The notes under the pieces: generated by a model
The model's database searches: none
Told to the model about the DNA's origin: nothing
The model's input: the letters and a program-made list of their open reading frames with translations, nothing else
Program-made: the position numbers and the translations under genes
Source: Acutalibacteraceae bacterium
Lineage (GTDB): Bacteria > Bacillota > Clostridia > Oscillospirales > Acutalibacteraceae
Reading direction: 5' to 3'
Assembly: GCA_045536815.1 (NCBI GenBank)
Contig: JAZSOH010000025.1
Coordinates: forward strand, 1 to 64,000
Length of the DNA stretch: 64,000 nucleotides
In this document: positions 1 to 64,000 of the stretch, piece by piece
Numbering within the stretch: position 1 is the stretch's first letter
Layout of the letters: every line of letters begins with the position of its first letter

Positions 1-309
1 ATTACTATTCTTGTGTCAACGGTTTGCGGCTTTATGATGATGACCGTGTTAGCGTTTTTTGTTCGTATGGTAATGTAGCTTAAAAACGTCGGTAACCTTG
101 ATAACCGTAACGCACTAGGTGTTTCGGGTAAGGTTTACCTCACTGTACCCGCTAACAGAAAGGGCGAAGGAAAGATAAATGTTATGTTGCAAGGCTCGTT
201 TGTTGAGCGCGATGCCGTGACTGACGAAAACGAGGATATCCCTACAGGATGTGAGGTTGTTGTTACGGGTGTAAGTGGGCAAACAACCTTGGTAGTTAAT
301 CGTAAATAA
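1..309 (+). CDS. NfeD-like membrane protein, C-terminal fragment (5' end outside window)
   Basis: Open frame from position 1 to TAA at 307-309. C-terminal OB-fold-like tail (…VVVTGVSGQTTLVVNRK). Sits immediately upstream of a flotillin gene, as in nfeD-floT operons. Confidence 0.55.
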
Positions 310-348
310 GAACTAAATGTTCTTAAATAAATTTATGGAGGTTTAATT

Positions 349-1782
349 ATGGAGTCAGGAGTAATTTTTTTAGTTTGTGCAATAGTTTTGATATTATTGT
401 CATTCGTCATCTGGGCATGTTCACGTTATAAAAAATGCCCTTCCGATAAGATTATGGTAATCTACGGTTCTATCGGTAAGAATAAAGACGGCACAAACCG
501 AAGTGCAAAGTGTATTCACGGTGGTGCTGAATTTGTAATACCGGTGTTCCAGTCATATCAGTTCTTGGATTTGACGCCTATTTCTATTCAGGTAGACCTT
601 AAAAATGCACTTTCAAGACAGAATATCCGTATAGATGTACCTTCTCGGTTTACGGTAGGTATTTCTACCGAACCTGGCGTTATGCAAAATGCGGCAGAAC
701 GTTTATTAGGTTTGCAACTTTCTGAAATTCAGGAGCTTTCAAAGGATATAATTTTTGGTCAGTTGCGTTTGATAATTGCTACTATGGATATCGAGGAAAT
801 CAATACCGACCGCGATAAGTTTTTAGCGGCTGTAAGCAGTAATGTTGAAACAGAGCTTAAGAAAATTGGTCTGCGTTTGATAAACGTAAACGTTACCGAC
901 ATAAGTGATGAATCTGGCTATATTGCGGCTCTTGGTAAAGAAGCTGCAGCTAAAGCTATAAATGATGCTAAGAAAAGCGTTGCGGAGCAGGAGCGAGATG
1001 GTTCAATTGGTGAAGCAAATGCACAAATGGACCAGCGAATTAAGGTTTCTGAAGCAGACTCTATTGCTATTCAGGGTGAAAATGAAGCGAAAATGAAGAT
1101 AGCAATGTCTGAAGCGGCACTTAAGGAAAAAGAAGCAGAAGCACAGAAAATTGCAACTACAGCCGAAAAAATTCAAGCGGCAAAAGCTTTGGAAGAATCA
1201 TACGCGGCAGAACAGGCCGCAGAAGAAGCACGTCGTTCCCGTGAACAAGCCACCTTAGAAGCAGATATTATCGTTCGTACCGAGGCAAAAAAACGTCAGC
1301 TTGAATTAGAAGCAGAGGCGGAGGCCGAACAGATTCGCCGTAAGGCAAAGGGTGAGGCCGATGCTATATATGCTAAAATGGAAGCCGAAGCACGTGGTGC
1401 CGAAGAAATACTTAAAAAGCAGGCTGCAGGTTTTGCGGAAATTGTTAAGTCTGCAGGTGGCGACCCACAGGCTGCACTCAAACTTTTAATTGCGGATAAG
1501 CTTGAAGATTTGATGCGTGTTCAAGTTGATGCTATTAAGAACATAAAAATTGATAAGGTTACTGTTTGGGACAACGGACAGAATAAAGACGGAAAGAATG
1601 CTACAGCAGGATTTATTTCCGGCATGATGCAGTCTGTACCGCCTTTAGAAGAGGTTTTCTCTTTGGCGGGAATGCAGCTTCCCGAAATTTTGGGAAAGAA
1701 AAAGGAAGAAACAGATGTTGCACCGGCAAAAATAGCCCAGCATTCGATTGAAGAGATCGAGCCCGAGCAGGAAGAACAATAA
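349..1782 (+). CDS. floT: flotillin-like SPFH/band-7 protein
   Basis: 477 aa. N-terminal TM segment, SPFH domain, then a long Ala/Glu/Lys-rich coiled coil (EAEAEAEQIRRKAKGEADAIYAKMEAEARGAEE). RBS GGAGG lies upstream of the ATG. Confidence 0.85.
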   Translation: MESGVIFLVCAIVLILLSFVIWACSRYKKCPSDKIMVIYGSIGKNKDGTNRSAKCIHGGAEFVIPVFQSYQFLDLTPISIQVDLKNALSRQNIRIDVPSRFTVGISTEPGVMQNAAERLLGLQLSEIQELSKDIIFGQLRLIIATMDIEEINTDRDKFLAAVSSNVETELKKIGLRLINVNVTDISDESGYIAALGKEAAAKAINDAKKSVAEQERDGSIGEANAQMDQRIKVSEADSIAIQGENEAKMKIAMSEAALKEKEAEAQKIATTAEKIQAAKALEESYAAEQAAEEARRSREQATLEADIIVRTEAKKRQLELEAEAEAEQIRRKAKGEADAIYAKMEAEARGAEEILKKQAAGFAEIVKSAGGDPQAALKLLIADKLEDLMRVQVDAIKNIKIDKVTVWDNGQNKDGKNATAGFISGMMQSVPPLEEVFSLAGMQLPEILGKKKEETDVAPAKIAQHSIEEIEPEQEEQ

Positions 1783-1976
1783 TTGTAAATGTTCATGATT
1801 CTTTAACCGTCGCTAACAAAAGATGGTGTATTAAATTTTAAAAGCATTTGCGATTATTCCGAACTTGTAACTTTGGAAATTATTTTCATAAGTTACAGTT
1901 TCTTCATCAGAGGGAGCCAAGGGCGATTTGTCCCTAATTTAACGCAAGCATATAATATACCCAAGGCGGTGATGAT

Positions 1977-3095
1977 ATGAAAAAATTAGTATGTTTATTG
2001 TTGGTTGTAGTTCTTGTGTTTAGTTTTTCTGCTTGTGGTATTGAGGAAAAGCCGACAAGTAATACGGAAACGTTAAGCAATACAGAAACATCGGGCAATA
2101 CAGAAACGTCGGGCAATACAGAAACATCGGGCAAGACGGAAACATCTAGCAAGACAGAAACATCTAGCAATACAGAAACATCTAGCAAGACGAACAGCGA
2201 TTCATCATCAAATTCAGTATCATTAAATGAAACGCCTTTTGACAGCAGTACACAAAATCCCAACATCGACAGTGATGTGTCATCGTCAAATAATACTGAA
2301 ACAAGTAGTTCAAAATCATATCAAATTTTGCCTGGAATAACAGATATGACACAAGAAGAATTAAGACCTAATTTTTGGTTGGGAAACAATAAAAAACTTT
2401 CGGATGATGTTCTTGTTGTTATATTATTTATTGATGATAATGAGAGCTATTGGGAAAAACAAGAAATTGATGATTTTACAGAAACAGCCATTAAACCGGC
2501 GTTAGCTTTTCTTGAAGATGAAGCAAAAAAACACAACAATAACCTGAAATTCAAAATTGAAAGCTTATCAAAATATAATACAAACAAGTCTTTAAAATAT
2601 GATGGTACGGTGAATAAAAATTTAAATGTGGGCGGTTCTTCAAAGGATGTATTAGACCAAGTTGCACAAAAATTAGGGTTTGAGAATAACTGGGATATAT
2701 ATTCTTATTATAAAAATCAACAGGGAGAAAATGATTTGATTTTTTTGAATCTGCTAAATAAAGACGGTATCTCGTATGCACGAAATTGCAATTCTATCGG
2801 ATATGCAGCTTATGCTGAGCATGCCGTTATCTTTAGAAGATATTTAGGTGAGGCAGTTCAAAAAGACAGGGCATCGACAGTTGCACATGAAATATTACAT
2901 CTCTTTGGTGCAGAAGATATGTATACAACATTTAGCAGAGAGTTATTAGCGACACAATTTTATTATAATGATATAATGCTGCTTTCACCGGATTTATCTA
3001 TATTAACATACTCTGTAGGAGATTTAACAGCGTACTCAGTTGGTTGGCATAATATACCACCGGAACTATGTTATAATGAGTTGTGGTGGCAATGA
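1977..3095 (+). CDS. lipoprotein with NTETSG tandem repeats and HExxH (HEILH) zinc-metallopeptidase-like motif
   Basis: Signal peptide plus lipobox (FSFSAC). Eight NTETS[GS] repeats. C-terminal domain contains VAHEILHLFGAEDMY. Confidence 0.6.
   Translation: MKKLVCLLLVVVLVFSFSACGIEEKPTSNTETLSNTETSGNTETSGNTETSGKTETSSKTETSSNTETSSKTNSDSSSNSVSLNETPFDSSTQNPNIDSDVSSSNNTETSSSKSYQILPGITDMTQEELRPNFWLGNNKKLSDDVLVVILFIDDNESYWEKQEIDDFTETAIKPALAFLEDEAKKHNNNLKFKIESLSKYNTNKSLKYDGTVNKNLNVGGSSKDVLDQVAQKLGFENNWDIYSYYKNQQGENDLIFLNLLNKDGISYARNCNSIGYAAYAEHAVIFRRYLGEAVQKDRASTVAHEILHLFGAEDMYTTFSRELLATQFYYNDIMLLSPDLSILTYSVGDLTAYSVGWHNIPPELCYNELWWQ
2061..2204 (+). repeat. tandem 18-bp repeats (aatacagaaacatcgggc variants) encoding NTETSG units
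   Basis: About eight consecutive near-identical 18-bp units read directly in the sequence, inside the CDS 1977-3095. Confidence 0.85.
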
Positions 3096-3385
3096 GAATA
3101 GTAGTACAATTGTTATGTGAAATTTCATAAAAAACTTCTTGTGGGTGAGAATAAAACGTTTCTAAAGCCAATAGGATATGGCTTAAAGAGTAAAAATTGA
3201 AAAATCCTCGGTTTTTGCCTAGTTCTTTTTTGGAAAGTAATAAGTAATAAGAACCTGACCCACCATCACAATTAAAATTGTGGGTGGGTGCCCAGAACCT
3301 TGTTACTCGCTTTGCTCGTAATATGTGAATAGTGAAGAAGTATTGCCCCTTTCTCGCTTTTATGCTATAATACACTTAAAGGTCA

Positions 3386-3847
3386 ATGATAATTATGAAA
3401 AAACTTTTTGTTCTTGTTTTAGTAGTGTTTGTAGTATTAATAAGTGGTTGTTCGGCTCCAACAGACAAAGTTTTGGAATCGTTAGGAGAATATAAGTCGG
3501 AACAGTATTTTACAAGTGGCGGTTTTCAGGATTATACCGACTATGCGAAATATACTTATGAAGATGTTGATTTTAGTGAAAATGGGTTTTTTAACAAGAT
3601 TTCATTCAATAGCTTAAAAGAGTTAACTGACCATATTGAAGATTTTGAAAAATGGGTTCAAGCTATAAAAGAGGCAGACCCTCAAAATGAAGTCGTTTTA
3701 AATTATGATTTTGATTCTTCTGTGATTTCTGATAACGATTATTTATACATTTATGACGATCCTGATTATCCTGAACTTGGAAATTATGATGTTTACCTTT
3801 TTGATATAGAAAAAATGACACTTTATTATTTTCACAATAATATATAA
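3386..3847 (+). CDS. hypothetical lipoprotein
   Basis: 153 aa with signal peptide and lipobox LISGCS. Promoter-like TTGCCC-17-TATAAT upstream. Confidence 0.55.
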   Translation: MIIMKKLFVLVLVVFVVLISGCSAPTDKVLESLGEYKSEQYFTSGGFQDYTDYAKYTYEDVDFSENGFFNKISFNSLKELTDHIEDFEKWVQAIKEADPQNEVVLNYDFDSSVISDNDYLYIYDDPDYPELGNYDVYLFDIEKMTLYYFHNNI

Positions 3848-3893
3848 AGAAAATCAGGTTTTAAGATCGATTACGTTTTGAGTGTTGGCTCCC

Positions 3894-3927
3894 AAAATCC
3901 CGTTCACGCAAGTGGGCGGGATTTTTA
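3894..3927 (+). terminator. rho-independent terminator
   Basis: aaaatcccg…cgggatttt stem followed by a T-run. Confidence 0.5.
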
Positions 3928-4082
3928 CTTTTTACTTATTCACTTTTAGTTATTACTTATATCAAACTCTTTATTGCCCTTATGACACGAAAAGTATCAT
4001 ATATGTTACGGGGAAAGGCTTTATTTTTCGTTTCTTTTTTGTTAAGTTTTAATTACAATTTAAAAGACAAAGGGGAATAAAA

Positions 4083-4754
4083 ATGAAGGCAAACTATAAA
4101 AGACCGCTTATTTTAAGCATTATATTTCTTTTTACATTTTGTGTATGGACAATACTTATTATGAAAGTTGGTGTAAAGGCGGTAGGAGTGAACGGTACAA
4201 GCATTGGTTTTGCAACGCTCAACACATTGTTTCACTCACTAACAGGATTCCATATGGGCCTTTACGTTATAACTGACTGGTTAGGCCTTGTACCGATATT
4301 TATATGCGTCGGATTTGGCATACTTGGTCTTGTTCAACTGACAAGAAGAAAAAGTTTATTTAAGATTGACCTTGATATTATTTTTCTTGGGATATATTAT
4401 ATTATTGTAATAACTTGTTATGTTATTTTTGAAATGATACCGATAAACTATAGACCTATACTTATAAATGGATTTTTGGAAGCTTCATATCCGTCATCAA
4501 CTACCTTATTGGTGCTAAGCGTTATGCCTACGGCGGTGTTTCAGGCAAAACGTAGGCTAACAAACATTTTTGCTCTTAGACTCATTACCATTATTACTAA
4601 AACTTTTTCGGCATTTATGGTGATTGGTAGGCTTATTTCGGGCGTACACTGGATTACTGATATTATAGGTTCGGTTTTACTTAGTGCGGGATTATATTTT
4701 GCATATGAATTTATTGTCTTGAAGACAGATAGAGGTATAAAAAATGGAATTTAG
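4083..4754 (+). CDS. PAP2-superfamily-like polytopic membrane protein
   Basis: 223 aa with multiple TM helices. SYPSS and GRLISGVHWITD resemble PAP2 phosphatase motifs. Confidence 0.45.
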   Translation: MKANYKRPLILSIIFLFTFCVWTILIMKVGVKAVGVNGTSIGFATLNTLFHSLTGFHMGLYVITDWLGLVPIFICVGFGILGLVQLTRRKSLFKIDLDIIFLGIYYIIVITCYVIFEMIPINYRPILINGFLEASYPSSTTLLVLSVMPTAVFQAKRRLTNIFALRLITIITKTFSAFMVIGRLISGVHWITDIIGSVLLSAGLYFAYEFIVLKTDRGIKNGI

Positions 4755-5355
4755 TGAAAAACTTCAGGAGTTTAGAAAAAGTAAAGGGCTCACCCAAGAA
4801 CAACTTGCAGATATTTTATACGTATCAAGAACAGCAGTTTCTAAATGGGAGTCGGGCAGGGGATACCCAAACATTGATTCTTTAAAAGAAATATCTAAAT
4901 TTTTCTCGGTTTCGGTGGACGAACTTCTATCGGGAGAAAAGTTACTGTCTCTTGCCGAAAATGAGAATAAATCAAACATAAGAAGCATATGTGATTTATT
5001 GTTTGGAATAGTAGATTTTTTATCGTTCCTTCTTATCGTATTGCCCCTATATCCCAACGCTGTCGGCGGATACGTTTATTCGGTTAACTTGTTATCTTAT
5101 CAAAACGCTGTTCCTACAACTATATTTTTTTGTTGGGTGCTATTTATTTTGCTTATTGCTTTAGGTATTGTGAAAATAATACTGACAAAAATAAATATTA
5201 AAAAAGGAAGTAAAAATTTAATAAAAATATCAGTAGCTGTCGCTATTTTTTGTGTGGTGCTTCTTATGGTTATGAGGGTGCCTTATGCGTCGGTTTTCGC
5301 GTTACTGCTACTTATAATAAAGGGCGGTATACTTTTAAAGTTAGTAAAGTTATAG
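4744..5355 (+). CDS. XRE-family HTH transcriptional regulator with C-terminal transmembrane domain
   Basis: N-terminal LTQEQLADILYVSRTAVSKWESGRGYPNIDSLKEISKFF HTH, followed by 3-4 TM helices. Confidence 0.75.
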   Translation: MEFSEKLQEFRKSKGLTQEQLADILYVSRTAVSKWESGRGYPNIDSLKEISKFFSVSVDELLSGEKLLSLAENENKSNIRSICDLLFGIVDFLSFLLIVLPLYPNAVGGYVYSVNLLSYQNAVPTTIFFCWVLFILLIALGIVKIILTKINIKKGSKNLIKISVAVAIFCVVLLMVMRVPYASVFALLLLIIKGGILLKLVKL

Positions 5356-5395
5356 TTTAAAATATAAGAGCCGGTTTGATATTTGTTTTATATAT

Positions 5396-5440
5396 AAAAA
5401 GACCTCGCAACGAATTGTTGCGAGGTCTTAGTTTATTTTA
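5396..5440. terminator. bidirectional rho-independent terminator
   Basis: gacctcgcaac-gaat-tgttgcgaggtc stem flanked by A-run and T-run, between convergent genes. Confidence 0.7.
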
Positions 5441-5442
5441 GA

Positions 5443-7455
5443 TTAGTGAGTTCTAAAATCGAGCTTGCCGAGAGGATATTCTTTTTCGACCATTTTTGCG
5501 AGTTCGGCAGTATCGGTAATGCCTGTTTTCTCGCTCAAAATGTGGCTGTAAAGAGTAATCCAAAGGTCAGAAAGGTCGGTGTCTGCCTCTTTCATATCCG
5601 GCATTTCAAATGAAGGATTAAGAATTTCGGCAGCTTCGTTGTATTTATCAATCTTCATAAGCGCAGATGCAAGATAAAGCTTGATACGACCGTCTTCGCT
5701 CATCTCTTTTGGAAGGGTGGCATATGTATCAATCCATTTCTGATACTCGCCCGCTGCAAGATAGGTTGTGGCGGTATCAAGCACGATGCTTCTGCAGTTA
5801 TTATTGATTTTAATTGCAGCTTCCATATATTTAACCGCTTTTTGTACGTCACCAAGTTCGTTACGCCAAATCATAGCGAGGTTACGGTTAACCCAAGCAG
5901 TTTCTTTAGTAGCCAAAGACTCTTCGAAGTATTTCTTGGCTTCGTCGAGAGCACCGTTTGCGTATTTCATAACGCCAAGGTGCATAAGGGAATACCAGTT
6001 GCGGTTTTCTTTATTCTCTAAGGCTTTTTCGAGTTTTTCTGCCCAAGCCTTGTCAACAAGGTAGCCTTCGGGAGCATAGGAGGTATCACGCTCAAGAGTA
6101 GCGCCGGTATCTAAAAGAAGCTGCCATTCTCTTTGAACTTCGGTCATTGAGAATTCGGGGAATTCAAACCAGTCGGAAATAGAAGGCTCGTTATTTTCGG
6201 CTCTTCTAAGATTTTCAAGAGCGCCCCAACCGGAGCCTGTGTTGATAAACTCACCCGGCTCGGCAGTTACAAGCTTGGCGGCCTCGAGGGTATTTTCCAT
6301 ACCGTTTTCGAAAATCTTTTCCATTGAAGCATCTGCTTCGTCAATAGCGCCAAACCAGTCGCCGTGGATTTTTTCCTTATCGGTGCTAATTGCGCCGTAG
6401 CCTTCAACCCAACTCCAAACGTCGCCTGCGGGCATAGGAATATGCTCAAGCTGTGTATGAGCAAGGCCGGCCTGAATTTCTACATAGCCGTCGTTAGTGC
6501 CGTCGGAAAGGAACTGATTCCAGTTACGTCCGCCGCCGCTTTGACCCCAAATAAAGAGTTTTCTACCAATAAGCTCTTTGGTGGAACACTGTAAAAGACC
6601 ATAGCCTTCATCATCAACGGCCACAATCCACTTTTTACTGCTTCTCGGAACATCAAAGAAGAAGTCAAGCGAACGGCCAAAGTTTGCGGGATAGCTAACG
6701 TCGGCATCAAATCCGTCGGGAAGTTTTCTCTTATCAAGTGTATAATGGTTGTTGCCGAAGAAGTTAATGAATGTATCACTTGCGGGGGCAACAACACGAG
6801 TTTTCTTAACCTCGGGAACTGCAATGTTTGACCACCAATACATCCAAACCTCTTTACCTGTGCGGTTTTCGATACGTGGCCTTATGTATAGCATTTTAGA
6901 ATCTTCAGGAAGCCAAGCATCATAACCGTATGCGCAACCACGGATACGCTCATACTCATAAATTCTAACACCTTCGCTGCCGTCAGACATCTTAAGCTTT
7001 CTTGCAAAAATAGAATCACAAGTGAAAGGATTGTGACCTTTAATTGAAACGTTGAATTCAACACCGCCGCTAAACCAAGCATTACGAAGAGCAAGGTTGC
7101 CGGGTTGGAAAACGGGGTTTCTATACAAAAGTTCTCTTTCTTTTTCTTTATCCCAAAGGGACCAAAGTCTACCACCGAGCTCGGGCAAAATAACAGCCTT
7201 TAAATATTTGTTTTCTAAAACAACAGCGCGGTAAACCTTATCTTTACGGTTTCTATCATAACCGTTTTGTTCACGGTAGGGAAGTAGAGTTGGAATCATA
7301 CCGTCACCGATATAACGCTTATCCTCTTCGGGAATAGCATCGGTAACTTCAATCTTAGCGTGAATATATGCATTGTTTTTAATATCGGGAAGTGGGTTCT
7401 CTTCACCCATACCCGCAGAAGGGATTACGTATGGTTCAACGTAACATTTTGACAT
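5443..7455 (-). CDS. DUF5107-like protein with C-terminal TPR repeats
   Basis: 670 aa. Large N-terminal domain plus C-terminal TPR-like helical repeats. Likely start is MSKCYV with an upstream GAAAGGAA RBS; the longer ORF runs to 7485. Confidence 0.65.
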   Translation of the reverse strand: MSKCYVEPYVIPSAGMGEENPLPDIKNNAYIHAKIEVTDAIPEEDKRYIGDGMIPTLLPYREQNGYDRNRKDKVYRAVVLENKYLKAVILPELGGRLWSLWDKEKERELLYRNPVFQPGNLALRNAWFSGGVEFNVSIKGHNPFTCDSIFARKLKMSDGSEGVRIYEYERIRGCAYGYDAWLPEDSKMLYIRPRIENRTGKEVWMYWWSNIAVPEVKKTRVVAPASDTFINFFGNNHYTLDKRKLPDGFDADVSYPANFGRSLDFFFDVPRSSKKWIVAVDDEGYGLLQCSTKELIGRKLFIWGQSGGGRNWNQFLSDGTNDGYVEIQAGLAHTQLEHIPMPAGDVWSWVEGYGAISTDKEKIHGDWFGAIDEADASMEKIFENGMENTLEAAKLVTAEPGEFINTGSGWGALENLRRAENNEPSISDWFEFPEFSMTEVQREWQLLLDTGATLERDTSYAPEGYLVDKAWAEKLEKALENKENRNWYSLMHLGVMKYANGALDEAKKYFEESLATKETAWVNRNLAMIWRNELGDVQKAVKYMEAAIKINNNCRSIVLDTATTYLAAGEYQKWIDTYATLPKEMSEDGRIKLYLASALMKIDKYNEAAEILNPSFEMPDMKEADTDLSDLWITLYSHILSEKTGITDTAELAKMVEKEYPLGKLDFRTH

Positions 7456-7669
7456 AAAAATCATTCCTTTCAACTTTAGGTCCATTCTAGGAACTCACCT
7501 AGCATACATACCTATATTTAATATACCTCAGAATGAGGTTTAAGTCAATGCATTTTAGCCTTAAATTTACATTTTTTATCCTTTTTTTCTTTTAGCGTTT
7601 GCGAGGAAGAACACGAAAAGAGAATTTTGTAGAAAAATACATATTTTTGATTAAAATTTTCTAAAACTA

Positions 7670-7698
7670 TTGCAAAATGTGAAGATATACTCTATAAT
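7670..7698 (+). promoter_or_regulatory. sigma-A-like promoter upstream of proS
   Basis: TTGCAA - 17 bp - TATAAT, then a short hairpin (agtac…gtact) plus T-run in the ~70-nt leader. No T-box motif found. Confidence 0.5.
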
Positions 7699-7768
7699 AT
7701 ATAGTTGTGAGATAGTACTCTAGGGTACTGTTTTTTGAGTTTATTATTTGACTGTAAGAGGGTTTAAA

Positions 7769-9205
7769 ATGGCTAATAACGAAAAAATGGTAAAAGATAT
7801 TACCGCAATGGACGAAGATTTTGCAAAATGGTACACCGACGTTGTTGTGAAGGCAGAGCTTATCGACTATTCAAGCGTCAGAGGCTGTATGGTTATTCGT
7901 CCTTACGGTTATGCTATATGGGAAAATATTCAAAGGCTTATGGACGGTATGTTTAAGGAAACAGGCCATGAGAATGTTTATATGCCTATGTTCATTCCCG
8001 AAAGCTTACTTCAAAAAGAAAAGGACCACGTTGAAGGTTTTGCACCCGAAGTAGCTTGGGTTACTCACGGCGGTAGTGAGCCGCTTGAAGAAAAGCTTTG
8101 CGTTAGGCCTACTTCCGAGACTCTTTTTTGTGAGCATTATAAAAACATAATTCATTCTTACCGCGATTTGCCGAAGCTTTATAATCAGTGGTGTTCGGTT
8201 GTACGTTGGGAGAAAACTACAAGACCTTTTCTACGTTCGAGAGAATTTTTGTGGCAAGAGGGTCATACAATTCACGCTACCGCAGAAGAGGCTAAGGCCG
8301 AGACGGTAAAAATGCTTAATGTTTATGCCGAGTTTTGTGAGAAATACCTTGCAATGCCGGTTGTTAAGGGTGTTAAGACCGCGAAGGAACGTTTTGCAGG
8401 CGCGCAGGACACCTATACTATTGAGGCGCTTATGCACGATGGTAAGGCTCTTCAAAGTGGTACGTCTCACTATTTTGGCGATGGCTTTGCCAAGGCGTTT
8501 GGTATTGAGTTTACAGGAAAGGATAATAAACCTAACACCCCTTTCCAAACCTCTTGGGGAACAACAACCCGTTTAATCGGCGCTATTATTATGACTCATG
8601 GCGATGATAACGGTCTTGTATTACCGCCTGCAATTGCACCTACACAGCTTGTTATTATTCCTATTGCTTCTCATAAACCCGGTGTATGTGAAAAGGCTGC
8701 CGAGCTTGAGGCAAGGCTTAAGGGCATTTGTCGTGTTACTACCGACAATCGCGACCAATCTCCCGGTTGGAAGTTTGCTGAGCACGAAATGAAGGGCGTT
8801 CCGCTTCGCCTTGAAATTGGTCCTAAGGATATCGAAAATAATCAGTGCGTTGTTGTTAGACGCGATAATAGAGAAAAATATTTTGTTAGTCTTGATGAGC
8901 TTGAGGCAAAGATACCTGAGCTTTTACAGGCAGTGCAAGACGGTCTCTATGAGAAGGCTTTAAATCGTAGGGAAACTATGACCTATGATGCAAAAACTTT
9001 AGAAGAGTTTTGCAGTATTGCCGACAATAAACCGGGTTTTATTAAGGCTATGTGGTGTGAGGATAGAGCTTGTGAAGATAAACTCAAAGAGGTTGCAGGT
9101 GTTACCTCACGTTGTATGCCTTTTGAGCAAGAAACCATTTCCGATACTTGTGTTTGTTGTGGGAAACCTGCTAAAAAACTTGTATATTGGGGAAAGGCGT
9201 ATTAA
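7769..9205 (+). CDS. proS: proline--tRNA ligase (short class II form lacking editing insert)
   Basis: [26 protein letters not shown]… class-II ProRS signature with C-terminal zinc-binding Cys motif. RBS AGAGGG before the ATG at 7769. Confidence 0.9.
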
Positions 9206-9214
9206 GGTGATTAT

Positions 9215-10210
9215 ATGAAAAAGGTTATTTCTTTAATTCTTTCGCTTTTAACTATATTCAGTTTTGCCGCTTGTAAATCAAAAGACAGCGGTAAAGTTCT
9301 TGATTATGATTTAGATGAGTATATCACTCTTCCGTCTTATGATATTTTAGCTGTCGACGAAAACAGTAATGAATATAAGATGGGGCTTGAGTATAAAAAC
9401 TATTCTAATATTCAAAACACAGGCGTAACTTTTGAACACGAAGAATTAACCGAAGGTGAGGTTAAGCCAAACGATACGGTTAATATTGATTATATCGGTA
9501 AAAAAGACGGTGTTGCCTTTGATGGCGGCACTGCCAAGGGATACGACCTTACCATAGGTTCTTCCAGCTTTATTGAGGGCTTTGAACTTGGTCTTGTTGG
9601 TGTTAAGGTTGGCGAAACAGTTGACCTTAATTTAACCTTCCCTGAAAATTATAACGCTACAGAACTTGCCGGCAAGGATGTTATCTTTACTGTTACTGTA
9701 AATAGCATTAGCCGTCCTGTTATGCCTGAAATGACTGAGGAGCTTATAAAAAAGCTTGGCTTTACTACGGAAAATGAGTATAAGGAGAATTTAGTAAAAA
9801 CATATCTTTTAGATTTTGTTTGGTCTAAAACTGTTAGAAACACAAAGGTAATCAAATATCCTCAAAAAGAAATTGAGCAGTATATTGACGCTAATGTTGC
9901 TGCAATTTCGAGCGATGCAACAAATGCGGGGGTTACTCTTGAAGAGTATCTTTCAACCAACGGTCTTACAGAAGCCTTATATAGAGAGTATTTAGTAGAC
10001 TATGCAAGGTCGTTTATTTTACAAAAAATGGTTTTCTATAGCGTAGCAAGAAAAGAAGGTATTGAAGTTTCAAATAGCGAACTTAAAGAGCTTTTAGAGG
10101 AAGCCTATGGAAGCGATGATGTTACCGAAGACGATAAGAATTGGGTTTACGAAAAAGAGCTTCAGCAAAGAGTTTGCGAATTTTTGATTAGTAAAGCAAA
10201 TATTTCGTAA
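9215..10210 (+). CDS. trigger-factor-like FKBP-type peptidyl-prolyl isomerase lipoprotein
   Basis: Lipoprotein signal (FSFAACKS). Central region DYIGKKDGVAFDGGTAKGYDLTIGSSSFIEGFELGLVGVKVGETVDLNLTFPENY matches the trigger-factor PPIase domain. C-terminal TF-like helical domain. No ribosome-binding N-domain. Confidence 0.6.
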   Translation: MKKVISLILSLLTIFSFAACKSKDSGKVLDYDLDEYITLPSYDILAVDENSNEYKMGLEYKNYSNIQNTGVTFEHEELTEGEVKPNDTVNIDYIGKKDGVAFDGGTAKGYDLTIGSSSFIEGFELGLVGVKVGETVDLNLTFPENYNATELAGKDVIFTVTVNSISRPVMPEMTEELIKKLGFTTENEYKENLVKTYLLDFVWSKTVRNTKVIKYPQKEIEQYIDANVAAISSDATNAGVTLEEYLSTNGLTEALYREYLVDYARSFILQKMVFYSVARKEGIEVSNSELKELLEEAYGSDDVTEDDKNWVYEKELQQRVCEFLISKANIS

Positions 10211-10226
10211 TAATTAGGAGTATATA

Positions 10227-10778
10227 ATGCGTGTTATCACAGGTTCAGCAAAAGGCAAATCTCTTATTACGGCCGAAGGCTTAGATGTTAGGCCTACACC
10301 CGACAGAGTAAAGGAAGGGATGTTTAGCTCCATCCAGTTTGACCTTGAGGGAAGAAGGGTGCTTGATTTATTTGCAGGTTCGGGTCAGCTTGGCATTGAG
10401 GCGCTTAGTAGAGGCGCAGATTATGCACTATTTGTCGATAGTAGTCCCATTTCGGTTAAAAATATTACCAAAAATATTGAAAATACGGGATTTACAGCAA
10501 GTTCTAAGGTTATAAGAGGGGATTTTGAGGCTGTTCTTTTAGGGCTAAACGAAAAATTCGATTTTGTTTTTCTTGACCCGCCATATGCCTCTTCGCATTT
10601 ACTAAAGGCGCTAAGGCTTGTTCAAAAAAACGTTAGTTTAAACGGTAAGATTTTTTGCGAACATCCAAGCAATATAGAACTACCCGAAGAGGTTGATAAT
10701 TTTATTAAACAAAAGTCTTATCGATATGGTAAGATACTTGTTTGTGTTTATGAAAGAAAGTGTGATGATAATGAATAA
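10227..10778 (+). CDS. rsmD: 16S rRNA (guanine966-N2)-methyltransferase
   Basis: VLDLFAGSGQLGIEALSRGA SAM-binding motif plus DPPY motif. Conserved rsmD-coaD pairing. Confidence 0.85.
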   Translation: MRVITGSAKGKSLITAEGLDVRPTPDRVKEGMFSSIQFDLEGRRVLDLFAGSGQLGIEALSRGADYALFVDSSPISVKNITKNIENTGFTASSKVIRGDFEAVLLGLNEKFDFVFLDPPYASSHLLKALRLVQKNVSLNGKIFCEHPSNIELPEEVDNFIKQKSYRYGKILVCVYERKCDDNE

Positions 10779-11262
10779 CACTATTGCGGTTTGCCCCGGT
10801 AGCTTCGACCCTGTAACTCTTGGGCATATCGATATTATAAAACGTGCCGCTAATATGTTTTCAAAGGTTGTTGTAGTTGTCATGCATAATAGTGCTAAAA
10901 ACCCCTGCTTTACTGCAGAGGAAAGGGTTGAGATGCTTAAACTTGCAACGGCTGACATTGAGAATGTAAGTGTAGATATGTATGACGGTTTATTGGCAGA
11001 TTATACAGAAAAAATCGGTGCAGGCGCTATTGTAAAAGGCCTTAGGGCTATGTCCGATTTTGAGTATGAGTTTCAAATGGCACTAACAAATAAGAAGCTT
11101 AACCCCGCTACCGAAACGGTTTTTCTAACTACAAGAGCGGAAAATATGTATTTAAGCTCAAGTATAGTTAAACAAATCGGTAGTATGGGTGGCGATATAT
11201 CGGACTTTGTTCCGAAGGTTATCAGAGAAAAAGTTATATCCAGATTAAAAGAAAAGGAGTAA
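10771..11262 (+). CDS. coaD: phosphopantetheine adenylyltransferase
   Basis: AVCPGSFDPVTLGHIDII (T/HxGH motif). 163 aa. Overlaps the rsmD stop. Confidence 0.9.
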   Translation: MNNTIAVCPGSFDPVTLGHIDIIKRAANMFSKVVVVVMHNSAKNPCFTAEERVEMLKLATADIENVSVDMYDGLLADYTEKIGAGAIVKGLRAMSDFEYEFQMALTNKKLNPATETVFLTTRAENMYLSSSIVKQIGSMGGDISDFVPKVIREKVISRLKEKE

Positions 11263-11268
11263 AATAGT

Positions 11269-11721
11269 ATGAATATGGAAGAAATGTTAGAGCAATTAGA
11301 CGAGGTCCTTGAAACAGGTATGAAACTCCCCGGCAAAAAGACAGTTATTGATGTAGAAAAAATTCGCGCAATGATTGATGATTTACGTCTTAACATGCCT
11401 AGCGAAATCAAACAGGCAAGAGGTATTGTTGCAGACCGTACCGAAATCATCACTACCGCAAAAAAAGAAGCTGATACTATTATCAGAAATGCTGAGGAAA
11501 GAGCTAAAGCTTTAGTTGCTCAGGAAGAAATTACACGTCTTGCACAGGAAAAAGCAGGCGAAATAATTTCTGCTGCTCAAACCAAGAGCCGCGAGATGAG
11601 AAAAGCCGCTCAAGACTTTGTTGATGACCTTATGAAAAGGGCAGATGATGGTCTTACCGCCAATCTTGCAGAAGTACGCAAAACACGTGCATCCTTAAAG
11701 CAAATTTCCGGTACAAAATAA
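11269..11721 (+). CDS. hypothetical coiled-coil protein (ATP-synthase-b-like soluble helix)
   Basis: 150 aa, entirely helical, Ala/Glu/Lys/Arg-rich, no TM segment. Confidence 0.4.
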   Translation: MNMEEMLEQLDEVLETGMKLPGKKTVIDVEKIRAMIDDLRLNMPSEIKQARGIVADRTEIITTAKKEADTIIRNAEERAKALVAQEEITRLAQEKAGEIISAAQTKSREMRKAAQDFVDDLMKRADDGLTANLAEVRKTRASLKQISGTK

Positions 11722-11731
11722 CTTAGAATTT

Positions 11732-11761
11732 AACCGCGCTTAAATGCGCGGTTATTTTTTT
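11732..11761 (+). terminator. rho-independent terminator
   Basis: aaccgcgc-ttaaat-gcgcggtt followed by T8. Confidence 0.85.
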
Positions 11762-11896
11762 GCTCATAATGTTAATAATCTTGCAAAATATGGATAAATA
11801 TGATATCATATAAAGAGATATTGCTTTATTAAATGCATTATTATTGTTTGCTATTTTGTTTAAAATATTTTTAAGGCTTATTTTGGAGGTGGCATA

Positions 11897-13090
11897 TTGA
11901 AAATACTTTTAGTTTCACAACACTTTTTTCCTGACCAGTTTAGAGTTAACGATATTGCCGCTTCTTTGGTAGAAAATGGACACGATGTTACAGTTTTGAC
12001 CTCTTTACCTGATTATAAAACGGGAAGAGTGCCAAAGGGCTGTAGAGGGCTTAAAAATAGAAAAATAAGTTATAAGGGCGTAAAGGTTATACGTTGTTTT
12101 TCTTTCGCGAGGAGGAGCGGTGTGATTTTCCGTGCTCTTAACTATGTTTCTTTTCTTGTAAGCTCAACTGCTAAGGCTTATTTTTTAAGGGAAAAGTTTG
12201 ATATTTCTATATGTTACCAAACCTCGCCCGTTTTAATGGCAAATGCAGCCAGGGCGGCAGCAAAAAAACAAAAAATACCTTTTTTGTTATATTGTTTGGA
12301 TATTTGGCCTGAATGTCTTAAGGCTTGGAAGGTCGGGGAAGATTCAGCATTATTCAGGCTTATGCATAGGTACAGTATTTCTATGTACAATGCGGCGGAT
12401 GTTTTAGCTGTTTCTTCAAAGCCGTTTATGGAGTATCACAACAAGGTTAATAATGTACCTTTAGAAAAAATGGTCTTTCTTCCGCAACACTCTGACGATA
12501 TGGAGCTTCCCAAAAGGGTTAGAACGGCAAATGATAAGGTTGTTTTTGCTTTTGGCGGTAATATTGGAAGTGTTCAAAATGTTGAATGTATCATACGTGC
12601 TGTAAGTGAACTTAAAGATGTTGAAAATTTTTCTGTAGAAATTTATGGCGACGGAAGTAATCTAGAAAACTGTAAAGCTCTTGCTAAGGAACTTTCGGTA
12701 GAGGAAAAGGTTAATTTTCACGGTTGGACAGAGAAAGAAGTTCTTTGGAAAGAGTACGAAAAGGCAGACGCATTTTTGCTTACTCTTAAATCTGAGGGCG
12801 AAATAAGTCAAACTGTTCCAGCAAAGCTTCAGGAATATATGTCGGGTAATAGGCCTATTTTTGCTTCTATTGATTATGCAAAAGAAATAATATTAGAAGC
12901 GGGTTGTGGCGTGGCAGTTAATTCTGACGACCATAAAGCTTTGGCGACAGAAATGAAGAAGTTCATTTTAAACGGCGGTGTTATGAAAGGTGCCGCCGAA
13001 AACGGAAGAAAGTATTATTTAAATAATTATACAAAAGAGATTTTTCTAGAAAAGATAAGTTCGATTTTTGGTGATATAGTAAAAAAGTAA
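11897..13090 (+). CDS. GT4-family glycosyltransferase
   Basis: 397 aa with GT-B fold features. TTG start after GGAGGTG. EX7E-like region near the C-terminus. Confidence 0.75.
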   Translation: MKILLVSQHFFPDQFRVNDIAASLVENGHDVTVLTSLPDYKTGRVPKGCRGLKNRKISYKGVKVIRCFSFARRSGVIFRALNYVSFLVSSTAKAYFLREKFDISICYQTSPVLMANAARAAAKKQKIPFLLYCLDIWPECLKAWKVGEDSALFRLMHRYSISMYNAADVLAVSSKPFMEYHNKVNNVPLEKMVFLPQHSDDMELPKRVRTANDKVVFAFGGNIGSVQNVECIIRAVSELKDVENFSVEIYGDGSNLENCKALAKELSVEEKVNFHGWTEKEVLWKEYEKADAFLLTLKSEGEISQTVPAKLQEYMSGNRPIFASIDYAKEIILEAGCGVAVNSDDHKALATEMKKFILNGGVMKGAAENGRKYYLNNYTKEIFLEKISSIFGDIVKK

Positions 13091-13103
13091 AAGGATTTTT
13101 GAT

Positions 13104-14303
13104 ATGAAAGTTTTGCAACTTAATTCCGTTTGCGGAAAGGGTAGTACAGGGCGAATTGCTACCGATATTTATGACCTGTTACTTTCAAAGGGCGATGAGT
13201 GTTTAATTGCCTATGGTAGAGACTCGGCACCAGAGGGTGTAAATTCCTATAAGTTTAATACTGACCTTGGTGTAAAGCTTCATGGCGTTATTTCAAGAAT
13301 GAATGATAGGCAGGGTTTTCTTTCAAACTGTGCCACAAAAAAACTTATAGAAAAAATAACTGAGTACAGTCCTGATATTATTCATCTTCACAATATTCAT
13401 GGTTACTATCTTAACATAAGGCTATTGTTTCCGTTTTTGGCAAAATATAATAAGCCTATAGTTTGGACCCTTCACGACTGTTGGGCAGTTACAGGACACT
13501 GTGCATACTTTTCTTTTGCCGGGTGTGATAGGTGGAAAGAAGTTTGCGATAATTGTCCCCAAAAAAGAAGCTATCCTGCAAGTATTTTGCTTGATAATTC
13601 GTTCAAAAACCATAAGGAAAAGAAAGAACTTTTCCAAATGCCGAATAATATAACATTGGTAACTCCTTCCCATTGGCTTAAAGGCGTAATAAAGGAAAGC
13701 TTTTTATCTAAATATCCTGTAAAAACTATCTATAACGGAATTGATTTAGATATTTTTAAACCAACCAAAAGCGACATGCTTAAAAAGCTAGGCGCCGAGG
13801 GTAAAAAGGTCATTTTGGGTGTCGCTAATATTTGGGAAAAACGAAAAGGTTTTGAAGATTTTTTGAAACTGAGCAAGTTCATTTCGGATGAATATATTAT
13901 TGTTTTGGTAGGTCTTAGCGAAAATCAAATTTCTATGTTGCCGAAAAACATAATAGGAATAAAACGTACCGAAAATATTGAGGAGCTTGTTAAAATTTAT
14001 TCGGCTGCCGAGGTTTACGTTAATACAAGTGTTGAGGAAACTATGGGGCTTACAACTGTTGAAGCTATGGCCTGTGGCACGCCCGCTATCGTTTATGATA
14101 AAACCGCCGTTCCGGAAATTGTTAGCGATAAGAGCGGAGTTGTTGTGAATGCGGGGGATATAGAAGGGCTTTATAAAGCTATTCAAAATATAAATATAAA
14201 AAGCGATGACTGTATAAATCGTGCAAAAGAGTTTGAGAAGAATATGCAGTATGGTGAATATTATAGCTTGTATAAAGAGATTTTATCTGAAAAGGGTGAG
14301 TAG
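13104..14303 (+). CDS. GT4-family glycosyltransferase
   Basis: 399 aa GT-B protein (…TMGLTTVEAMACGTPAIVYD…). Confidence 0.75.
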   Translation: MKVLQLNSVCGKGSTGRIATDIYDLLLSKGDECLIAYGRDSAPEGVNSYKFNTDLGVKLHGVISRMNDRQGFLSNCATKKLIEKITEYSPDIIHLHNIHGYYLNIRLLFPFLAKYNKPIVWTLHDCWAVTGHCAYFSFAGCDRWKEVCDNCPQKRSYPASILLDNSFKNHKEKKELFQMPNNITLVTPSHWLKGVIKESFLSKYPVKTIYNGIDLDIFKPTKSDMLKKLGAEGKKVILGVANIWEKRKGFEDFLKLSKFISDEYIIVLVGLSENQISMLPKNIIGIKRTENIEELVKIYSAAEVYVNTSVEETMGLTTVEAMACGTPAIVYDKTAVPEIVSDKSGVVVNAGDIEGLYKAIQNINIKSDDCINRAKEFEKNMQYGEYYSLYKEILSEKGE

Positions 14304-14308
14304 CGTCT

Positions 14309-15136
14309 ATGGAGCAACAACTCGAAAAACTTCACAATTGCCATTTAATAATTGCTAATGAAATTAAGCGAATTTGCGAGAAACATAATATCCCTTATTT
14401 TATGGTTGCAGGGACCTTGCTAGGCGCTGTTCGCCATAAAGGTTTTATTCCTTGGGATGACGATATGGATTTTGCAATGCTTAGAGATGATTATGAGCGT
14501 TTTATGTTAGTGGCAAAAGATGAACTTTCTAAGGACTTTTATTTGCAAAATTTTGATACTGACGAAAGCTTTGCTTTGCCTTTTGCTAAGATTATGTTAA
14601 ATGGTACGGTTTTAACCGAAAGAGTTACCTCGGTTAATTCGGCGCATAAAGGGATTTATGTTGATATTTTCCCCTTTGACAATGTGCCGGATAGTGAAGA
14701 AAAACGAAAAAAACAAAATAGAAAGACATATTTCCTTAAAAGACTTTTACTTGCTAAGCAAAATTATTTGATTGCCCAAAAAGGCGAAGTTTTGAAAAAA
14801 ATTATTTATTTTATTTTAAAGTGTATAAGTTTATTTTACAGCAAAAATGCTATAAAAAATTCGCTTTTAACCGAGATGAAAAGGTATAACGGGGAAGAAA
14901 CTGAAAAAATAGTTCTTTTTGGGGGCTCTTATGGTTATAAGAAAGAATCGGTAGAGCGTAAATGGTTTGTTGAAAGTACCAACCTTGAATTTGAGGATAC
15001 TTACTTTGAGGCCCCAAAAGATTATATAGCTTATCTTGAATATTTTTATGGGGATTATATGAAGCTTCCGCCCGAGGATAAGCGTTATAACAGGCACAGC
15101 GTTGTGGAACTCGATTTTGGAAAATATGGAGGTTAA
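14309..15136 (+). CDS. licD: LicD-family phosphotransferase (phosphocholine/glycerol-phosphate transferase)
   Basis: FMVAGTLLGAVRHKGFIPWDDDMDFAM LicD signature. Confidence 0.8.
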   Translation: MEQQLEKLHNCHLIIANEIKRICEKHNIPYFMVAGTLLGAVRHKGFIPWDDDMDFAMLRDDYERFMLVAKDELSKDFYLQNFDTDESFALPFAKIMLNGTVLTERVTSVNSAHKGIYVDIFPFDNVPDSEEKRKKQNRKTYFLKRLLLAKQNYLIAQKGEVLKKIIYFILKCISLFYSKNAIKNSLLTEMKRYNGEETEKIVLFGGSYGYKKESVERKWFVESTNLEFEDTYFEAPKDYIAYLEYFYGDYMKLPPEDKRYNRHSVVELDFGKYGG

Positions 15137-15140
15137 ACCT

Positions 15141-15548
15141 ATGAAAAAGGTTATCACTTACGGAACGTTTGATTTGCTTCACTATGGGCATATTGAACTT
15201 CTTCGTAGAGCTAAAAGTCAGGGCGATTATTTAATCGTAGCTTTGTCTACCGATGAGTTTAACTGGAATTCAAAAAATAAAAAGTGTTATTTTTCTTATG
15301 AGCAAAGAAAGGCTCTTTTAGAGGCTATTCGCTTTGTCGACCTTGTTATTCCTGAAGAAAATTGGGAACAAAAGGTAGAGGACGTTAAAGAATTTAAGGT
15401 TGACACCTTTGTTATGGGTAATGACTGGGAAGGTAAGTTTGATTTTCTAAAGGATTATTGCGAGGTTGTTTATCTTCCGCGTACTCCCGAAATTTCCACT
15501 ACTCAAATAAAGAAAGACTTAGGCAAAAAGGACGAAATAAATTTATGA
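15141..15548 (+). CDS. tagD: glycerol-3-phosphate cytidylyltransferase
   Basis: MKKVITYGTFDLLHYGHIELLRRAK (HxGH cytidylyltransferase). 135 aa. RBS GGAGG upstream. Confidence 0.85.
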   Translation: MKKVITYGTFDLLHYGHIELLRRAKSQGDYLIVALSTDEFNWNSKNKKCYFSYEQRKALLEAIRFVDLVIPEENWEQKVEDVKEFKVDTFVMGNDWEGKFDFLKDYCEVVYLPRTPEISTTQIKKDLGKKDEINL

Positions 15549-17005
15549 AATGGCTTAAAGGCGCAATTTTCAATGTGTTTTACTATAAGGTACTATTAAT
15601 ATTCTTTCTAGTGCCAACCATACTCGTGCCCTGTATAACCTTTGATTATAAGCTTTTGTTTGTAATGATGGGGTGGGGCGCTGTAATTTGCCTTTACGAT
15701 TTATTTAAAAGAAGAACCTTTTTAAAGGCAAGGGGTATGATTTGGCTTATACCTTTTTTGGTTACCTTTTTAATTTCTGTTTTACTTAATTTTAGAACAG
15801 TTTTTAATCTTAATGTTACCAGTTTTGCTTATAATGTAATTGCGCTTATACTTTTATATCCAAATGGCGAAAAGGAAAGGGAAGTAGCCCTTAAAGAGCT
15901 CACTATCTTAAATAATATATTTATTTTTGTTACTGCGGTGCTTTCTACAATTTCGCTCTCAATGTTTGTGGTTGGGTATTATAAAGCGGTCGAATATGGC
16001 GATTTGATTTATGATATAGGGTGGAACCCTTATAAAAACAGGCTTTTTGGTCTTTATTCCAATACGGGTTATATGATTACATCTATAGCTCTTGCTATGA
16101 TTTTGATACAGTTCGTTTTGCTTAAAAAGCGCGACCAAAAAATAAAGGGCATTTATAGGGTGTTTTTAATATATACCGCAGTTGTCAACTTTCTTTCGGC
16201 TGCCCTTGAAAATGCAAAGGGAGCCTTTATTTCACTCGCTGCATTTTTACTCATTTTTACTTTTGGTTCAGCTCTTAAAAAATTTAATGAAATTGGACTT
16301 AAAAAAGCAAGAAAAGTAATAGCTTCCGCTTTTTGTTCGGTTTTGGCGGTAACTGTTTTTATTTCTTTAATATATGTAGTAAGACCTGCGCTTTCCTTTG
16401 TGCCGAGTGCTTATAAAAGTATTTTCCAAACAAATGATGAACCTTCTACCGAAAAGGAAGAAATCGAAGCGGTTGATATTGATAGGGATATCCCTGAAAA
16501 ATATGGATTTTTAACGGGAAGAACAATTATTTGGAAGTTTGGCTTTAGTGAATTTAAAGAAAAACCGCTTTTTGGCTACGGTCCGCAGTCGCATAGGGAA
16601 TATAAGGTTGTAGATATAGGTCTTAGACATTTCCATAATATTTTTGTTCAGTCTCTTGTTAGCGTTGGTGCGGTAGGCACAGTTTTTATGCTTGGATTTT
16701 TCGGCACAGTGCTTTGGTTTATGCTAAAAAGAATTATCCGGAATTTTAAGGATAATGATGAGTATTATTTTGTTTCACTCGCTCTACTGTCTATAATAGC
16801 AATGTTTATTGTAAATGGTATGGCGGAGGTTACAATACTTTTCTTACCAAGAATTTCAATGTTCCTTTTTTGGATTTTTATGGGCTATGCTACTGTTTTT
16901 CTGGGTGGAGAAAATAATACTAAGGGCACAGCGTTACTTTCTAAGGTTGATACCTTTTTTGAGAAAATTTTTAACAGGAAAAAGGTTTTAAAAAATGAGA
17001 AGTAA
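15545..17005 (+). CDS. O-antigen ligase/polymerase-like polytopic membrane protein
   Basis: About 486 aa with about 10 or more TM helices and a large periplasmic loop. ATGA overlap with the tagD stop. Confidence 0.5.
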   Translation: MKWLKGAIFNVFYYKVLLIFFLVPTILVPCITFDYKLLFVMMGWGAVICLYDLFKRRTFLKARGMIWLIPFLVTFLISVLLNFRTVFNLNVTSFAYNVIALILLYPNGEKEREVALKELTILNNIFIFVTAVLSTISLSMFVVGYYKAVEYGDLIYDIGWNPYKNRLFGLYSNTGYMITSIALAMILIQFVLLKKRDQKIKGIYRVFLIYTAVVNFLSAALENAKGAFISLAAFLLIFTFGSALKKFNEIGLKKARKVIASAFCSVLAVTVFISLIYVVRPALSFVPSAYKSIFQTNDEPSTEKEEIEAVDIDRDIPEKYGFLTGRTIIWKFGFSEFKEKPLFGYGPQSHREYKVVDIGLRHFHNIFVQSLVSVGAVGTVFMLGFFGTVLWFMLKRIIRNFKDNDEYYFVSLALLSIIAMFIVNGMAEVTILFLPRISMFLFWIFMGYATVFLGGENNTKGTALLSKVDTFFEKIFNRKKVLKNEK

Positions 17006-18533
17006 AAAGGTTTTAATCAATTCGCTTTTTGGTCTTTTCGGCTATTTGGTATTAATGGTTAGTAACTTTATCACTCGCTCGGTTTTCGTAGACAGTTTGG
17101 GTCTTAGTATGGCGGGTGTTGATACAACCTTTAAAAACTTTTTGCAGGTATTATCTCTTGCCGAACTGGGACTAAGTACGGGGCTTATTTATAAGTTATA
17201 CCGTCCTATAGAAGAAAAGGACAACGCGCAGATCAAAAAGGTGCTTAATTTTTATAAGCGAGCCTATCAAATTATTTCTTTAATATTTATGGGCGGTGCT
17301 TTGGTTCTTTCCTTTATAGTTCCGCTTTTTGTACACGATACCGATAAAAGCCCACTTTATCTTGGCTTTTTATTTATACTTTATTCTGCCGATACTGTGG
17401 CCTCTTATCTTTTTGCAAATCGTAAAGCGCTAATAGTTGCCGACCAAAACAATTTTATAGTAAACCGCAACGATGCTTTTGTGTCGGTTATAACTGCCGT
17501 GTTTCAGGTGACGCTTTTGTATTTAACCAAGAGCTTTATTATCTATGCTCTTGTTAAAATTGCCTGTCGTTTAATGGGCGCATCGCTTATTGGACGAAAG
17601 TTTAAAAAAATGTACCCTGAAATAGCTGCCGATAAATCAAAAGAAATGATAAGCGGTAAGGAACGTAGCGACCTTATGAAAAATATGGGCGCAATGCTTT
17701 GTCATAAGATAGGCGGGGTAAGTGTTATGGCATCAGGCTCTGCAATAATTTCCGCTATGCTTGGCACAACTTTGGCGGGTATTTACGGAAACTATGTTTT
17801 GGTTACCAATACTCTTTTAATGCTAATAACCCAGGTTTTTGGGGGAATAGCTGCGAGTTTTGGTAATGTTATGACAGTTGAAAAAGAACAGGATGTCTAT
17901 AATAAATTTAATGTTTTATACTTTTTTAATTTTTTGGTAGTTTCTTTTTGTAGTACGGCAACCTTTGTTCTTATTGAGCCCTTTATGCGACTTTGGATAG
18001 GGGATAAAACCTCAAATTTATTTGATATAAGTACCGTTATTTTGCTTGTGTCATATTTCTACGCTTTTGGAATTCGTAGGGTTGTTTTAATGACAAAGGA
18101 CAGCGCAGGACTTTTTAGGCCGGATAGATATTTCGCTATTTTTGAAGCGGTTTTCAATATTGCGGCTTCTGTGCTTTTTGTTCATTTCACAAAAAGCGTT
18201 AATGGTCTTATTTTTGCAAATCTGCTTACAATTTTAATTATACCTCTTTGGACTCAACCAAAAATCATTTATAAACATGTTTTCCATAAAAAATCAGGGG
18301 AATATTATTTAAGATATTTGCTTTATGCCGCAGTCACTTTTATGGTTACTGCAATAACCTATTTAGCGGCGAATTATCTTATAAAAACAGAAAGCCTTAT
18401 TTTAGAATTTCTTTTTAAGGGCATAATTTCTGTAATAATTCCTGTAGGTATTTATCTTCTTTTGTTTTCAAAAACAAAGGAAATGAAATATATAGCCCAA
18501 ATGATAAAGGGGCTTATTAAAAAAAGCTCGTGA
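16995..18533 (+). CDS. Wzx-like polysaccharide flippase (MOP superfamily)
   Basis: 512 aa with about 12-14 TM helices. Overlaps the upstream gene. Typical flippase position in a glycopolymer cluster. Confidence 0.7.
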   Translation: MRSKKVLINSLFGLFGYLVLMVSNFITRSVFVDSLGLSMAGVDTTFKNFLQVLSLAELGLSTGLIYKLYRPIEEKDNAQIKKVLNFYKRAYQIISLIFMGGALVLSFIVPLFVHDTDKSPLYLGFLFILYSADTVASYLFANRKALIVADQNNFIVNRNDAFVSVITAVFQVTLLYLTKSFIIYALVKIACRLMGASLIGRKFKKMYPEIAADKSKEMISGKERSDLMKNMGAMLCHKIGGVSVMASGSAIISAMLGTTLAGIYGNYVLVTNTLLMLITQVFGGIAASFGNVMTVEKEQDVYNKFNVLYFFNFLVVSFCSTATFVLIEPFMRLWIGDKTSNLFDISTVILLVSYFYAFGIRRVVLMTKDSAGLFRPDRYFAIFEAVFNIAASVLFVHFTKSVNGLIFANLLTILIIPLWTQPKIIYKHVFHKKSGEYYLRYLLYAAVTFMVTAITYLAANYLIKTESLILEFLFKGIISVIIPVGIYLLLFSKTKEMKYIAQMIKGLIKKSS

Positions 18534-18548
18534 AAGGAAGTATATAAA

Positions 18549-19376
18549 ATGAGCGAAAATTGTACACACGATTGTAGTACTTGTTCACAAAACTGTTCAG
18601 ATAGAAGTGCCCCTCAAAGCCTTCTTGAAAAGCCGCACGAACTAAGCCATATAAAAAAGGTTATAGGTGTTGTTAGCGGTAAGGGTGGCGTTGGTAAATC
18701 TATGGTTACCTCTCTTATGGCGGTTACAATGAACAGAAGAGGACACAAAACAGCCGTTTTGGATGCTGATATTACAGGCCCTTCAATTCCAAAGGCTTTT
18801 GGTATTAAAGAAAAGGCGGCAGGTAATGAGCTTGGCATTTTCCCCGCAAAAACAAAGACCGATATTTCTCTTATGTCAATTAACCTACTACTTGAGAATG
18901 ATAGCGACCCTGTTGTTTGGCGCGGTCCCGTGATTGCAGGCGCTGTTAAGCAGTTTTGGACAGACGTTATTTGGGGCGACGTTGACTATATGTTTGTTGA
19001 TATGCCTCCCGGAACGGGCGATGTTCCGCTAACTGTATTTCAGTCGCTTCCTATTGATGGAATTATTGTTGTAACCTCTCCGCAAGAGCTTGTTGAAATG
19101 ATTGTTGACAAGGCGGTAAAAATGGCAAGTATGATGGATATCCCTGTTTTAGGGTTGGTTCAGAATATGTCTTATTTTGAGTGCTCAGACTGTGGTAAAA
19201 AGCACAGAATTTTCGGAGATGGAAATATTAATGATATTGCTGCTCGTCACGGTATAGTGAATATTGCAGAGCTCCCCATTGACCCAAATCTTGCTAAAAA
19301 TTGCGATAACGGTGTTATCGAACTTTTTGAGGGCGACTGGCTGGAGAAAATGGCAGATAGTTTAGAAAAAATGTAA
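18549..19376 (+). CDS. mrp: Mrp/ApbC-family iron-sulfur cluster carrier ATPase
   Basis: VVSGKGGVGKSMVTSLMA deviant Walker A. CxxC motifs at both N-terminus and C-terminus. Confidence 0.85.
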   Translation: MSENCTHDCSTCSQNCSDRSAPQSLLEKPHELSHIKKVIGVVSGKGGVGKSMVTSLMAVTMNRRGHKTAVLDADITGPSIPKAFGIKEKAAGNELGIFPAKTKTDISLMSINLLLENDSDPVVWRGPVIAGAVKQFWTDVIWGDVDYMFVDMPPGTGDVPLTVFQSLPIDGIIVVTSPQELVEMIVDKAVKMASMMDIPVLGLVQNMSYFECSDCGKKHRIFGDGNINDIAARHGIVNIAELPIDPNLAKNCDNGVIELFEGDWLEKMADSLEKM

Positions 19377-19380
19377 AATA

Positions 19381-19420
19381 AGAGCTCCCAAAACTGTTCG
19401 GTTTTGGGAGCTCTTTTTAT
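19381..19420. terminator. bidirectional terminator
   Basis: agagctcccaaaac-tgttcg-gttttgggagctct followed by a T-run, between convergent genes. Confidence 0.85.
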
Positions 19421-19425
19421 GTTTT

Positions 19426-20307
19426 TTAAAGTTCAAAATCTATGTATGTGGGTGAATGGTCCGAGATAGTAAAGTAGTAGTCGGGCGAATAACGAACAAA
19501 GTTTTTAACAGAGCCTTCTTTTTCACCCAAAAGTAAAATGTGGTCAATTGATTTTTCAAACGGGTCGGTGCTATAAAAGTTTTCGTAACCTGTGGTAAAA
19601 CAACTGTGGTATCCAACCGTTTCGTCAACAAAATCAGTTGCAATATCATGGGCGTGTCTAAAGCCCATATCAAAAAGGTGGGCTATCGCTTTGGAATTGT
19701 AGTCGGTGTTGAAGTCACCAACCAATACAAGTGGACAGTTATATTTATTTCTGAATTCCTTCATTTTTTCAGCTAAAAGTCCCACCTGATATTCTCTTGC
19801 CTCATCGGAATAGGGTTGAGTGCAAACATCATCCCCTAAGAAATCGCTAGAGCTAGTTAGATTGTTTTTGGTAGAAGCTTTCCACCAAAGGTGGGTGGTG
19901 GCAAAAACAAATATTTTTCCGCTTGCTTTTTCGCGAAAAACACCTATGTTGTAGGCCTTGGATTTAGAATCATTAAAAATACCTTCGTATCCCTCAATGG
20001 TTTCGGGATATGTGAGAAATTGTGAATCTAGAAGTTCAAACTTGTCTGCTCTATAAAGAATGGGGGTATATCGTCCCCAAATTATAGTATATTCAAGACC
20101 AGCTTCGTGGGCATGTTCTTTAATAAGATCGGCCATTAAAGAAGAAAATTCTTGACCACCTATAATATCAGGCATTTTGTCAATATATGTTTGCACCAAA
20201 CCGCCAACACGACTAGCGGCAGAGCAGTTTTCACCCTTCTCGGCCCAAGCGGGTTGATTGTTATCGCAGTTCCAAACGTTGTGGGACATAAGACGAATTG
20301 TTGACAT
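19426..20307 (-). CDS. endonuclease/exonuclease/phosphatase (EEP) family protein
   Basis: 293 aa. N-terminal LMSHNVWN and C-terminal SDH motifs. Confidence 0.65.
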   Translation of the reverse strand: MSTIRLMSHNVWNCDNNQPAWAEKGENCSAASRVGGLVQTYIDKMPDIIGGQEFSSLMADLIKEHAHEAGLEYTIIWGRYTPILYRADKFELLDSQFLTYPETIEGYEGIFNDSKSKAYNIGVFREKASGKIFVFATTHLWWKASTKNNLTSSSDFLGDDVCTQPYSDEAREYQVGLLAEKMKEFRNKYNCPLVLVGDFNTDYNSKAIAHLFDMGFRHAHDIATDFVDETVGYHSCFTTGYENFYSTDPFEKSIDHILLLGEKEGSVKNFVRYSPDYYFTISDHSPTYIDFEL

Positions 20308-20324
20308 AATCTTTCTCCTTAAAT

Positions 20325-21047
20325 CTATTTGCTGTATTTTTCTACAAATTCTATAATTGGTGTGTTATCCTCAAGACCGTGGGGGTGGTGGGCGCAACCC
20401 TGTTTTCCTACGGTGATAATGGTGCCGCCATTTTCGCGATAGTATTTTTCTAAAATAGCGCCGTTTTCTTCGTAAGGCACAATTTCGTCGCTATCGCCGT
20501 ATACCATAAAAACGGGTATGTTGTTTTTAAGTAATAGAGGAATTTTATCCATAGGATGCTCTCTATAACAAATAAGCTCTGACAAGGTCATACCTGTAAC
20601 CTCAGTGAATTCGGGCCAAAGAATGTCTTTCGCTTTGCCTATACCTGCTGGGCAGGAAAGTAGATTCATAACGGGTGCATCAATATAGAGCGCAGATACA
20701 CATTCGGGATATTTTGCTGTAAATTTAGTAGCAATCATAGCGCCGCAGCTAAGACCTACGGGAACACATTTTTCATAAAGACCAAACTCTGCAGTTATGT
20801 ATGTAACAAAGCGTTTTCTAAGGTCAAGGTCGCTTTCAATACACCAACGAGTAGTGTTGGTGAGAAAGGCTAGATGCCAACCGCGTTTTAGCATATCAAG
20901 TTCAAAGTTGGGGAAATCCAAAAAATACTCGGTTTTTAGCACCCAATTTTTGTTTTTGTTAGGCTCTTTAGGGAAAACGAGAATGGCCTCGTGTCCTTCA
21001 AAGTCAAAATCAATTCGTTTAAATCCGTAATAAAGAGATTCTTTCAT
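20325..21047 (-). CDS. alpha/beta hydrolase (esterase-like)
   Basis: GLSCG nucleophile elbow. 240 aa. Confidence 0.65.
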   Translation of the reverse strand: MKESLYYGFKRIDFDFEGHEAILVFPKEPNKNKNWVLKTEYFLDFPNFELDMLKRGWHLAFLTNTTRWCIESDLDLRKRFVTYITAEFGLYEKCVPVGLSCGAMIATKFTAKYPECVSALYIDAPVMNLLSCPAGIGKAKDILWPEFTEVTGMTLSELICYREHPMDKIPLLLKNNIPVFMVYGDSDEIVPYEENGAILEKYYRENGGTIITVGKQGCAHHPHGLEDNTPIIEFVEKYSK

Positions 21048-21140
21048 TTTAAAACCACCTAAATGTTATTTTTATCCTAATATTTTACGATCTATTATAA
21101 AAAACAAGTACGTTTTTTATAATACTTAATTTTCTAGAAT

Positions 21141-21965
21141 TTATAAATAATCCTTTGTGAATCTACCGTCAAAAAGTAGATAGGTGTACTCAAACCCGAC
21201 CTCTTTTAAAATAGTTTTTACCTTGTCAAAGCTGTGAGAAATGGTGTCTGCATGGTGACTGTCAGAGGAAATAACTATTTTAGCATTTTTTTCTTTTAAA
21301 ACCCTTAAAAGGTTGTAAGAGGGGTAGGGGGAGGTTCTGTACCCACGGGATATTGCGCCGGTATTTACCTCAAAAAAGCAGTCATACTCGGCCGCCAGCG
21401 CTATATATCTTTCGGCAAGTTTGTTATATTCTTCATTCCCTAAAAGGGGGAAACCCAAAACTTCATCAAACTTGGTTATAAGGTCAAAATGGCCTATAAT
21501 GTCAGGGCGCCGCGTGTCTATATATTCGCAAAATGTTTTGTAGTAGCTGTCGGCCAGCTTAACGGGGTCGTTACCAAAAAGCTCTAAACATTTTTTGAAG
21601 CCGTTAACACTAATATCAATAGGGTAAAATTCTTCGTTTTTTGTAAAATAGTGGCAAGAGCCAATTATGTAGTCAAAAGCTTCTCGGCAAACGGGCCACC
21701 CTGCTTCTTCCTCGACCCCTAAATATATCTGAATTTTGTCATTGTACTTATCCTTTAAGCGCTTTATTTCTGCTATATAACCGTCGGTATCTCGCATGCA
21801 GTAGTTTTGTTCGCAATCTATGTGTGCGTGCCCAGAAAATCCAATGGAACAAAATCCTTTTTTTATTGCCGACAAAACCACCTCTTCAGGTGTACTTTTA
21901 CCATCGCAAAAGGTAGAGTGTGTATGTAAATTGCTTAACATAAAAAGTCGGTCCTTTTCATTCAA
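21141..21965 (-). CDS. PHP-domain histidinol-phosphatase family protein
   Basis: LHTHSTFCDGK…GFSGHAH PHP metal-binding motifs. Confidence 0.75.
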   Translation of the reverse strand: MNEKDRLFMLSNLHTHSTFCDGKSTPEEVVLSAIKKGFCSIGFSGHAHIDCEQNYCMRDTDGYIAEIKRLKDKYNDKIQIYLGVEEEAGWPVCREAFDYIIGSCHYFTKNEEFYPIDISVNGFKKCLELFGNDPVKLADSYYKTFCEYIDTRRPDIIGHFDLITKFDEVLGFPLLGNEEYNKLAERYIALAAEYDCFFEVNTGAISRGYRTSPYPSYNLLRVLKEKNAKIVISSDSHHADTISHSFDKVKTILKEVGFEYTYLLFDGRFTKDYL

Positions 21966-22322
21966 AATTACAACCCAATTATATCATAAGCGTAAGGTAT
22001 TTCAAGCATATATGCACAAAAATGTATGTTTTCAAGAAAAAAATATACATTAATGTGAACTAACTAAGCCACATTAAAAGGTCGAAGAAGATTTAATTGT
22101 AAATATCAACGATTATCGGCAGAGCATAACATATATCTATAAAATTTTCAAGGATTTTAGGTAACAGAAAAAGTTTTTGCGCTAGTTGGAAAAGTAAGTG
22201 TACAGTGATAAATAATAAAACTCATGTTGTTACATTTTTAAAAATATGCAAGTCAAAAATTGCGTAATTTGACAACTAAAAATTCCCCTTTAAAAAAACT
22301 AAAAAACTTTCAAAAAAGCACT

Positions 22323-22351
22323 TGACACACCATAGGTTTTGTGTTATTATA
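22323..22351 (+). promoter_or_regulatory. promoter for tRNA genes
   Basis: TTGACA - 17 bp - TATTAT, just upstream of tRNA-Thr. Confidence 0.5.
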
Positions 22352-22369
22352 ATTGGGCGCCGTAAAAAT

Positions 22370-22445
22370 GCTGGTGTAGCTCAGTTGGTAGAGCAGCTGA
22401 TTTGTAATCAGCAGGTCGGGGGTTCAAGTCCGTCCACCAGCTCCA
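22370..22445 (+). tRNA. tRNA-Thr (anticodon TGT)
   Basis: Cloverleaf read by hand. Acceptor GCTGGTG/CACCAGC. Anticodon loop tTTGTAa. T-loop TTCAAGT. Encoded CCA. One G-G mismatch in the T-stem. Confidence 0.85.
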
Positions 22446-22604
22446 TTTTTTAGGTTCCGTAAAAACGGACTTGAAGCCTAAGAGGGTGAGCATCGTAAAT
22501 AAAACATCATGGTATGATGTTTTTAGATGCGAAGTGTGAAGACGGGTACTGTTTGCTACGGCAAACGGTCGTCGAGCACGGCAAACTTTCGAAAGAAAGG
22601 TTGC

Positions 22605-22650
22605 GTCCGTCCACCAGCTCCATTTTGTTAAGTTCCGTAAAAACGGACTT
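22605..22650 (+). repeat. direct repeat of tRNA-Thr 3' end plus downstream hairpin (duplicate of 22424-22470)
   Basis: gtccgtccaccagctccatttt then ttccgtaaaaacggactt recur 180 bp downstream of the tRNA. Confidence 0.8.
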
Positions 22651-22671
22651 GGAATGCGGTAAATTTAATAT

Positions 22672-22756
22672 GGGAGTGTTCCCGAGTGGCCAAAGGGGGC
22701 AGACTGTAAATCTGTTGTCTTCGACTTCGGTGGTTCGAATCCACCCGCTCCCACCA
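22672..22756 (+). tRNA. tRNA-Tyr (anticodon GTA)
   Basis: Acceptor GGGAGTG/CGCTCCC. Anticodon loop cTGTAaa. Long variable arm. T-arm GGTGGTTCGAATCCACC. Encoded CCA. Confidence 0.9.
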
Positions 22757-22760
22757 AAAC

Positions 22761-22795
22761 AAAAAACCGACCAAAAGGTCGGTTTTTTGTTTTGT
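22761..22795 (+). terminator. rho-independent terminator after tRNA-Tyr
   Basis: aaaaaaccgacc-aaaa-ggtcggtttttt. Confidence 0.75.
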
Positions 22796-22967
22796 GGCAG
22801 AAAGGGTGAGATGAGAACCACCGAAGGTGGTGTACGTCGAAGCAGCCCAAAAGCCGCGATAGGCTTTTGGGACTGTGAAGTCTCGAGCAACGCAGATTTT
22901 TCGCAACCGCTCGGAGTGGTCGAAAAATCAAGGGGCGCAGAGTATCCACCCGCTCCCACCAAAAAAT
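22789..22967 (+). repeat. ~180-bp element copy 1, ending with a 19-bp copy of the tRNA-Tyr 3' end (atccacccgctcccacca)
   Basis: Near-identical to 25491-25670 (only 2 mismatches seen). Internal hairpins (cccaaaagcc/ggcttttggg). Followed by its own terminator. Confidence 0.85.
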
Positions 22968-22993
22968 CCAAGTCTTCGGACTTGGATTTTTTT
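22962..22993 (+). terminator. rho-independent terminator after repeat copy 1
   Basis: aaaaaatccaagtc-ttcg-gacttggattttttt. Confidence 0.8.
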
Positions 22994-23107
22994 ATCCATT
23001 GCGAAAGCAATGGCATATCATCAACGATAGCGTTGCTATCGTTGTATCTCATCAGTCCGTCAGAACTGTATATCATCACGCAAAGCGTGTATCAAAAAAC
23101 TTTCGCA

Positions 23108-23185
23108 ATGATGATATACAAAACTTCGTTTTGATGATATGCAATTTCTTCAAAATTGATGATATACAATGCTTCGCATTGATTT
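23108..23185 (+). repeat. array of TTGATGATATRCAA boxes separated by short variable hairpins
   Basis: Boxes at 23109-23121, 23131-23144 and 23156-23169, plus a partial box at 23179. The CAA…TTG box edges pair across spacers with ttc-type loops. Confidence 0.75.
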
Positions 23186-23207
23186 GTTTGTGAATTTATG
23201 CTATAAT
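23179..23207 (+). promoter_or_regulatory. promoter downstream of the box array
   Basis: TTGATT - 17 bp - TATAAT. Confidence 0.5.
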
Positions 23208-23228
23208 TACCACATAGGAAGTGAGATA

Positions 23229-23426
23229 ATGCCCAAGAATTATTTGCTTGTTTATTCAGAACAACTTGCAACGGATGTTGAGTTGCTATGTCAGAGGATA
23301 AAAGCACCGTCTAATACAATCTTTCAAATTCGTAAAAGTTCAAGCAGCGTTTATGCAAATATTCGAGAAGCAAACTACGGGCAAAGTAAGTCTGATATGC
23401 CGCCCATTCCAATCACAAACGAATAA
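23229..23426 (+). pseudogene. truncated four-helix-bundle (TIGR02436 / Avd-like) protein gene
   Basis: 65 aa. Aligns with the N-terminal half of the 41317-41667 product (…LC.RI…Q..KS.SS..ANI.E..YGQS.SD), then diverges and stops. The C-terminal helices are missing. Confidence 0.5.
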
Positions 23427-23452
23427 TGGGCGTATAACTGGAGGAAATACAT

Positions 23453-25321
23453 ATGAAATGTAATAAATGTGGAACAGAACTACCAAAAGGTGCAAAATTC
23501 TGCTCTAATTGTGGCCATAAAACCGAAACTAAACAACAGGAAATAGTGGTTAATGTAGAAAATACAGCTACCAAAACAAATGATCCTGTTGTGGAAACTC
23601 AAAAGAAAGAAACGATAGTAGATAAAGCAAAGGAAAAAGGTATTTCTTTTTGGAAACAGCGTAGTCGCCTTGGCAAACTTGCAACCATATCATTAGTCTT
23701 ATTCTCACTCTTTGCTTTCATTGCTTTGGTTTCTGGAAAAGTCGGTGCGGTTATAGTTTCGCTTTTGGCGATCGGACTTACTGTTGTCGGAATACTGATG
23801 AAACGACAAGTTATAAAGGTAAAAAAGACATGGCTTCCGCTACTATCTATAATCCTCTCATTTGTGCTTGTTTTACCCTTTTTTTCATTCTTTGGTTCGG
23901 ATGAGTCTGGTCGAGAAAAGTATAATTGGAATGAAGTTGTATTAGCCGATATCTTACCACAGCCGGTTTCTCCCTATGGCGAAATAATCACAAACTCTGA
24001 AGATTATCTCTCTATGGATATAACCGAAACAACTCAAGATCAATATAAGGATTACATCGCAGCTTGTGAAGCAAAAGGTTTCACCATAGATAAGGAATCC
24101 TCCGATAGCAATTTCTCTGTATTTAACGAAACTGGATATAAACTGTCATTGAGTTATTATGATTATAGCAGTGAGATGCATATCAATGTTGACTCTGCTA
24201 TGGAGACGGAAACAATAACTTGGCCAGAAACTGAAATGGCAAAGTTATTGCCTGTTCCGAAATCTACCACTGGTAAGATTCAAAGTAATGACGAAGATGG
24301 GTTCACTGTTTATATTGGCGCTACATCCATCGAGAACTACAATGCCTATGTAAAGTATTGTGAAGAAAAAGGATTTACTGTTGATGCCCAAAAAGATGAT
24401 AAGCATTACACTGCAAAAAATGCTGAGTCTTATAAACTGACAGTTAATTATGAAGGAAATAATGTTATTTATATCTCAATCACAGAACCCGAATTCAAAA
24501 TTAATATCGAAGTTGAATGTGTTGAGAATTGGGTATTTAGCAAATATGATGTTGATGTCAGCATAGATGATATGTTCGAAGGAACTATCACTCATGGCGA
24601 TACCGAAACATTCGAAACTGTTCTTAAACGAGGAAATCATACAATCTCCTTTGAGAGCGCAGATGATGATACCTTGGATGGAAAGGTTGAAATGAATGTT
24701 TCGAAAGATGAAACCATCAAGCTGAAGATATCTTGTTCAAGCTCTGGCGTTGATGTTGAGGTTGTCTCTGGCACAACTGCTGAAGATGCTGAAAAAGCAA
24801 GGAATATGGCAGGTGCTCCAGATGTATGGACAAACCTATTAGAGAAACATTATGAAGAAGTTAAAAAGCAATTTGAAGATGCTGGATTTACTAATGTTAC
24901 CTGCGTAGCACACGAAATCGACTATGATGAGAACAATGTCTTTGAAGGAAGTGTAGTTAATATCGCCATTGGCGAAGATGGTGACATCTGCACATTTGAA
25001 AAAGGCGAACAATGGGAAAAAGATATTAAGATCAGAATAGATTATCGTGTGAAACCTGCTAAAGAAGAAACTACTACACCACCAAGCAATGAAACAGAAA
25101 CTCCTTCCCAATCTCAAGATAACGATGATAATTCAGGTGGAAACACAGGAGTTACCGTCCCCGATGAAGAAGAAAGTGAAGGGGATTTGGTGTGGGTTCC
25201 TACAAACGGCGGCACCAAATATCATTCAAGAGCAGGTTGTAGCAATATGAAAGATCCGAAACAAGTATCCAAAGAAACCGCCGAAGCAAATGGCTATACT
25301 CCCTGTAAGAGATGCCACTAA
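23453..25321 (+). CDS. membrane protein with N-terminal zinc ribbon, two tandem extracellular ~95-aa repeats and C-terminal Cys/His cluster
   Basis: CNKCGTELPKGAKFCSNCGH zinc ribbon, then 3 TM helices. Repeats DQYKDYIAACEAKGFTIDKE and ENYNAYVKYCEEKGFTVDAQK. C-terminal YHSRAGCSNM…GYTPCKRCH. Confidence 0.7.
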   Translation: MKCNKCGTELPKGAKFCSNCGHKTETKQQEIVVNVENTATKTNDPVVETQKKETIVDKAKEKGISFWKQRSRLGKLATISLVLFSLFAFIALVSGKVGAVIVSLLAIGLTVVGILMKRQVIKVKKTWLPLLSIILSFVLVLPFFSFFGSDESGREKYNWNEVVLADILPQPVSPYGEIITNSEDYLSMDITETTQDQYKDYIAACEAKGFTIDKESSDSNFSVFNETGYKLSLSYYDYSSEMHINVDSAMETETITWPETEMAKLLPVPKSTTGKIQSNDEDGFTVYIGATSIENYNAYVKYCEEKGFTVDAQKDDKHYTAKNAESYKLTVNYEGNNVIYISITEPEFKINIEVECVENWVFSKYDVDVSIDDMFEGTITHGDTETFETVLKRGNHTISFESADDDTLDGKVEMNVSKDETIKLKISCSSSGVDVEVVSGTTAEDAEKARNMAGAPDVWTNLLEKHYEEVKKQFEDAGFTNVTCVAHEIDYDENNVFEGSVVNIAIGEDGDICTFEKGEQWEKDIKIRIDYRVKPAKEETTTPPSNETETPSQSQDNDDNSGGNTGVTVPDEEESEGDLVWVPTNGGTKYHSRAGCSNMKDPKQVSKETAEANGYTPCKRCH

Positions 25322-25343
25322 ATAATGCGTAAAACAAAACGGC

Positions 25344-25368
25344 CACCGAGCAATCGGTGGTCGTTTAC
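25344..25368 (+). terminator. possible terminator hairpin
   Basis: ccaccga-gcaa-tcggtgg with a weak U-tract. Confidence 0.35.
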
Positions 25369-25490
25369 TTTAGGAATGTTGTGTTTTGATTAATAATGAT
25401 TATTTGTCGAACAGATAATGTTTTTTTGAAAGAATACTAAAAAATCGATAGTTTTTGCTCTTTTTTCAAAAAACAAAGTGGCATCTAAAT

Positions 25491-25670
25491 GTTTTGTGGC
25501 AGAAAGGGTGAGATGAGAACCACCGAAGGCGGTGTACGTCGAAGCAGCCCAAAAGCCGCGATAGGCTTTTGGGACTGTGAAGTCTCGAGCAACGCAGATT
25601 TTTCGCAACCGCTCGGAGTGGTCGAAAAATCAAGGGGCGGAGAGTATCCACCCGCTCCCACCAAAAAATC
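25491..25670 (+). repeat. ~180-bp element copy 2, ending with the tRNA-Tyr 3'-end copy
   Basis: Direct repeat of 22789-22967. Followed by a different terminator. Confidence 0.85.
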
Positions 25671-25675
25671 GACTT

Positions 25676-25716
25676 GCTTAAAATTCCCGTACTATAGTAC
25701 GGGGATTTTTACTTTT
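25676..25716 (+). terminator. rho-independent terminator after repeat copy 2
   Basis: aaaattcccgtact-atag-tacggggatttttac. Confidence 0.75.
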
Positions 25717-25835
25717 TCTTTTAAGAATGTATTTTCCTAAAAATATGAACTTTCGGCTCAATATGTCCTTGCCTTTTTAGTCTTCCTTTGTTATAATACG
25801 TTAGAAATTATTGCTTAAATTTGAAGGTGATTCTA

Positions 25836-27026
25836 ATGATAAAACAAAAGAATTACAAAAAGACACTTATAGCTTGTTATCTTGGCTTTGTTACACAAGC
25901 AATTACTGCCAATTTTACACCGCTTTTATTTTTAACCTTTAAAAGCAGTTACGCAGTTTCACTTGACAAAATTGCAATGATTCCGTTAGTGTTTTATTTA
26001 ACACAATTACTTATCGACCTTGCTGCCACGAAATTTGCTGATAAAATTGGATATCGTACCTGCGTTATCGTTTCGCAGGTGTTATCGGCCGTAGGCCTTT
26101 TGTTGATGGCAATTTTGCCTGAGATACTACCCGTACCGTTTGCAGGCATTTTAATTTCGGTAGTGCTCTACGCAATAGGAAGCGGTCTGGTTGAGGTTTT
26201 GCTAAGTCCCATTGTTGAAGCGTGTCCCTTTGAAAATAAGGACGGAATGATGAGCTTGTTACATTCGTTCTATTGCTGGGGAGCAATGGGTGTTATTTTA
26301 GGTTCTACGCTCTTCTTTGCATTATTTGGCGTAGAAAATTGGAAGATTCTTACCTTCATTTTGGCACTGGTGCCGCTATATAACACATTTAACTTTGTTA
26401 GTTGTCCTATAGAACAGCTAACGGAGGACGGCAAGAGTATGGGTATCGGCAAACTGCTGAAAACACCGATTTTTTGGCTTATGATATTACTTATGGTCTG
26501 CGCGGGAGCCTCAGAAGCAACTATGACTCAATGGACATCTGCCTTTACTGAAGCCGCTATCGGCGTGTCAAAAACTGTTGGTGATTTGGCAGGCCCTTGT
26601 TTGTTTGCAATGTTTATGGGTATAACCCGTATGCTATATGGAAAGTTCAGTGAAAAGCTTGATTTAACTAAGGTTATGCTTATTTGCGGAATTATGTGTG
26701 CCGGTTGTTATTTGTTGGCTTCACTTTCAAATCTGCCGGGCTTAGGACTTGCCGGTTGTGCTCTTTGCGGTTTGGCGGTTGGTATTATGTGGCCGGGGTC
26801 TATTAGTGTATCTTCTCAGAACTGTCCAAGAGGCGGTACGGCGATGTTTGCATTTTTAGCTTTAGCGGGTGATTTAGGCGCTGCGGTAAGTCCCGCTATG
26901 GTGGGAAGTATTTCTGAAAAGGCAGGCGGTAATCTTAAAACAGGACTGCTTATAGCAACAATATTTCCTATAATTTTGGTTGTTGGACTGATTATTTTAA
27001 GAAGTGTGAAAAAGGATAAAGAATAA
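25836..27026 (+). CDS. MFS transporter
   Basis: About 12 TM helices. RBS GAAGGTGA before the ATG at 25836. The track ORF starts at the TTG at 25821. Confidence 0.8.
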   Translation: MIKQKNYKKTLIACYLGFVTQAITANFTPLLFLTFKSSYAVSLDKIAMIPLVFYLTQLLIDLAATKFADKIGYRTCVIVSQVLSAVGLLLMAILPEILPVPFAGILISVVLYAIGSGLVEVLLSPIVEACPFENKDGMMSLLHSFYCWGAMGVILGSTLFFALFGVENWKILTFILALVPLYNTFNFVSCPIEQLTEDGKSMGIGKLLKTPIFWLMILLMVCAGASEATMTQWTSAFTEAAIGVSKTVGDLAGPCLFAMFMGITRMLYGKFSEKLDLTKVMLICGIMCAGCYLLASLSNLPGLGLAGCALCGLAVGIMWPGSISVSSQNCPRGGTAMFAFLALAGDLGAAVSPAMVGSISEKAGGNLKTGLLIATIFPIILVVGLIILRSVKKDKE

Positions 27027-27061
27027 ACACAATGATAAATAAGAATTTGCGGTGAAAAGAT

Positions 27062-27619
27062 ATGGTATTAAGTACAGAAAGGTTGATATTACGGCCTTGG
27101 CAGGAATCGGATGCGGAAAGCCTTTATAATTACGCTAAAGACCCCGCTGTTGGTCCAATTGCGGGCTGGCCGCCACATAAAAGCGTTGCCGAAAGCTTGA
27201 ATATTATAAAAAATGTCTTGAACGGTCCTCAGTGTTATGCTATTTGTGAAAAAAACAATAATATAGCGATTGGTTCTATTGAGCTTAAGTTAAATGGTCG
27301 TACCGATATGACCGAAAGAGACGATGAGTGTGAACTTGGATATTGGCTAGGCAAACCATTTTGGGGCAGAGGATATATGCCGGAAGCGGTAAAAGAAATT
27401 TTGCGTCATGGCTTTGAAACGCTTGGAATGACTACCATATGGTGTGGATATTATGACGGAAATAATAACTCAAAACGAGTTCAGGAAAAACTAGGCTTTG
27501 CTTATCACCATACTTGCGAGCAAGTTGAGGTGCCCCTTATGAATGAAATTAGGGTCGGGCATACTAACTTTATAACAAAAGAAGTGTGGAAAACTGCTTC
27601 GCACGATAAAGATAAATAA
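27062..27619 (+). CDS. GNAT-family N-acetyltransferase (RimJ/RimL-like)
   Basis: ERLILRPWQESDAESLYNYAKDP…GYWLGKPFWGRGYMPEAV. Confidence 0.8.
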   Translation: MVLSTERLILRPWQESDAESLYNYAKDPAVGPIAGWPPHKSVAESLNIIKNVLNGPQCYAICEKNNNIAIGSIELKLNGRTDMTERDDECELGYWLGKPFWGRGYMPEAVKEILRHGFETLGMTTIWCGYYDGNNNSKRVQEKLGFAYHHTCEQVEVPLMNEIRVGHTNFITKEVWKTASHDKDK

Positions 27620-27660
27620 TTATTTCTGACAAATATTCTAGATTTTAAAGGTCATTAAAA

Positions 27661-27700
27661 ATAGCACCCATTCCGTTTGGAGTGGGTGCTTTAATCATTT
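27661..27700. terminator. bidirectional terminator
   Basis: agcacccattcc-gtttgg-agtgggtgct between convergent genes. Confidence 0.7.
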
Positions 27701-27718
27701 AATTCTACGATTTTTCAT

Positions 27719-29386
27719 TTATTGCTCAGCTATTTGGCCTGCTTTTTTAAGTGCCTCGCCGATATTGCCGCAAAAACTATCCTTACCTAGTTTATCATAA
27801 AAGCCTGATTTTCGCATAACCTGTAGTGGCTGTTTGTTTACGTGAGAGAAAATAAGTTTTATTCCACGATTTTCACATTCTTTATGAAGAAGCTCAAGAG
27901 TGTTTAGTGCAGTCGAATCAAGGGAGGGCACCGCACTCACATTAATAACAAGACAGCGCGTATAATCTTCTAAAATAATTTTTGAGATTTTGTCTGCTGT
28001 ACCGAAGAAAAGAGGACCGCTAATTTCATAAACACTTACAGCTTTAGGAATGGCCTTTAAGGAAGAGGCTTCTTCGCTAGAGTTTGAATCTATATTTCTC
28101 CAGCTTTTTACAGAGGTTTCATCACTCATTCTCTTCATAAAGAGCACTACCGCAAGAAGAAGTCCTACCGCAATTGCAACAACAAGGTCAAAAATAACAG
28201 TAAGAACAAAGGTTAAAACAAGAATAAGAATATCGCTTTTTGGGGCAGTTTTTATTATATGCACAAACTTTTTCCATTCGCTCATATTGTATGCAACCAT
28301 AAATAGTATCGCAGCAATAGTTGGCATTGGAATAAGACCTGCATAAGGCATAAGGAACAAGAGTACAAGTAATAAAACGACTGCATGAACCATACCTGCT
28401 ATCGGAGTTCTACCACCGTTTTTAGCGTTTGCCGCTGTTCTCGCGATGGCACCTGTAGCGGGGATGCCGCCAAAAAGCACAGATGCTATGTTGCCGATAC
28501 CCTGACCTACAAGCTCAGCATTGGAATTGTGACGAGAATTTATCATACCGTCGGCCACAACACAGGAGAGTAGCGATTCAATAGCGGCAAGGATAGCGAT
28601 TGTGAAGGCATCAGGCAAAACTGCTGATATTTTTTCCAAGCTAAAAGATATACTTCCAAAATCCACTTTAGGTAAGCCTGAGGGAATTGTATAAAGATCG
28701 CGAATTGTAAATACACCTTCTTCAAAACCGGGCAAGAATTTAACCATAACAGCGCCTACTAAAACTGCCACCAGTGAGGGAGGCACCCTTTTTTCGATTT
28801 TTGGATAAATAATAAGAATTGCAAGGCTTACCGCACCTACAACAAGCGCTTGCCAAGAAAAACTGCCTATAAACTCTATGTTGGCTTCGATTTTTTCTAT
28901 TGTTTCAATAGGTTTCACTCCGCTAGCATATGTAAGACCGAGAAAATCCTTTATTTGCCCTATAAGTATTGTAATAGCAATACCTGAGGTAAAGCCGGTT
29001 GTTATTGTGTGAGGAATAAATTTGATAAGCGAACCTAAACGGAAAATACCCATCAAAATAAGCATAATTCCTGCGAGAATGGTGGCAATAAAAAGCCCGT
29101 CCATGCCCTGAGAGGCAACTATGCCTGCGACTATTGAGGCAAAGGCTGCCGTGGGGCCGGCAATTTGTATGCGGCTACCACCGAATAAAGAAACGCAAAA
29201 TCCCGCCGCAATTGCCGTGTAAATACCACAAGCAGGCTCAACACCCGAAGCGAGTGCCAAAGCAATTGAAAGCGGCAAGGCAATAATTGCGACGATAATG
29301 CCCGCTATGACGTCGTTTATTAACTGTTTGGCAGAATAGTTTTTTATAACTGAAAAAAACTTAGGTTTGAGATAAAAGCTTTCCAA
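27719..29386 (-). CDS. SulP-family anion transporter with C-terminal STAS domain
   Basis: Polytopic membrane domain plus STAS. Proposed TTG start (MESFYLKPK…) preceded by GGAGA. The longer track ORF extends to 29488. Confidence 0.8.
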   Translation of the reverse strand: MESFYLKPKFFSVIKNYSAKQLINDVIAGIIVAIIALPLSIALALASGVEPACGIYTAIAAGFCVSLFGGSRIQIAGPTAAFASIVAGIVASQGMDGLFIATILAGIMLILMGIFRLGSLIKFIPHTITTGFTSGIAITILIGQIKDFLGLTYASGVKPIETIEKIEANIEFIGSFSWQALVVGAVSLAILIIYPKIEKRVPPSLVAVLVGAVMVKFLPGFEEGVFTIRDLYTIPSGLPKVDFGSISFSLEKISAVLPDAFTIAILAAIESLLSCVVADGMINSRHNSNAELVGQGIGNIASVLFGGIPATGAIARTAANAKNGGRTPIAGMVHAVVLLLVLLFLMPYAGLIPMPTIAAILFMVAYNMSEWKKFVHIIKTAPKSDILILVLTFVLTVIFDLVVAIAVGLLLAVVLFMKRMSDETSVKSWRNIDSNSSEEASSLKAIPKAVSVYEISGPLFFGTADKISKIILEDYTRCLVINVSAVPSLDSTALNTLELLHKECENRGIKLIFSHVNKQPLQVMRKSGFYDKLGKDSFCGNIGEALKKAGQIAEQ

Positions 29387-29678
29387 TATATAGCATCTCC
29401 TTTGATACTTAAAATAATGATAATTATTATATTGATTTTTATATAAAAAGTAAATGGCAATATTGCATAATATTAACGCGCTTAGCACGAAAAATATTAT
29501 GTATATAGGTTGTTTGATTCATAGTTTTGTGTTATTATTAAGTTGTAGTGAGAATTTTGTAGTTCAAAGGCACCTTTTTAAAGAAATAATAGAAGTTCTA
29601 CCAAAAAGAGATATTTATTATATTGAAAATTCTTCTTAAAATTATATAATTGTTATGTTACTGAAAGGGTGAGATACT

Positions 29679-30596
29679 TTGAATGACTATAATTTCGGCA
29701 ATTTTTTGTACGCTTTAAGAACGAAAAAGGGATTGTCACAAGCGCAGCTTGGGGAAATGCTCGGCGTTACAAACAAAGCCGTCTCGAAATGGGAAAATGG
29801 CACCACCAAACCCAACACTTATTTAATACCACAAATAGCAAAAATATTTGGTATTACTGTAGAAGAACTTTTCGCCTGTAAAAAGATTGAAGAAGATTCA
29901 GAGCACCAAATATTTAAACAATTTTTATTACTACAAAGAAGAAAGTATGCGATTTTATCCTCAATTTTCCTTGCGATAATTTGTACTATCCCATTATTTT
30001 TAATAGAATTTATATGTATCGTTATGGGTTTCAACCTTAATGACGATGTTTTGGGACCTTTAGGAGCAATTTGTTTTATATGTGCTTTTATTATTTCTAT
30101 AACTGCTTATTTTATCTGCCGTGATATTTTAAAAAAGACTATCATACCAACCGAATCAGTATATTCAGCCCGTTTTGTTAAGTGTATAAAAAGTGCGCTT
30201 ATATTGTCAGCAACTACGTTTTTTTGTGTATTAATATTGCTGATTTTAGTATCATTTTTTTCTTCCAATAATCATCCTTTAAATATATTTGTTTCGGTTG
30301 TTGCGGCTTTTTTAATCCTAATTTTAGGCGTTTTTATATGTTTTTTAAACATAAAACAATTGTTAAAAATCAAATTCATTTCGCAGTCAAAAAAAGAAAA
30401 CAAAAAAATACAATTTTCTAAACTGCCTATTTGGGCAAAAATATGCTATATTATGATTTTTATTCCTTTTCCTCTAAGTATTATTTATTCAAATAATACT
30501 TGCGCACCAATAAAAATATTAAATTTGATTATTAAAATTATATGTTTTACTCTTGTCACCGTGATAACTATATATAATCTTAGAAAGAAGCATTGA
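29679..30596 (+). CDS. XRE-family HTH regulator fused to multi-TM membrane domain
   Basis: LSQAQLGEMLGVTNKAVSKWENGTTKPN HTH. About 6 TM helices. Confidence 0.7.
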   Translation: MNDYNFGNFLYALRTKKGLSQAQLGEMLGVTNKAVSKWENGTTKPNTYLIPQIAKIFGITVEELFACKKIEEDSEHQIFKQFLLLQRRKYAILSSIFLAIICTIPLFLIEFICIVMGFNLNDDVLGPLGAICFICAFIISITAYFICRDILKKTIIPTESVYSARFVKCIKSALILSATTFFCVLILLILVSFFSSNNHPLNIFVSVVAAFLILILGVFICFLNIKQLLKIKFISQSKKENKKIQFSKLPIWAKICYIMIFIPFPLSIIYSNNTCAPIKILNLIIKIICFTLVTVITIYNLRKKH

Positions 30597-30638
30597 GGTA
30601 CTGAATATAACTCTTATTTCAAAGGAAGAAAAATATTT

Positions 30639-31124
30639 ATGCTACAACACCCTTTTCCACCTTTATATGATGAAAACTCAAGGGTTTTAATTTTGGGAAG
30701 CTTTCCGTCGGTTAAATCGCGTGAGCAGATGTTTTTTTATGGTCATCCTCAAAATAGATTTTGGAGGGTTATATCTTTTGTGATGGGTGCTAAGCAACCA
30801 AAAACTATAGAAGAGAAAACCGAATTTTTACATACTAACCATATTGCTTTGTGGGACGTTATTGCCTCTTGTGATATTGTTGGCAGTTCTGATAGTTCAA
30901 TTAAGAATGTCGTTGTTAACGATCTTGCTAAAATTTTAAAAAACGCTGACATTAAACAAATTTTTGTAAACGGCAAAACAGCCGAGAAATATTATAATAA
31001 GTATGTAAGGCATACAATAGGCAAAGAGGCGATATGCTTGCCCTCAACCTCACCGGCTAATGCCGCTTGGAGTGTAGAGAGGCTTACTAATGAGTGGAAA
31101 ATTGTTAAAAAGTATATAGAGTGA
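30639..31124 (+). CDS. UDG-superfamily DNA glycosylase (hypoxanthine/deoxyinosine-DNA glycosylase-like)
   Basis: LILGSFPSVKS…YGHPQNRFW and LPSTSPANA motifs of the uracil-DNA glycosylase fold. Confidence 0.5.
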   Translation: MLQHPFPPLYDENSRVLILGSFPSVKSREQMFFYGHPQNRFWRVISFVMGAKQPKTIEEKTEFLHTNHIALWDVIASCDIVGSSDSSIKNVVVNDLAKILKNADIKQIFVNGKTAEKYYNKYVRHTIGKEAICLPSTSPANAAWSVERLTNEWKIVKKYIE

Positions 31125-31223
31125 TTTTTTGTCCATAAAAGATAGATTTTAAAATTTTGTTTTTCTTGAAAATCCAAATAGAATGTGTTAAAATAGTAAA
31201 AAATACAGGGAGGCTGTAATAAT

Positions 31224-32027
31224 ATGACAAAAACTATCAAAAAAATTGTAATTGCGGCGGCGGTCGTTTTGCTTGCCGTAATTGTACTTGCAAATTGTTT
31301 TACCATTGTTGGCGCAGGTCACACAGGCGTTGTTGTAACCTTAGGTAAGGTTAATGATGGCGTACTGCAAGAGGGTCTTCATGTTAAGGCTCCCTTTATT
31401 CAAAATGTCGTTAAAATTGATAACCGTATCGTTAAATTAGAGGTTGATACCGAGGCATTTTCCAAGGACCTTCAAACTGTTGCAACAACCCTTGCAATAA
31501 ACTATCGCGTAGACACTTCAAAATCGTACAGTATATATAAAAATATTGGTGCGAATTATGAATCGGTTTTGGTTATTCCTGCCGTAAATGAAGTTCTTAA
31601 AGCTACAACCGCGCGTTACACAGCCGAGGAAAGCGTTACAAACCGTTCGCTTATTTCTGACGGGCTTATTAAGGGTCTAAACGAGAAGCTTAATAACATT
31701 GGCTTGTTTGTAACAGATGTTAATATAATCAATTTTGATTTCTCTGAGGCCTTTATAAATGCTATTGAAGAAAAACAGGTTGCTCAGCAAAAGCTTTTAA
31801 AGGCAGAAACCGAGAAGCAAACCGCCATCACCAATGCAGAGGCGGCGGCTGAAACAACAAGAATAAAAGCCGAGGCTGAGGCAGATGCAAACAACAAAAT
31901 TAAAGCCTCGTTAAATGAGGATATTATCCGTGCGAAGTTCTACGAAAAATGGGATGGAAAGCTTCCTCAGGCTATGGGTAGCGATTCTGTTATAACCAGT
32001 ATCGACGGTGGCAGCTCTGCCGAATAG
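31224..32027 (+). CDS. SPFH/prohibitin-family membrane protein
   Basis: N-terminal TM segment, band-7 domain, Ala/Glu-rich coiled coil. Confidence 0.8.
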   Translation: MTKTIKKIVIAAAVVLLAVIVLANCFTIVGAGHTGVVVTLGKVNDGVLQEGLHVKAPFIQNVVKIDNRIVKLEVDTEAFSKDLQTVATTLAINYRVDTSKSYSIYKNIGANYESVLVIPAVNEVLKATTARYTAEESVTNRSLISDGLIKGLNEKLNNIGLFVTDVNIINFDFSEAFINAIEEKQVAQQKLLKAETEKQTAITNAEAAAETTRIKAEAEADANNKIKASLNEDIIRAKFYEKWDGKLPQAMGSDSVITSIDGGSSAE

Positions 32028-32102
32028 TTAAAGGAAAAAGTGTTTGCAAAAGACTTATAATTTTTTGTTATAAAACTACATAGTGAAGATTTAAACATAA
32101 AC

Positions 32103-32148
32103 TTAGTAAACCCCGCGCTATTCCAACAACGGAATAGCGCGGGGTCCT
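32103..32148. repeat. 43-bp hairpin repeat copy 1 (tagtaaaccccgcgctattccaacaacggaatagcgcggg), terminator-like
   Basis: 14-bp perfect stem. Identical to 34010-34052. Confidence 0.85.
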
Positions 32149-32152
32149 TTTA

Positions 32153-32341
32153 TTACTTAACTTCGCTATTTTCTATTGCATAATCAAGCAAAATGTTTAT
32201 CAGTTCATTCCTGGAACGGTTGGTTTGCTCTGCTAATTTATCTAGTTTAACGACAGTTTCATCCTTTATTCTAATAGAAAAGATTTTATACCCATCCTCA
32301 CCCTTTAAAGATTTTTTATTTATGATGAGTTTTTCTTTCAT
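32153..32341 (-). CDS. ribbon-helix-helix (CopG/Arc-like) small DNA-binding protein
   Basis: 62 aa. …KIFSIRIKDETVVKLDKLAEQTNRSRNELINILLDYA RHH pattern. Confidence 0.5.
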   Translation of the reverse strand: MKEKLIINKKSLKGEDGYKIFSIRIKDETVVKLDKLAEQTNRSRNELINILLDYAIENSEVK

Positions 32342-32429
32342 ACAAAATCACCTCACAAATATTATGCCTTGACAAATGTTATAAATATATGTTATAATTT
32401 GTAACATAAAATCGAAAGGAGGAGAATTT

Positions 32430-32876
32430 ATGAAAAAAGTTTTGGTAATGATGATGTTGCTGCTAGTAATTACAGTGACGATGTCTGCTTGTGTTGGGGA
32501 GGATGAGGATTTTCAGGAACCCGAAGTATCAAGTGAAGAAGCAACTGAAAACGAAGAAGCTCTACAAGAGTCTGAAGATGATTCGAAAGAAACAGAAGAC
32601 GCTGCAGGTTCTGAGGAGTTGAATTCTGAGTTCAAAGCGGCAATGGATAGCTACGAAAATTTTATGGATGAGTACATTACTTTTATGAAAAAGTATAAAG
32701 CTAATCCAACAGATTTAGGTCTACTTACCGATTATACTGAGTATATGAGCAAATATGCCGAGTTTGTTGAAGATTTTGGTACATGGGAAGATAAAGACCT
32801 CAGCTCATCGGAACTTGCATACTACGTTGAAGTACAGGCGAGAGTTAGTAAGAAGTTGCTAGAAGTAGCAGAATAA
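32430..32876 (+). CDS. acidic lipoprotein, hypothetical
   Basis: Lipobox MSAC. Glu/Asp-rich linker. RBS AGGAGG. Confidence 0.55.
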   Translation: MKKVLVMMMLLLVITVTMSACVGEDEDFQEPEVSSEEATENEEALQESEDDSKETEDAAGSEELNSEFKAAMDSYENFMDEYITFMKKYKANPTDLGLLTDYTEYMSKYAEFVEDFGTWEDKDLSSSELAYYVEVQARVSKKLLEVAE

Positions 32877-32888
32877 CGGGGTGTAGAC

Positions 32889-33173
32889 TTGAGTAAAAAA
32901 CCAATTACTACAAAAATAATAATTATTATTGCAGTTGCTCTAATTTGTCTAGTAATAACCTTATTAACAGCTTTTCTATTAGGCTCAGTAAATACAAACA
33001 TATTTGATTTTTCTAATTTGAATTTTTCAAATATGTTGCCTGTTATTATTACAGGTGGTTTTATAAGCTGTGTGGTTGTAGGAATTTTAATTATTATTTT
33101 AGCAAAAGATATATTTATCAAGGTTAGAAAGTATCTTTTAGAAACAGACAAAGATGGGGGTAAAGAACAATGA
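32889..33173 (+). CDS. small membrane protein (2 TM)
   Basis: 94 aa, two hydrophobic helices. Confidence 0.45.
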
Positions 33174-33613
33174 ATTGTACAAATCATCCAGAGGTTGAGG
33201 CGCAGGGTATGTGCGCATATTGCGGAAAACCTTTTTGTAAAGAGTGTTTAGTTGAAGTAAAGGGTAGAATGTATTGCAAAGAAGATTTAGGCAATGTTTT
33301 GGACGAAGCTAAAAATTCTTCATCTGCTCAACCTACAATTAACATAACAAATACAAATGATAACGCAAACATAAACAGCAATGTAAACGCTGGAGTTATG
33401 GGTGCACCACGCAAAAGCAAAACAGTTGCTCTAATTTTGTGCATCCTTGGTTTCTTTGGACTTGCAGGGATTCATAGAATGTATGTAGGAAAAGTTGGAA
33501 CTGGCGTTATACATCTTTTAACATATGGTTTTTGTGCAATTGGAACAATTATCGATTTAATCTCCATTTTGTCCGGTGGATTTAGAGATAGTTATGGCCA
33601 ACCGTTGCTCTAA
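33170..33613 (+). CDS. B-box-type zinc finger plus TM2-domain protein
   Basis: [25 protein letters not shown] zinc finger. TM2-like [22 protein letters not shown]. Confidence 0.65.
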
Positions 33614-34007
33614 GATAAAAGAGAACATAAAAAGTAAAAAATATTCCCTATATTCTTTTGGTATAGGGAGTATATTTTTTATTATTTTGTATACAATAAC
33701 TAAATTATTTAACATATCTTTATGCCCCATAAAAAATGTATTTGGTGTTTCCTGTTTTGGATGTGGAATGACAAGAGCTTTTATTTGTATTTTAGAATTC
33801 AATTTTTTAGAGGCGATAAAATATAATGTGTTGTCAATACCTGTTTTCTTTGGAATTGTAATCTATTTTTTGTTAACTATGATAGATATTTTTTTTGATA
33901 AGCAATGTGTAAAAGCGATTGATTCTTGTCTAGCAAAGAAATATATGTTTTTTGTTTATATTGCAATATTGACTGTAAGCACATATATGAATAATTATTT
34001 AATTTAA
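33594..34007 (+). CDS. DUF2752-family membrane protein
   Basis: [20 protein letters not shown] signature. Start is uncertain (33576 or 33594). Confidence 0.6.
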
Positions 34008-34009
34008 GT

Positions 34010-34052
34010 TTAGTAAACCCCGCGCTATTCCAACAACGGAATAGCGCGGGAT
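34010..34052. repeat. 43-bp hairpin repeat copy 2, terminator-like
   Basis: Identical to 32103-32145. Followed by a T-run. Confidence 0.85.
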
Positions 34053-34215
34053 TTTATTTTTGTTATATATTATATGTAGTGGGTATTGAAGTGTGTGAAA
34101 TATCTACTAAAAAATACCTCTTCAAACTTCTTAATTTCGCTTTTTTGTATATTGCATATAGTATTCTGCTGTGATATAATACATTGTAATTTTGTTATAA
34201 AGGAAGCGTATTTTC

Positions 34216-35490
34216 GTGCAAGAAACTACTAAAATTCTATTAACACTTTCTGCGGCTCTTTTATCGGGACTTTTGCTTTCCCGTCTTGCTAAGAGGGTGG
34301 GGCTACCCGCAGTTACTGCATATTTGGTTGCAGGTGTTTTGATTGGCCCTTTTTTACTTGGAAATTTTGGAATAGGTTTCAATGCTACCTATAATTCTCC
34401 CGGCAGATATTCTATTATTTGCGACTTAGCACTTGGCTTTATTGCCTTTGCTATTGGTAATGAATTCCGCCTTGCACAGCTTAAAAAGATAGGTAAGCAA
34501 GCGACAATTGTCGGTGTTTTTCAGGCAGTATTTACAACCCTTATTGTCGATGCCGCACTTATAGCGCTTTCCTTTATTTTGCCCGAGGGATACTTGCCGA
34601 TTCCCGCCGCAATAATTTTAGGCGCTATTGCTACCGCTACAGCCCCTGCAGCAACCTTAATGGTTGTAAGGCAGTATAAGGCGAAGGGCAGCGTAACTGA
34701 TATTTTGCTTCCTGTTGTTGCTCTTGACGATGCGGTTGGTCTTGTTGTTTTTGCTATTTCGTTTGGGGTTGCAGGCGCTATAGACAGTGGTGCCATAGAT
34801 ATAATTTCAATGGTAGTAAACCCAATTTTAGAGGTTTTGCTTTCACTACTTCTCGGAACAGTTATGGGACTGCTCTTTTCTCTTTGTGAGCAGTTTTTCC
34901 ATTCAAGGTCAAAGCGTATGGCCATTTCGGTAACCTTTGTTATGCTAACAGTTGCAATATCCACCCTTAAGTTTGATATAGGCGGTGTACATATCGCTTT
35001 TTCAAGCCTTTTAGCCTCAATGATGCTTGGCACAATCTTTTGTAATGTGTGTGACTTTTCTGAGGAACTTATGGAAAGAGCGGACCGTTGGACCGTGCCT
35101 ATTTTGGTACTGTTCTTTGTTATAAGCGGCGCCGAGCTGAACCTATCTGTTTTTTCTAACTGGATATATGTTGTAATTGGTGTGGTGTATATTGCATCGC
35201 GTTCAGTTGGTAAATATTTTGGAGCGGGTATAAGCTCAAGGTTTGCAGGCTGTGACGAAAATATAGTTAAGTATTTAGGAATAACCCTTTTGCCCCAAGC
35301 GGGAGTTGCGCTTGGTATGGCGAGTGAAGCACTTGCCTTTGGCGGAGAAACCGGCACACTTGTTCAAAATATAACACTTTTCGCTGTGCTTATTTATGAA
35401 CTTGTTGGCCCGTATCTTACAAAGGTTGCACTTACTAAAGCAGGGGATATTTCGGTGCACGGAAAAACAAGCGCACGAGTTAAGAGCTAG
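34216..35490 (+). CDS. CPA2-family cation:proton antiporter
   Basis: GTG start after AAGGAAG. About 12 TM helices. No RCK domain. Confidence 0.75.
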   Translation: MQETTKILLTLSAALLSGLLLSRLAKRVGLPAVTAYLVAGVLIGPFLLGNFGIGFNATYNSPGRYSIICDLALGFIAFAIGNEFRLAQLKKIGKQATIVGVFQAVFTTLIVDAALIALSFILPEGYLPIPAAIILGAIATATAPAATLMVVRQYKAKGSVTDILLPVVALDDAVGLVVFAISFGVAGAIDSGAIDIISMVVNPILEVLLSLLLGTVMGLLFSLCEQFFHSRSKRMAISVTFVMLTVAISTLKFDIGGVHIAFSSLLASMMLGTIFCNVCDFSEELMERADRWTVPILVLFFVISGAELNLSVFSNWIYVVIGVVYIASRSVGKYFGAGISSRFAGCDENIVKYLGITLLPQAGVALGMASEALAFGGETGTLVQNITLFAVLIYELVGPYLTKVALTKAGDISVHGKTSARVKS

Positions 35491-35664
35491 ATATTGCTCT
35501 AAAATTAAATACGTTTTTTATTACGCCCATACCCTATAATTAAGCAACAGCTTTTTTTGTGGGGTGTGGGCGTAAATATTTAATAATATTTTTTCAAAAA
35601 TGGCTTGTAAAAAGTGATTATAAGTGATATAATTATTATGCTTAAAAAATTAAGAGGTGATAAT

Positions 35665-37239
35665 ATGGCAAAAACAAACTTGACCAAAAAAATCATTACC
35701 CTTATTGCTCTTATGCTTTGTGTTGTAATGGCGTTTTCTGCTTGTAACCAAACAGGCGGCGAAAACCCTGAAAAAGAGGGCGAAACGCAAAACACTTTGC
35801 AAAATGAGAATGAGGACACCGCATCTAAAGATGAGGGAACCGAAGAAGGGGATAAGGACACCGAATCCAAAGACAAGGATACCGAATCTGAAGATAAAGA
35901 TACCGAGTCTAAAGACGAGGGTACTGAATCTGAAGACAAAAACGACAAACCCTCAGGTGGTAACAAGCCTTCAAGTAACGAGAAGTCTACCGTTTGGGGT
36001 TCAAATGATGTCGATGAAATCCTTAAGTCTATGCCCGATAAGGTAAAGGATAAAGAAATTCATGTTCTTATGTGGCGTGAGTATACCGAGTCTGAGCAAA
36101 AGCAGGTTGACGACTTCCAAAAGAAAACCGGTGTTAAGGTTAGAACTACCATAACAACCGAGTATGAATATTCAACCAAACTTATTGCTCTTATTTCTGA
36201 TAAAGATGCTCCCGACGTTGTTAACCTTGGTTGCCGCGAGTTCCCTTCGCGTCCTACAAAGGCGATGCAGCTTTTGGATGAAGAAACCTTCCGTTTGGAT
36301 GACGAGTGTTGGCAAAAATCTTATATGGAGCCATATAGTGTTAAGGGCAAATACTACAGCGTAGCAATGCCTGGCACTTGGTCGGTAGAGGATACAACCT
36401 TTATTACAATATATAATAAAGCTATCCTTAAAGATGCCGGTGTAAGCACAATGCCTTATCAGCTTTATAAATCTGGTAAGTGGAATTGGGCAGAACAGCA
36501 GAAGATTATGGAAAAGGTTAAGGCAGCAGGTAAAGTTCCTATGACAACTCAAGGCGCTGACCTTTATATGCTTTCTGCTGGTGTCGACTTTGCTAGCTAT
36601 AATCCTACCAAGGGCGAGTTCGTAAGCCTTTTGGATGATACTAAGGTTCGTCCCGCAATCGAAAATTCTTGGAAAGCTCTCCAAGAAGCAACAAATAAAG
36701 AGCTTATAACAACTCAGTTTGATATTTCGGGCTTTAGACAGGGTAAATATGGCTTTATGTCTATTATCTGCTTCACCTTCTATAATCAGGGTGGCCACCT
36801 TGACGGTGTAGACGGCGGAATTCAAAATATTGAGGCAGTTCCTGTTGCAGGTCCCACACAAAGCTCGGCATATATACCTTTCCGTCCTAAAGCATGGGGC
36901 GTTGCAAAGGGCGCTGACAATGTTGAAGGCGCAGCATATTTTATCAGATATTTCCTTGACCCCAAAACTATTGATATGGATAGCACTTTCTGGCATAAAC
37001 AGTTTAAAGAAGTGTTCAATATCATAACTGATAAAAACGCTCGTAAGATGGTTCAGGTTGGTTACGGTATAACCGATTATAGTAATGGTAGAGGCACTTA
37101 CGACGCTATCGTTAATGAACTTGCAACTGCTACTGTTGGTCAGGCACCAACAATTATCAATAAGCATAAGGGTAAAATCAATATATCTATTAAACGTGCT
37201 AATGCTGCTATTGAAAGAGTTGCTAAAAAAATAAAATAA
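35665..37239 (+). CDS. extracellular solute-binding lipoprotein (SBP family 1-like) with acidic D/E/K low-complexity linker
   Basis: Lipobox AFSACN. Linker DTESKDKDTESEDKDTESKDEGTESEDK. Core LMWREYTESEQKQVDDFQKKTGVKV…. RBS AAGAGGTGA. Confidence 0.7.
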   Translation: MAKTNLTKKIITLIALMLCVVMAFSACNQTGGENPEKEGETQNTLQNENEDTASKDEGTEEGDKDTESKDKDTESEDKDTESKDEGTESEDKNDKPSGGNKPSSNEKSTVWGSNDVDEILKSMPDKVKDKEIHVLMWREYTESEQKQVDDFQKKTGVKVRTTITTEYEYSTKLIALISDKDAPDVVNLGCREFPSRPTKAMQLLDEETFRLDDECWQKSYMEPYSVKGKYYSVAMPGTWSVEDTTFITIYNKAILKDAGVSTMPYQLYKSGKWNWAEQQKIMEKVKAAGKVPMTTQGADLYMLSAGVDFASYNPTKGEFVSLLDDTKVRPAIENSWKALQEATNKELITTQFDISGFRQGKYGFMSIICFTFYNQGGHLDGVDGGIQNIEAVPVAGPTQSSAYIPFRPKAWGVAKGADNVEGAAYFIRYFLDPKTIDMDSTFWHKQFKEVFNIITDKNARKMVQVGYGITDYSNGRGTYDAIVNELATATVGQAPTIINKHKGKINISIKRANAAIERVAKKIK

Positions 37240-37253
37240 TAATTTAAAAGCGA

Positions 37254-37290
37254 AATACCTTTCCCTAAATTTTGGGAAAGGTATTTTTTA
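37254..37290 (+). terminator. rho-independent terminator
   Basis: aaatacctttccc-aaaatt-tgggaaaggtattttt. Confidence 0.8.
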
Positions 37291-37532
37291 TATTCAGTAG
37301 TAAAATAAAAACAGTTTGTGAATTTTTTAAAAAAAGTCTAAAATGTTGTTGCTTTTGAAAAAATGTTGTTGTATAATTCTATTAGAGATAAAAAGCTCTT
37401 TTATATGGTCCTCTTGGCAAGATGATTTTATTCATTCAGGTCAGTTGTCTAAGGCCATATAAATCGTAAATGTTTTTTAATATTTACATATTTTGATTAT
37501 TAAGTATTTTAAAAAATATGAGGTGACCAAAA

Positions 37533-39107
37533 ATGAAATCTAGTTCTTTAATTAAAAAGCTTCTTGTTGCAATCGCACTTATGCTTTGCGTTGTAATGGC
37601 TTTTTCTGCATGTACTGGTAATAAAACACCTGCTGATAACGACGATACCGACGTTAATCAAGGTCAGGTTGATACTACCGATGATGACGATAAAGACACA
37701 AAAGACGATGCCGACGACAAAGACGATGCCGACGACAAAGACGATAAAGACGATAAAGACGATAAAGACGACAAAGACGACAAGGATGATAAAGACGATA
37801 AAGATGACAACGACGACAAATCATCTAAGCCAAACAAACCCACTAATACTGATGGTATGACAGTTTGGGAGTCTGAAAAGGTTGAAGATATCCTTGCAAA
37901 TATTCCTGAAAAGGTAAAGAAGAAAGAAATTCATATTCTTATGTGGCGTGAATATACCACATCTGAGCAGAAACAGATTGACGATTTCCAGAAAAAGACT
38001 GGTATCAAAATCAGAACTACTCTTACAACCGAGTATGAATATTCAACCAAGCTTATCGCTCTTATCTCTGATAAGGATTCTCCTGACGTTGTAACACTTT
38101 CGTCAATGGAATTCCCCGCACGTGCTACAAAAGCAATGAAGCTTTTGGATCCTGAGGTTTTCCGCCTTGATGACAAAATTTGGAATAAGACTTATATGGA
38201 TGACTTTAGACTTAAAGATAAGTACTATTCTGTAGCTATTACAGGTACATGGTCTGTTGAAGACTGTAACTATCTTTCTATCTATGACAAATCCATTCTT
38301 GCTGACGCAGGTGTAAGCACAATGCCTTACGACCTTTATAAAGCAGGTAAGTGGAACTGGGCAGAGCAACAAAAGATTATGGAAAAGGTTAAGGCTTCGG
38401 GTAAAACTGGTATGACAATTCAGTCTCCTGACCTTTATATGCTTTCCGCCGGTGTTGACTTTGCTGACTACGATCCTGACAAAGCTCAGTTCGTAAGCCT
38501 TCTCGACGATGCTAAAGTTCGTCCTACAATCGAAAGTTCTTGGAAAGCTCTTCAAGAGGCTACAAGTAAAGAACTTATCTATCCTACACTCGACATCTCG
38601 GGTTATAGACAGGGTAAATATGGCTTTATGTCCATCATTTGCTTTACTCTTTATAACCAGGGTGGACATCTTGACGGTGTAGACGGTGGTGTTGCTGATA
38701 TCGAAGCAGTTCCTCTTGCAGGTCCTACTCAGGCTAGCGCTTACGTTCCTGTTCGTGCTAAGACTTGGGGTGTTGCAAAGGGTGCTGATAACGAAGAGGG
38801 TGCAGCATACTTCCTCAGATATTATCTCGACCCCACAACTGTTAATATGGATAGCACATTCTGGCACAAGCAGTTTAAAGAAGTATACAATATCATTACT
38901 AAGAGCAACAAGAAGATTACTCTTGTAGGCTCGGGTGTTACCGACTATAGTAATGGTATCGGTACTTATGACTCAATCTGCTCTGAACTTGCTAATGGTA
39001 CTGTAGGTCAGGCACCTACAATCCTTAATAAGCACAAGGGTAAGATTGGTACATCACTCAAACGTGCTAACAACGTTTTGGAAAGAACCGTTGCTAAAGG
39101 TAAATAA
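37533..39107 (+). CDS. paralogous solute-binding lipoprotein with poly-(D/K) linker
   Basis: About 70% identical to the 35665-37239 product over the core. Linker DDKDDADDKDDKDDKDDKDDKDDKDDKDDKDDNDDK. Confidence 0.7.
   Translation: MKSSSLIKKLLVAIALMLCVVMAFSACTGNKTPADNDDTDVNQGQVDTTDDDDKDTKDDADDKDDADDKDDKDDKDDKDDKDDKDDKDDKDDNDDKSSKPNKPTNTDGMTVWESEKVEDILANIPEKVKKKEIHILMWREYTTSEQKQIDDFQKKTGIKIRTTLTTEYEYSTKLIALISDKDSPDVVTLSSMEFPARATKAMKLLDPEVFRLDDKIWNKTYMDDFRLKDKYYSVAITGTWSVEDCNYLSIYDKSILADAGVSTMPYDLYKAGKWNWAEQQKIMEKVKASGKTGMTIQSPDLYMLSAGVDFADYDPDKAQFVSLLDDAKVRPTIESSWKALQEATSKELIYPTLDISGYRQGKYGFMSIICFTLYNQGGHLDGVDGGVADIEAVPLAGPTQASAYVPVRAKTWGVAKGADNEEGAAYFLRYYLDPTTVNMDSTFWHKQFKEVYNIITKSNKKITLVGSGVTDYSNGIGTYDSICSELANGTVGQAPTILNKHKGKIGTSLKRANNVLERTVAKGK
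37690..37830 (+). repeat. tandem 9-bp repeats (gacgataaa/gacgacaaa) encoding the DDK linker
   Basis: Repeats are visible directly in the sequence. Confidence 0.85.
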
Positions 39108-39798
39108 TTTATAAAAATTTCGGCTTTGTATTGGGAGACACTTCGTAAAGAAGTGCCTCCCAATTTCTTTTATATTATAAATAACACTTTCGATAGATAA
39201 GTGTCATAGTGGGTTATATACATTGAAAATACACCTATCTCAAAGATAAAATATTGTGTGAGAGGACTCACAGTGATATTTTGCCTTACGGCAAAGTGAT
39301 ATTGAAATCTGCGGTTTTAGTTTTAATATATTCGCATAAAAACTGTCCGAAGGACAATATAACGCTGCTTTGCATCATATAACTGCGCAGCAATATAACT
39401 CGCCGATAGGCGAATATAACTGAGTCACACTTTTTTTACAGAGTGTGACTCTTGGCGGGGCCTATTTTTTATTTATGTATCAATTTCCCAATACGTTCGT
39501 AGGGGACATTCACGAATGTCCCGTGAACCGCCGTAAATTTGTACATATTATATTTGTATTATAAATTTCCACGTTTCGCATACAAATAAAATTTTAATAC
39601 ATCGCCAAATTCAAACGGGCGAATCGTGATTCGCCCCTACAACAAATTTATAATAACACACCGTAGGGGACATTCACGTCCCACGCGGTGGGCACCGTCA
39701 CGCGCAACCTAATTGTATGAAATTTAAATTCCGCATCCCGCACCCGTAATTTTATCAATGTTATAATTACACCGTAGGTGCTACTTACGAATTGTTCG

Positions 39799-39886
39799 TA
39801 GCTAACTTTAGGTCTATTTAGCTATCGCGAAGCGATAATTTAGCTACCGTAAGGTTATTTAGCTGCTCCGAAGGAGCAATTTAACT
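39799..39886 (+). promoter_or_regulatory. ATTTAGCT box array (4 boxes, 22/19/22-bp spacing) with variable hairpin spacers
   Basis: Boxes at 39816, 39838, 39857 and 39879. Spacers atcgcgaagcgat, accgtaaggt and gctccgaaggagc are each palindromic. Confidence 0.75.
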
Positions 39887-39893
39887 GTAAATA

Positions 39894-39972
39894 TTTTTTA
39901 CAATTTTTTTGCAAAATTTTGTAAAAAAGATTTACTTTACCTCTTGTTACAATTTTTAAAATGTGTTATTAT
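39894..39972 (+). promoter_or_regulatory. inverted repeat TTTTTTACAA-N15-TTGTAAAAAA plus promoter (TTGTTA-17-TATTAT) of the prs-like gene
   Basis: Read directly in the sequence. The same cassette recurs at 41803-41884. Confidence 0.55.
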
Positions 39973-40004
39973 ATATGTGATGATTTTTTGGAGGTTGATT
40001 TTTA

Positions 40005-41156
40005 GTGGCAACAATAACTTTTAAACATACTCCGTTTGGCGAACTTGCGCTTGTAAGTATGCGTGGCTGTGAGGATATTTCTAAAAGGGTAGATTATTAT
40101 CTTACACAGTGGCGCGAAACCCCCGAAGACCATAGCTTTATAGTTAAAGCTACCTGTCCGCGTTTTGGCTCGGGTGAGGGTAAAGCGGTTTTCAGTCATT
40201 CCGCTAGGGGACTTGACGTATATATTATATGTGACTGCTTTAATCATGGCGTTACATATACAATGTATGGTAAAACCGTTCCTATGAGTCCTGACGACCA
40301 TTATCAAGATTTAAAACGCGTTATCGCATCTTTAGGCGGTAAGGCTAGAAGAATAACTGTTATTATGCCAATGCTTTATGAGGGTAGGCAACACCGCCGC
40401 TCCTCCAGAGAATCTTTAGACTGCGCTATGGCTCTTCAAGAGCTTATAAATATGGGTGTTTCAAATATTATCACTTTTGACGCTCATGACCCAAGGGTAC
40501 AAAACGCTATTCCTCTTGGCGGCTTTGATAATGTTCAGCCTACATATCAAATGATAAAGGCTCTTGTTAAAAACGTACCCGATATTGTTATTAACCGCGA
40601 AAAAACTATGATAGTTTCTCCCGACGAGGGTGGTATGGGCCGTTGTATCTATTATTCTTCGGTTTTAGGGCTCGACCTTGGTATGTTCTATAAACGCCGT
40701 AATTATTCGGTTATTGTTAACGGCCGTAATCCTATCGAGGCTCACGAATGGCTCGGTAAAGACGTTAAGGGTAAAGACCTTATTATTGTAGACGATATGA
40801 TTTCTTCGGGCGACTCAATGCTTGATATTGCTGAGAAGCTCAAGAAAAAAGGTGCAGGCCGTATATTTATCTTCTCAACCTTTGGCCTTTTTGTTGAAGG
40901 TCTTGAAAAGTTTGATGAGTATTATGAAAATGGCCTTATCGATAAGGTGTTCACAACCAATCTTATTTATTCAACCCCCGAACTCAGAAGTAGGGAGTGG
41001 TACTGTAATGTAGACCTCTCTAAATATATTGCCTATTTGGTTGATACCCTCAATTACGATAATTCTATTAGCGATTTGCTTAACCCCGCCGAAAGAATTG
41101 CTAACCTTATGGTAAAACATAATAAAGAACTTGAAGAAAAAGGTATTGCGCATTAG
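40005..41156 (+). CDS. ribose-phosphate pyrophosphokinase (PRPP synthetase) family protein, long divergent form
   Basis: GTG start after GGAGG. Prs motifs RFGSGEG, EGRQHRR, FDAHDP, VSPDEGG, DDMISSGDS. 383 aa versus about 315 aa typical. Confidence 0.7.
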   Translation: MATITFKHTPFGELALVSMRGCEDISKRVDYYLTQWRETPEDHSFIVKATCPRFGSGEGKAVFSHSARGLDVYIICDCFNHGVTYTMYGKTVPMSPDDHYQDLKRVIASLGGKARRITVIMPMLYEGRQHRRSSRESLDCAMALQELINMGVSNIITFDAHDPRVQNAIPLGGFDNVQPTYQMIKALVKNVPDIVINREKTMIVSPDEGGMGRCIYYSSVLGLDLGMFYKRRNYSVIVNGRNPIEAHEWLGKDVKGKDLIIVDDMISSGDSMLDIAEKLKKKGAGRIFIFSTFGLFVEGLEKFDEYYENGLIDKVFTTNLIYSTPELRSREWYCNVDLSKYIAYLVDTLNYDNSISDLLNPAERIANLMVKHNKELEEKGIAH

Positions 41157-41164
41157 CGCAATAC

Positions 41165-41280
41165 CTTTTATAGTTAAATGCGACTATCGTCGCGCTAAAT
41201 AGTCACTTCGTGACAGCTAAATAACTCCTGCGGAGTAGCTAAATTATCGCTACGCGATAGCTAATTTTGTTGAAAAAATT
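41165..41280 (-). promoter_or_regulatory. inverted-orientation box array (AGCTAAAT x5, 21-22-bp spacing) with hairpin spacers
   Basis: Boxes at 41172, 41193, 41215, 41237 and 41259. Spacer hairpins gtcacttcgtgac, actcctgcggagt and tatcgctacgcgata. Confidence 0.7.
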
Positions 41281-41316
41281 ATGCCTCTATTATATAATAA
41301 TGTAAGAGGTGATTTT

Positions 41317-41667
41317 ATGTCTGAAAGTATTATGTTGAATAAGGCGAAAGAACTTGCCGTAAAGGTTATAAAACTTTGCCGTATTATAAGGGAAAAGGAA
41401 AGAGAAACAGTTTTAACGAATCAGTTGCTTAAATCCGGTACGAGTATAGGCGCTAATATACATGAGTCAAAATATGCTCAAAGCAGTGCTGATTTTGTAC
41501 ATAAAATGCAAATAGCTTTAAAAGAATGTTATGAGAGTGAATATTGGCTTGAGCTTATGAATAAATCCGGATATATAGATGATGTAGAGTATAATGATTT
41601 AAATAACGAGTGTGGGCAAATCCGACGTATGCTTATAAGTTCAATAAACACCTTAAAAAACAAATAG
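41317..41667 (+). CDS. four-helix-bundle protein (TIGR02436 / 23S rRNA intervening-sequence protein family, Avd-like)
   Basis: 116 aa. …KSGTSIGANIHESKYAQS…EYWLEL… family pattern. RBS AGAGGTGA. The longer ORF starts at 41281. Confidence 0.7.
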   Translation: MSESIMLNKAKELAVKVIKLCRIIREKERETVLTNQLLKSGTSIGANIHESKYAQSSADFVHKMQIALKECYESEYWLELMNKSGYIDDVEYNDLNNECGQIRRMLISSINTLKNK

Positions 41668-41701
41668 CTTGTTTTTTTCACACTCAGCGTTACTTTGCCG
41701 A

Positions 41702-41884
41702 ATTTAGCTATCGCGTAGCGATAATTTAGCTGACCTTTAGGTCTATTTAGCTATCGCGTAGCGATAATTTCGCTGCCCGTCAGGGCAATTTAGTTGTAAA
41801 TATTTTTTACAAAAAATTTTTTTCAAAATTTTGTAAAAAATATTTACTTTACCTATTGACTTTTTCTTAACGAAGTAGTAGAAT
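41702..41884 (+). promoter_or_regulatory. ATTTAGCT box array (5 boxes) plus inverted repeat (41803-41840) plus promoter TTGACT-17-TAGAAT
   Basis: Boxes at 41702, 41724, 41745, 41767 and 41788. Homologous to 39799-39972. Confidence 0.7.
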
Positions 41885-41966
41885 ATAGTAAAATAAATAG
41901 AATGTGTGTATTATTGTTTGGCTTAATTTTATTTATTATTAAAATTTTTTAGTTGGAGGAATATCA

Positions 41967-44216
41967 ATGAAAAAAATTCTAACAATTTTGCTCACAGTAA
42001 TCCTCGTTGTTTCGGGTTGCTGGGGCGCGCTTACCGCAAGTGCGGCAGGCACAACTGCTTTTGAAACAAGAGCAAATTGGAAGTCCGTAAATGGTGGCGG
42101 TACAATTATTGATACTGCTACTCATAATGATGGACACTTAGGCAACAACTGGGACGATAAATATACGTACGGCGATGGCGGAACTTCTATGGTTCTTCCC
42201 TTTACAAATGTTCACCGTGCAGTATTCATTAAGCTCGAAGGCTTAACTTCCGGTACTAAGTACGAGCTTAGCTTTAAGTACTACATCCCCTCTACCGTTG
42301 CTAGCTACGACGGTGCAGGCCAGGCTATTCTTCACGCTGCTGTTTATAATGAGGGTACAGTTCATTCTAATGGTCGTTTAACCATTAACTCTAAGGCTAG
42401 TGAAAATGCTGTTAGCTTCACCTCTACAACTGGTGAAGATGCAAACGGTGCTCCTATTTGGCAGTATGGTAAGGTTACCTTTACTCAAGGTGCTACAAAC
42501 CTCTACTTCGCAATTAGCCAGGTTACAACTTCTGATAATGCTATGTATCTTGACGATATCAAGGTAACTGAGGCTAACGCAGCAGCTCTTGCTCAGCCTA
42601 ATTCTACTGCTTCTCCTATGGATAAAGATTATAGCGTTAACGCTAGTTGGGCATCATATCATCCTAATCAGGCAAACCAAGCAGCTTATCCTAAAGTATT
42701 AAACGGCACAAGTGGTTGTACTTGGAAGGGTTCTGATGATGCATCTGTTTATCCTGACGGAAATGCAGTTAAATTTGCTTATCCTGATGTTACACTCTTT
42801 ACTCAGGCAACAAAAATCATCAATCTTACTGTTGGTAAAACCTATACTATTAGTTACAAATATATGATTCCTGCTGGTGTAAATTATGGTGGTACTGGCT
42901 ATATTTTCAGAAGAGGTCTTTATCCTGTAAACCAAGGCTATGCTTCAACTTCTACCTATTATCCAAATGATACAGGCGCTTATGTTGCAGGTAAAAATAT
43001 CACAGCCAACACTAACGGTGAATGGCTTACCGAGACAATGACCTTCACAGCTACTGCAACTGAAGCAATGCTTGGTCTTTCATTCCGTTCAGCAGCTGCT
43101 ACTGACGTATATTATATCGCTGATGTTCAGGTTGCTGAACACGGTGCATATAGTGCAGATATGCTCTTCACAAAATATGCTAAATCTACAACCGTTGATG
43201 GTTCTTCTGAACTTCGTGGTGCTTGGCCTTCATCAACAGTTTATCCCGGCGGTCAGGGCAACACATCTTCATACTCTTTCCTCATTTCCGGTGCTGGTAC
43301 ACAGTTCGGTGCTTCTGCTATGAGGCTCAACGGCCTTGCTGCTGGTATGAAGTATAGAGTTAGCTTTAAATATTATATCGGTGATGGCAACGCACCTTCT
43401 GCTGGTGTTCCTTACATTCTTAGCGCAAACGTAGTTAAGAGTGGCGCAGTTTTAAGTGCTCTTGGTTTACCTACAAATAATATTATTTCAACCTCTGCAG
43501 CCAACCTTTTGACAACAGGCGGTACTGATGATGCTGCTGTTTGGAAATCTGCACATGTTGACTTTACTGCTGCTGAAGGCGACAACTTCTTTATCGTTTC
43601 TCAGCGTGTTGGTACTGAAGGCGCAGGCAGAATGATTGACGAAATCGAGGTTACTCCTCTTGCAGTTGAAACCTTTACAGAAAGCAAAGCTGCTGTAAGA
43701 CTTTACCTCAACCAAGACGAGAAAATTGAAGAGAATAAAAAGCCCGGTCTTCGTATCTACAATAAGTTAGACGCTACTTGGGCATCCGCTCTTGACCTTG
43801 TTGAATTTGGTTCAGTTGCTATCAAAGCTTCTAACCTCACAACAAGTCAGCTTTCACTTAACACAGCTGGTGCTATTTCTGGTGTTTCTTACAAAACAAT
43901 CGGCGGTAACACATCACTTATCTGGGCAAAAGATTCTGCTTCTACTACCTTTACTGCATACTTAAGCGGTATCTCTGCTAAGAACTATGGTCAAGACTAT
44001 GTAGTTCGCGCATACGCTAAAGATATTAATGGTAACGTTTACTACGGTGACCAGATTAGCATTTGTATCTACGACGTAGTTAAAACTATCTTCGATACTA
44101 CTTCTACTTGGAACGATGACTGTACAATCGCTCAAGACTTTATCGATGCAGGTAATGCAGCAGCTGAGCTTGACGATTCAGTAGTTACCTATGATGAGTG
44201 GAAAGCAGCACAATAA
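41967..44216 (+). CDS. secreted protein with three tandem CBM-like beta-sandwich repeats and a C-terminal domain of unknown function
   Basis: Signal peptide MKKILTILLTVILVVSGCWGALTASAAG. Three ~170-aa repeats each ending …Y.DDI.V. (LSFKYYIP…YLDDIKVTEA; ISYKYMIP…YIADVQVAEH; VSFKYYIG…IDEIEVTPL). Confidence 0.6.
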   Translation: MKKILTILLTVILVVSGCWGALTASAAGTTAFETRANWKSVNGGGTIIDTATHNDGHLGNNWDDKYTYGDGGTSMVLPFTNVHRAVFIKLEGLTSGTKYELSFKYYIPSTVASYDGAGQAILHAAVYNEGTVHSNGRLTINSKASENAVSFTSTTGEDANGAPIWQYGKVTFTQGATNLYFAISQVTTSDNAMYLDDIKVTEANAAALAQPNSTASPMDKDYSVNASWASYHPNQANQAAYPKVLNGTSGCTWKGSDDASVYPDGNAVKFAYPDVTLFTQATKIINLTVGKTYTISYKYMIPAGVNYGGTGYIFRRGLYPVNQGYASTSTYYPNDTGAYVAGKNITANTNGEWLTETMTFTATATEAMLGLSFRSAAATDVYYIADVQVAEHGAYSADMLFTKYAKSTTVDGSSELRGAWPSSTVYPGGQGNTSSYSFLISGAGTQFGASAMRLNGLAAGMKYRVSFKYYIGDGNAPSAGVPYILSANVVKSGAVLSALGLPTNNIISTSAANLLTTGGTDDAAVWKSAHVDFTAAEGDNFFIVSQRVGTEGAGRMIDEIEVTPLAVETFTESKAAVRLYLNQDEKIEENKKPGLRIYNKLDATWASALDLVEFGSVAIKASNLTTSQLSLNTAGAISGVSYKTIGGNTSLIWAKDSASTTFTAYLSGISAKNYGQDYVVRAYAKDINGNVYYGDQISICIYDVVKTIFDTTSTWNDDCTIAQDFIDAGNAAAELDDSVVTYDEWKAAQ

Positions 44217-44243
44217 TTAACTAATTATAGGAGGGAAATTTCA

Positions 44244-44357
44244 ATGAAAAAATATAATGCACCTGAGTTTGAAATCAAAGAGCCTAAATTAGTTAACATG
44301 ATGCTTGATTTAGGCGAAATCGGTTCCGATACCGAGCTCGACTTTGATGAAGAATAA
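44244..44357 (+). CDS. candidate 37-aa acidic small peptide
   Basis: MKKYNAPEFEIKEPKLVNMMLDLGEIGSDTELDFDEE. GGAGGG RBS 9 nt upstream. Shorter than the ORF-track cutoff. Confidence 0.35.
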   Translation: MKKYNAPEFEIKEPKLVNMMLDLGEIGSDTELDFDEE

Positions 44358-45290
44358 TTAATAAAACTTCGGCTTTGTATTGGGAGCTACTTCGTATAGA
44401 AGAAGCTCCCAATTTTTTTATTTTATAAATAACACTTTCGGTAGATAAGTATCATAGTTGGTTATATACCTTGAAAAAACACCTATCTCAAAGATAAAAC
44501 CTAGTAGTGTTATTGTGTGAGAGGTCTCACAAAGATATTTTCCTTACGGCAAAGTGATATTGAAATCTGCAGTTTTAGTTTTAATATATTCGCATAAAAA
44601 CTGTCCAAAGGACAATATAACGATGCTTAGTATCATATAACTGCGTAGCAATATAACTCGCCGACAGGCGAATATAACTGAGTCACACTTCATTACGGAG
44701 TGTGACTCTTGGCGGGGCCGATTTTTTTATTTATATATCAATTCCCAATATGTCCGTAGGGGACATTCATGTCCCACGCGGTGGGCGACGCCACGCGTAA
44801 CCTAATTGTATGAAATTTAAATTCCGCTTCCCGCGCCCGTAATTTTATCAATGTTATAATTACACCGTAGGGGCTACTTACGAATCGCCCGTAATGTGAA
44901 CCGTCGTAAATTTGTACATATTATATTTGTGTTATAAATTTACGCGTTTCGCATACGAATAAAATTTTAATACACCGCCAAATTCAAACGGGCGAATCGT
45001 GATTCGCCCCTACAACAAACTTATAATCACACCGTAGGGGACATTCACGTCCCACGCGGTGGGCGCCGCCACGCGCAACCTAATTGTATGAAATTTAAAT
45101 TCCGCATCCCGCGCCCGTAATTTTATCAATGTTATAATTACACCGTAGGGGCTACTTACGAATCGCCCGTAACCAACCTTCAGGTCAATTTAGTTGCTTA
45201 AAGCAATAATAATTTTATAATTGTTATTGCTTTAAGCTGTTTTTTTTGATATAATTATAATGTAAATCTATATTATTTTTTTCGAGGTGT
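44358..45290 (+). repeat. ORF-free hairpin-dense ~0.9-kb element, copy B
   Basis: Collinear with copy A, with an extra ~140-bp unit duplication (44752-44895 and 45032-45170). Bounded by terminators at 44380-44424 and 45196-45250. Internal TGTTATAAT extended -10-like boxes. Confidence 0.85.
45196..45250 (+). terminator. strong rho-independent terminator ending repeat B
   Basis: gcttaaagcaataa…ttattgctttaagc 14-bp stem followed by T8. Confidence 0.8.
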
Positions 45291-45295
45291 TTAAA

Positions 45296-46072
45296 ATGGC
45301 AAAAGTTACTTTACTGGCGTATACACCAAGTCCCGAACATACTATTGCCGCGGCGGCAAAACTTTGTTATTCTTCTTCAGATATCGGCACATTAACCGAA
45401 GGCCTTACCGATGAAAAAGCGGCTTCTTTTGTTGAGATGCTCGCTGAAATCGGTCACGAAAGTCCTATTGAACATGCTTCATTTACCTTTGGTATTGAAG
45501 GTGTTTCAAGGTCGCTTTTGGCACAAATTACAAGACATAGAATAGCGTCATATTCAGTTCAAAGCCAAAGATATGTTAAAGAGAATAATTTTAGCTTTGT
45601 AACTCCGCCTGAGGTTTCGGCCGAGCCTGAGGCATTAAAGGAATTTGAAGCGGCTATGAAGGCGGCTGAAGATTCTTATCATAAGATTGCAGAAATTTTG
45701 TCGGATAAATACGTAAAAGAATATTTGGCAGAGGGTAAAGATGAAAAAACGGCAAAGAGAATGGCCGAAAAACGCGCTATTGAAGATGCCAGATTCGTTT
45801 TACCTAATGCCTGTGAAACAAAAATGGTTATGACAATTAACGCTAGAAGCCTTATGAACTTCTTCCGCCATCGCTGTTGTAATCGCGCACAGTGGGAAAT
45901 TCGTGCCGTAGCCGACCAAATGCTTTCCCTTGTTTTAAAGGTTGCACCCGAGCTTTTCAAAAAAGCGGGTCCACCTTGTGTAAGCGGCGCCTGTCCTGAG
46001 GGCAAAATGTCTTGCGGTTTGGCGAAAGAAATGAAAGAAAAATACTTGAACTTAAGAAACGGTGAAAAGTAA
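45296..46072 (+). CDS. thyX: flavin-dependent thymidylate synthase
   Basis: ThyX motif [24 protein letters not shown]. Confidence 0.85.
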
Positions 46073-46740
46073 TGGGTAAACTAATTGTTTTAGAGGGGCT
46101 TGATGGTTCCGGCAAGTCAACACAGCTAGAGCTACTCGAAAACGCTCTTAAACTTGAAAAGGTTAATTTTGAGACGGTTTCCTTTCCCGTTTATGATTTA
46201 CCGTCCTGTGCCCCCGTTAAAATGTATCTCGGTGGCGAGTTTGGTACAAAACCTGACGATGTAAATGCTTTTGCCGCATCAATTCTTTATGCGGTTGACC
46301 GCTTTGCAAGTTATAAAAAAACTTGGGGCAAGTTTTACGAGGAAGGTGGCCTTATACTTGCAGGTAGGTATGTTACTTCTAATGCAATTCACCAAACCTC
46401 TAAGCTTCCCGAAAATAAGTGGGAAGACTATTTAAACTGGTTATACGACCTTGAGTATGAGAAGGTACGTATACCAAAGCCCGACCTTGTAATTTATCTT
46501 AACGTTCCAATAAATGCAAGTCAAAAGTTGCTTTCGGGTAGGTATAATGGCGACGAAAATAAAAAAGATATTCACGAAAAGGATACCGATTATTTAAATC
46601 GCTGTCGAATGGCGGCGAGCTTTGTTGCCGAAAAATCCGGTTGGAAAGTAGTAGAATGTTATAAAGACGGCGAAATGCGAACAAGGGAAGATATCGCCGC
46701 CGAAATTTTACAAATTGTTAAAGAGAATATTGGAGAATAA
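46072..46740 (+). CDS. tmk: thymidylate kinase family protein
   Basis: LIVLEGLDGSGKSTQ P-loop. DRF lid region. Adjacent to thyX. Confidence 0.7.
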   Translation: MGKLIVLEGLDGSGKSTQLELLENALKLEKVNFETVSFPVYDLPSCAPVKMYLGGEFGTKPDDVNAFAASILYAVDRFASYKKTWGKFYEEGGLILAGRYVTSNAIHQTSKLPENKWEDYLNWLYDLEYEKVRIPKPDLVIYLNVPINASQKLLSGRYNGDENKKDIHEKDTDYLNRCRMAASFVAEKSGWKVVECYKDGEMRTREDIAAEILQIVKENIGE

Positions 46741-46741
46741 A

Positions 46742-47293
46742 ATGATATATTTATTTTTAGCAGAAGGCTTTGAGGAAACCGAAGCCTTAGCTACCCTAGA
46801 TATGCTTCGCCGAGCCGAGCTTTCAGTAGCTACGGTTGGCGTTGGAAGAAAGGTTGTTACAGGCTCACACGGGATTCCCGTTGTAGCCGACGTATTAGAC
46901 TGTGAAGTTTTCCCCGAGGAAAACCTTGATGCAGTTATTTTGCCGGGCGGTATGCCGGGCACCTTAAACCTCGAAAAAAGCGAGGTTGTAAATAAGTTTA
47001 TAGATTATGCCGTAAGTAATAATAAGCTTATTGCGGCAATATGTGCCGCACCTTCTATTTTAGGGCATAAAGGCCTTTTAGAAGGAAAGGAAGCTATTTG
47101 TTACGACGGCTTCGAAACACAGCTTTTCGGCGCAAAAATAAGCGATAAGCCGGTTGTAAAAGATGGGCAGTTTATTACCGCCGCAGGCGCGGGTGTAACT
47201 ATATTATTCGGTCTTGAAATTGTTAAACATTTTTGCGGTGAGGCCGAGGCAAATAGAATAAAGGATTCAATAAAATGCACCCACAAGATATAA
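46742..47293 (+). CDS. DJ-1/PfpI family protein
   Basis: IAAICAAP nucleophile-elbow Cys. 183 aa. Confidence 0.8.
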   Translation: MIYLFLAEGFEETEALATLDMLRRAELSVATVGVGRKVVTGSHGIPVVADVLDCEVFPEENLDAVILPGGMPGTLNLEKSEVVNKFIDYAVSNNKLIAAICAAPSILGHKGLLEGKEAICYDGFETQLFGAKISDKPVVKDGQFITAAGAGVTILFGLEIVKHFCGEAEANRIKDSIKCTHKI

Positions 47294-47901
47294 GAAAATA
47301 TAAAATTGAGCTTAGAGAACAGTGTAGACAAAGACGAAAGCTTTTAGACCCAAGCGAAAAGGCGGAAAAGGATTTAGCGATTTCGGAAAGGGTAAAAAAG
47401 CTTTACCAGTACCGCACCGCAAAGGTAATTATGGTTTACGTTTCTACACCAATTGAAATTGACACATTTAAAATAATTGAAAACGCCTTTAAGGATGGAA
47501 AACAGGTGGCTGTTCCAAGGTGTATACCTGAAACAAGGCAGATGGAGTTTCACTATATAACCTCTATAGACGAACTATCTCCCGGCACTTTCGGTGTGTT
47601 AGAACCGCCTGAATTTTATCCTGTTGTTACTGATTTTGCTTCCTCGCTTATGCTTGTACCGGGCTTTTTGTTTGATTCTTTTGGTTACAGACTAGGCTAT
47701 GGAAAAGGCTATTACGACCGCTATATGTCGCGTTATAACGGCTCTGCGGTAGGGCTTTGCTACTCTCACGAGTTAAAAAGGCATATGTATCACGGCAGAT
47801 TTGATAGGTGTGTTGATACACTAGTTAGTGACCAATGGATAAGGCGTACTAAAAAGCTTAGCGAAAAAAGAAATTTCGGGGGAAACTTTAGTGGAAGATA
47901 A
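47275..47901 (+). CDS. 5-formyltetrahydrofolate cyclo-ligase
   Basis: GYRLGYGKGYYDRY C-terminal signature. Confidence 0.75.
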   Translation: MHPQDIRKYKIELREQCRQRRKLLDPSEKAEKDLAISERVKKLYQYRTAKVIMVYVSTPIEIDTFKIIENAFKDGKQVAVPRCIPETRQMEFHYITSIDELSPGTFGVLEPPEFYPVVTDFASSLMLVPGFLFDSFGYRLGYGKGYYDRYMSRYNGSAVGLCYSHELKRHMYHGRFDRCVDTLVSDQWIRRTKKLSEKRNFGGNFSGR

Positions 47902-49114
47902 TAAGAAAATACCTGAAAAAACATTAGAAAATGAAAACATTTCGCCTTCAAATACAACCGAGGATTTTAACTATATTTTAGGTGATGAGGGCGGTTTTAG
48001 TATTAGTGATTTAGAAAAAATTGAAAGCGAGTCGCCAGTTTTTAAAGCAGATAGAAAAGATAAGAAAAGAAAGAACAAAAAGGCCAAAAAAGACACCTTT
48101 GGCGCTATAATTTGGGCCTTTGGCATTATTGCAGTTTCGGTTTTTCTTGCGGGCGGACTTATGTTTTTTGCCACCGAGTATTTAGGGCTGGGCTTTGGCG
48201 AACCAAAACAGTGCGTGGTTGACATTCCCGAAGGCTCGGGTACTAAGGTTATTGCCGAAGAGCTCCAAAAATCGGGCGCTATTTCAAGCCCGTTCCTCTT
48301 TAGAGTTTATAGTAAGCTTTCGGGTAACGACGGCACATATCAGTATGGTGTTTATAATTTTTCCAGTGAGCTTGGATATAAGGATATTGTAAGAAAGCTT
48401 AAAACCGAGGGGGCAAAGGCTAAGACCGTTAAGGTTACTATCCCCGAAATGTCGCGTATAGATGAAATTATGCAAATTTTGGAGGATAATGGCGTTTGCA
48501 CAAAGGCCGATTTTAGAAACGCAGTCGTAAATGGCAAATATGAGTTTGATTTTGTCAAGGAAATTCCTGTAGACCAGGTGCATTTTAAATTTGAGGGATA
48601 TCTTTTCCCCGATACTTATGATTTTTATTGTTACGATTCTAAAGAATGTGCCGAGCTTGCAATTTTAAAGATGCTCGAAAATACAAACGAAAAGCTAACC
48701 GAAGAGGTTAGGGCAAAGATAAAAGCTTCGGGTTATACAATTCACGAAGTTCTTACAATGGCATCTATAGTTGAGCTTGAAGCAAGTGCTTCGGTTAATG
48801 AAATGAATAATGTTGCAGCGGTTTTTTATAACCGTCTAACTTGGGATGAGCCCAAAAAACTTGGCTCTTCGCCTACAATGGATTACCCTTATGGTAATGG
48901 CAGATATGATACAAATATTATAGAGGGGCTTCCACCGGGACCGCTTTGTGCTCCGAGCGAAAGTGCAATTTTGGCGGCGGCAAACCCTACACCTAATTTT
49001 TCTGCCACCTATTTTGTAACCGATAGTGAAATGAATTTTTATTATAATAATTCGCTCTCGGCTCATAATCAAACTATTTCAAATTTAAAACAACAAGGAA
49101 AATGGTTAGGATAA
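47891..49114 (+). CDS. mltG: endolytic murein transglycosylase MltG/YceG
   Basis: N-terminal TM segment plus YceG domain (GVYNF…, FPDTYDFY). Confidence 0.8.
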   Translation: MEDNKKIPEKTLENENISPSNTTEDFNYILGDEGGFSISDLEKIESESPVFKADRKDKKRKNKKAKKDTFGAIIWAFGIIAVSVFLAGGLMFFATEYLGLGFGEPKQCVVDIPEGSGTKVIAEELQKSGAISSPFLFRVYSKLSGNDGTYQYGVYNFSSELGYKDIVRKLKTEGAKAKTVKVTIPEMSRIDEIMQILEDNGVCTKADFRNAVVNGKYEFDFVKEIPVDQVHFKFEGYLFPDTYDFYCYDSKECAELAILKMLENTNEKLTEEVRAKIKASGYTIHEVLTMASIVELEASASVNEMNNVAAVFYNRLTWDEPKKLGSSPTMDYPYGNGRYDTNIIEGLPPGPLCAPSESAILAAANPTPNFSATYFVTDSEMNFYYNNSLSAHNQTISNLKQQGKWLG

Positions 49115-49115
49115 T

Positions 49116-50348
49116 ATGAAAGATTTTAAATTACCCGAGCTCCTGGCTCCTGCGGGGGACCTTGTTAGGCTTAAAGCGGCGGTGCAATTTGGCGCCGATG
49201 CCGTTTACCTTGCGGGTGAAGAGTTTGGTATGCGTACTGCGGCGGCTAACTTTAGCCTAGAAGACCTTAAAAGCGGGGTTGAGTATGCTCATAAGAATGG
49301 TGTCAAGGTGCACGTTACTTGTAATACAGTACCACATAACGACGAAATTTTGAGGCTACCTGAGTATTTGGCCGCCTTAAATGATATAGGCGTTGACGCT
49401 ATTATTGCATCCGATTTAGGCAGTATGAACTTAATTAAAAAATATGCCCCCAAGGTTGAACTTCATATTTCGGTTCAGTCGGGCATAGTGAATTTTGAAA
49501 CAGCAAACGCTTTTTATGATTTGGGCGCCAAAAGGGTTGTGTTGGCGAGGGAGCTTTCTTTAGAAGAAATTGCCGAGATTAGAGCCAAAACAAACAAAAA
49601 TCTCGAAATCGAAGCTTTTGCTCACGGTGCTATGTGTGTTTCTTTCTCGGCTAGATGCCTTCTTTCCAGTTATATGACGGGCAGAGATGCTAATAGGGGT
49701 GACTGCGCTCAACCTTGCCGTTGGAGTTATGCCCTTATGGAGGAAAAACGTCCGGGTCAGTATTTCCCCATAACCGAAACCGAAAAAGGAACATATATTT
49801 TGAATGCCAATGACCTTTGTATGGCAGAGCACCTTGATAAAATGATTTTGGCGGGTGTAGACAGCATTAAGCTTGAGGGTAGAGCAAAGTCACACTATTA
49901 TACTGCCGCCGTTACAAATGCCTATAGAATGGCGCTTGATAGCATAAAAGAAAACGGTCTAGAAGGCTGGAAACTGCCCGACTCGGCCGCGGAGGAGCTA
50001 ACAAAAATTAGCCATAGGGGTTACTCAACAGGCTTTTATTTCGGTAGACCCGAGAATTCTCAAACCTATGAAAATGCGGGATATGTAAGGGACTTTACTG
50101 TTGCCGCAATTGTAACGGGATACGAGGACGGGATGATAGTTTGTGAAATGAAAAATAAGTTTGCGGTAGGCGAAACCTTTGACTGTTTAGAGCCTAGAAA
50201 AACTCCTTTTATTTTCACAGTAGACAAAATGTTTAACGATAAAAACGAAAAAATTGATGTTGCGCCTCACCCAACAATGACGGTTAAAATTCCGTTTGAA
50301 AGACCTTTGGAGGTAGGCTCACTTCTTCGTATGAAGGGTAGGTTATAA
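49116..50348 (+). CDS. peptidase U32 family protein
   Basis: MKDFKLPELLAPAGDL…, E.GARAV.L… U32 signature. Confidence 0.85.
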   Translation: MKDFKLPELLAPAGDLVRLKAAVQFGADAVYLAGEEFGMRTAAANFSLEDLKSGVEYAHKNGVKVHVTCNTVPHNDEILRLPEYLAALNDIGVDAIIASDLGSMNLIKKYAPKVELHISVQSGIVNFETANAFYDLGAKRVVLARELSLEEIAEIRAKTNKNLEIEAFAHGAMCVSFSARCLLSSYMTGRDANRGDCAQPCRWSYALMEEKRPGQYFPITETEKGTYILNANDLCMAEHLDKMILAGVDSIKLEGRAKSHYYTAAVTNAYRMALDSIKENGLEGWKLPDSAAEELTKISHRGYSTGFYFGRPENSQTYENAGYVRDFTVAAIVTGYEDGMIVCEMKNKFAVGETFDCLEPRKTPFIFTVDKMFNDKNEKIDVAPHPTMTVKIPFERPLEVGSLLRMKGRL

Positions 50349-50427
50349 GTCTTAAAATTTAATACTAATTTTAACACCTTTTGTTTATTTTTACCTGGTG
50401 GGGCAAAAATAGATAAGAGGTGTTTTT

Positions 50428-52017
50428 ATGTTGAAATTTTCAAGAGGTTTTAAGGTTAGAATTATCTTGATTTTGGCCTTTAATTTATTACTTGCACTTA
50501 TATCTATCGGTAGGGTTGCGGCTATTGTTTTGTCAGAAGATGACAGATATTTAAACAACACAGTTTCGGTTTTTTTGGAGAGCGGCAGGGGAGATTTTTA
50601 CTATACAAACGGTGAAAAAGTAACCTCTAACAAGACAAAATTTGCTAATGTTTTTTTACCTTGTAAGCAGGCTGAAGACACATATTTTTCTATGGCAAAC
50701 GAGAGCGAAAAGGCGGTTGGTGAAAAAACTTTTTCTAACAATAAACCTGCCGTTCTTTTACGGGAAGAAAAAATTTCAGGTACAGGAATATATGCAATTG
50801 AGGTTAGTGACAGGTACGAAAATTTTTCGTCAATGGAACATATAATTGGCTATATAAACGGAGAAAATGAAGGAGTTTTTGCTCTAGAAAAAGGATACAA
50901 CGATATACTAAAAAACAAAGAGCAAATTCGCGCCGAATTTTTTGTTGATGCAAAGGGGGAGTATCTTTTAGGGGTTTACCCTAAAATCTCGGGCACAAAA
51001 AATAAGAACAAGGTGCACCTTACTATAAACGCGGATATCCAAAAAATTTGTGATGGTGCAATGTCGGGCACTAAAAAAGGAGCAGTAGTTGTAAGTGAGA
51101 TAGAAAACGGAAAAATAAGGGCAATGGTTAGCAAGCCTAGTTTTGATATAACAAAACTTTCAGACTATCTTGAAAGCGAAGATTCTCCTTTTCTGAATAG
51201 AGCAACTGCGAGTTTCAGTGTTGGCTCGGTTTTTAAACCACTTATAGCGGCGGCTCTTTGTGAGAACAAAAAACAAAATTTCGTTCATAACTGTACGGGA
51301 AATAGCGAGATTTCGGGTATAAATTTTCACTGTTATAATCGTAGCGGTCACGGGGAGATGAAGCTTTATGACGCAATATGTCAGTCTTGTAACTGTTATT
51401 TCTATAATGCCGCAAATTTGCTTCCTCCCAAAAAATATACCTCTCTTGCAGCTTCTTTAATGTTTGGCAATAAAATAGAACTGGCAAATAGTATTACTGC
51501 CCCAAGTGGATATGTAACAAGTAGCAAAGAGCTTGAAAATCCCGCCGCACTTGCTAATTTTTCAATAGGTCAGGGTAGACTGCTTTTGTCTCCACTTGCT
51601 ATAAACAATCTTTACTGTGCAATAGCAAATGACGGTGTTTATTTTTCGCCAAGCATTATTGAGGGAATAACTGTTAACGGAAGACAAATAATGGAAGAAA
51701 GCGGGGTTAAAACAACAGTTTTCAGTAGCGCGACTGCTGCCGAGTTAAAACAGTATTTGTCGGGGGTTGTTTCGTTTGGAACGGGTAAAGCGGCAAGGCC
51801 TTATAGCGGTGGCGCGGCGGGTAAAACAGCAACCGCTCAAACAGGAAAATTTGTCGGCAAAACTGAAATAATCAATTCGTGGTTTTGCGGATTTTTCCCT
51901 CTCGAAAGTCCCAAATATGCTATTACAGTTTTTTTGGAAGATTTTAAGGAGGGGGATAATGCGGCGACCGAAATTTTTAAAAATATAGCCGATAGCATTA
52001 TCGCACTTGAAAGCTAA
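50428..52017 (+). CDS. class B penicillin-binding protein (transpeptidase)
   Basis: N-terminal TM segment. SVGSVFKP (SxxK), SCN and KTG motifs. Confidence 0.75.
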   Translation: MLKFSRGFKVRIILILAFNLLLALISIGRVAAIVLSEDDRYLNNTVSVFLESGRGDFYYTNGEKVTSNKTKFANVFLPCKQAEDTYFSMANESEKAVGEKTFSNNKPAVLLREEKISGTGIYAIEVSDRYENFSSMEHIIGYINGENEGVFALEKGYNDILKNKEQIRAEFFVDAKGEYLLGVYPKISGTKNKNKVHLTINADIQKICDGAMSGTKKGAVVVSEIENGKIRAMVSKPSFDITKLSDYLESEDSPFLNRATASFSVGSVFKPLIAAALCENKKQNFVHNCTGNSEISGINFHCYNRSGHGEMKLYDAICQSCNCYFYNAANLLPPKKYTSLAASLMFGNKIELANSITAPSGYVTSSKELENPAALANFSIGQGRLLLSPLAINNLYCAIANDGVYFSPSIIEGITVNGRQIMEESGVKTTVFSSATAAELKQYLSGVVSFGTGKAARPYSGGAAGKTATAQTGKFVGKTEIINSWFCGFFPLESPKYAITVFLEDFKEGDNAATEIFKNIADSIIALES

Positions 52018-52094
52018 AAAACGCTTATAAATAGGCGGTTTTTGTTGACATTATACTTAAAATTTAGTATAATATATAAAATAGTTATTAGAGG

Positions 52095-52982
52095 GTGTTT
52101 AATGTGGTAAAAAGCATGACCGGTTACGGCCGCTTTGAACTTTTAGATGGTACGGCTACCTATACTGTTGAGGTTAAGTCGGTAAACCACCGTTATTTTG
52201 AATTTTCTTGCCGCACTCCGCGCGGGTTTGCTTTTTTGGAAGAAAAGCTAAAGGCTTTCTTTTCTTCAAAAATTTCGCGTGGTAAGGTTGATGTTTTTGT
52301 TTCAATAAACGGTTTGGTAGAGGCTTCGGGTAAGGTTGCAGTTAATGAAGAATATGCCGCTATGTATGTTGATGCTTTAAAAACCCTTAAAAAACGCTTC
52401 TCTCTTTCGGGTAAAGTTTCTCTTGGCGATGTCGCCCGTAACAATGAGGTTTTTACAATTCGCCACGAAAAAATCGACGAAGAGGCAGTTTGGGAGCTTG
52501 TTAAAAAGGCTTCCGAGGGGGCCATAGAAGCTTTTGTTAATATGCGTAGTGTTGAGGGAAGTCGCCTTGCTGACGACGTTTTATCCAGATGTGATTTTAT
52601 ATTAGATAAGGTTTCGTTTATTGAAAAACGTTCCCCCGAAACAGTTAACGAATATAGAAATAGGTTAGAGGCAAAAATCAGGGAGCTTTTAAATGACAAA
52701 ACCGTTGATGAGCAGCGCCTTTTAACCGAAACGGCAATTTTTGCCGATAAGGTCGCGGTTGCCGAAGAAACCGTTCGTCTTAGAAGCCATATTGACCAAC
52801 TAAGAAAGCTTTTAAATGAAGAAGAGGCGGTTGGACGTAAACTTGATTTCGTTGTTCAGGAAATGAATCGTGAAACAAACACCATAGGTTCTAAAGCGCA
52901 GGATATTGATATTGCGCATACTGTTGTCGAAATTAAGGCCGAGATTGAAAAAATCAGGGAGCAAATTCAAAACATTGAATAG
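52095..52982 (+). CDS. yicC: YicC/YloC-family protein
   Basis: KSMTGYGRFE N-terminus. C-terminal DUF1732-like coiled coil. Confidence 0.8.
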   Translation: MFNVVKSMTGYGRFELLDGTATYTVEVKSVNHRYFEFSCRTPRGFAFLEEKLKAFFSSKISRGKVDVFVSINGLVEASGKVAVNEEYAAMYVDALKTLKKRFSLSGKVSLGDVARNNEVFTIRHEKIDEEAVWELVKKASEGAIEAFVNMRSVEGSRLADDVLSRCDFILDKVSFIEKRSPETVNEYRNRLEAKIRELLNDKTVDEQRLLTETAIFADKVAVAEETVRLRSHIDQLRKLLNEEEAVGRKLDFVVQEMNRETNTIGSKAQDIDIAHTVVEIKAEIEKIREQIQNIE

Positions 52983-52997
52983 TTTGGGGGCAAATTT

Positions 52998-53258
52998 ATG
53001 AAACTTATTAATATCGGTTTTGGAAATATGGTTTCTGCCGAAAGAATGGTTGCAACCCTGCACCCCGATTCTGCGCCCGTAAAACGTATAATTTCTGAGG
53101 CAAAGGAAAACGGCAATCTTATCGATGCTACACACGGTCGTCGCACTAAGGCGGTTATTATTACCGATAGCGACCATATAGTTTTAACATATCTTTCACC
53201 TGAAACTATAGCCTCTCGTGCCGAAGGGGAAGACGCTAAGGAGGAAATTTATGAGTAA
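52998..53258 (+). CDS. remA: DUF370 protein (RemA/YlzA-like)
   Basis: [19 protein letters not shown]…. Confidence 0.8.
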
Positions 53259-53859
53259 GGGTACAGTTTTTGTAATATCGGGCCCCTCAGGTTCGGGTAA
53301 GGATACAATTCTTTCTAAAATTTTAGAAAAAAGAAATGATTTGTACTTTTCCATTTCAAGCATAACAAGAAATATGCGCCCCGGTGAAATTCAGGACCAA
53401 AAATACCACTTTATTTCGGTGGAAGAGTTTGAAAAAGGTCTTGAAAATGGGGAGTTTTTAGAGTATAATAAATATTTAGAAAACTATTATGGAACTCCAA
53501 AGGCGCCTATAGAAAAACACATTGCTCTTGGCGATGATGTTTTAATAGAGGTTGACGTTAACGGTGCCGCGAAAATTAAAGAAAAGCTTCCATCTGCTGT
53601 TTTAATTTTTATTATGCCACCTTCGTTTGAAGAGCTTTATAAAAGGCTTAGCGGCAGGGGGACTGAGACCAAGGAGCAAATTGATGGACGTATGTCGGCT
53701 GCGCTTATGGAGATTTCAAAAGCAAGTGAATATGACTATATCGTTGTTAATGATAAAATAGAAGAGGCAACCAGTGATGTTTTATCAATAATGCGTACAT
53801 ATCGCTTAAAACTAAATAATCAAAAAAATATTATTGATGAGGTGCTAAATAATGCTTAA
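53251..53859 (+). CDS. gmk: guanylate kinase
   Basis: [10 protein letters not shown]-loop. TRNMRPGE…YHFIS. RBS AAGGAGG. Confidence 0.85.
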
Positions 53860-54034
53860 TCCCGCAATAGGAAAACTTATTAATTCAACCGAAAGCCGTT
53901 ATCAACTTGTTTTAGAGGTTGCAAAACAGGCTAGAGTAATCGCAGAGGAAAACGAAAACGAAACCGATAAGGCTTTGGAAAAGAGCGTTTCTCTTGCTAT
54001 AGACAAACTCGCAAATGAACGAGGTTTGCTTTAA
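53852..54034 (+). CDS. rpoZ: DNA-directed RNA polymerase subunit omega
   Basis: 60 aa. NSTESRYQLVLEVAKQARVI. Confidence 0.8.
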   Translation: MLNPAIGKLINSTESRYQLVLEVAKQARVIAEENENETDKALEKSVSLAIDKLANERGLL

Positions 54035-54159
54035 TTTATAGGTTTTCTAAGACGTGATATTGCTATGCAGTATCGCGTTTTGGCTTATTTTTAGGGGTTT
54101 GTTATGCCCTTAAAAAGTCTTTAAAAACCGCCATTTTTGAAAGGATAAGGGGCTTTGAA

Positions 54160-56613
54160 ATGGGTAAAACTTTAATTGCTAAAACAGTTATTGATAAAGC
54201 GACTTACCGATTTGATAAGCCGTTTGACTACATTATCCCAAAAGAACTAGAGTCGGTTATTAAAGTTGGCGCAAGGGTTACTGTTCCTTTTGGAAAGGGA
54301 AATACAAAAAGGGTAGGACTTGTTATAGAGATAAACGAGTTCGACGATTTTGATCTTAGGGGATATAAAAACTTAGGCTCGGTTATTGATAATCCTCCCC
54401 TTATTGATGATGAAATGCTTTGCATTATAAAATGGCTTAAAGAACATACTTTTTGCACATATTTTGATGCAGTGAAAACCCTTATACCCTTTGGCCTTAA
54501 TTTAAAAATTGTATCTACATTAAAGCTTTGTGATAATATTTCTCCTTCAAAACTGGCAAACCTTTCTTACGATGCAAACCTTGTAGTAGAGGCACTTAGA
54601 AAAAAGGGCGGAAGTATGGAGAAAAGCGCTATAGAGCGAAGGCTTGGCTTTACTGAAGACGCACCTTGCTTTTCAGAGCTTCTTAGGAAAGGCGTTGTTC
54701 TATGCGATGGTCTTGCAAAGCGCAATATGAAAGACCCTACCGTAAATATGGTATCTCTTGGCGAAGGGTATTTTGACGAAATTAAGCTAACCGCAAAACA
54801 AAAATCGGTTACCAATTTACTTTTAGATATTGGCACGGCTACGGTTAAAGAAGTATGCTATTTTGCGGGTGTTACAAGCGCTGTTATTACCGCCCTTGAA
54901 AAAAAGGGTATCGTAAACGTATATGCCGCTCCCTTCGAAAAAAATTACGAGGCAGAGGTTAAACAAAGTGTCGGTGAAATCACTTTAACAGATGAGCAAG
55001 AGGCGGTTTTTTCTAGTCTTAAAGAAGATTTAGTGAAAGGAAAATACAAAACTAACCTTTTGTATGGTGTTACCGGTTCGGGTAAAACAAGCGTATTTTT
55101 AAAGCTTGTTGACGAAACGGTTAAGATGGGCAAATCGGCAATTGTAATGGTGCCTGAGATTTCTCTTACACCGCAAACCCTTTCGAAATTTAAAAGTAGA
55201 TATGGCGACAAGGTTGCCGTTTTCCATAGCGCTATGTCGCTGGGACAAAGAATGGAATATTTTAAAAGAGCTAAGAGCGGAAAAGCGACTGTTGCCATAG
55301 GAACGAGGTCGGCGGTTTTTGCTCCAATTAAAAATCTTGGTCTTATAATTATGGATGAAGAGCAAGAGCATACCTATAAATCTGAACAAAGTCCAAGGTT
55401 TCACGCCAGAGATGTTGCAAGGCTTAGAGCGAAGTATAATAATGCTGCATTGCTTTTGGCTTCGGCAACTCCTTCGGTTGAAAGTTTTACATTAGCAAAA
55501 AACAACAGGTATGGACTGTTAAGCTTACCTCATAGATACGGTAGTGCAGTTTTGCCTGAGGTTGTAACCGTTGATATGAGAGAACAGTTAATCGCGGGTA
55601 ACACGGGGCTTTTTAGTAAGACTCTTATCGACGAGCTTGAGCATACCTTAAACAGTGGAAAACAGGCAATACTTCTTCTTAATAGAAGAGGGCATAATAC
55701 CTATATTTCTTGTCCCGCTTGTGGTACAGTTTTCAGTTGTCCAAACTGTAGTATTTCTTTAACATATCATTCCGCAAACAAAAGGCTTATGTGTCATTAT
55801 TGCGGTGGCTCATATTCTGTTCCCGAAAAATGTCCGACCTGTAATAACCAAAAACTAAGGTTTTCGGGTGCGGGAACACAACGCGCAGATGAAGAGCTTC
55901 TATCTATCTTTCCAAACGCTAGAGTGCTTAGGCTTGATGCCGATACAACACTTACGCGCGATTCGTTTGAAAAGGGGCTTACCGCCTTTGCAAATAAAGA
56001 ATATGATATTTTGCTTGGAACACAAATGGTAGCAAAGGGACTAGATTTCCCCGATGTTACATTGGTTGGTGTTTTGTCGGCCGACCAGTCGATGTTCAGT
56101 GATGATTTTAGGGCTTTTGAAAGAACCTTTTCACTGCTAACTCAGGTTATAGGCCGTTCGGGTAGAGGCGAGGAAAAGGGAAAAGCCATTGTGCAAACAA
56201 CAATTCCCGAAAGCGAAATCATAGGTTTCGCGAAAAATCAAGACTTCGAAGCCTTTTACGAAACTGAAATTTTAACAAGAAAACTTATGGTGTATCCGCC
56301 ATATTGTGATATTTTTATGCTGGGTGTTAGCGCAAATGGGCAAAATTCTGCGCATTTTGCAGCAAAAAAACTCTTTGAGATTATTAAGAAAATCCCCGAA
56401 AAAAGTAACAATAAAATAAAAATGATTATTTTGGGGCCAACCGTTGCTAATGTACCTAGGGTTAATAACAAATATCGTTATAGAATTTTAATTAAAACAA
56501 AAAACACATCAGAGCTTAGGGAATATATTTCAAAAGCGCTTTTAGAGTTTTACGAAAACTGTGATAAAACAGTTAGCGTTTTTGTTGATGTGAATCCCGA
56601 AAGTGTAATTTGA
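54160..56613 (+). CDS. priA: primosomal protein N' (replication restart helicase PriA)
   Basis: DEAH helicase motifs. Cys4 zinc fingers CPACG…CPNC, CHYCG…CPTC. Confidence 0.9.
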
Positions 56614-56683
56614 TAAGCAAAGTCGAAAAATACTTGTTTCAAAATCTGATTCAAGTTTAAATGCTTTGGCTAAGGAGGAAATT

Positions 56684-57127
56684 ATGGCAATTCGTAATAT
56701 AGTTAAAGAGGGCGACCCTGTTTTAAGAAAAACTTCGCGCTCGGTTTTACAGTTTGATGATAGACTTGCTCAGCTACTTGATGATATGTTTGACACCATG
56801 TATGATGCTGAGGGAGTAGGTCTTGCAGGCCCTCAGGTGGGCATACTTAAGAGGGTTTGTGTTATTGATATTGGGGAAGGCCCAATTGAACTTGTTAACC
56901 CTGTTATTGAGAAGGAAGAGGGAGAGCAGTTTGAGGTTGAAGGTTGCCTTTCGCTTCCCGGACAAAGCGGAGTCACGAAGAGACCAATGAAGGTTACTGT
57001 TCGCGCACAAAACCGTAAAGGTGAAAGTTATATTTTAAGCGGCGAAGGTCTTTTGGCTAGGGCGTTTTGCCATGAAATTGACCATCTTAACGGAATTTTG
57101 TACAAGGATAAACTTGTAAATAGATAG
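56684..57127 (+). CDS. def: peptide deformylase
   Basis: [18 protein letters not shown] and HEIDHLNG motifs. RBS AAGGAGG. Confidence 0.9.
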
Positions 57128-57158
57128 ATTCTAGTTCTTTAGATTTGGGGGAACTGTT

Positions 57159-58100
57159 TTGAATATTGTTTTTATGGGCACACCTGATTTTGCAGTGCCT
57201 TGTCTTGAAAGAATTGTAAGCGACGGTCACAAGGTTTCGGCGGTTTTTACACGCGCCGATAAACCTGTAGGCAGAAAAAAGGTTTTAACTTCGCCACCCG
57301 TTAAGGTTGCGGCAGAAAAATTAGGCTTAAAAGTATATCAACCCGAAAAAATAAGGGGTAATGAAGAGGTTTATTCCTTACTTTCTGATATAAATCCCGA
57401 TGTAATTGTTGTTGTGGCCTACGGCAGAATTTTACCAAATGAAATTTTGAATTTGCCAAAATATGGCTGTGTTAATGTACATGGCTCGCTACTTCCAAGG
57501 CATAGAGGCGCTTCGCCAATACAGTGGTCAATAGTTTGCGGCGATAAAAAAACCGGTGTTACGACAATGCTTATGGATGAGGGTATTGATACCGGTGATA
57601 TGCTTCTTACTGAGGAAATTGAAATCACCGATAATGATACCTATGAAACGCTTCATGACAAAATGTCAGTAGTTGGCGCAAATACGTTGAGTATTACTTT
57701 AGATAAGCTTTTAAAAGGTGAGATTACACCTAAAAAGCAACCAAGCGAGGGCGCAAACTATGCGCCGATTATCACAAAGCAAATGGGACAGCTTGACTTT
57801 TCAAAGACTGCAAACGAGCTTTACTGCCTTATTAGAGGCTTTACACCTTGGCCTCTTGCATATTTTTATTTTGAGGGTAGAAGATTTAAAATTTACGGTT
57901 CAAAAATGGGAGAAAGGACATCTCTTGCCGCCGGAACTGTGTACTATAAGCAAAATAGAATGTTCATTTCTTGTGCCGACGGTAGCTCTATTGAAATAAC
58001 CGAAATTTGTCCCGACGGTTCAAAGAAAATGGATATTTCAGCATTTAAAAACGGTAGATTTATCGAAGAGGGAGCGGTTTTAGAATTTAAGGCCGAGTAA
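57159..58100 (+). CDS. fmt: methionyl-tRNA formyltransferase
   Basis: TTG start. NIVFMGTPDFAVP…, HGSLLPRHRGASPIQ. Confidence 0.9.
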   Translation: MNIVFMGTPDFAVPCLERIVSDGHKVSAVFTRADKPVGRKKVLTSPPVKVAAEKLGLKVYQPEKIRGNEEVYSLLSDINPDVIVVVAYGRILPNEILNLPKYGCVNVHGSLLPRHRGASPIQWSIVCGDKKTGVTTMLMDEGIDTGDMLLTEEIEITDNDTYETLHDKMSVVGANTLSITLDKLLKGEITPKKQPSEGANYAPIITKQMGQLDFSKTANELYCLIRGFTPWPLAYFYFEGRRFKIYGSKMGERTSLAAGTVYYKQNRMFISCADGSSIEITEICPDGSKKMDISAFKNGRFIEEGAVLEFKAE

Positions 58101-58113
58101 AAGGGGTGAGGTT

Positions 58114-59403
58114 TTGCAAAACGAAAGAAAGGTTTTAGTATCTGCACTGCTTAAAGCAGAAAAAAGCGGATATTCTAACATAGTTTTAAATAGTGTTTTA
58201 AACGAAACCGACCTCGATTCAGTTAAGAAGGGCTTTGTAACAACCGCTTTTTATGGCGTATTGGAAAGAAAACTTTTTTTGGATTTTGTTTTAAATAAGT
58301 TCTTGAAAAAGCCTATCGAAAAGGCTCCGCCTGTAACTGCTTCGGTGCTAAGAGCAGGAAGCTATCAAATACTATTTATGGAAAAGGTGCCTTCTTCTGC
58401 GGCGGTTAACGAATCGGTAAAGCTTATTAAAAAATCTAAAGAAAGCGGAAACAGTGGTCTTGTAAACGCCGTATTAAGAAAGATTTCAAGCGAAAATCTT
58501 AGCTCATTGCTTGAAGGGGCAGGTGAGAATGTTAGGTTTTCAATTTCAAAATGGATATATGACAAGCTTATTTCTTATTATGGAAAAGAGCAAACCCATA
58601 GCTTTTTGGAAAACAGTTTACTGCCTCCGCCACTTTTTGTGAAGGTAAATACCACTCAAAATACCCCAAAGGTTCTTAAGGAAAAACTAGCTTCTAAAAA
58701 TATTATTCTAAGTGAAACTGAGTTGGAAGATTTATTTAAGGCTGAGTCTTTCCAAAATATCGAAAAAAGCGAGGAGTATTTGGGCGGCGAGTTTTTCGTT
58801 CAGGATTTTTCAAGTAGTTTGTCTGCCGCCTCGGTTATGGCTAAACCCGGTATGAAGGTTTTAGACGCATGTGCGGCACCCGGAGGAAAAACGTTTTCTA
58901 TGGCCGCGATGATGGAGAATAAGGGTGAGATAACCGCTTTAGATTTGCATGAGCACCGAGTAAAGTTAATTGAAAACGGTGCCTCAAGGCTTGGTATTAA
59001 CATAGTAAAGGCAAAAAAGAGCGATGCCGCTAAAGCTTCTTTTGAGGGAGAACTTTTTGATAGGGTGCTTTGCGATGTACCTTGCAGTGGCATTGGTGTT
59101 ATTAGAAGAAAGCCTGAAATAAAATATAAAGACGAAGCTGAATGTAGCGATTTACCGCAAATTCAGTTAGAAATTTTAGAAAACTCCGCAAAATATTTAA
59201 AAAAAGGCGGAAGGCTAATTTATTCTACCTGTACACTTCTTAAAAGCGAAAATGAGGAAGTTGTTAATAGGTTTTTAGAAAGAAATAAAGATTTTGCACC
59301 CGCTAAAGTGGGTGTGCTGGGAATAGAAAAAACAAATGTAACGCTTATTCCACCGAATTTTTTAGGAGACGGATTTTTCATTGCGGCATTTGAAAGGAAG
59401 TGA
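58114..59403 (+). CDS. rsmB: 16S rRNA (cytosine967-C5)-methyltransferase
   Basis: NusB-like N-terminal domain plus SAM MTase (DACAAPGGKT, DVPCSG). Confidence 0.85.
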   Translation: MQNERKVLVSALLKAEKSGYSNIVLNSVLNETDLDSVKKGFVTTAFYGVLERKLFLDFVLNKFLKKPIEKAPPVTASVLRAGSYQILFMEKVPSSAAVNESVKLIKKSKESGNSGLVNAVLRKISSENLSSLLEGAGENVRFSISKWIYDKLISYYGKEQTHSFLENSLLPPPLFVKVNTTQNTPKVLKEKLASKNIILSETELEDLFKAESFQNIEKSEEYLGGEFFVQDFSSSLSAASVMAKPGMKVLDACAAPGGKTFSMAAMMENKGEITALDLHEHRVKLIENGASRLGINIVKAKKSDAAKASFEGELFDRVLCDVPCSGIGVIRRKPEIKYKDEAECSDLPQIQLEILENSAKYLKKGGRLIYSTCTLLKSENEEVVNRFLERNKDFAPAKVGVLGIEKTNVTLIPPNFLGDGFFIAAFERK

Positions 59404-59431
59404 TTTTTTGGAGAAAAAGGATATAGCCTCT

Positions 59432-60463
59432 ATGACATTAGAGGAAATAGGTGCAGAGTTTAAAAGCCTTTCGGAGCCTGTTTATAGAGCAAAACAGGTT
59501 TATCTATGGCTTAGAAAAGGCGTAACCGATTTCGAAGAAATGACCAACCTTCCAAAAGCACTTAGAGAAAGACTAAGAGAGTTCTTTATTATAAAAAGCG
59601 TAAAAATTAAAAAAAGACTTGAATCTAGGGTAGATGATACTGTAAAATATCTATATGAGCTTTCCGATGGTGAGCTGGTTGAATCGGTACTTATGAAATA
59701 TCACCACGGCTACAGTATGTGCATCTCTTCTCAGGTGGGGTGCCGAATGGGTTGTAGCTTTTGCGCTTCTGGGCTTGGTGGGCTTTACCGAAACTTAACT
59801 CCGTCTGAAATGCTTGCACAAATTCAGGTTGCCTCAATAGATAGAGGTATACGCGTTTCGAATGTTGTTATGATGGGTATGGGCGAACCGCTTGATAACC
59901 TCGAAAATACCGTTAGGTTTTTGAATTTGGTTAGCGATCCTGATGGGCTTTCAATAGGCCTTAGGCATATCTCGGTTTCAACCTCGGGGCTTGTTCCTAA
60001 GATTTATGAGTTTATGGAGTATAAATTCCCTGTAACTCTTTCGGTTTCGCTTCACGCACCTACTGATGAGATTAGGGATAAGATAATGAAAATAAATCAC
60101 GCCTATAATACCGAAAAGCTTTTAAAGGCGTGTAAGGATTATATAGATAAAACAGGAAGAAGAATTTCTTTTGAATATGCGCTTATCGAAGGTGTAAATA
60201 ATTCTGACGAATGCGCGAAGATTCTCGCCAAAAGGCTTTCAGGAATGTTATGTCATCTTAATTTAATTCCTGCTAATCCTGTTAAAGAGAATGATTTTGA
60301 ACGACCTGCTGATAAAAAGGTTCAACATTTTTGTGAGCTTATGAATAGGCTGGGCATAAATACAACTGTTAGAAGAACGCTTGGCGCCGATATTGAGGCT
60401 TCATGCGGGCAACTAAGGCAAAGACATTTAGAAAGCGAAAAGAAAGGGGGAGAGTTGTTATGA
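59432..60463 (+). CDS. rlmN: 23S rRNA (adenine2503-C2)-methyltransferase, radical SAM
   Basis: CRMGCSFCASG CxxxCxxC. The start may instead be upstream at 59381. Confidence 0.85.
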   Translation: MTLEEIGAEFKSLSEPVYRAKQVYLWLRKGVTDFEEMTNLPKALRERLREFFIIKSVKIKKRLESRVDDTVKYLYELSDGELVESVLMKYHHGYSMCISSQVGCRMGCSFCASGLGGLYRNLTPSEMLAQIQVASIDRGIRVSNVVMMGMGEPLDNLENTVRFLNLVSDPDGLSIGLRHISVSTSGLVPKIYEFMEYKFPVTLSVSLHAPTDEIRDKIMKINHAYNTEKLLKACKDYIDKTGRRISFEYALIEGVNNSDECAKILAKRLSGMLCHLNLIPANPVKENDFERPADKKVQHFCELMNRLGINTTVRRTLGADIEASCGQLRQRHLESEKKGGELL

Positions 60464-61188
60464 TAATTTCTGCTAAAACCGATGTAGGACTTAAAAGAAG
60501 CGCAAATCAAGATGCATTTGATACTAAAATTTTAAACGATGGTCTTGCTTGGGCGATAGTGTGCGATGGTATGGGTGGTCAGGCCGCAGGTAATATTGCG
60601 AGTAAAATAGCGGTTGAAAGAATTACTTCGGCGTTCTCTGAAAACCTATCACCACGATTAAACGAAAAACAACTTGCCACTTTTTTAAAGGCGGCTGCCG
60701 AATCGGCAAATATGGCCATTTACGATAAGGCTAGGTCTGATGAAGAACTTAGCGGTATGGGAACAACCCTTGTTTGCGCTGTTATTAAAGAGGGCAGTTG
60801 CCTTGTGGCACATGCAGGTGACAGTAGACTTTACCTTTTTAGAGATAATTGTCTAATTCAAATGACAAGCGACCATTCGGTTGTTCAGTCTATGGTAGAT
60901 AATGGGCATTTAACCGAAGAGGAAGCAAAAACTCATCCAAGCAAGAATATAATTACTAGGGCGCTTGGTGTACATAGTAGGATTGACGTTGATATAAATG
61001 ATTTTTCAGTTAAAGAAAATGATATAATTCTACTTTGTTCTGACGGACTTACAAACTGTGTTGACGACGCAGAAATAACAAAGGTTTTAACTGAAAGTGA
61101 GCCCGAAAACATTTCAGAAATACTTATAGACAAAGCAAATAGCGGCGGTGGTTTTGATAATATCACTGTTGTTACTATAAAGATATAA
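60460..61188 (+). CDS. stp: PP2C-family Ser/Thr phosphatase
   Basis: DVGLKRSANQDAF…VCDGMGG. ATGA overlap with the rlmN stop. Confidence 0.85.
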   Translation: MIISAKTDVGLKRSANQDAFDTKILNDGLAWAIVCDGMGGQAAGNIASKIAVERITSAFSENLSPRLNEKQLATFLKAAAESANMAIYDKARSDEELSGMGTTLVCAVIKEGSCLVAHAGDSRLYLFRDNCLIQMTSDHSVVQSMVDNGHLTEEEAKTHPSKNIITRALGVHSRIDVDINDFSVKENDIILLCSDGLTNCVDDAEITKVLTESEPENISEILIDKANSGGGFDNITVVTIKI

Positions 61189-61272
61189 AGTTATTTAAAT
61201 TCTTTTAAATTTCTGCAAAAAGGCAAGCAGAAAAATACTTTAGCCGTATGCGGCGGCGGAAACGGATTTATT

Positions 61273-63345
61273 ATGGATAAATTTGTTGGAAAAAGACTTG
61301 ATGGAAGATATAAAATTGAGGGTATTATAGGCGTAGGCGGTATGGCGGTTGTTTACAAGGCCTATGATAGTGTTGAAGATAGGGTAGTTGCAATTAAAAT
61401 TTTAAAGGACGAGTTTGCAACTAATGAAGAGTTTAAACGTCGCTTTAAAAACGAATCTAAGGCAATTGCCGTGCTTTCACACCCCAATATAGTTAAGGTT
61501 TATGACGTTAGCTTTGGCGACCTTATTCAGTATATTGTTATGGAATATATTGAAGGTATAAATCTTAAAGAATATATTGAAAAAAGCGCCGGTCTTTCTT
61601 GGAATGAGGCGGTTAACCTTACAATTCAAATTTTACGTGGTCTTCAACATGCTCACGATAAGGGTATCGTTCACCGCGATGTGAAGCCGCAAAACATTAT
61701 GGTACTAGAAGACAATACTATAAAGGTTACCGACTTTGGCATTGCAAGGTTTGCCAGAAATGAATCTAAAACCATAACCGATAAGGCTATCGGTTCGGTT
61801 CATTATATCAGTCCCGAACAAGCAAAGGGCGAGGTTACAGACGAAAAGGCAGACATTTATTCGGTTGGTGTAATGCTTTACGAAATGCTAACAGGCGTTC
61901 TTCCTTTTGAGGCAGAAAGCGCAGTTTCTGTTGCAATTATGCAGCTTCAAACCGAACCAAAGCTTCCAACCCATGTTAATCCTTTAATCCCTGTTGGTAT
62001 TGAGCAAATTACCGTTAAGGCGATGCAAAAGGATACTCGTAATCGTTATAAATCGGCGGCAGAGATGCTACGTGATTTGGAACAGTTTAAGCGCGACCCG
62101 AGTATGACCTTTGATAACCTTTATTTCATTGATAATGAGCCTACAAAGTTTATCGATACTCCGGAGGAAGTAGGCGAAGCAGAGGAAGAAAAGACAAAAT
62201 CACCTATTATTCCAATTCTAACAGGTGTGGCAGTTGCCTTTGTTGCCGCAATTTTGGTTTTGGTTTATTTTGTTATAAGAACACTTACAGGAACAACAGG
62301 AAGCGAATTCCCTTGCCCCGATTATGTGGGTGCGGTGTATGAAACTGTTGTTGCAGAAGAAAACGAATATGGCTTTACCTTCCAAATTTCTTCTTATCAA
62401 AACAGTTCCGAGTTTGAAAGGGGAGAGATTATTTCTCAAACCCCCGTTGCAGGTAAAGACGTTAAGAAAAACGCTATTATTAAGGTTATAGTAAGTAACG
62501 GCCCTGAATATTTAGAGGTGCCAAAGGTTGACGGCTTTGAGGCCGCAAAGGCACAGGCTATTTTGGAAAATGCCGGCTTTAAGGTAGTAAGAGTAGAGGA
62601 AATCAGCGAGGACGTAGCCGCAAATATGGTTATTAGAACAACCCCTGCGGGCGGTTCATATATGTCTTCAGATACCGAAATTAAGATGTTTGTAAGTAGC
62701 GGCGAGCCTACCGAGCTTATTGATGTTCCCAACGTTGTTGGCTGTACTTTAGAGGACGCGAAGAAAATCATTGAAAAGCAGGGCTTTACAGTTGGAACGA
62801 TTGAAGAGGTAGAAAGCGACGCTAAAAATAAAAACTATGTTATGGAGCAAGACCCGAAGGTTGACGGTGGCCAAAAAGGTAAGGGTACTGCCATAAATCT
62901 TAAGATAGGTAGCGGCGTTAGAACCTACAAATTTACACTTAAGCTTCCGCTTCCAACCGATTATGCTTCCCAGTATGGAATGGTTTCAATTTGGATAAAC
63001 AACGAAGAAATTAAGAAATCTAACAAGCTTGATATTTGGAATTCGGGTACAACAAGCTTTGAGATTGAAACTCAAGAACCAAGGGTTGCTATTGAAATTA
63101 AGCTTTCCAGTAAAGATAATCAGTATGACGATTATCTAAGTTATGTTATCGATTCTGAAACGGGCGCGGTAGACAATACAAAAACCGAAATTCATAGTTA
63201 TCCTGTTTATGAGCCTCCCGTTAGTTCAAAGCCTGACTCTACCGATGCATCAAATGATAACTCGTCTGATATATCAGAGGGCTCTTCTAGTACCGATGAA
63301 ACTTCGTCAATGCCTTCGGTAGATGACACCGAAGACGCTGATTAG
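61273..63345 (+). CDS. prkC: Ser/Thr protein kinase with PASTA repeats
   Basis: GVGGMAVVYKA, HRDVKPQN and DFGIA motifs. TM segment. Three PASTA-like repeats. Ser/Asp-rich tail. Confidence 0.9.
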   Translation: MDKFVGKRLDGRYKIEGIIGVGGMAVVYKAYDSVEDRVVAIKILKDEFATNEEFKRRFKNESKAIAVLSHPNIVKVYDVSFGDLIQYIVMEYIEGINLKEYIEKSAGLSWNEAVNLTIQILRGLQHAHDKGIVHRDVKPQNIMVLEDNTIKVTDFGIARFARNESKTITDKAIGSVHYISPEQAKGEVTDEKADIYSVGVMLYEMLTGVLPFEAESAVSVAIMQLQTEPKLPTHVNPLIPVGIEQITVKAMQKDTRNRYKSAAEMLRDLEQFKRDPSMTFDNLYFIDNEPTKFIDTPEEVGEAEEEKTKSPIIPILTGVAVAFVAAILVLVYFVIRTLTGTTGSEFPCPDYVGAVYETVVAEENEYGFTFQISSYQNSSEFERGEIISQTPVAGKDVKKNAIIKVIVSNGPEYLEVPKVDGFEAAKAQAILENAGFKVVRVEEISEDVAANMVIRTTPAGGSYMSSDTEIKMFVSSGEPTELIDVPNVVGCTLEDAKKIIEKQGFTVGTIEEVESDAKNKNYVMEQDPKVDGGQKGKGTAINLKIGSGVRTYKFTLKLPLPTDYASQYGMVSIWINNEEIKKSNKLDIWNSGTTSFEIETQEPRVAIEIKLSSKDNQYDDYLSYVIDSETGAVDNTKTEIHSYPVYEPPVSSKPDSTDASNDNSSDISEGSSSTDETSSMPSVDDTEDAD

Positions 63346-63358
63346 TTCGAGGAACTTA

Positions 63359-64000
63359 TATGTCGGAAAATAAAGGAATATTAATTAAAGCTATTGCCGG
63401 CTTCTATTATATAGATGCCGGCGACGGCATATATGAATGTAAAGCAAGGGGGATTTTCAGAAAAAACGGTATCACCCCAACGGTTGGTGATAAGGTTTTA
63501 TTTGAAAATCTTGGGCAGAATAAGGGCGTTTTAACTGAAATTACTCCTAGAAAAAATATTCTTGTCAGGCCCCCCGTTGCAAATATTGATAGGCTTTTTA
63601 TAGTTTCAAGCCTGTGTACACCCGCACCAAATACCTTGGTTATAGACAGGCTAACTGCTATTGCTATCGAAAATGATATTGAACCTATACTCGTTTTTAA
63701 TAAAGGTGATTTAGGTGATATGAGCGAGTGGATAAATATCTATAAGAAGTCGGGCTTTAAAACTGTTTTGACTTCTACAGTTAGTGGAGAGGGCTGTGAT
63801 GAAATATTATCGCTTATAGAGAGTAATATTTCTGCATTTACGGGAAATTCGGGTGTAGGAAAATCAAGCCTTTTGAATAAAATTTTGCCTGAACTATCGC
63901 TAAAAATTGGCGATGTAAGTGAAAAGCTTGGAAGAGGAAGGCACACAACAAGGCACACCGAACTTTATAAGGTAGGTGGCGGATATGTGGCTGATACTCC
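63359..64000 (+). CDS. rsgA: ribosome small subunit-dependent GTPase A (3' end outside window)
   Basis: OB-fold N-terminus. G4/G1 motifs (VFNKGDL, GNSGVGKSSL). The ORF runs off the window end. Confidence 0.85.

What the first reader, a model, noticed from the sequence alone, without database searches (positions are those of the whole stretch)
22757..25716. tRNA-Tyr-anchored 2.9-kb segment bracketed by 180-bp direct repeats that each end in the tRNA 3' terminus: integrase-less (CIME-like) islet or repeated small RNA
Immediately after tRNA-Tyr and its terminator there is a ~180-bp sequence (22789-22967) whose last 19 nt (atccacccgctcccacca) duplicate the tRNA-Tyr T-arm/acceptor/CCA. An almost identical copy (2 mismatches) lies at 25491-25670. 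Each copy has its own, different rho-independent terminator. The 2.5 kb between them carries only a truncated Avd-like gene and a zinc-ribbon membrane protein gene. Displaced tRNA 3'-end copies are the classic attR signature of tyrosine-recombinase elements, and no integrase is present. This is consistent with a decayed element plus a cis-mobilisable cargo, or tandem accretion at tRNA-Tyr. Alternatively the 180-bp unit is a transcribed sRNA with a tRNA-like 3' end: its last ~60 nt look like a scrambled tRNA-Tyr (ctcggagtgg…ggggcgcagag…atccacccgctcccacca vs cccgagtggcc…gggggcagac…).
Basis: partly seen in the sequence, partly recalled or inferred. Interest (0 to 1): 0.75.

Follow-up and report, generated by a model that had tools for sequence, protein, structure and literature searches.

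The report
Structured RNA modules capping tRNA genes
The 180-base repeat is one member of an uncatalogued family of small folded-RNA modules that sit just behind tRNA genes in gut Clostridia and end in a copy of that tRNA's 3' end, and the 2.5 kb between the two copies is a gene cassette acquired by horizontal transfer.

Summary
Windows 22788-22968 and 25490-25670 are a 181-nt direct repeat with 2 mismatches. Each copy ends in the last 18 nt of tRNA-Tyr.

The repeat belongs to a wider pattern:
- A third module lies between tRNA-Thr and tRNA-Tyr.
- In 26 unselected tRNA genes from related gut Oscillospirales genomes, 7 carry a downstream copy of their own 3' end.
- Each module has three parts: an antisense copy of the neighbour's T-arm, then 2-3 hairpins, then a sense copy from the T loop to CCA.

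The Tyr-type body recurs behind tRNA-Tyr, -Lys, -Arg and -Gln, always with the matching tail. Body similarity cuts across tRNA type. Its hairpins keep pairing through compensatory changes (9 pairs; 98.8% of cells paired). No Rfam family matches.

The cargo between the copies (23393-25494) is 97% identical to a copy at the same tRNA-Tyr/MFS site in another genome, where the flanking MFS gene is only 75% identical.

No recombinase was found among the 48 window ORFs scanned.

Best reading (confidence about 0.45): recombinase-less modules that encode a structured RNA, are anchored in the tRNA T loop, and serve as landing pads for cassettes. The RNA's function is unknown.

The parts
22370..22445 (+). 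tRNA-Thr (TGT), first gene of the tRNA-Thr/tRNA-Tyr operon; promoter-like site at 22322-22350
   Evidence: ARAGORN, Rfam tRNA 67.7 bits, promoter scan
22465..22622 (+). X(Thr) module. It comprises an antisense copy of the tRNA-Thr T loop/T stem (ACGGACTTGAAGCC, 22465-22478), three hairpins, and a sense tail GTCCGTCCACCAGCTCCA (22605-22622). The tail plus 28 nt of trailer repeats 22428-22473.
   Evidence: Direct repeats D6/D8. Fold z = -4.4. Antisense copy 13/14. Same module at the same place in L209, with compensatory changes in three hairpins. Absent in L213, L177 and L178. Only a 5' remnant in L121.
22672..22756 (+). tRNA-Tyr (GTA)
   Evidence: ARAGORN, Rfam
22755..22794 (+). Terminator 1: a perfect 18-bp palindrome that starts in the CCA end of tRNA-Tyr. 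Its descending arm continues into the antisense tRNA copy.
   Evidence: Inverted repeat I4, 100% complementary; sequence
22795..22961 (+). X(Tyr)-A, a type-1 module. It comprises an antisense copy of the tRNA-Tyr variable arm/T arm (GGGTGAGATGAGAACCACCGAAG, 22804-22826), a palindromic hairpin, two covarying hairpins, and a sense tail ATCCACCCGCTCCCACCA (22944-22961).
   Evidence: Repeat D1/D2. Fold z = -5.0. Covariance model hit 173.8 bits. Antisense copy 20/23. Covariation.
22965..22996 (+). Terminator 2 (TCCAAGTC-TTCG-GACTTGGA followed by T7). In the circle-integration model this is the first sequence of the incoming cassette.
   Evidence: Sequence; differs from terminators 1 and 3
23000..23190 (.). 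Array of small hairpins flanked by ATATCATCA / TGATGATAT motifs in mirror-image order, at the left part of the cargo. It occupies the position held by two inverted Gut-1 RNA motifs in L213.
   Evidence: Repeats D7, D10, D18, I5, I9, I16, I17. No Rfam match. Gut-1 in L213.
23229..23426 (+). Truncated four-helix-bundle (23S rRNA IVS protein / Avd-like) gene fragment, 65 aa
   Evidence: Pfam PF05635, E 8.6e-4, below cut-off. 35% identical to the intact copy at 41281-41667.
23393..25494 (+). Horizontally transferred core of the cargo: end of the leader, the 622-aa zinc-ribbon/TM/DUF6591 gene (23453-25321), a hairpin at 25343-25360, an AT-rich spacer, and the conserved right-end motif GGCATCTAAAT (25480-25490).
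   Evidence: 96.7% identical over 2103 nt to L213. Gene 97.1% vs flanking MFS 74.8% nt. Pfam. Motif shared by L205, L209 and L213-L217.
25497..25663 (+). X(Tyr)-B, second copy of the type-1 module with tail 25646-25663. It carries two substitutions at otherwise conserved positions: one breaks a pair in the palindromic hairpin, the other changes the near-invariant GCGCAGAG.
   Evidence: (170.3 bits)
25680..25709 (+). Terminator 3, the resident flank upstream of the MFS gene. It is also present in L213 directly after the cargo.
   Evidence: Terminator scan. 92% match to L213 9053-9091, sequence.
25836..27026 (+). MFS transporter gene, the chromosomal right flank
   Evidence: Pfam MFS_1. Same neighbour in L213/L214.

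Best explanation
The 181-nt repeat is a small module (here called X) that is attached to the 3' side of tRNA genes in gut Oscillospirales.

Architecture of a module, in order:
1. A terminator that follows the intact tRNA.
2. An antisense copy of that tRNA's T arm (with or without the acceptor 3' strand). This copy is the outer arm of a long palindrome centred on the terminator loop.
3. A body of 2-3 hairpins that is conserved as an RNA-type structure.
4. A sense copy of the tRNA from the T loop (A58/59) to CCA.
5. A second terminator.

Proposed mechanism:
- The unit [replacement tRNA 3' end + terminator + antisense arm + body] entered the tRNA gene by a crossover in the universally conserved T loop.
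- This restored the tRNA and pushed the original 3' end behind the body, where it becomes the 'tail'.
- No recombinase is carried, so the exchange is done in trans, or by homologous exchange.
- The body is transcribed with or after the tRNA. It can close on itself by pairing the antisense arm with the tail, giving an acceptor/T-like helix with a CCA end.
- The antisense arm stays matched to the neighbouring tRNA by palindrome (template-switch) correction.
- Once present, X plus its tail is a second copy of the attachment sequence.
- In this window, a circle carrying terminator 2, the cargo and its own X recombined at the tail or the X repeat. This produced tRNA-Tyr, X-A, cargo, X-B, MFS.

Shown: the architecture, the covariation, the matching of tail and antisense arm to each tRNA, the distribution across tRNA types, and horizontal transfer of the cargo.

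Inferred: the T-loop crossover, action in trans, transcription and folding of X, palindrome correction, and the circle.

The cellular role of the RNA is not known.
For: - Frequency. In 26 tRNA genes brought in only because a PHP gene was nearby, 7 have a copy of at least 14 nt of their own 3' end within 450 nt downstream, and none upstream.
- Antisense copies score 18-45 in X loci against 12-17 in six tRNA loci without X.
- Type-1 bodies lie right behind tRNA-Tyr, -Lys, -Arg and -Gln. The body/tail junction is always ...CAGAGT|ATCC in the T loop.
- Body identity cuts across tRNA type. Window-Tyr is 92% identical to L211-Lys but 85% to L205/L209-Tyr. L204-Arg is 92% identical to L212-Gln.
- Window-Tyr and L211-Lys also share the terminator stem CCGACC/GGTCGG.
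- Structure. 35 predicted pairs are 98.8% paired. Nine pairs show double changes, against 0-1 when the partners are slid. G-U pairs outnumber A-C mismatches.
- X(Thr) keeps three hairpins through compensatory changes between the window and L209.
- Other body types (L193, L180, L169, L177) fold with a 9-13-bp closing helix formed by the antisense arm and the tail.
- Presence/absence. L180 has X and L182 does not. The flank after the X tail in L180 equals the flank after the tRNA in L182. L213 has tRNA-Thr/Tyr without any X.
- Tandem and nested units occur in L169, L210, L207 and L212.
- Cargo. 97.1% vs 74.8% nt identity. It also sits behind tRNA-Tyr in L215, next to relaxase, NikA and HTH_17 genes.
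- No Rfam family matches any X type.
Against: - No recombinase lies near any X, and none was identified in trans.
- No X was found in phage, plasmid or viral collections.
- Presence/absence could equally come from deletion between the tail repeats.
- A tyrosine-recombinase attR should keep the whole T loop next to the tail, but only 2-5 nt of it are kept.
- Several copies have only a 7-10-nt tail: L203, L204, L205, L209 and L211.
- The closing helix is weak and not clearly covarying in type 1. Own pairs average -6.4 kcal/mol against -5.1 for cross pairs.
- L213 holds the cargo without any X, so X is not needed for the cargo to sit at this site.
- Very strong conservation of unpaired nucleotides points to a cellular RNA function that this model does not explain.
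- Transcription was not shown.
Confidence: 0.45

Rival explanations
1. X is an ordinary host small-RNA gene family that is not mobile. It is co-transcribed with the tRNA. Its ends form an acceptor/T-type minihelix with CCA, so the tRNA-maturation enzymes (RNase P, 3' exonucleases or RNase Z, CCA-adding enzyme) define and protect its ends. The hairpin body carries the function. New copies arise by duplication of tRNA 3' halves. The cargo then came in by plain homologous recombination.
For: - RNA-type covariation and invariant loops.
- X(Thr) lies inside the tRNA operon and is conserved in place in L209.
- Closing helices of 9-13 bp leave NCCA overhangs in four body types.
- A TATAAT box lies 7-8 nt before X in L168 and L211.
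- No recombinase was found anywhere.
Against: - The same body sits behind four different tRNAs, with similarity cutting across tRNA type. That needs repeated, targeted relocation.
- Partial tails without an acceptor or CCA occur in five copies.
- In type 1 the acceptor strand stays unpaired.
- At least five unrelated bodies share only the architecture.
Confidence: 0.27
2. X is a folded single-strand DNA recombination site, analogous to an integron attC or the CTX-phage attP. The antisense arm and the tail pair to rebuild a duplex copy of the tRNA gene's T-stem/acceptor region. Cassettes ending in X are inserted one after another behind the tRNA, which plays the part of attI.
For: - An array-like layout: tRNA, an empty unit, then cargo plus X.
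- Tandem empty units in L169 and L210.
- Architecture is conserved across unrelated bodies.
- Strand-specific wobble pairs.
Against: - No integron-type integrase and no GTTRRRY core.
- Loops and junctions of type 1 are nearly invariant, unlike attC sites.
- The cargo is present in L213 without X.
Confidence: 0.1
3. The repeats are functionless scars: decayed ends of prophages or ICEs (classical attR remnants), or by-products of template switching at the terminator and T-arm hairpins (a sense/antisense/sense triplication).
For: - The antisense copy is the outer arm of a palindrome centred on the terminator loop.
- The direct repeat sometimes includes trailer and terminator: window Thr and L207.
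- Truncated extra units occur in L121, L204, L207 and L212.
Against: - Bodies are 80-92% identical between distant hosts and maintain helices through compensatory changes.
- X(Thr) is conserved in place.
- Scars would not recur as the same minimal unit behind 6-7 different tRNAs.
Confidence: 0.08

Closest known systems
CIMEs and tandem accretion of integrative elements at tRNA genes (reviewed for IMEs/ICEs in PMC5704250; CIME category in ICEberg 2.0, PMC6323972)
   Same: Segments without a recombinase, bounded by direct repeats that contain the 3' end of a tRNA gene. Several units are stacked behind one tRNA. The cargo moves between genomes.
   Different: Here the repeated unit is not just an att core. 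It is a 90-180-nt conserved, covarying structure with an added antisense tRNA copy. The minimal unit recurs behind many tRNAs. No helper integrase or parent element is identified.
T-loop sublocation of integration in tRNA genes (Williams' classification, from my own knowledge; used in bioRxiv 10.1101/2020.11.02.365908)
   Same: The identity block runs from the T loop to the end of the tRNA, as expected when an element restores the gene it enters.
   Different: The half of the T arm expected to the left of the crossover is missing next to the tail. Instead a structured body abuts the last 2-5 nt of the T loop.
Integron attC cassettes (from my own knowledge)
   Same: Small structure-defined sites made of inverted repeats. 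Arrays of cassettes sit behind one anchor site. Empty units occur.
   Different: No IntI and no R'/R'' cores. Sequence is highly conserved within a type. The anchor is a tRNA gene.
tRNA-like ends of other RNAs: viral TLS (PMC8127992, PMC7749636), bacterial Y RNAs (PMC4201824), tmRNA
   Same: An RNA whose 3' end imitates the acceptor/T half of a tRNA and ends in CCA.
   Different: In X the 3' end is an exact copy of the neighbouring gene rather than a convergent mimic. There is no D or anticodon mimic and no match to those Rfam models. Aminoacylation and processing were not tested.
Gut-1 RNA motif (Rfam RF01706)
   Same: An orphan structured motif from gut metagenomes. In L213 two inverted copies lie at the same position behind the tRNA-Tyr terminator.
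   Different: A different sequence and structure. The window's X and hairpin array do not match it.

Membership tests
CIME / integrase-less integrative element at a tRNA gene | Bounded by direct repeats containing the tRNA 3' end | tested here: met
   An 18-21-nt tail occurs three times. The 181-nt repeat brackets the cargo.
CIME / integrase-less integrative element at a tRNA gene | Presence/absence polymorphism, or evidence of transfer, at the same site | tested here: met
   Cargo is 97.1% vs flank 74.8% nt identical to L213. X modules are absent from L213. L180 has X and L182 does not. A fully empty tRNA-Tyr|MFS site was not found.
CIME / integrase-less integrative element at a tRNA gene | Derived from, or mobilised by, an element with a cognate recombinase | tested here: not met
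   No recombinase domain in 48 window ORFs or beside other X copies. L215 has relaxase, NikA and HTH_17 genes but no integrase within 7 kb.
CIME / integrase-less integrative element at a tRNA gene | Excision as a circle and re-integration | not testable with these tools
   Needs PCR or read-level data
Any described RNA family (Rfam 15) | Score at or above a family's gathering threshold | tested here: not met
   Only the tRNAs pass in the window. Nothing meaningful at E<=10 over 22300-25800. In ten related loci only tRNAs and one T-box pass.
tRNA-like structure / tRNA pseudogene | Cloverleaf-type fold detectable by tRNA models | tested here: not met
   ARAGORN and the Rfam tRNA model find only the two real tRNAs. 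Only the 3' 18 nt are tRNA sequence.
tRNA-like structure / tRNA pseudogene | Acceptor/T minihelix with a free NCCA end | tested here: inconclusive
   Clear in L169, L193, L177 and L180. Weak in type 1, where the acceptor strand stays unpaired.
Integron attC site | R''/R' cores (GTTRRRY) and a nearby IntI | tested here: not met
   No such cores at the junctions and no integrase
IS200/IS605 MITE or TnpB/IscB guide RNA | Adjacent or related tnpA/tnpB/iscB, with a scaffold matching known omega/reRNA models | tested here: not met
   No such genes and no Rfam match. The 3' 18 nt could formally be a guide, which was not tested.
Small self-cleaving ribozymes, group II domain V | Match to the curated models | tested here: not met
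   No hit at E<=10. The GAUGAG and GAAGUC resemblances are not conserved across the 12 homologues.

The most novel reading that the evidence does not exclude
X modules are a new class of element: recombinase-less units defined by RNA (or single-strand) structure that home to the T loop of tRNA genes. They copy the target's T arm in both orientations and build cassette arrays behind tRNAs. An equally unexpected alternative is a new class of bacterial small RNAs that borrow the exact acceptor/T end of their neighbouring tRNA, so that the tRNA-maturation machinery processes them.
Probability: 0.3. Interest if true: 0.85.

Novelty: new variant of a known kind. Interest (0 to 1): 0.66.

Why it matters
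tRNA genes are the classic landing sites for genomic islands, and displaced tRNA 3' ends are normally read as passive scars. Here the 'scar' comes with a conserved, covarying structure and an inverted copy of the tRNA arm. It recurs behind about a quarter of sampled tRNA genes in an abundant but poorly studied group of gut bacteria, and it is absent from Rfam.

If the modules are mobile, they would show how DNA can be targeted to tRNA genes without a resident recombinase, and how cassette arrays are built there. If they are cellular RNAs, they are a new family with an unusual way of acquiring tRNA-type ends. Either way they offer a concrete handle for annotating islets in metagenome-assembled genomes: the motif ...CAGAGT|ATCC plus the tail.

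Tried and rejected
1. A degenerate pattern built from the Thr/Tyr pair (AGGGTGAG..CGAAG..GTGAAG) gave only chance hits in viral contigs.
2. AGGGTGAG is enriched in the window (8 vs 0.77 expected). Elsewhere it lies at Shine-Dalgarno distance from starts. The long ORFs running through X are not conserved (the Thr unit has stops), so a coding or leader reading was dropped.
3. I first read L121 as an 'empty site' for the cargo. That was withdrawn: its contig end matches the Gut-1-type array that opens the cargo in L213.
4. I first read the remnant TAGAGGGTGAGC in L121 as a target motif. Comparison with L209 shows it is a deletion derivative of X(Thr).
5. Exact look-ups of four window proteins found nothing on record.
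6. X was not found in phage, plasmid or viral collections. The cargo's right-end motif was also absent from viral contigs.
7. A type-2 body motif hit 14 viral contigs, but all are one near-identical coding region without tRNAs, so this is a coincidence.
8. Covariation of the closing helix in type 1 was inconclusive.
9. Hammerhead, hairpin-ribozyme, group II domain V, T-box, tmRNA, retron and bridge-RNA resemblances were considered. None is supported by Rfam or by neighbouring genes.
10. Literature searches for a described equivalent found none.


Full report
**1. The observation**

The repeat finder returns a 181-nt direct repeat, 22788-22968 and 25490-25670, at 99% identity. The two differences are at 22828/25530 and 22938/25640, and identity ends sharply on both sides. 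Both copies end in ATCCACCCGCTCCCACCA. This is the stretch of tRNA-Tyr (22672-22756) from the T loop to CCA.

Each copy is followed by a different hairpin plus T-run. Only the second was listed by the terminator scan.

Between the copies Pfam finds only two genes:
- a 65-aa fragment weakly similar to 23S-rRNA-IVS/Avd-type four-helix-bundle proteins;
- a 622-aa zinc-ribbon/DUF6591 membrane protein.

Forty-eight ORFs spread over the window carry no recombinase domain. The description is correct.

**2. The same architecture occurs after tRNA-Thr**

tRNA-Thr (22370-22445) is followed by a small hairpin, a 131-nt body, and then a copy of its own last 18 nt plus 28 nt of trailer. This is the direct repeat 22428-22473 / 22605-22651. 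Both tRNAs in the window therefore carry such a module. Both bodies fold far better than shuffles, with z = -5.0 and -4.4. Rfam has no family for either, at gathering scores or at E<=10.

**3. It is a general feature of this clade**

The PHP gene beside the tRNAs retrieved 80 loci from gut Acutalibacteraceae, Oscillospiraceae and unclassified Clostridia MAGs, with a best identity of 91%. Those loci contain 26 tRNA genes. Five have an exact copy of their last 16 nt 127-344 nt downstream. Seven have a copy of at least 14 nt, and none has one upstream.

Reading these copies shows one architecture with at least five unrelated bodies:
- a terminator;
- an antisense copy of the tRNA's T loop/T stem, sometimes extending into the acceptor 3' strand;
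- 2-3 hairpins;
- a sense copy starting at T-loop position 56-59 and running to CCA, or only through the T stem;
- then another terminator.

Antisense copies score 18-45 in these loci, against 12-17 in six tRNA loci without a module. The antisense copy is the outer arm of a long palindrome centred on the terminator loop. In the window the perfect part is 18 bp (I4). It continues imperfectly through GGGTGAGATGAGAACCACCGAAG, which is 20/23 identical to the reverse complement of tRNA-Tyr. In four body types the antisense arm and the tail form a 9-13-bp closing helix around the hairpins, with z from -3.1 to -9.3.

**4. The Tyr-type body is a conserved structure that has moved between tRNA genes**

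A body-specific pattern found eight further copies in metagenome contigs. Seven lie behind a tRNA (Lys, Arg, Tyr or Gln) and its terminator, one of them (L205) about 1 kb downstream; for the eighth (L210) no tRNA lies on the contig, which starts inside a preceding X copy. None was found in viral contigs, phages or plasmids.

Twelve sequences align at 75% mean column identity. RNAalifold predicts two long hairpins. Of 35 pairs, 98.8% of cells are paired, and nine pairs show changes on both sides. When partners are slid by 1-3 columns only 0-1 such pairs remain, and no shuffle reaches the observed values. G-U pairs are frequent and A-C mismatches are rare. The folded strand is therefore the tRNA strand, as RNA or as single-stranded DNA.

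The junction between conserved body and tRNA-derived tail is always ...CAGAGT|ATCC.

Body similarity does not follow tRNA type:
- the window's Tyr copy is 92% identical to a Lys copy (L211) but 85% to two other Tyr copies;
- an Arg copy (L204) is 92% identical to a Gln copy (L212).

The window and L211 also share the terminator stem. The unit that is shared and relocated is thus terminator + antisense arm + body. Its tRNA-specific parts differ exactly as the tRNAs do.

X(Thr) is conserved at the same place in L209, with compensatory changes in three hairpins. It is absent in L213, L177 and L178 and reduced to a 5' remnant in L121.

Other evidence of turnover:
- L180 has a module where L182 has none, and the flank after the module's tail equals the flank after the tRNA in L182.
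- Tandem units occur in L169 and L210.
- A nested pair occurs in L212.
- Truncated extra units occur in L204, L207 and L212.

**5. The cargo**

Homologues of the 622-aa protein led to L213/L214. There the order is tRNA-Thr, tRNA-Tyr, cargo, MFS, sulfate permease, as in the window, but without any X module.

| Compared with L213 | Nucleotide identity |
|---|---|
| Window 23393-25494 (2103 nt) | 96.7% |
| 622-aa gene | 97.1% |
| Adjacent MFS gene | 74.8% |
| tRNA-Tyr | 100% |

The cassette has therefore moved horizontally into the same site.

In L215 a 91%-identical protein again follows tRNA-Tyr. It is bounded by inverted GGCATCTAAAT motifs and followed by relaxase, NikA and HTH_17 genes. More distant homologues lie in conjugative or defence-rich islands.

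The cargo's right end, GGCATCTAAAT(R)GTTCG(K)AACAGCCA, is shared by L205, L209, L213 and L215. In the window X-B takes the place of the GTTCG...CCA part. The L213/L215 cargo also carries an antisense copy of the tRNA-Tyr variable arm and T arm (24/25). It therefore repeats the antisense...sense architecture on a larger scale.

The window's layout is what integration of a circle (terminator 2-cargo-X-tail) at the resident tail or X repeat would give. The order is: tRNA-Tyr, terminator 1, X-A, tail, terminator 2, cargo, X-B, tail, resident terminator 3. X-B carries two substitutions at positions conserved in all other copies. This is consistent with a redundant second copy.

**6. Interpretation**

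Shown:
- the architecture;
- the covariation;
- the matching of tail and antisense arm to each tRNA;
- the spread over tRNA types;
- the polymorphism;
- horizontal transfer of the cargo;
- the absence of a recombinase in cis;
- the absence from Rfam.

Inferred:
- the module enters by a crossover in the conserved T loop and restores the tRNA;
- this is done in trans;
- the module is transcribed and folds with its ends paired;
- the antisense arm is kept matched by palindrome correction.

I give this composite reading about 0.45. The rivals are:

| Rival | Weight |
|---|---|
| A non-mobile host small RNA that uses a tRNA-type end for processing | 0.27 |
| An attC-like folded-DNA recombination site | 0.10 |
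| Functionless scars | 0.08 |

The scar reading is disfavoured by covariation.

Weak points of the composite reading:
- there is no helper enzyme;
- only 2-5 nt of the T loop are kept next to the tail;
- five copies have partial tails;
- the closing helix in type 1 is weak;
- the cargo sits at the site in L213 without any X.

**7. Novelty**

Stacked, integrase-less units bounded by tRNA 3' ends are known (CIMEs and accretion; PMC5704250, PMC6323972). What I could not find described is a conserved, covarying body with an inverted tRNA-arm copy, recurring as a minimal unit behind many tRNAs (Rfam). I rate it a new variant of a known kind, with a real chance that it is something more unusual.

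Noticed in passing
window 22446-22671: A third module, X(Thr), lies between tRNA-Thr and tRNA-Tyr inside the operon. It has its own antisense T-loop copy and an 18-nt tRNA-Thr tail. It is conserved in L209, absent in L213/L177/L178, and reduced to a remnant in L121.
   Followed up: yes
window 23000-23190: An array of 4-5 short hairpins (GAAA, GTT, AAA and TTCG loops), each flanked by ATATCATCA or its complement TGATGATAT and arranged as a mirror image. It lies just upstream of the cargo promoter. It has no Rfam match and may be an operator, iteron or origin-like array.
   Followed up: partly
L213 6586-6657 (+) and 6678-6759 (-); L121 contig end: Two inverted copies of the orphan Gut-1 RNA motif (RF01706, 61.6 and 52 bits) lie directly behind the tRNA-Tyr terminator. 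This is the position of the window's hairpin array. The end of L121 matches the first copy. The finding places Gut-1 at the edge of a tRNA-Tyr-linked cassette.
   Followed up: partly
window 41281-41667: An intact 128-aa 23S_rRNA_IVP (Avd-like four-helix-bundle) gene (E 4e-28). The 65-aa fragment in the cargo is 35% identical to its N-terminal half.
   Followed up: partly
window 32297-32876: A second DUF6591 gene (148 aa, E 4e-42) lies downstream of a small gene of about 47 aa. I judged the small gene CopG-like by eye and did not test this. It is a paralogue of the C-terminal part of the cargo protein elsewhere in the same window.
   Followed up: no
window 1349, 14293, 29666, 32297(-), 58922: AGGGTGAG occurs 8 times against 0.77 expected. 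At 14293, 29666 and 32297 it sits at Shine-Dalgarno distance from start codons. Its presence at the 5' end of the X modules may therefore be coincidental with the antisense T-stem (GGGTG/CACCC).
   Followed up: partly
L213 6840-6990, L215 6800-6960; window 23393-23440: In L213 and L215 the 622-aa gene is preceded by a ~90-nt leader closed by GGTTGGAAT...ATTCCAACC, which looks riboswitch- or attenuator-like. It has no Rfam hit at gathering scores. In the window only its 3' end survives, and the 5' part is replaced by the Avd-like fragment.
   Followed up: no
L182 upstream of tRNA-Arg; L205 800-960; L168 after X; L213 9090-9200: Another small repeat family has inverted ends of the type ACTTTTTCACTATTACCTCTTCAC ... 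GAAGTAATAGTGAATAGTGAA around a hairpin. It recurs next to tRNA genes and terminators in several genomes and looks MITE-like.
   Followed up: no
L211 9230-9284; L203 340-420: In two Lys-linked copies the tail breaks after ATCCCCGAT. In L211 the full tail resumes 31 nt later, so a 9-nt duplication flanks a 31-nt insert containing TATAAT. This may be a further micro-insertion at the T-stem/acceptor boundary.
   Followed up: no
L215 9067-11700; L218; L233; L234: Homologues of the cargo protein usually sit in a cluster of double-zinc-ribbon proteins plus a Band_7_1/GYF_2 protein. These clusters lie inside islands with relaxase, TraG, restriction, AbiEii or RloB genes. The family looks like an accessory module of mobile elements.
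   Followed up: partly

What the first reader, a model, noticed from the sequence alone, without database searches (positions are those of the whole stretch)
39108..45290. Two paralogous ~0.9-kb ORF-free, hairpin-saturated elements, one bounded by terminators: candidate large structured ncRNA or novel repeat family
Regions 39108-40004 (A) and 44358-45290 (B) are collinear and ~85-90% identical by eye. Neither contains an ORF of 60 aa or more in any of six frames. Each starts immediately at the stop codon of an upstream secreted-protein gene with a homologous terminator hairpin. B ends in a very strong terminator (45196-45250), so B is a terminator-to-terminator unit with internal TGnTATAAT-like boxes. 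Both are built almost entirely of short hairpins. Where A and B differ, the substitutions fall in hairpin loops while stems are preserved: cgccgataggcg vs cgccgacaggcg; tgtccgaaggaca vs tgtccaaaggaca; gggacattcacgtccc vs gggacattcatgtccc; gagtcacac…gtgtgactc with different loops. This is a conservation-of-structure signature. B also carries a tandem duplication of a ~140-bp subunit (44752-44895 and 45032-45170) that is single or partial in A.
Basis: seen in the sequence. Interest (0 to 1): 0.8.

Follow-up and report, generated by a model that had tools for sequence, protein, structure and literature searches.

The report
Mosaic of palindromic intergenic repeat modules
The two 0.9-kb gene-free stretches are real copies of each other, but they are strain-variable patchworks of two kinds of small hairpin repeats (REP-like palindromes and Gut-1-like hairpin arrays), not one large structured RNA gene; the hairpin arrays belong to a widespread, little-studied family in gut Clostridia that sits next to a small four-helix-bundle protein gene.

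Summary
A (39108-40004) and B (44358-45290) are collinear and about 92% identical. Neither has an ORF of 60 aa or more. Both fold far better than shuffles (z = -8.3 and -13.0). The reading as one large structured ncRNA does not hold. In metagenome contigs whose flanks are 94-97% identical to the window, A is absent, replaced by about 20 nt, and B is 278 bp shorter. A-versus-B substitutions hit predicted stems as often as loops (7.6% vs 8.0%), and 17 of 27 stem changes break a pair. No large-RNA Rfam family matches.

A and B are mosaics of four module types:
1. A terminator.
2. A two-armed hairpin array, which gives sub-threshold Rfam Gut-1 hits (41 and 37 bits; gathering score 50).
3. A cluster of REP-like "GTAGGGG + palindrome" units. 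The same type of unit directly follows a RAYT-like transposase gene in a related MAG.
4. An ATTTAGCT-linker half-array.

The ATTTAGCT arrays form a large family in Oscillospirales MAGs. The usual form is 4 + 4 hairpins around a conserved centre. The hairpins covary strongly and their loops match DNA mini-hairpins (C-GNA-G). Elements often lie just after tRNA or tmRNA genes and directly next to PF05635 four-helix-bundle genes. The function of the arrays is unproven.

The parts
39108..39170 (+). Terminator hairpin T1 after the SBP gene (stem 39131-39163, then a T-run). Homologous to 44358-44419.
   Evidence: (D15)
39171..39253 (+). Lead-in. It holds the motif GTGTCATAGTGGGTTATAT (39201-39221), which also lies upstream of arrays in L013, L046, L074, L083 and L114. 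It also holds a promoter-like TTGAAA-18-TAAAAT (39223-39252).
39254..39421 (.). Two-armed Gut-1-like hairpin array (M1). Left arm: GTGATAT linkers at 39273 and 39296. Centre: TATATTCGCAT at 39327-39337. Right arm: four ATATAAC linkers at 39357, 39377, 39393 and 39414, separating short hairpins.
   Evidence: Rfam RF01706 hits at 39352-39422 (-) 37.3 bits and 39221-39307 (+) 22.6 bits. Same layout as the Gut-1 seed sequences and as L058. Coordinates.
39422..39470 (+). Closing hairpin GAGTCACAC...GTGTGACTC, then GGCGGGGCC and a T-run (weak terminator).
39499..39522 (+). REP-like unit GTAGGGGACATTCACGAATGTCCC (GTAG followed by a perfect 9-bp palindrome).
39523..39659 (.). Segment V. AT-rich spacer plus a REP-like unit on the minus strand (GTAGGGGCGAATCACGATTCGCCC, 39617-39640).
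   Evidence: (D10)
39657..39809 (+). 153-nt unit U. It holds a shortened REP-like unit (39663-39682), a TGTTATAAT box (39759-39767) and a degenerate REP-like unit (39774-39800).
   Evidence: (D3)
39806..39886 (+). Half-array of four hairpin + ATTTAGCT units. It is a copy of 41735-41795.
   Evidence: (D13)
39887..40004 (+). AT hairpin, prs promoter (TTGTTA-17-TATTAT, 39944-39972) and RBS. This stretch is also present in the A-less allele L002, so it is not part of the repeat.
41157..41270 (.). Inverted arm with five AGCTAAAT-type units, immediately upstream of the four-helix-bundle gene.
   Evidence: (I1, I3, I4)
41317..41667 (+). Four-helix-bundle protein gene (PF05635 / TIGR02436). It has its own TTGAAA-17-TATAAT promoter at 41270-41298 and lies between the two inverted arms.
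41692..41858 (+). Arm of five ATTTAGCT-type units (41702-41795), then an AT hairpin and a promoter module. It is a copy of 39806-39946.
   Evidence: (D13, D19)
44358..44419 (+). Terminator hairpin T1' after the 37-aa ORF.
44516..44679 (.). Two-armed Gut-1-like array M1'. Centre at 44585-44595. ATATAAC linkers at 44615, 44635, 44651 and 44672.
   Evidence: Rfam RF01706 hit at 44610-44680 (-) 41.0 bits. Coordinates.
44680..44727 (+). Closing hairpin, then GGCGGGGCCGA and T7 (terminator-like).
44750..45180 (.). REP-like cluster arranged U1 (44750-44902), V (44896-45032), U2 (45028-45180). GTAGGGG units lie at 44756, 44867, 45034 and 45145 on the plus strand, and at 44990-45013 on the minus strand. 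The 278-bp V + U period is absent from L002-type alleles.
45174..45250 (+). Last array unit (ccttcaggtc + AATTTAGTT, shared with L001), followed by the strong terminator (45196-45250).

Best explanation
A and B are two diverged copies of a composite block of intergenic DNA. They are not one gene. Each block strings together small palindromic repeat modules:
- a terminator;
- a complete two-armed Gut-1-class hairpin array;
- a BIME-like cluster of REP-type 'GTAG + palindrome' units separated by AT-rich spacers;
- part of an ATTTAGCT-linker hairpin array.

How the blocks arise and change (inferred). They are built and remodelled at the DNA level. Recombination between the repeated modules is the likely driver: the U/V tandem expansion has its junctions at GTAGGGG units, and the A allele differs from the 'empty' allele by a replacement rather than an insertion. 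A RAYT-type single-strand transposase acting on the REP-like units probably contributes.

What they do where they sit (inferred). The effect is most likely passive and local. A dense run of stable hairpins and terminators between unrelated operons stops read-through and protects the 3' end of the upstream, probably highly expressed, secreted-protein mRNA. This is what REP/BIME clusters do downstream of malE in E. coli.

The array hairpins themselves look selected or generated as single-stranded DNA mini-hairpins rather than as RNA.
For: Composite and strain-variable:
- L002 to L006 share 94-97% identical flanks with the window. They lack A, with about 20 nt in place of 39123-39900. Their B is 660 bp and has a single U unit.
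- L001 encodes an identical ThyX but carries an array of five ATTTAGCT-type units where the window has the REP cluster.
- Substitutions are not biased to loops.

Gut-1-class module:
- Sub-threshold RF01706 hits cover the arrays.
- The Gut-1 seed sequences show the same order: terminator, arm, centre GCGAAUAUA, then an AUAUCAC arm.
- L058 carries a 79-80% identical homologue of this module.

REP-like module:
- All six CGTAGGGG matches in the 64-kb window lie in A or B, against 0.5 expected by chance.
- The units are GTAG followed by 5-9-bp palindromes.
- In L087 a 170-aa ORF matches NCBIfam 'REP-associated tyrosine transposase' (E = 2e-16). Its only PDB hit is TnpA-REP 4ER8. GTAGGGGCGATTCACGAATCGCCC follows its stop codon directly.

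Array family:
- The three-linker ATTTAGCT pattern gave at least 120 stretches, nearly all in Clostridia/Oscillospirales MAGs.
- Elements typically have 4 + 4 units.
- 72% of 410 unique spacers form hairpins, against 12% of shuffled spacers.
- 155 alignment cells show a change on both sides of a pair, against 43 in shuffles (0 of 500 shuffles reach the observed value).

DNA-like hairpins:
- 89 of 148 triloops are GNA, and 77 of those 89 are closed by C-G.
- Tetraloops split GNRA 25 versus GNYA 34.
- This matches the mini-hairpin DNA motif GCGNAGC / GCGNNAGC (PMC13037366, PMC3201870).
- G-U pairs are almost absent from the covarying stems.

Terminators lie at both ends and inside the blocks.
Against: - No expression or stability data exist, so the insulator/stabiliser role is an analogy.
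- The REP-like units are not dispersed in this window; every copy sits in A or B. No RAYT gene lies within the 64 kb. The source genome could not be retrieved, so copy number is unknown.
- The L087 transposase match is below NCBIfam's curated cut-off (60 vs 80 bits).
- The strong covariation and conserved 4 + 4 layout of the arrays show they are more than filler. Weinberg et al. rated Gut-1 as a certain RNA.
- The extended -10 boxes inside the U units and a TTGAAA-18-TAAAAT promoter in front of M1 could drive discrete transcripts.
Confidence: 0.62

Rival explanations
1. The Gut-1-like module inside A and B (39254-39470 and 44516-44727) is a discrete small-RNA gene of about 200-250 nt that acts as RNA, for example as a protein sponge or a partner of the four-helix-bundle protein. 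The rest of A and B is repeat filler.
For: - Weinberg et al. 2010 classed Gut-1 as a certain RNA and a non-cis-regulatory sRNA.
- The local hairpins covary strongly.
- Elements have defined ends, and in my crude test 20 of 79 have a terminator-like tail after the second arm.
- A promoter-like TTGAAA-18-TAAAAT lies just upstream of M1 in A.
- G:T mismatches favour one strand of each arm: 9 vs 2 and 7 vs 0.
Against: - The loops are GNA triloops closed by C-G, and GNNA tetraloops with no purine preference at the third position. That is the DNA mini-hairpin signature, not the RNA GNRA signature.
- G-U pairs are almost absent.
- The strand that tolerates G:T differs between the two arms, so no single transcript carries both arms in the favoured form.
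- In B the -10 box reads TAAAAC.
- The scores are below Rfam's gathering threshold.
Confidence: 0.2
2. A and B each encode one large (about 0.8-0.9 kb) structured non-coding RNA of the OLE/GOLLD/ROOL type.
For: - Very low folding energies.
- B is bounded by terminators.
- There are no ORFs.
Against: - A is absent from 94-97% identical relatives, and B varies by 278 bp.
- L001 has a different sequence at the same place.
- Substitutions are not loop-biased, and most stem changes break pairs.
- There is no Rfam match.
- Internal terminators cut the block into pieces.
- The parts occur separately in other genomes.
Confidence: 0.03
3. The arrays are cis-acting sites of a so far undescribed system that works with the Avd-like four-helix-bundle protein. 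It could be a mobile or IVS-like cassette, or a protein/single-stranded-DNA hairpin system. A and B would carry solo copies or remnants of it.
For: - The PF05635 gene lies within about 45 nt of an array in 11 other loci.
- In the window the gene sits between inverted arms, like the ORF of a 23S rRNA intervening sequence.
- 16 of 16 neighbouring tRNA or tmRNA genes lie on the same side and in the same orientation, 30-48 nt away.
- Own knowledge, not tested here: DGR targets need a DNA hairpin with a GRNA loop, and DGR Avd belongs to PF05635.
Against: - Most elements (about 67 of 79) have no adjacent four-helix-bundle gene.
- No enzyme gene is linked.
- Only 2 of 26 viral-contig pattern matches are true arrays.
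- No target-site duplications were seen.
- A and B themselves have no four-helix-bundle gene inside them.
Confidence: 0.15

Closest known systems
Gut-1 RNA motif (Rfam RF01706; Weinberg et al. 2010, PMC2864571)
   Same: - Tandem short hairpins separated by a constant 7-8-nt linker (GUGAAAU or GUGAUAU).
- The seed sequences show the same order of terminator, arm, centre GCGAAUAUA and AUAUCAC arm, including a position just after a tRNA gene.
- The model aligns end to end with the window arrays.
   Different: - Scores of 41.0 and 37.3 bits are below the gathering score of 50. The ATTTAGCT-linker arrays score 27 bits or less and reach the threshold in none of 18 carrier loci.
- The Rfam model covers only one arm. 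The full element has two inverted arms.
- The loop and wobble statistics found here point to DNA rather than RNA hairpins.
REP / BIME / REPIN elements and their RAYT (TnpA-REP) transposases of Proteobacteria
   Same: - A 5' GTAG followed by a 20-25-nt palindrome.
- Extragenic location after genes.
- Units clustered in both orientations with spacer motifs.
- Variable copy number between strains.
- A RAYT-like gene directly flanked by the same kind of unit in a related MAG.
   Different: - The host is a Firmicute (Clostridia).
- The units were seen only inside A and B in the 64-kb window, not dispersed.
- No RAYT gene lies in the window.
- The L087 protein is below the curated NCBIfam cut-off.
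- Genome-wide copy number is unknown.
BOX elements of Streptococcus pneumoniae (modular boxA-boxB(n)-boxC repeats)
   Same: Modular intergenic repeat with a variable number of internal units and complementary ends that can fold into a long stem-loop. This comparison rests on my own knowledge.
   Different: - There is no sequence relation.
- Here the repeated unit is a constant linker plus a variable palindrome, arranged as two inverted arms around a conserved centre.
23S rRNA intervening sequences that encode a PF05635 four-helix-bundle protein; DGR accessory protein Avd
   Same: The same protein family (PF05635 / TIGR02436) is encoded between inverted repeats in the window, or directly beside them in other genomes.
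   Different: - The element is not inside an rRNA gene.
- No reverse transcriptase or template repeat is nearby.
- The flanking repeats are arrays of mini-hairpins, not one long stem.

Membership tests
Gut-1 RNA (RF01706) | Covariance-model score at or above Rfam's gathering score (50 bits) | tested here: not met
   41.0 bits (44610-44680, minus strand), 37.3 bits (39352-39422, minus strand) and 27.3 bits (41719-41796, minus strand). No hit at the gathering score in 18 array-bearing loci.
Gut-1 RNA (RF01706) | Three or more short hairpins separated by a conserved GUGAAAU- or GUGAUAU-like linker | tested here: met
   The cmscan alignment covers the full model length. GTGATAT and ATATAAC linkers are present. 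The seed alignment shows the same layout.
REP / RAYT system | Palindromic unit of about 20-40 nt with a conserved 5' GTAG | tested here: met
   GTAGGGG followed by 5-9-bp stems, ten units in A and B. CGTAGGGG gives 6 matches against 0.5 expected.
REP / RAYT system | Many copies dispersed through the intergenic regions of the genome | tested here: inconclusive
   Within the 64-kb window every copy lies in A or B. The rest of the source genome could not be retrieved.
REP / RAYT system | A cognate RAYT (Y1 HUH transposase) gene flanked by the REP units | tested here: inconclusive
   None in the window. In MAG locus L087 a RAYT-like ORF (NF047646, E = 2e-16, 60 bits against a cut-off of 80; PDB 4ER8, E = 1e-3) is followed by GTAGGGGCGATTCACGAATCGCCC, on its 3' side only.
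Large structured ncRNAs (OLE, GOLLD, ROOL, HEARO, raiA) | Match to the family model, conservation of the full length across relatives, and compensatory substitutions | tested here: not met
   No Rfam match up to E = 5. A is absent and B is shortened in close relatives. Stem and loop substitution rates are equal.
MITE / non-autonomous transposon | Terminal inverted repeats and a target-site duplication at an insertion compared with an empty site | tested here: not met
   Against the L002 empty site, 39123-39900 replaces about 20 nt. No duplication and no terminal inverted repeat were found.
23S rRNA intervening sequence with PF05635 ORF | Located inside a 23S rRNA helix and excised from the rRNA | tested here: not met
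   No rRNA lies in the window. The cassette lies between prs and a secreted-protein gene.
Mini-hairpin DNA motif (GCGNAGC / GCGNNAGC) | GNA or GNNA loop closed by a 5'-C...G-3' pair on a short GC stem | tested here: met
   89 of 148 triloops are GNA, and 77 of those 89 are closed by C-G. GNNA tetraloops show no purine preference at the third position. The motif definition comes from PMC13037366 and PMC3201870. Formation in vivo was not tested.

The most novel reading that the evidence does not exclude
The Gut-1-class elements in A, B and the prs/four-helix-bundle interval are not RNA genes. They are two-armed arrays of single-stranded-DNA (or cruciform) mini-hairpins. They form a functional module with the Avd-like PF05635 four-helix-bundle protein, which would make this an undescribed nucleic-acid/protein system of gut Oscillospirales. 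The module prefers sites just downstream of tRNA or tmRNA genes and terminators, and may be related to how PF05635 cassettes enter rRNA hairpins as intervening sequences.
Probability: 0.22. Interest if true: 0.75.

Novelty: new variant of a known kind. Interest (0 to 1): 0.5.

Why it matters
For A and B themselves the result is deflationary. They are variable repeat mosaics, so they should not be annotated or pursued as a new large ncRNA.

The by-products are more useful:
- Gut-1 was an orphan metagenomic motif of unknown host. The relatives found here lie in Oscillospirales genomes (MAG titles name Ruminococcus, Oscillospiraceae and Acutalibacteraceae).
- Gut-1 is shown to be one arm of a larger two-armed element.
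- A sister family with ATTTAGCT linkers is not recognised by Rfam 15.
- The hairpins carry the signature of DNA mini-hairpins, which questions the RNA assignment.
- The tight linkage to PF05635 genes gives a first handle on a very widespread protein family whose only characterised member is the DGR accessory protein Avd.
- REP/RAYT-type elements in Clostridia are also little documented.

Tried and rejected
- Rfam at gathering and permissive thresholds gave only tRNAs and sub-threshold Gut-1 hits. No large-RNA family matched.
- The genome contigs and metagenome-contig scans with the REP-like 20-mer gave 0 hits and 1 irrelevant hit. Copies elsewhere in the source genome therefore could not be counted.
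- Exact-protein look-ups for ThyX and the four-helix-bundle protein did not recover the source contig.
- Phage origin of the arrays is unlikely. Only 2 of 26 viral-contig pattern matches are true arrays; the rest are ordinary tandem repeats.
- A decayed four-helix-bundle gene or the L002 MITE as the source of the REP zone: no similarity was found.
- A coding function for A or B is unlikely, because no ORF is shared between them.
- Long-range linker-linker pairing (a rod with branching hairpins) is picked by RNAalifold. The linker columns barely vary and never change on both sides, so there is no evidence for or against it.
- Literature searches for the linker sequences, for PF05635/TIGR02436 with repeats, and for RAYT in Firmicutes found no earlier description.

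Full report
**1. Check of the observation**

A (39108-40004) and B (44358-45290) align collinearly.
- Over 695 aligned positions there are 54 substitutions, about 92% identity. There is also an 11-nt indel and a large indel in the middle.
- Neither element contains an ORF of 60 aa or more. The small ORFs present (51, 42 and 49 aa) are not shared between A and B.
- Both fold far better than dinucleotide shuffles, with z = -8.3 and -13.0.
- B ends in a terminator with a 19-bp stem and T8.
- The 153-nt unit occurs once in A and twice in B, with a 278-bp period.
- TGnTATAAT boxes are present.
- One correction: B begins after a 37-aa ORF (44244-44357), not directly after the 749-aa protein.

**2. 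The claimed structure-conservation signature fails a quantitative test**

I used local MFE pairs with a span of 70 nt or less.
- Substitutions fall on paired positions at 7.6% and on unpaired positions at 8.0% (Fisher p = 0.89).
- Of 27 substitutions in stems, 17 destroy the pair.
- Several differences in A are G/C to A/T changes inside the GC-rich palindromes. These include GGGCGCC to GGGCACC, GTAGGGG to GTAGGTG, and CGCCCG to TGTTCG. That pattern looks like decay rather than maintenance.

**3. Close relatives show that A and B are dispensable and variable**

The exact 37-aa peptide led to metagenome contigs L002 to L006. L002 covers the whole interval, and its flanks are 94-97% identical to the window.
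- In L002 the SBP-to-prs spacer is 135 bp. Window positions 39123-39900 are replaced by about 20 nt of a simple terminator. There is no target-site duplication and no terminal inverted repeat.
- B in L002, L003, L005 and L006 is 660 bp. It has one U unit and no V segment.
- A Logan contig (L001) encodes an identical ThyX but carries five hairpin units with ATTTAGCT-type linkers where the window has the REP-like cluster.
- So at least three alleles exist at the thyX-upstream site among very close strains.
- A differs from B (about 8%) more than orthologous DNA differs between strains (3-6%). A is therefore not a recent copy of the resident B.

**4. Anatomy**

Each block consists of:
- a. Terminator T1.
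- b. A lead-in with the motif GTGTCATAGTGGGTTATAT. This motif also precedes arrays in five other genomes.
- c. Module M1, a two-armed hairpin array. It has GTGATAT linkers, a centre TATATTCGCAT, then four ATATAAC linkers, each separating a 3-6-bp hairpin.
- d. A closing 9-10-bp hairpin followed by a weak terminator.
- e. A cluster of 'GTAGGGG + palindrome' units in both orientations, separated by AT-rich spacers that carry extended -10 boxes.
- f. An ATTTAGCT-linker array. A has four units and B has one.

The interval between A and B holds more of the same material.
- An inverted arm lies at 41157-41270.
- A PF05635 / TIGR02436 four-helix-bundle gene lies at 41317-41667.
- A forward arm lies at 41692-41795.
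- A promoter module follows, duplicated from 39806-39946.

**5. Module M1 is Gut-1-like**

- Permissive cmscan places RF01706 (Gut-1) on the minus strand at 44610-44680 (41.0 bits), 39352-39422 (37.3 bits) and 41719-41796 (27.3 bits). The gathering score is 50.
- Gut-1 is an orphan motif from human-gut metagenomes with no known function (supplement text).
- Its published seed alignment contains sequences with this order: tRNA or gene, bidirectional terminator, GUGAUAU-linked short hairpins, GCGAAUAUA, then AUAUCAC-linked longer hairpins. This is the M1 layout read on the minus strand.
- L058 carries a 79-80% identical homologue of M1, directly followed by an ATTTAGCT-type element.

**6. The ATTTAGCT arrays are a large family**

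It returned 120 stretches, nearly all in Clostridia MAGs from gut and rumen whose titles name Ruminococcus, Oscillospiraceae, Acutalibacteraceae and related groups.
- The canonical element is a run of AGCTAAAT + hairpin units, then the centre TAAATTCGC-nnnn-AGC, then a run of hairpin + ATTTAGCT units. A bidirectional terminator often follows. The modal count is 4 + 4 units.
- 72% of 410 unique spacers form hairpins of 4 bp or more, against 12% after shuffling.
- On a 53-sequence alignment the local hairpins show 155 cells with changes on both sides of a pair, against 43 in shuffles (0 of 500 shuffles reach this). The covariation score is 0.289, against 0.059 or less for slid controls.
- The linker-linker pairs that RNAalifold proposes barely vary and never change on both sides, so they are uninformative.
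- None of 18 carrier loci reaches the Gut-1 gathering score. This linker type is therefore not recognised by Rfam 15.

**7. RNA or DNA?**

- On the strand that reads ATTTAGCT, 89 of 148 triloops are GNA, and 77 of those 89 are closed by C-G.
- Tetraloops are GNNA with no purine preference at the third position: GNRA 25, GNYA 34.
- This matches the definition of extraordinarily stable mini-hairpin DNA, GCGNAGC / GCGNNAGC (PMC13037366; the closing-pair effect is described in PMC3201870). It is not the RNA GNRA rule.
- G-U pairs are almost absent from the covarying helices.
- The few single mismatches are G:T on the ATTTAGCT-reading strand in both arms: 9 vs 2 over all spacers, and 7 vs 0 when the arms are separated.
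- Because the arms are inverted, the favoured strand differs between them. That is hard to reconcile with a single functional transcript.
- I therefore lean towards hairpins that matter, or are generated, at the single-stranded-DNA level. The counts are small and nothing was tested in vivo.

**8. Context of the arrays**

Orientations are relative to the order AGCTAAAT arm, centre, ATTTAGCT arm.
- 16 of 16 adjacent tRNA or tmRNA genes lie 30-48 nt beyond the ATTTAGCT arm on the opposite strand. The order is stable-RNA gene, terminator, element.
- A PF05635 gene about 70% identical to the window's lies within about 45 nt of the other arm in 11 loci.
All three have the element immediately upstream of the start codon.
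- The last hairpin (TTGAAC or TTGCAA) and the last linker resemble a -35/-10 pair. This is my reading of the sequences.
- In the window the gene sits between the two arms instead. That resembles the ORF of a 23S rRNA intervening sequence, but it is not in rRNA.

**9. The GTAGGGG units are REP-like**

- They have the GTAG head and a 5-9-bp palindrome.
- They cluster in both orientations.
- They mark the junctions of the U/V tandem expansion.
- The same kind of unit, GTAGGGGCGATTCACGAATCGCCC, occurs in L049. In L087 it directly follows a 170-aa ORF. That ORF's best family match is NCBIfam 'REP-associated tyrosine transposase' (E = 2e-16, below the curated cut-off). Its only PDB relative is E. 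coli TnpA-REP.
- Against full membership: no RAYT gene lies in the window, no copies lie outside A and B in 64 kb, and genome-wide copy number is unknown.

**10. Synthesis**

A and B are diverged copies of a composite intergenic block assembled from two families of palindromic repeats plus terminators.
- Shown: composite nature, strain variability, family membership of the modules at the level stated, and covariation of the array hairpins.
- Inferred: remodelling by recombination at repeats and by a RAYT-type enzyme, a local role as transcriptional insulator and 3'-end protector, DNA-level selection of the mini-hairpins, and a functional tie to the four-helix-bundle protein.
- The large-ncRNA reading is rejected with high confidence.
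- The sRNA reading for the Gut-1-like module remains a live rival.

**11. Organism**

- Genomes with related arrays are titled Clostridia, Oscillospiraceae, Ruminococcus or Acutalibacteraceae.
- The only syntenic sequences are short ENA and Logan metagenome contigs.

Noticed in passing
window 22788-22968 and 25490-25670: A 181-nt repeat, 99% identical between the two copies. Each copy ends with ATCCACCCGCTCCCACCA, which is the 3' end of the tRNA at 22672-22753, and each is followed by a terminator hairpin. The two copies bracket the gene at 23453-25321. There is no Rfam match, and the fold gives z = -4.2. It could be an att-like duplication of a tRNA end or a tRNA-like RNA.
   Followed up: partly
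L002 3746-4023: A 278-bp MITE-like insertion splits the four-helix-bundle gene in the related strain. It has terminal inverted repeats AGTGTGACAGG...CCTGTCACACT with tRNA T-arm-like GGTTCAAGTCC, and an apparent TA duplication. It is absent from the window.
   Followed up: partly
window 44244-44357: A 37-aa acidic ORF (MKKYNAPEFEIKEPKLVNMMLDLGEIGSDTELDFDEE) with a good RBS. It is 100% conserved in six metagenome contigs even though the neighbouring 749-aa protein differs (732 aa there). It has no Pfam match.
   Followed up: partly
window 35614-39107: Two tandem paralogous solute-binding-protein genes, 70-81% identical at the DNA level. The second has a 9-nt (Asp/Lys-rich) repeat tract at 37634-37847.
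   Followed up: no
L049 3800-4060: Hairpin arrays with other constant linkers (AATTCATG, ATGATG) lie next to an AGCTAAAT array. This suggests a wider superfamily of linker variants. GC-rich repeated blocks lie nearby.
   Followed up: no
L013, L046, L074, L083, L114 (upstream of arrays); window 39201-39221 and 44449-44469: A conserved lead-in motif, GAAAGTGTYATAGTGGGTTAT. In the other genomes it is the 3' half of an inverted repeat (for example ACCCACTATA...TATAGTGGGT in L013). In A and B only this half is present.
   Followed up: partly
window 32091-32154 and 33998-34061: A repeated 64-nt terminator hairpin (AAACCCCGCGCTATTCC...GGAATAGCGCGGGGT) follows two different genes.
   Followed up: no
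one search hit list (P0002-P0120): Most close homologues of the four-helix-bundle protein sit on very short contigs (0.5-1.5 kb). This fits assemblies breaking at the flanking repeat arrays.
   Followed up: no

What the first reader, a model, noticed from the sequence alone, without database searches (positions are those of the whole stretch)
39799..41884. Recurring 'conserved short box + variable hairpin' arrays at ~21-bp periodicity in both orientations
Three arrays of the 8-mer ATTTAGCT (39816-39886, 4 boxes; 41172-41266 on the opposite strand, 5 boxes; 41702-41795, 5 boxes) have box starts spaced 22/19/22, 21/22/22/22 and 22/21/22/21 bp, about two helical turns. Every spacer is a different small palindrome (atcgc-gaa-gcgat, acc-gtaa-ggt, gctcc-gaa-ggagc, gtcac-ttc-gtgac, gccc-gtca-gggc…). 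Analogous arrays use other boxes: ATATAACT x4 at 39356-39421 (and 44620-44690), GTGATATT x2 at 39281-39300. Direct repeats at two-turn spacing resemble iterons or cooperative regulator sites. Variable hairpins between constant boxes resemble ssDNA/RNA recognition elements (IS200/IS605-like or attC-like). No familiar motif (DnaA box, CodY, CtsR, parS) was recognised.
Basis: seen in the sequence. Interest (0 to 1): 0.7.

Follow-up and report, generated by a model that had tools for sequence, protein, structure and literature searches.

The report
Hairpin-spaced repeat arms flanking four-helix-bundle gene
The arrays are real and belong to a repeat family scattered through the genomes of gut Clostridia. 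In this window two of them are the inverted arms around a small gene for a ring-forming four-helix-bundle protein of unknown function, a gene-plus-repeat pairing that I also found in other phyla and did not find described beyond one rRNA case.

Summary
In detail: there are three arrays of ATTTAGCT boxes separated by variable mini-hairpins. The 8-mer itself is not over-represented in the window; the phased arrays are.

A three-box pattern recurs in at least 120 stretches of public genomes, nearly all gut or rumen Clostridia. These are usually inverted pairs of about 4 boxes per arm.

Box spacing across the family is 17-25 bp, so there is no helical phasing. The hairpins show compensatory changes, and their GNA/GNNA loops and G·T wobbles sit on each arm's own outward-reading strand. 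That argues for single-stranded structure rather than double-stranded iterons.

The nearest described family is Rfam Gut-1 (20-41 bits, threshold 50), whose seed sequences show the same architecture.

The key link is the gene. Arrays 2 and 3 flank a TIGR02436/PF05635 four-helix-bundle gene (Avd/S23p-like). In a protein-led search, 33 of 36 close homologues carry the same arrays. Distant homologues and 9 of 9 annotated plasmid genes are flanked by inverted heptamer arrays, as in the Coxiella 23S rRNA intervening sequence. A close relative lacks both gene and arrays.

My inferred mechanism, untested, is that the arrays are cognate repeat arms read by the pentameric protein.

The parts
39799..39886 (+). 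Array 1. One degenerate leading unit, then ATTTAGCT x3 and ATTTAACT, separated by the hairpins atcgc-GAA-gcgat, acc-GTAA-ggt and gctcc-GAA-ggagc. It is an orphan arm with no partner arm.
   Evidence: 39806-39848 is 93% identical to 41735-41777, so this is a partial paralogue of array 3. Absent from the close relative L121.
39887..39972 (+). A/T-rich stretch and a promoter-like site (TTGTTA-17-TATTAT with an upstream TG) ahead of the PRPP synthetase gene. It is duplicated downstream of array 3.
   Evidence: Repeat families D9 and D12; promoter scan.
40005..41156 (+). Ribose-phosphate pyrophosphokinase gene (prs). It is a housekeeping gene bracketed by array 1 (+) and array 2 (-). It is not part of the element and served as the anchor for comparing relatives.
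   Evidence: Pfam; homologues; synteny with L121.
41142..41171 (+). prs terminator hairpin (ggtattgcgc-atta-gcgcaatacc) followed by TTTTAT. Array 2 starts at the next base.
   Evidence: Sequence. Conserved in L121.
41172..41266 (-). Array 2, the left arm of the four-helix-bundle cassette. It has five boxes read on the minus strand. On that strand the hairpins are gcgac-GATA-gtcgc, gtcac-GAA-gtgac, actcc-GCA-ggagt and tatcgc-GTA-gcgata.
   Evidence: Pairs with array 3 in the RNA fold. Absent from L121.
41270..41298 (+). Promoter-like site TTGAAA-17-TATAAT (11 of 12 matches), between array 2 and the four-helix-bundle ORF.
   Evidence: This is a consensus match only.
41317..41667 (+). Four-helix-bundle protein gene, 116 aa. 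It belongs to TIGR02436 / PF05635, the '23S rRNA intervening sequence protein' family (S23p, Avd-like).
   Evidence: Pfam E 4e-28; TIGR02436 at 115 bits against a cut-off of 24; PDB 2RLD at E 7e-30, an entry with five chains. Homologues are tied to the same arrays.
41701..41795 (+). Array 3, the right arm of the cassette. It has five boxes, with the hairpins atcgc-GTA-gcgat (twice), gacc-TTTA-ggtc and gccc-GTCA-gggc.
   Evidence: fold; Gut-1 sub-threshold hit of 27.3 bits.
41856..41884 (+). Promoter-like site TTGACT-17-TAGAAT ahead of the 749-aa ORF.
   Evidence: Conserved in L121.
39342..39422 (+). Sister array with the box ATATAAC(T) x4 and the hairpins tgtcc-GAA-ggaca, gc-GCA-gc and cgcc-GATA-ggcg.
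   Evidence: Rfam Gut-1 at 37.3 bits, matched on the opposite strand.
44600..44680 (+). Second copy of the ATATAACT array.
   Evidence: Rfam Gut-1 at 41 bits.
39257..39303 (-). Sister array with the box GTGATATT on the + strand (AATATCAC on the - strand). The GTAA loop reads on the minus strand. A second copy lies at 44516-44561.
   Evidence: Rfam Gut-1 at 22.6 bits.
39108..39815 (+). An intergenic mosaic repeat of about 700 bp that carries the sister arrays. A second copy lies at 44363-45186. Both are absent from L121.

Best explanation
The arrays are arms of a repeat family dispersed through the intergenic regions of gut Clostridia (Oscillospirales-like genomes). Each arm is a row of about 4-5 copies of the heptamer ATTTAGC. 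On the other strand this reads GCTAAAT. Each copy is followed by a short hairpin whose sequence is free but whose structure is kept.

This is the hairpin-interrupted version of the inverted heptamer-repeat arms that flank genes for the TIGR02436/PF05635 four-helix-bundle protein in many phyla, including the S23p ORF inside 23S rRNA intervening sequences. In the window, arrays 2 and 3 are the two arms of one such cassette (41172-41795). Array 1 and the ATATAACT and GTGATATT arrays are orphan arms.

Shown:
- The family exists and has this architecture.
- It is tied to the gene.
- It differs by insertion or deletion between close relatives.

Inferred:
- The arms act in single-stranded form, and each arm acts on its own outward-reading strand.
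- The mini-hairpins hold the heptamers apart and exposed.
- The repeated heptamers are read by the cognate ring-shaped (pentameric) four-helix-bundle protein.
- Because the two arms are complementary, they can also zip into a long interrupted stem that encloses the ORF, as in the stems of rRNA intervening sequences that RNase III cuts.

My probabilities for the parts: identity as cassette arms or orphans of this family, about 0.85. Single-stranded rather than double-stranded function, about 0.75, with DNA slightly favoured over RNA. Direct reading by the four-helix-bundle protein, about 0.4.
For: Family and architecture.
- The three-box pattern occurs in at least 120 stretches, nearly all Clostridia.
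- 99 of 158 arrays have 4 boxes. Inverted pairs with a conserved centre (AGCTAAAT-TAAATTCGC...) are the common form.

Structure.
- There are 296 distinct spacers. The hairpin starts at the first spacer base. The closing pair is C-G in 75%.
- Loop counts include GAA 43, GCA 18, GTA 11 and GTAA 11, against TTC 0.
- Compensatory changes occur in 3-10 of 21 sequences per pair.
- On each arm's own box strand there are 21 G·T against 7 A·C (P = 0.006).

No phasing. Spacing is 17-25 bp.

Gene link.
- 12 of about 113 array-ascertained loci have a four-helix-bundle homologue abutting the arrays.
- In the reverse, protein-ascertained test, 33 of 36 close homologues have the boxes within 260 nt upstream. 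Four of them (L129, L150, L159, L161) have minus-strand boxes upstream as in the window; in L150, L159 and L161 plus-strand boxes also lie downstream, so the gene sits between the arms.

Generality.
- 29 of 34 distant homologues have a period-7 array on at least one side, against 2.5% of control windows. The median is 4.7 copies.
- 9 of 9 annotated 'four helix bundle protein' genes have such arrays. They come from plasmids of Nostoc, Dolichospermum, Planktothrix, Euhalothece, Gloeocapsa, Pseudanabaena, Chlorohelix, Treponema and Bernardetia.
- The Coxiella intervening sequence has an S23p ORF, tandem GACAGAT heptamers and a 28-bp terminal stem cut by RNase III. S23p of Xanthomonas is a homopentameric toroid (PMC4990558).

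Fold. The RNA minimum-energy fold of 41165-41800 pairs arm 2 with arm 3 and leaves the ORF in the loop (z = -6.3).

Lability. The relative L121 has Prs 94% identical and the same gene order, yet lacks the gene and all arrays.

Nucleic-acid binding by a homologue. The barrel-shaped Avd protein of diversity-generating retroelements (DGRs) binds structured RNA (bioRxiv 10.1101/2023.10.23.563531). PF05635 resembles Avd (PMC10053308).
Against: - No binding data exist. The match between about 5 heptamers and a pentamer is only numerical.
- About 90% of arrays have no four-helix-bundle gene nearby, so they might have a function of their own, or none.
- The best promoter-like site (41270-41298) lies between arm 2 and the ORF. 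The main mRNA may therefore lack arm 2 and could not form the long stem.
- Arm-to-arm complementarity in distant homologues is no greater than sharing a heptamer would give, in 12 of 14 cases.
- Box-to-box pairs never vary, so they cannot be tested by covariation.
- Energy models do not settle DNA against RNA. RNA parameters favour the box strand in 228 units against 34. DNA parameters show no mean difference (-2.75 against -2.74 kcal/mol) and rank the complementary strand more stable in 162 units against 90.
- Co-inheritance of gene and flanks could explain why heptamer type follows protein clade, without any recognition.
Confidence: 0.55

Rival explanations
1. The arrays work only as RNA, as Rfam's Gut-1 entry assumes. 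They would be either a small RNA or untranslated region made of hairpins and AU-rich linkers (a sponge or a stabiliser), or an intervening-sequence-like stem that RNase III cuts to process or regulate the four-helix-bundle mRNA.
For: - Sub-threshold Gut-1 hits of 20-41 bits.
- Weinberg et al. rated Gut-1 as a likely RNA (PMC2864571).
- There is covariation.
- RNA parameters favour the box strand.
- The whole cassette folds into a stem-loop with z = -6.3.
- RNase III excision of the Coxiella intervening sequence occurs at the heptamer stem (PMC4990558).
- The Avd protein of diversity-generating retroelements (DGRs) binds RNA (bioRxiv 10.1101/2023.10.23.563531).
Against: - The two arms carry their favourable loops and G·T wobbles on opposite strands. 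One sense transcript therefore cannot explain both arms.
- A centre of about 28 nt leaves no room for divergent promoters.
- Arrays lie in either orientation relative to neighbouring genes.
- GNA triloops and non-GNRA GNNA loops are frequent, and UUCG loops are absent. That profile fits stable DNA mini-hairpins better than RNA (PMC13037366, PMC3201870).
- G·T is only modestly more frequent than A·C: 31 against 22.
- Rfam's strand is the opposite of the favoured one.
Confidence: 0.25
2. The arrays are selfish REP/BIME- or MITE-like repeats, spread by an enzyme encoded elsewhere in the genome. The four-helix-bundle gene is only a passenger, or a gene that tends to land in such repeats.
For: - The arrays are dispersed and intergenic (124 of 131 clusters). 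Many lie at contig ends, as expected for repeats that break assemblies (44 clusters).
- Inverted pairs are common.
- Arrays are present or absent between close relatives.
- The layout, a gene flanked by inverted repeat units with many orphans elsewhere, mirrors RAYT (REP-associated tyrosine transposase) genes and their REPs. This comparison is from my own knowledge.
- Annotated four-helix-bundle genes sit inside unrelated operons.
Against: - No transposase, Y1/HUH enzyme, integrase or reverse transcriptase is among the 50 window ORFs scanned.
- Copies within a genome do not share hairpin sequences as recent transposition would give. The linker is conserved rather than the palindrome.
- The gene link is nearly obligatory from the protein side (33 of 36 close homologues, 9 of 9 annotated genes).
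- No target-site duplication was seen at the boundaries between the window and L121.
Confidence: 0.15
3. The arrays are double-stranded binding sites, either iterons or cooperative operator arrays, for a replication initiator or a transcription factor.
For: - Spacing in the window is 19-22 bp.
- Each of the three arrays lies 4-60 nt upstream of a promoter-like site.
- In four-helix-bundle-linked elements, the last hairpin and box look like a -35 and -10 element (TTGCAC-18-TAAAAT).
Against: - Family-wide spacing is 17-25 bp, with no phase.
- The spacers show compensatory changes and strand-specific loops. Recognition of the double helix does not need either.
- There is no replication-initiator gene in the window.
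- A quarter of the classifiable arrays (20 of 80) lie between convergent genes.
Confidence: 0.07

Closest known systems
Rfam RF01706, the Gut-1 RNA motif (Weinberg et al. 2010, PMC2864571)
   Same: - It has three or more short hairpins separated by a conserved heptamer (GUGAAAU or GUGAUAU) and comes from human-gut Firmicutes-like sequence.
- Its seed sequences show the same inverted-pair layout, with the centre GGCGAAUAUAAUAUCAC.
- The window's ATATAACT arrays score 37-41 bits and the ATTTAGCT arrays score 20-27 bits.
   Different: - All scores are below the gathering score of 50.
- The heptamer differs.
- Rfam models the strand opposite to the one favoured by loop type and G·T wobbles.
- The description of Gut-1 gives no function, no gene link and no host organism.
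23S rRNA intervening sequences that carry an S23p ORF (Coxiella, Leptospira; PMC4990558)
   Same: - The ORF belongs to the same protein family (PF05635/TIGR02436).
- It is bracketed by inverted arms that contain tandem heptamers (GACAGAT in Coxiella).
- The arms form a stem that encloses the ORF.
- The element is described as selfish.
   Different: - The element here lies between protein-coding genes, not inside an rRNA helix.
- The heptamers are separated by mini-hairpins.
- There are many orphan arms.
- RNase III processing has not been tested.
REP/BIME elements and their RAYT (REP-associated tyrosine transposase) genes in Proteobacteria
   Same: - Both are dispersed intergenic hairpin units in arrays of alternating orientation.
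- In both, a small gene is flanked by inverted units and many orphans lie elsewhere.
   Different: - In REPs the palindrome is conserved and the linker varies; here it is the reverse.
- The associated protein is a four-helix bundle, not a Y1/HUH nuclease.
- This comparison is from my own knowledge and was not tested.
Dispersed heptamer arrays: GGGAATC in Xanthomonas and GGGGA(C/T)T in Nostoc (PMC4692102)
   Same: - They are intergenic heptamer arrays with a marked preference for four units.
- In Xanthomonas, 70-75 of them occur as inverted pairs.
- They are lost and gained between relatives.
   Different: - Those arrays are G-rich and were interpreted as G-quadruplexes.
- They have no hairpin spacers.
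- That paper draws no link to four-helix-bundle genes. I did not test whether the Xanthomonas S23p gene is flanked by them.
Stable DNA mini-hairpins d(GCGNAGC) and d(GCGNNAGC) at single-strand initiation sites (phage G4 origin, RSF1010 ssiA, phage N4 virion polymerase promoters; PMC13037366, PMC3201870)
   Same: - The loop and closing-pair grammar is the same: c-GNA-g and c-GNNA-g. GCGAAGC itself is frequent.
- In RSF1010, two such signals lie on opposite strands.
   Different: - Those are single functional hairpins at origins or promoters.
- Here the hairpins form rows separated by a constant heptamer and occur at many chromosomal sites.
Avd of diversity-generating retroelements (DGRs)
   Same: It is a homologous pentameric four-helix-bundle barrel that binds structured RNA next to its own gene (bioRxiv 10.1101/2023.10.23.563531; PMC10053308).
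   Different: There is no reverse transcriptase, template repeat or variable repeat in the window.

Membership tests
Rfam Gut-1 (RF01706) | Covariance-model score at or above the gathering score of 50 bits | tested here: not met
   The hits score 41, 37.3, 27.3, 22.6 and 20.3 bits. None of 18 related loci reaches the gathering score.
Rfam Gut-1 (RF01706) | A row of short hairpins separated by a conserved heptamer linker, supported by covariation | tested here: met
   The seed alignment shows the same inverted-pair layout.
S23p-type intervening-sequence cassette | An ORF of the PF05635/TIGR02436 four-helix-bundle family | tested here: met
   Pfam E 4e-28; TIGR02436 at 115 bits; PDB 2RLD at E 7e-30.
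S23p-type intervening-sequence cassette | Inverted terminal arms that can form a stem enclosing the ORF | tested here: met
   Arms at 41172-41266 (-) and 41701-41795 (+). The minimum-energy fold pairs them, with z = -6.3.
S23p-type intervening-sequence cassette | Tandem heptamer repeats in the arms | tested here: met
   The heptamer GCTAAAT/ATTTAGC occurs five times per arm, but the copies are interrupted by hairpins. Homologues have contiguous heptamers. Coxiella has GACAGAT (PMC4990558).
S23p-type intervening-sequence cassette | Location inside a 23S rRNA helix | tested here: not met
   The cassette lies between prs and a 749-aa ORF. Rfam found no rRNA in the window.
S23p-type intervening-sequence cassette | Excision of the stem by RNase III | not testable with these tools
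   This needs RNA end-mapping or an in-vitro cleavage assay.
Plasmid iterons | A neighbouring replication-initiator gene and origin | tested here: not met
   50 of 57 window ORFs were scanned against Pfam. They are housekeeping chromosomal genes and none is a Rep protein.
Plasmid iterons | Whole unit of 17-22 bp conserved, at a fixed helical phase | tested here: not met
   Only 8-9 nt per unit is conserved. Spacing is 17-25 bp.
REP/BIME with RAYT (REP-associated tyrosine transposase) | Conserved palindrome with a conserved 5' tetranucleotide, and a Y1 transposase gene flanked by units | tested here: not met
   The palindromes vary (296 distinct spacers). The flanked gene is a four-helix bundle. 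There is no Y1 transposase in the window. The rest of the genome could not be examined.
IS200/IS605 ends or integron attC sites | A Y1 transposase or integron integrase nearby; characteristic sub-terminal hairpins or R/L boxes | tested here: not met
   No such gene is in the window. Units of 17-25 nt are far shorter than attC sites.
Diversity-generating retroelement (DGR) | A reverse transcriptase and a template/variable repeat pair next to the Avd-like gene | tested here: not met
   No reverse transcriptase is among the scanned ORFs. The repeats found in 37200-46000 are the arrays, the 700-bp intergenic repeat and one in-gene coding tandem (Asp/Lys-rich, 37634-37847); none is a template/variable repeat pair.

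The most novel reading that the evidence does not exclude
TIGR02436/PF05635 ring proteins and the inverted heptamer arrays that flank their genes form one widespread and so far undescribed protein-plus-repeat system. It would be a small selfish or regulatory cassette with many orphan repeat arms, found from Clostridia to cyanobacteria, Spirochaetes, Bacteroidota and Chloroflexota.

That single system would tie together several things now treated separately: the S23p ORFs of rRNA intervening sequences, the Gut-1 'RNA' motif, and possibly the long-unexplained dispersed heptamer repeats of cyanobacteria and Xanthomonas. In this reading the pentameric protein reads about five heptamers on single-stranded nucleic acid.
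Probability: 0.35. Interest if true: 0.85.

Novelty: new variant of a known kind. Interest (0 to 1): 0.65.

Why it matters
Four-helix-bundle proteins of this family are annotated in large numbers. PGAP names them 'four helix bundle protein'; other records use 'S23 ribosomal protein' or '23S rRNA intervening sequence protein'. They have crystal structures, yet no function is known outside diversity-generating retroelements (DGRs). Gut-1 has been an orphan candidate RNA since 2010.

If the gene and its flanking repeats are a cognate pair, both puzzles become testable with one binding experiment. The frequent insertion of these small genes between other genes, including inside defence operons, would also get an explanation.

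For genome annotation, it means these arrays should not be called iterons, CRISPR-like arrays or sRNA genes by default.

Tried and rejected
- Literature search for the box sequence returned only chance primer matches. A search for REP-type repeats in Ruminococcaceae found nothing.
- Exact look-ups of the window's Prs and four-helix-bundle proteins were not on record. I reached relatives through homologues instead.
- My generic detector for 'hairpin chains with similar linkers' was unreliable and I dropped it.
- Nearest-neighbour energies with DNA parameters did not separate the two strands.
- I tested whether arm-to-arm complementarity exceeds what a shared heptamer gives. The result was inconclusive: 12 of 14 cases were not significant.
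- PADLOC gave no defence-system match for the four-helix-bundle protein or the 749-aa ORF.
- CRISPR-like, attC-like, DGR and plasmid-origin readings were rejected because the defining genes are absent.
- The non-Clostridial hits of the genome scan were set aside by taxon: L001, L022, L033, L036, L040, L067 and L074. Only L001 was inspected; it is a different tandem repeat of about 21 nt.
- I looked for clean insertion boundaries or target duplications between the window and L121 and found none.


Full report
**1. The observation**

- Array 1 is on the + strand at 39816, 39838 and 39857, with an ATTTAACT variant at 39879.
- Array 2 is on the - strand at 41172-41266, with five boxes.
- Array 3 is on the + strand at 41702-41795, with five boxes.

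The quoted palindromes are there. So are the ATATAACT arrays (39357-39421 and 44615-44679) and the GTGATATT pair (39273-39303).

The 8-mer alone is not enriched in the window: 8 matches against 5.7 expected. The phased arrays are enriched. Periodic 6-mer chains number 35, against 0.26 in shuffles; nine of them come from these arrays and the rest lie in coding repeats.

The window is an ordinary Firmicutes chromosome segment of 38% G+C. It encodes PriA, a PASTA kinase, a penicillin-binding protein, ThyX, ProRS and trigger factor. None of the 50 ORFs scanned is a replication initiator, transposase, integrase or reverse transcriptase.

**2. A widespread family**

Almost all are gut or rumen Clostridia: Oscillospiraceae, Ruminococcus and Acutalibacteraceae MAGs, and one complete Ruminococcus genome. 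I estimate about 0.1 matches by chance.

Across these loci the unit is AATTTAGC, then T, a stem-loop, then A.
- Spacers are 9-17 nt long, and there are 296 distinct ones.
- The hairpin begins at the first spacer base.
- 52% have a perfect stem of at least 4 bp, against 3% after shuffling.
- 89% of mirror positions are Watson-Crick.

Box-to-box spacing runs from 17 to 25 bp with a mode of 20, so the 'two helical turns' seen in this window is not a family property.

Most arrays have 4 boxes (99 of 158). The common form is an inverted pair around a centre of about 28 nt that reads AGCTAAAT-TAAATTCGC....

The arrays are intergenic (124 of 131 clusters). They occur between tandem, convergent and divergent genes, and they often lie at contig ends.

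**3. Which strand, and which nucleic acid**

Loops are strongly asymmetric on the strand that reads ATTTAGC.
- GAA occurs 43 times, GCA 18, GTA 11, GGA 8, GTAA 11, GTCA 9 and GCAA 8.
- g-CTTG-c occurs 11 times.
- TTC occurs 0 times, and there are no UUCG-type loops.
- The closing pair is C-G in 75%.

This is the grammar of the very stable DNA mini-hairpins d(GCGNAGC) and d(GCGNNAGC). Their RNA versions are much less stable (PMC13037366, PMC3201870).

I oriented the inverted pairs by their asymmetric centre. G·T wobbles then outnumber A·C mismatches on each arm's own box strand, 21 to 7 (P = 0.006). In other words, the two arms are shaped on opposite strands, each reading outward from the centre. 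One sense transcript cannot explain that.

RNA energy parameters also favour the box strand: it is the more stable strand in 228 units, against 34 for its complement. DNA parameters show no mean difference and rank the complementary strand more stable in 162 units against 90. DNA against RNA therefore remains open. I lean towards DNA.

**4. The closest described family**

With permissive thresholds, the only Rfam family that matches is Gut-1 (RF01706).
- The ATATAACT arrays score 41 and 37.3 bits.
- The ATTTAGCT arrays score 27.3 and 20.3 bits.
- The GTGATATT array scores 22.6 bits.
- All are below the gathering score of 50.

Gut-1 is three hairpins separated by GUGAAAU. Its authors say only that it occurs in human-gut metagenomes. 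Its seed sequences show the same inverted-pair layout, with GUGAUAU boxes, a GGCGAAUAUAAUAUCAC centre and AUAUCAC boxes. Rfam models the strand opposite to the one favoured here.

**5. The gene link**

Arrays 2 and 3 flank, in inverted orientation, a 116-aa ORF at 41317-41667. It belongs to TIGR02436/PF05635, the family variously called 'four helix bundle protein', S23p and '23S rRNA intervening sequence protein', and it is Avd-like. Its closest solved relative is PDB 2RLD (E 7e-30), an entry with five chains.

I tested the link in both directions.
- Among the array-ascertained loci, 12 of about 113 have a homologue that abuts the arrays.
- In a metagenome search led by the protein, 33 of 36 close homologues (62-75% identity) have the boxes within 260 nt upstream. 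Most show the 4 + 4 inverted pair. Four have minus-strand boxes upstream as in the window, and in three of these plus-strand boxes also lie downstream.

Distant homologues (33-46% identity, from soils and sediments) have no hairpins. Instead they are flanked by inverted arrays of contiguous heptamers such as TGCAGAT, GTCAAAT and AGTGAAA. The median is 4.7 copies, and only 2.5% of control windows score as well.

All nine annotated 'four helix bundle protein' genes that I inspected show the same thing. They come from plasmids of Nostoc, Dolichospermum, Planktothrix, Euhalothece, Gloeocapsa, Pseudanabaena, Chlorohelix, Treponema and Bernardetia.

The Coxiella 23S rRNA intervening sequence has the same anatomy: an S23p ORF, tandem GACAGAT heptamers, and a 28-bp terminal stem cut by RNase III. 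The same paper notes that the S23p of Xanthomonas is a homopentameric toroid (PMC4990558).

I found no paper that states the general link between the gene and heptamer arrays.

**6. Anatomy in the window**

Folded as RNA, 41165-41800 pairs arm 2 with arm 3 along almost their whole length and leaves the ORF in the loop. The energy is -191.7 kcal/mol, against -143.7 +/- 7.7 for shuffles.

Each array is followed by a promoter-like site:
- 41270-41298, ahead of the four-helix-bundle ORF;
- 41856-41884, ahead of the 749-aa ORF;
- 39944-39972, ahead of prs.

Array 1 and the A/T-rich stretch after it are a partial duplicate of array 3 and the sequence downstream of it.

**7. Lability**

A relative whose Prs is 94% identical and whose gene order is the same (L121) lacks the four-helix-bundle gene, all three arrays and both copies of the 700-bp mosaic repeat. 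Its three intergenic regions measure 143, 280 and 176 bp. The window's measure 897, 810 and 930 bp. I saw no clean ends or target duplications.

**8. How it most likely works**

Shown: the family, its architecture, the gene link and the lability.

Inferred:
- The arms act when single-stranded.
- The hairpins serve as structured spacers that keep about five heptamers exposed.
- The ring protein reads those heptamers.
- Because the arms are complementary, they can also close into a stem like that of an intervening sequence.

The homologous Avd barrel of diversity-generating retroelements (DGRs) binds structured RNA encoded next to its own gene (PMC10053308). That makes nucleic-acid binding by this protein plausible.

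Against this reading:
- There are no binding data.
- 90% of arrays are orphans.
- The best promoter-like site lies inside the would-be stem.
- Box-to-box pairs never vary, so covariation cannot test them.
- Arm complementarity in distant homologues is no more than a shared heptamer would give.

**9. Verdict**

The iteron reading is not supported. The single-strand recognition idea and the pointer to the Avd-like gene are supported.

The thing is a new variant of a known kind. It is an S23p-type cassette that sits outside rRNA and has hairpin-interrupted heptamer arms, and it is a sister of the Gut-1 motif. The general pairing of gene and repeat looks undescribed, and a single binding experiment could test it.

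Noticed in passing
window 39108-39815 and 44363-45186: Two copies (about 89-90% identical) of an intergenic mosaic of about 700 bp. It contains a terminator, Gut-1-like arrays and a 153-nt module that occurs three times in the window (39657-39809, 44750-44902, 45028-45180). That module has GC-rich hairpins and a TGTTATAAT extended -10-like site. The mosaic is absent from the close relative L121, and apart from its array part it has almost no match in about 200 related loci.
   Followed up: partly
L208, L210, L211, L212 (plasmids of Planktothrix, Gloeocapsa, Chlorohelix, Pseudanabaena): Annotated four-helix-bundle genes with their heptamer arms sit between genes of defence systems: drmD and pglX; a DUF1156 protein and a Swt1-family HEPN protein (in two phyla); and next to cas1. 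They look like small cassettes inserted into operons.
   Followed up: no
window 39221-39307, 39352-39422, 41719-41796: Rfam's Gut-1 model matches the strand opposite to the one that carries the GNA/GNNA loops and the excess of G·T wobbles. The family's annotated orientation may therefore be wrong, or each arm may be used on its own strand.
   Followed up: partly
L081, L117, L009, L013 (outer end of the arms): A conserved 13-bp hairpin, gaatagatttaac...gttaaatctattc, abuts the outer end of some arms. In L081 and L117 it follows a good promoter-like site (TTGAAA-17-TAGAAT), which would transcribe the whole element towards the four-helix-bundle gene.
   Followed up: no
window 39205-39222 and L005: The motif CATAGTGGGTTATAT in the mosaic repeat recurs as part of an inverted repeat next to an array in another species. 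It may be one more shared building block of these intergenic mosaics.
   Followed up: no
L121 8255-8275: At the place where the window has the cassette, the relative that lacks it has atcGCTAAAATTTAACcg. This looks like one minus-type box fused to one plus-type box. It could be a remnant or a minimal site.
   Followed up: no
window 35813-35940, 37634-37847, 2061-2188: In-frame tandem repeats inside genes. Two neighbouring genes carry 9/18-nt (GACGATAAA, Asp/Lys-rich) and 21/42-nt units: the first is a solute-binding-protein-like gene, the second had no Pfam match. An ORF near the window start carries an 18-nt unit repeated 7 times.
   Followed up: no
window 44246-44356: A small ORF (38 aa in the relative L121) lies directly after the 749-aa ORF. 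It is conserved in L121 (10656-10772) and has no family match on record.
   Followed up: no
L101 and L043: In L101 the array-plus-promoter-like module is duplicated, once ahead of the four-helix-bundle gene and once ahead of the next gene. In L043 a more distant four-helix-bundle paralogue (52% identity) has AGTTATG/AGTTATA-type arrays downstream. That hints that paralogues go with different heptamer types.
   Followed up: no
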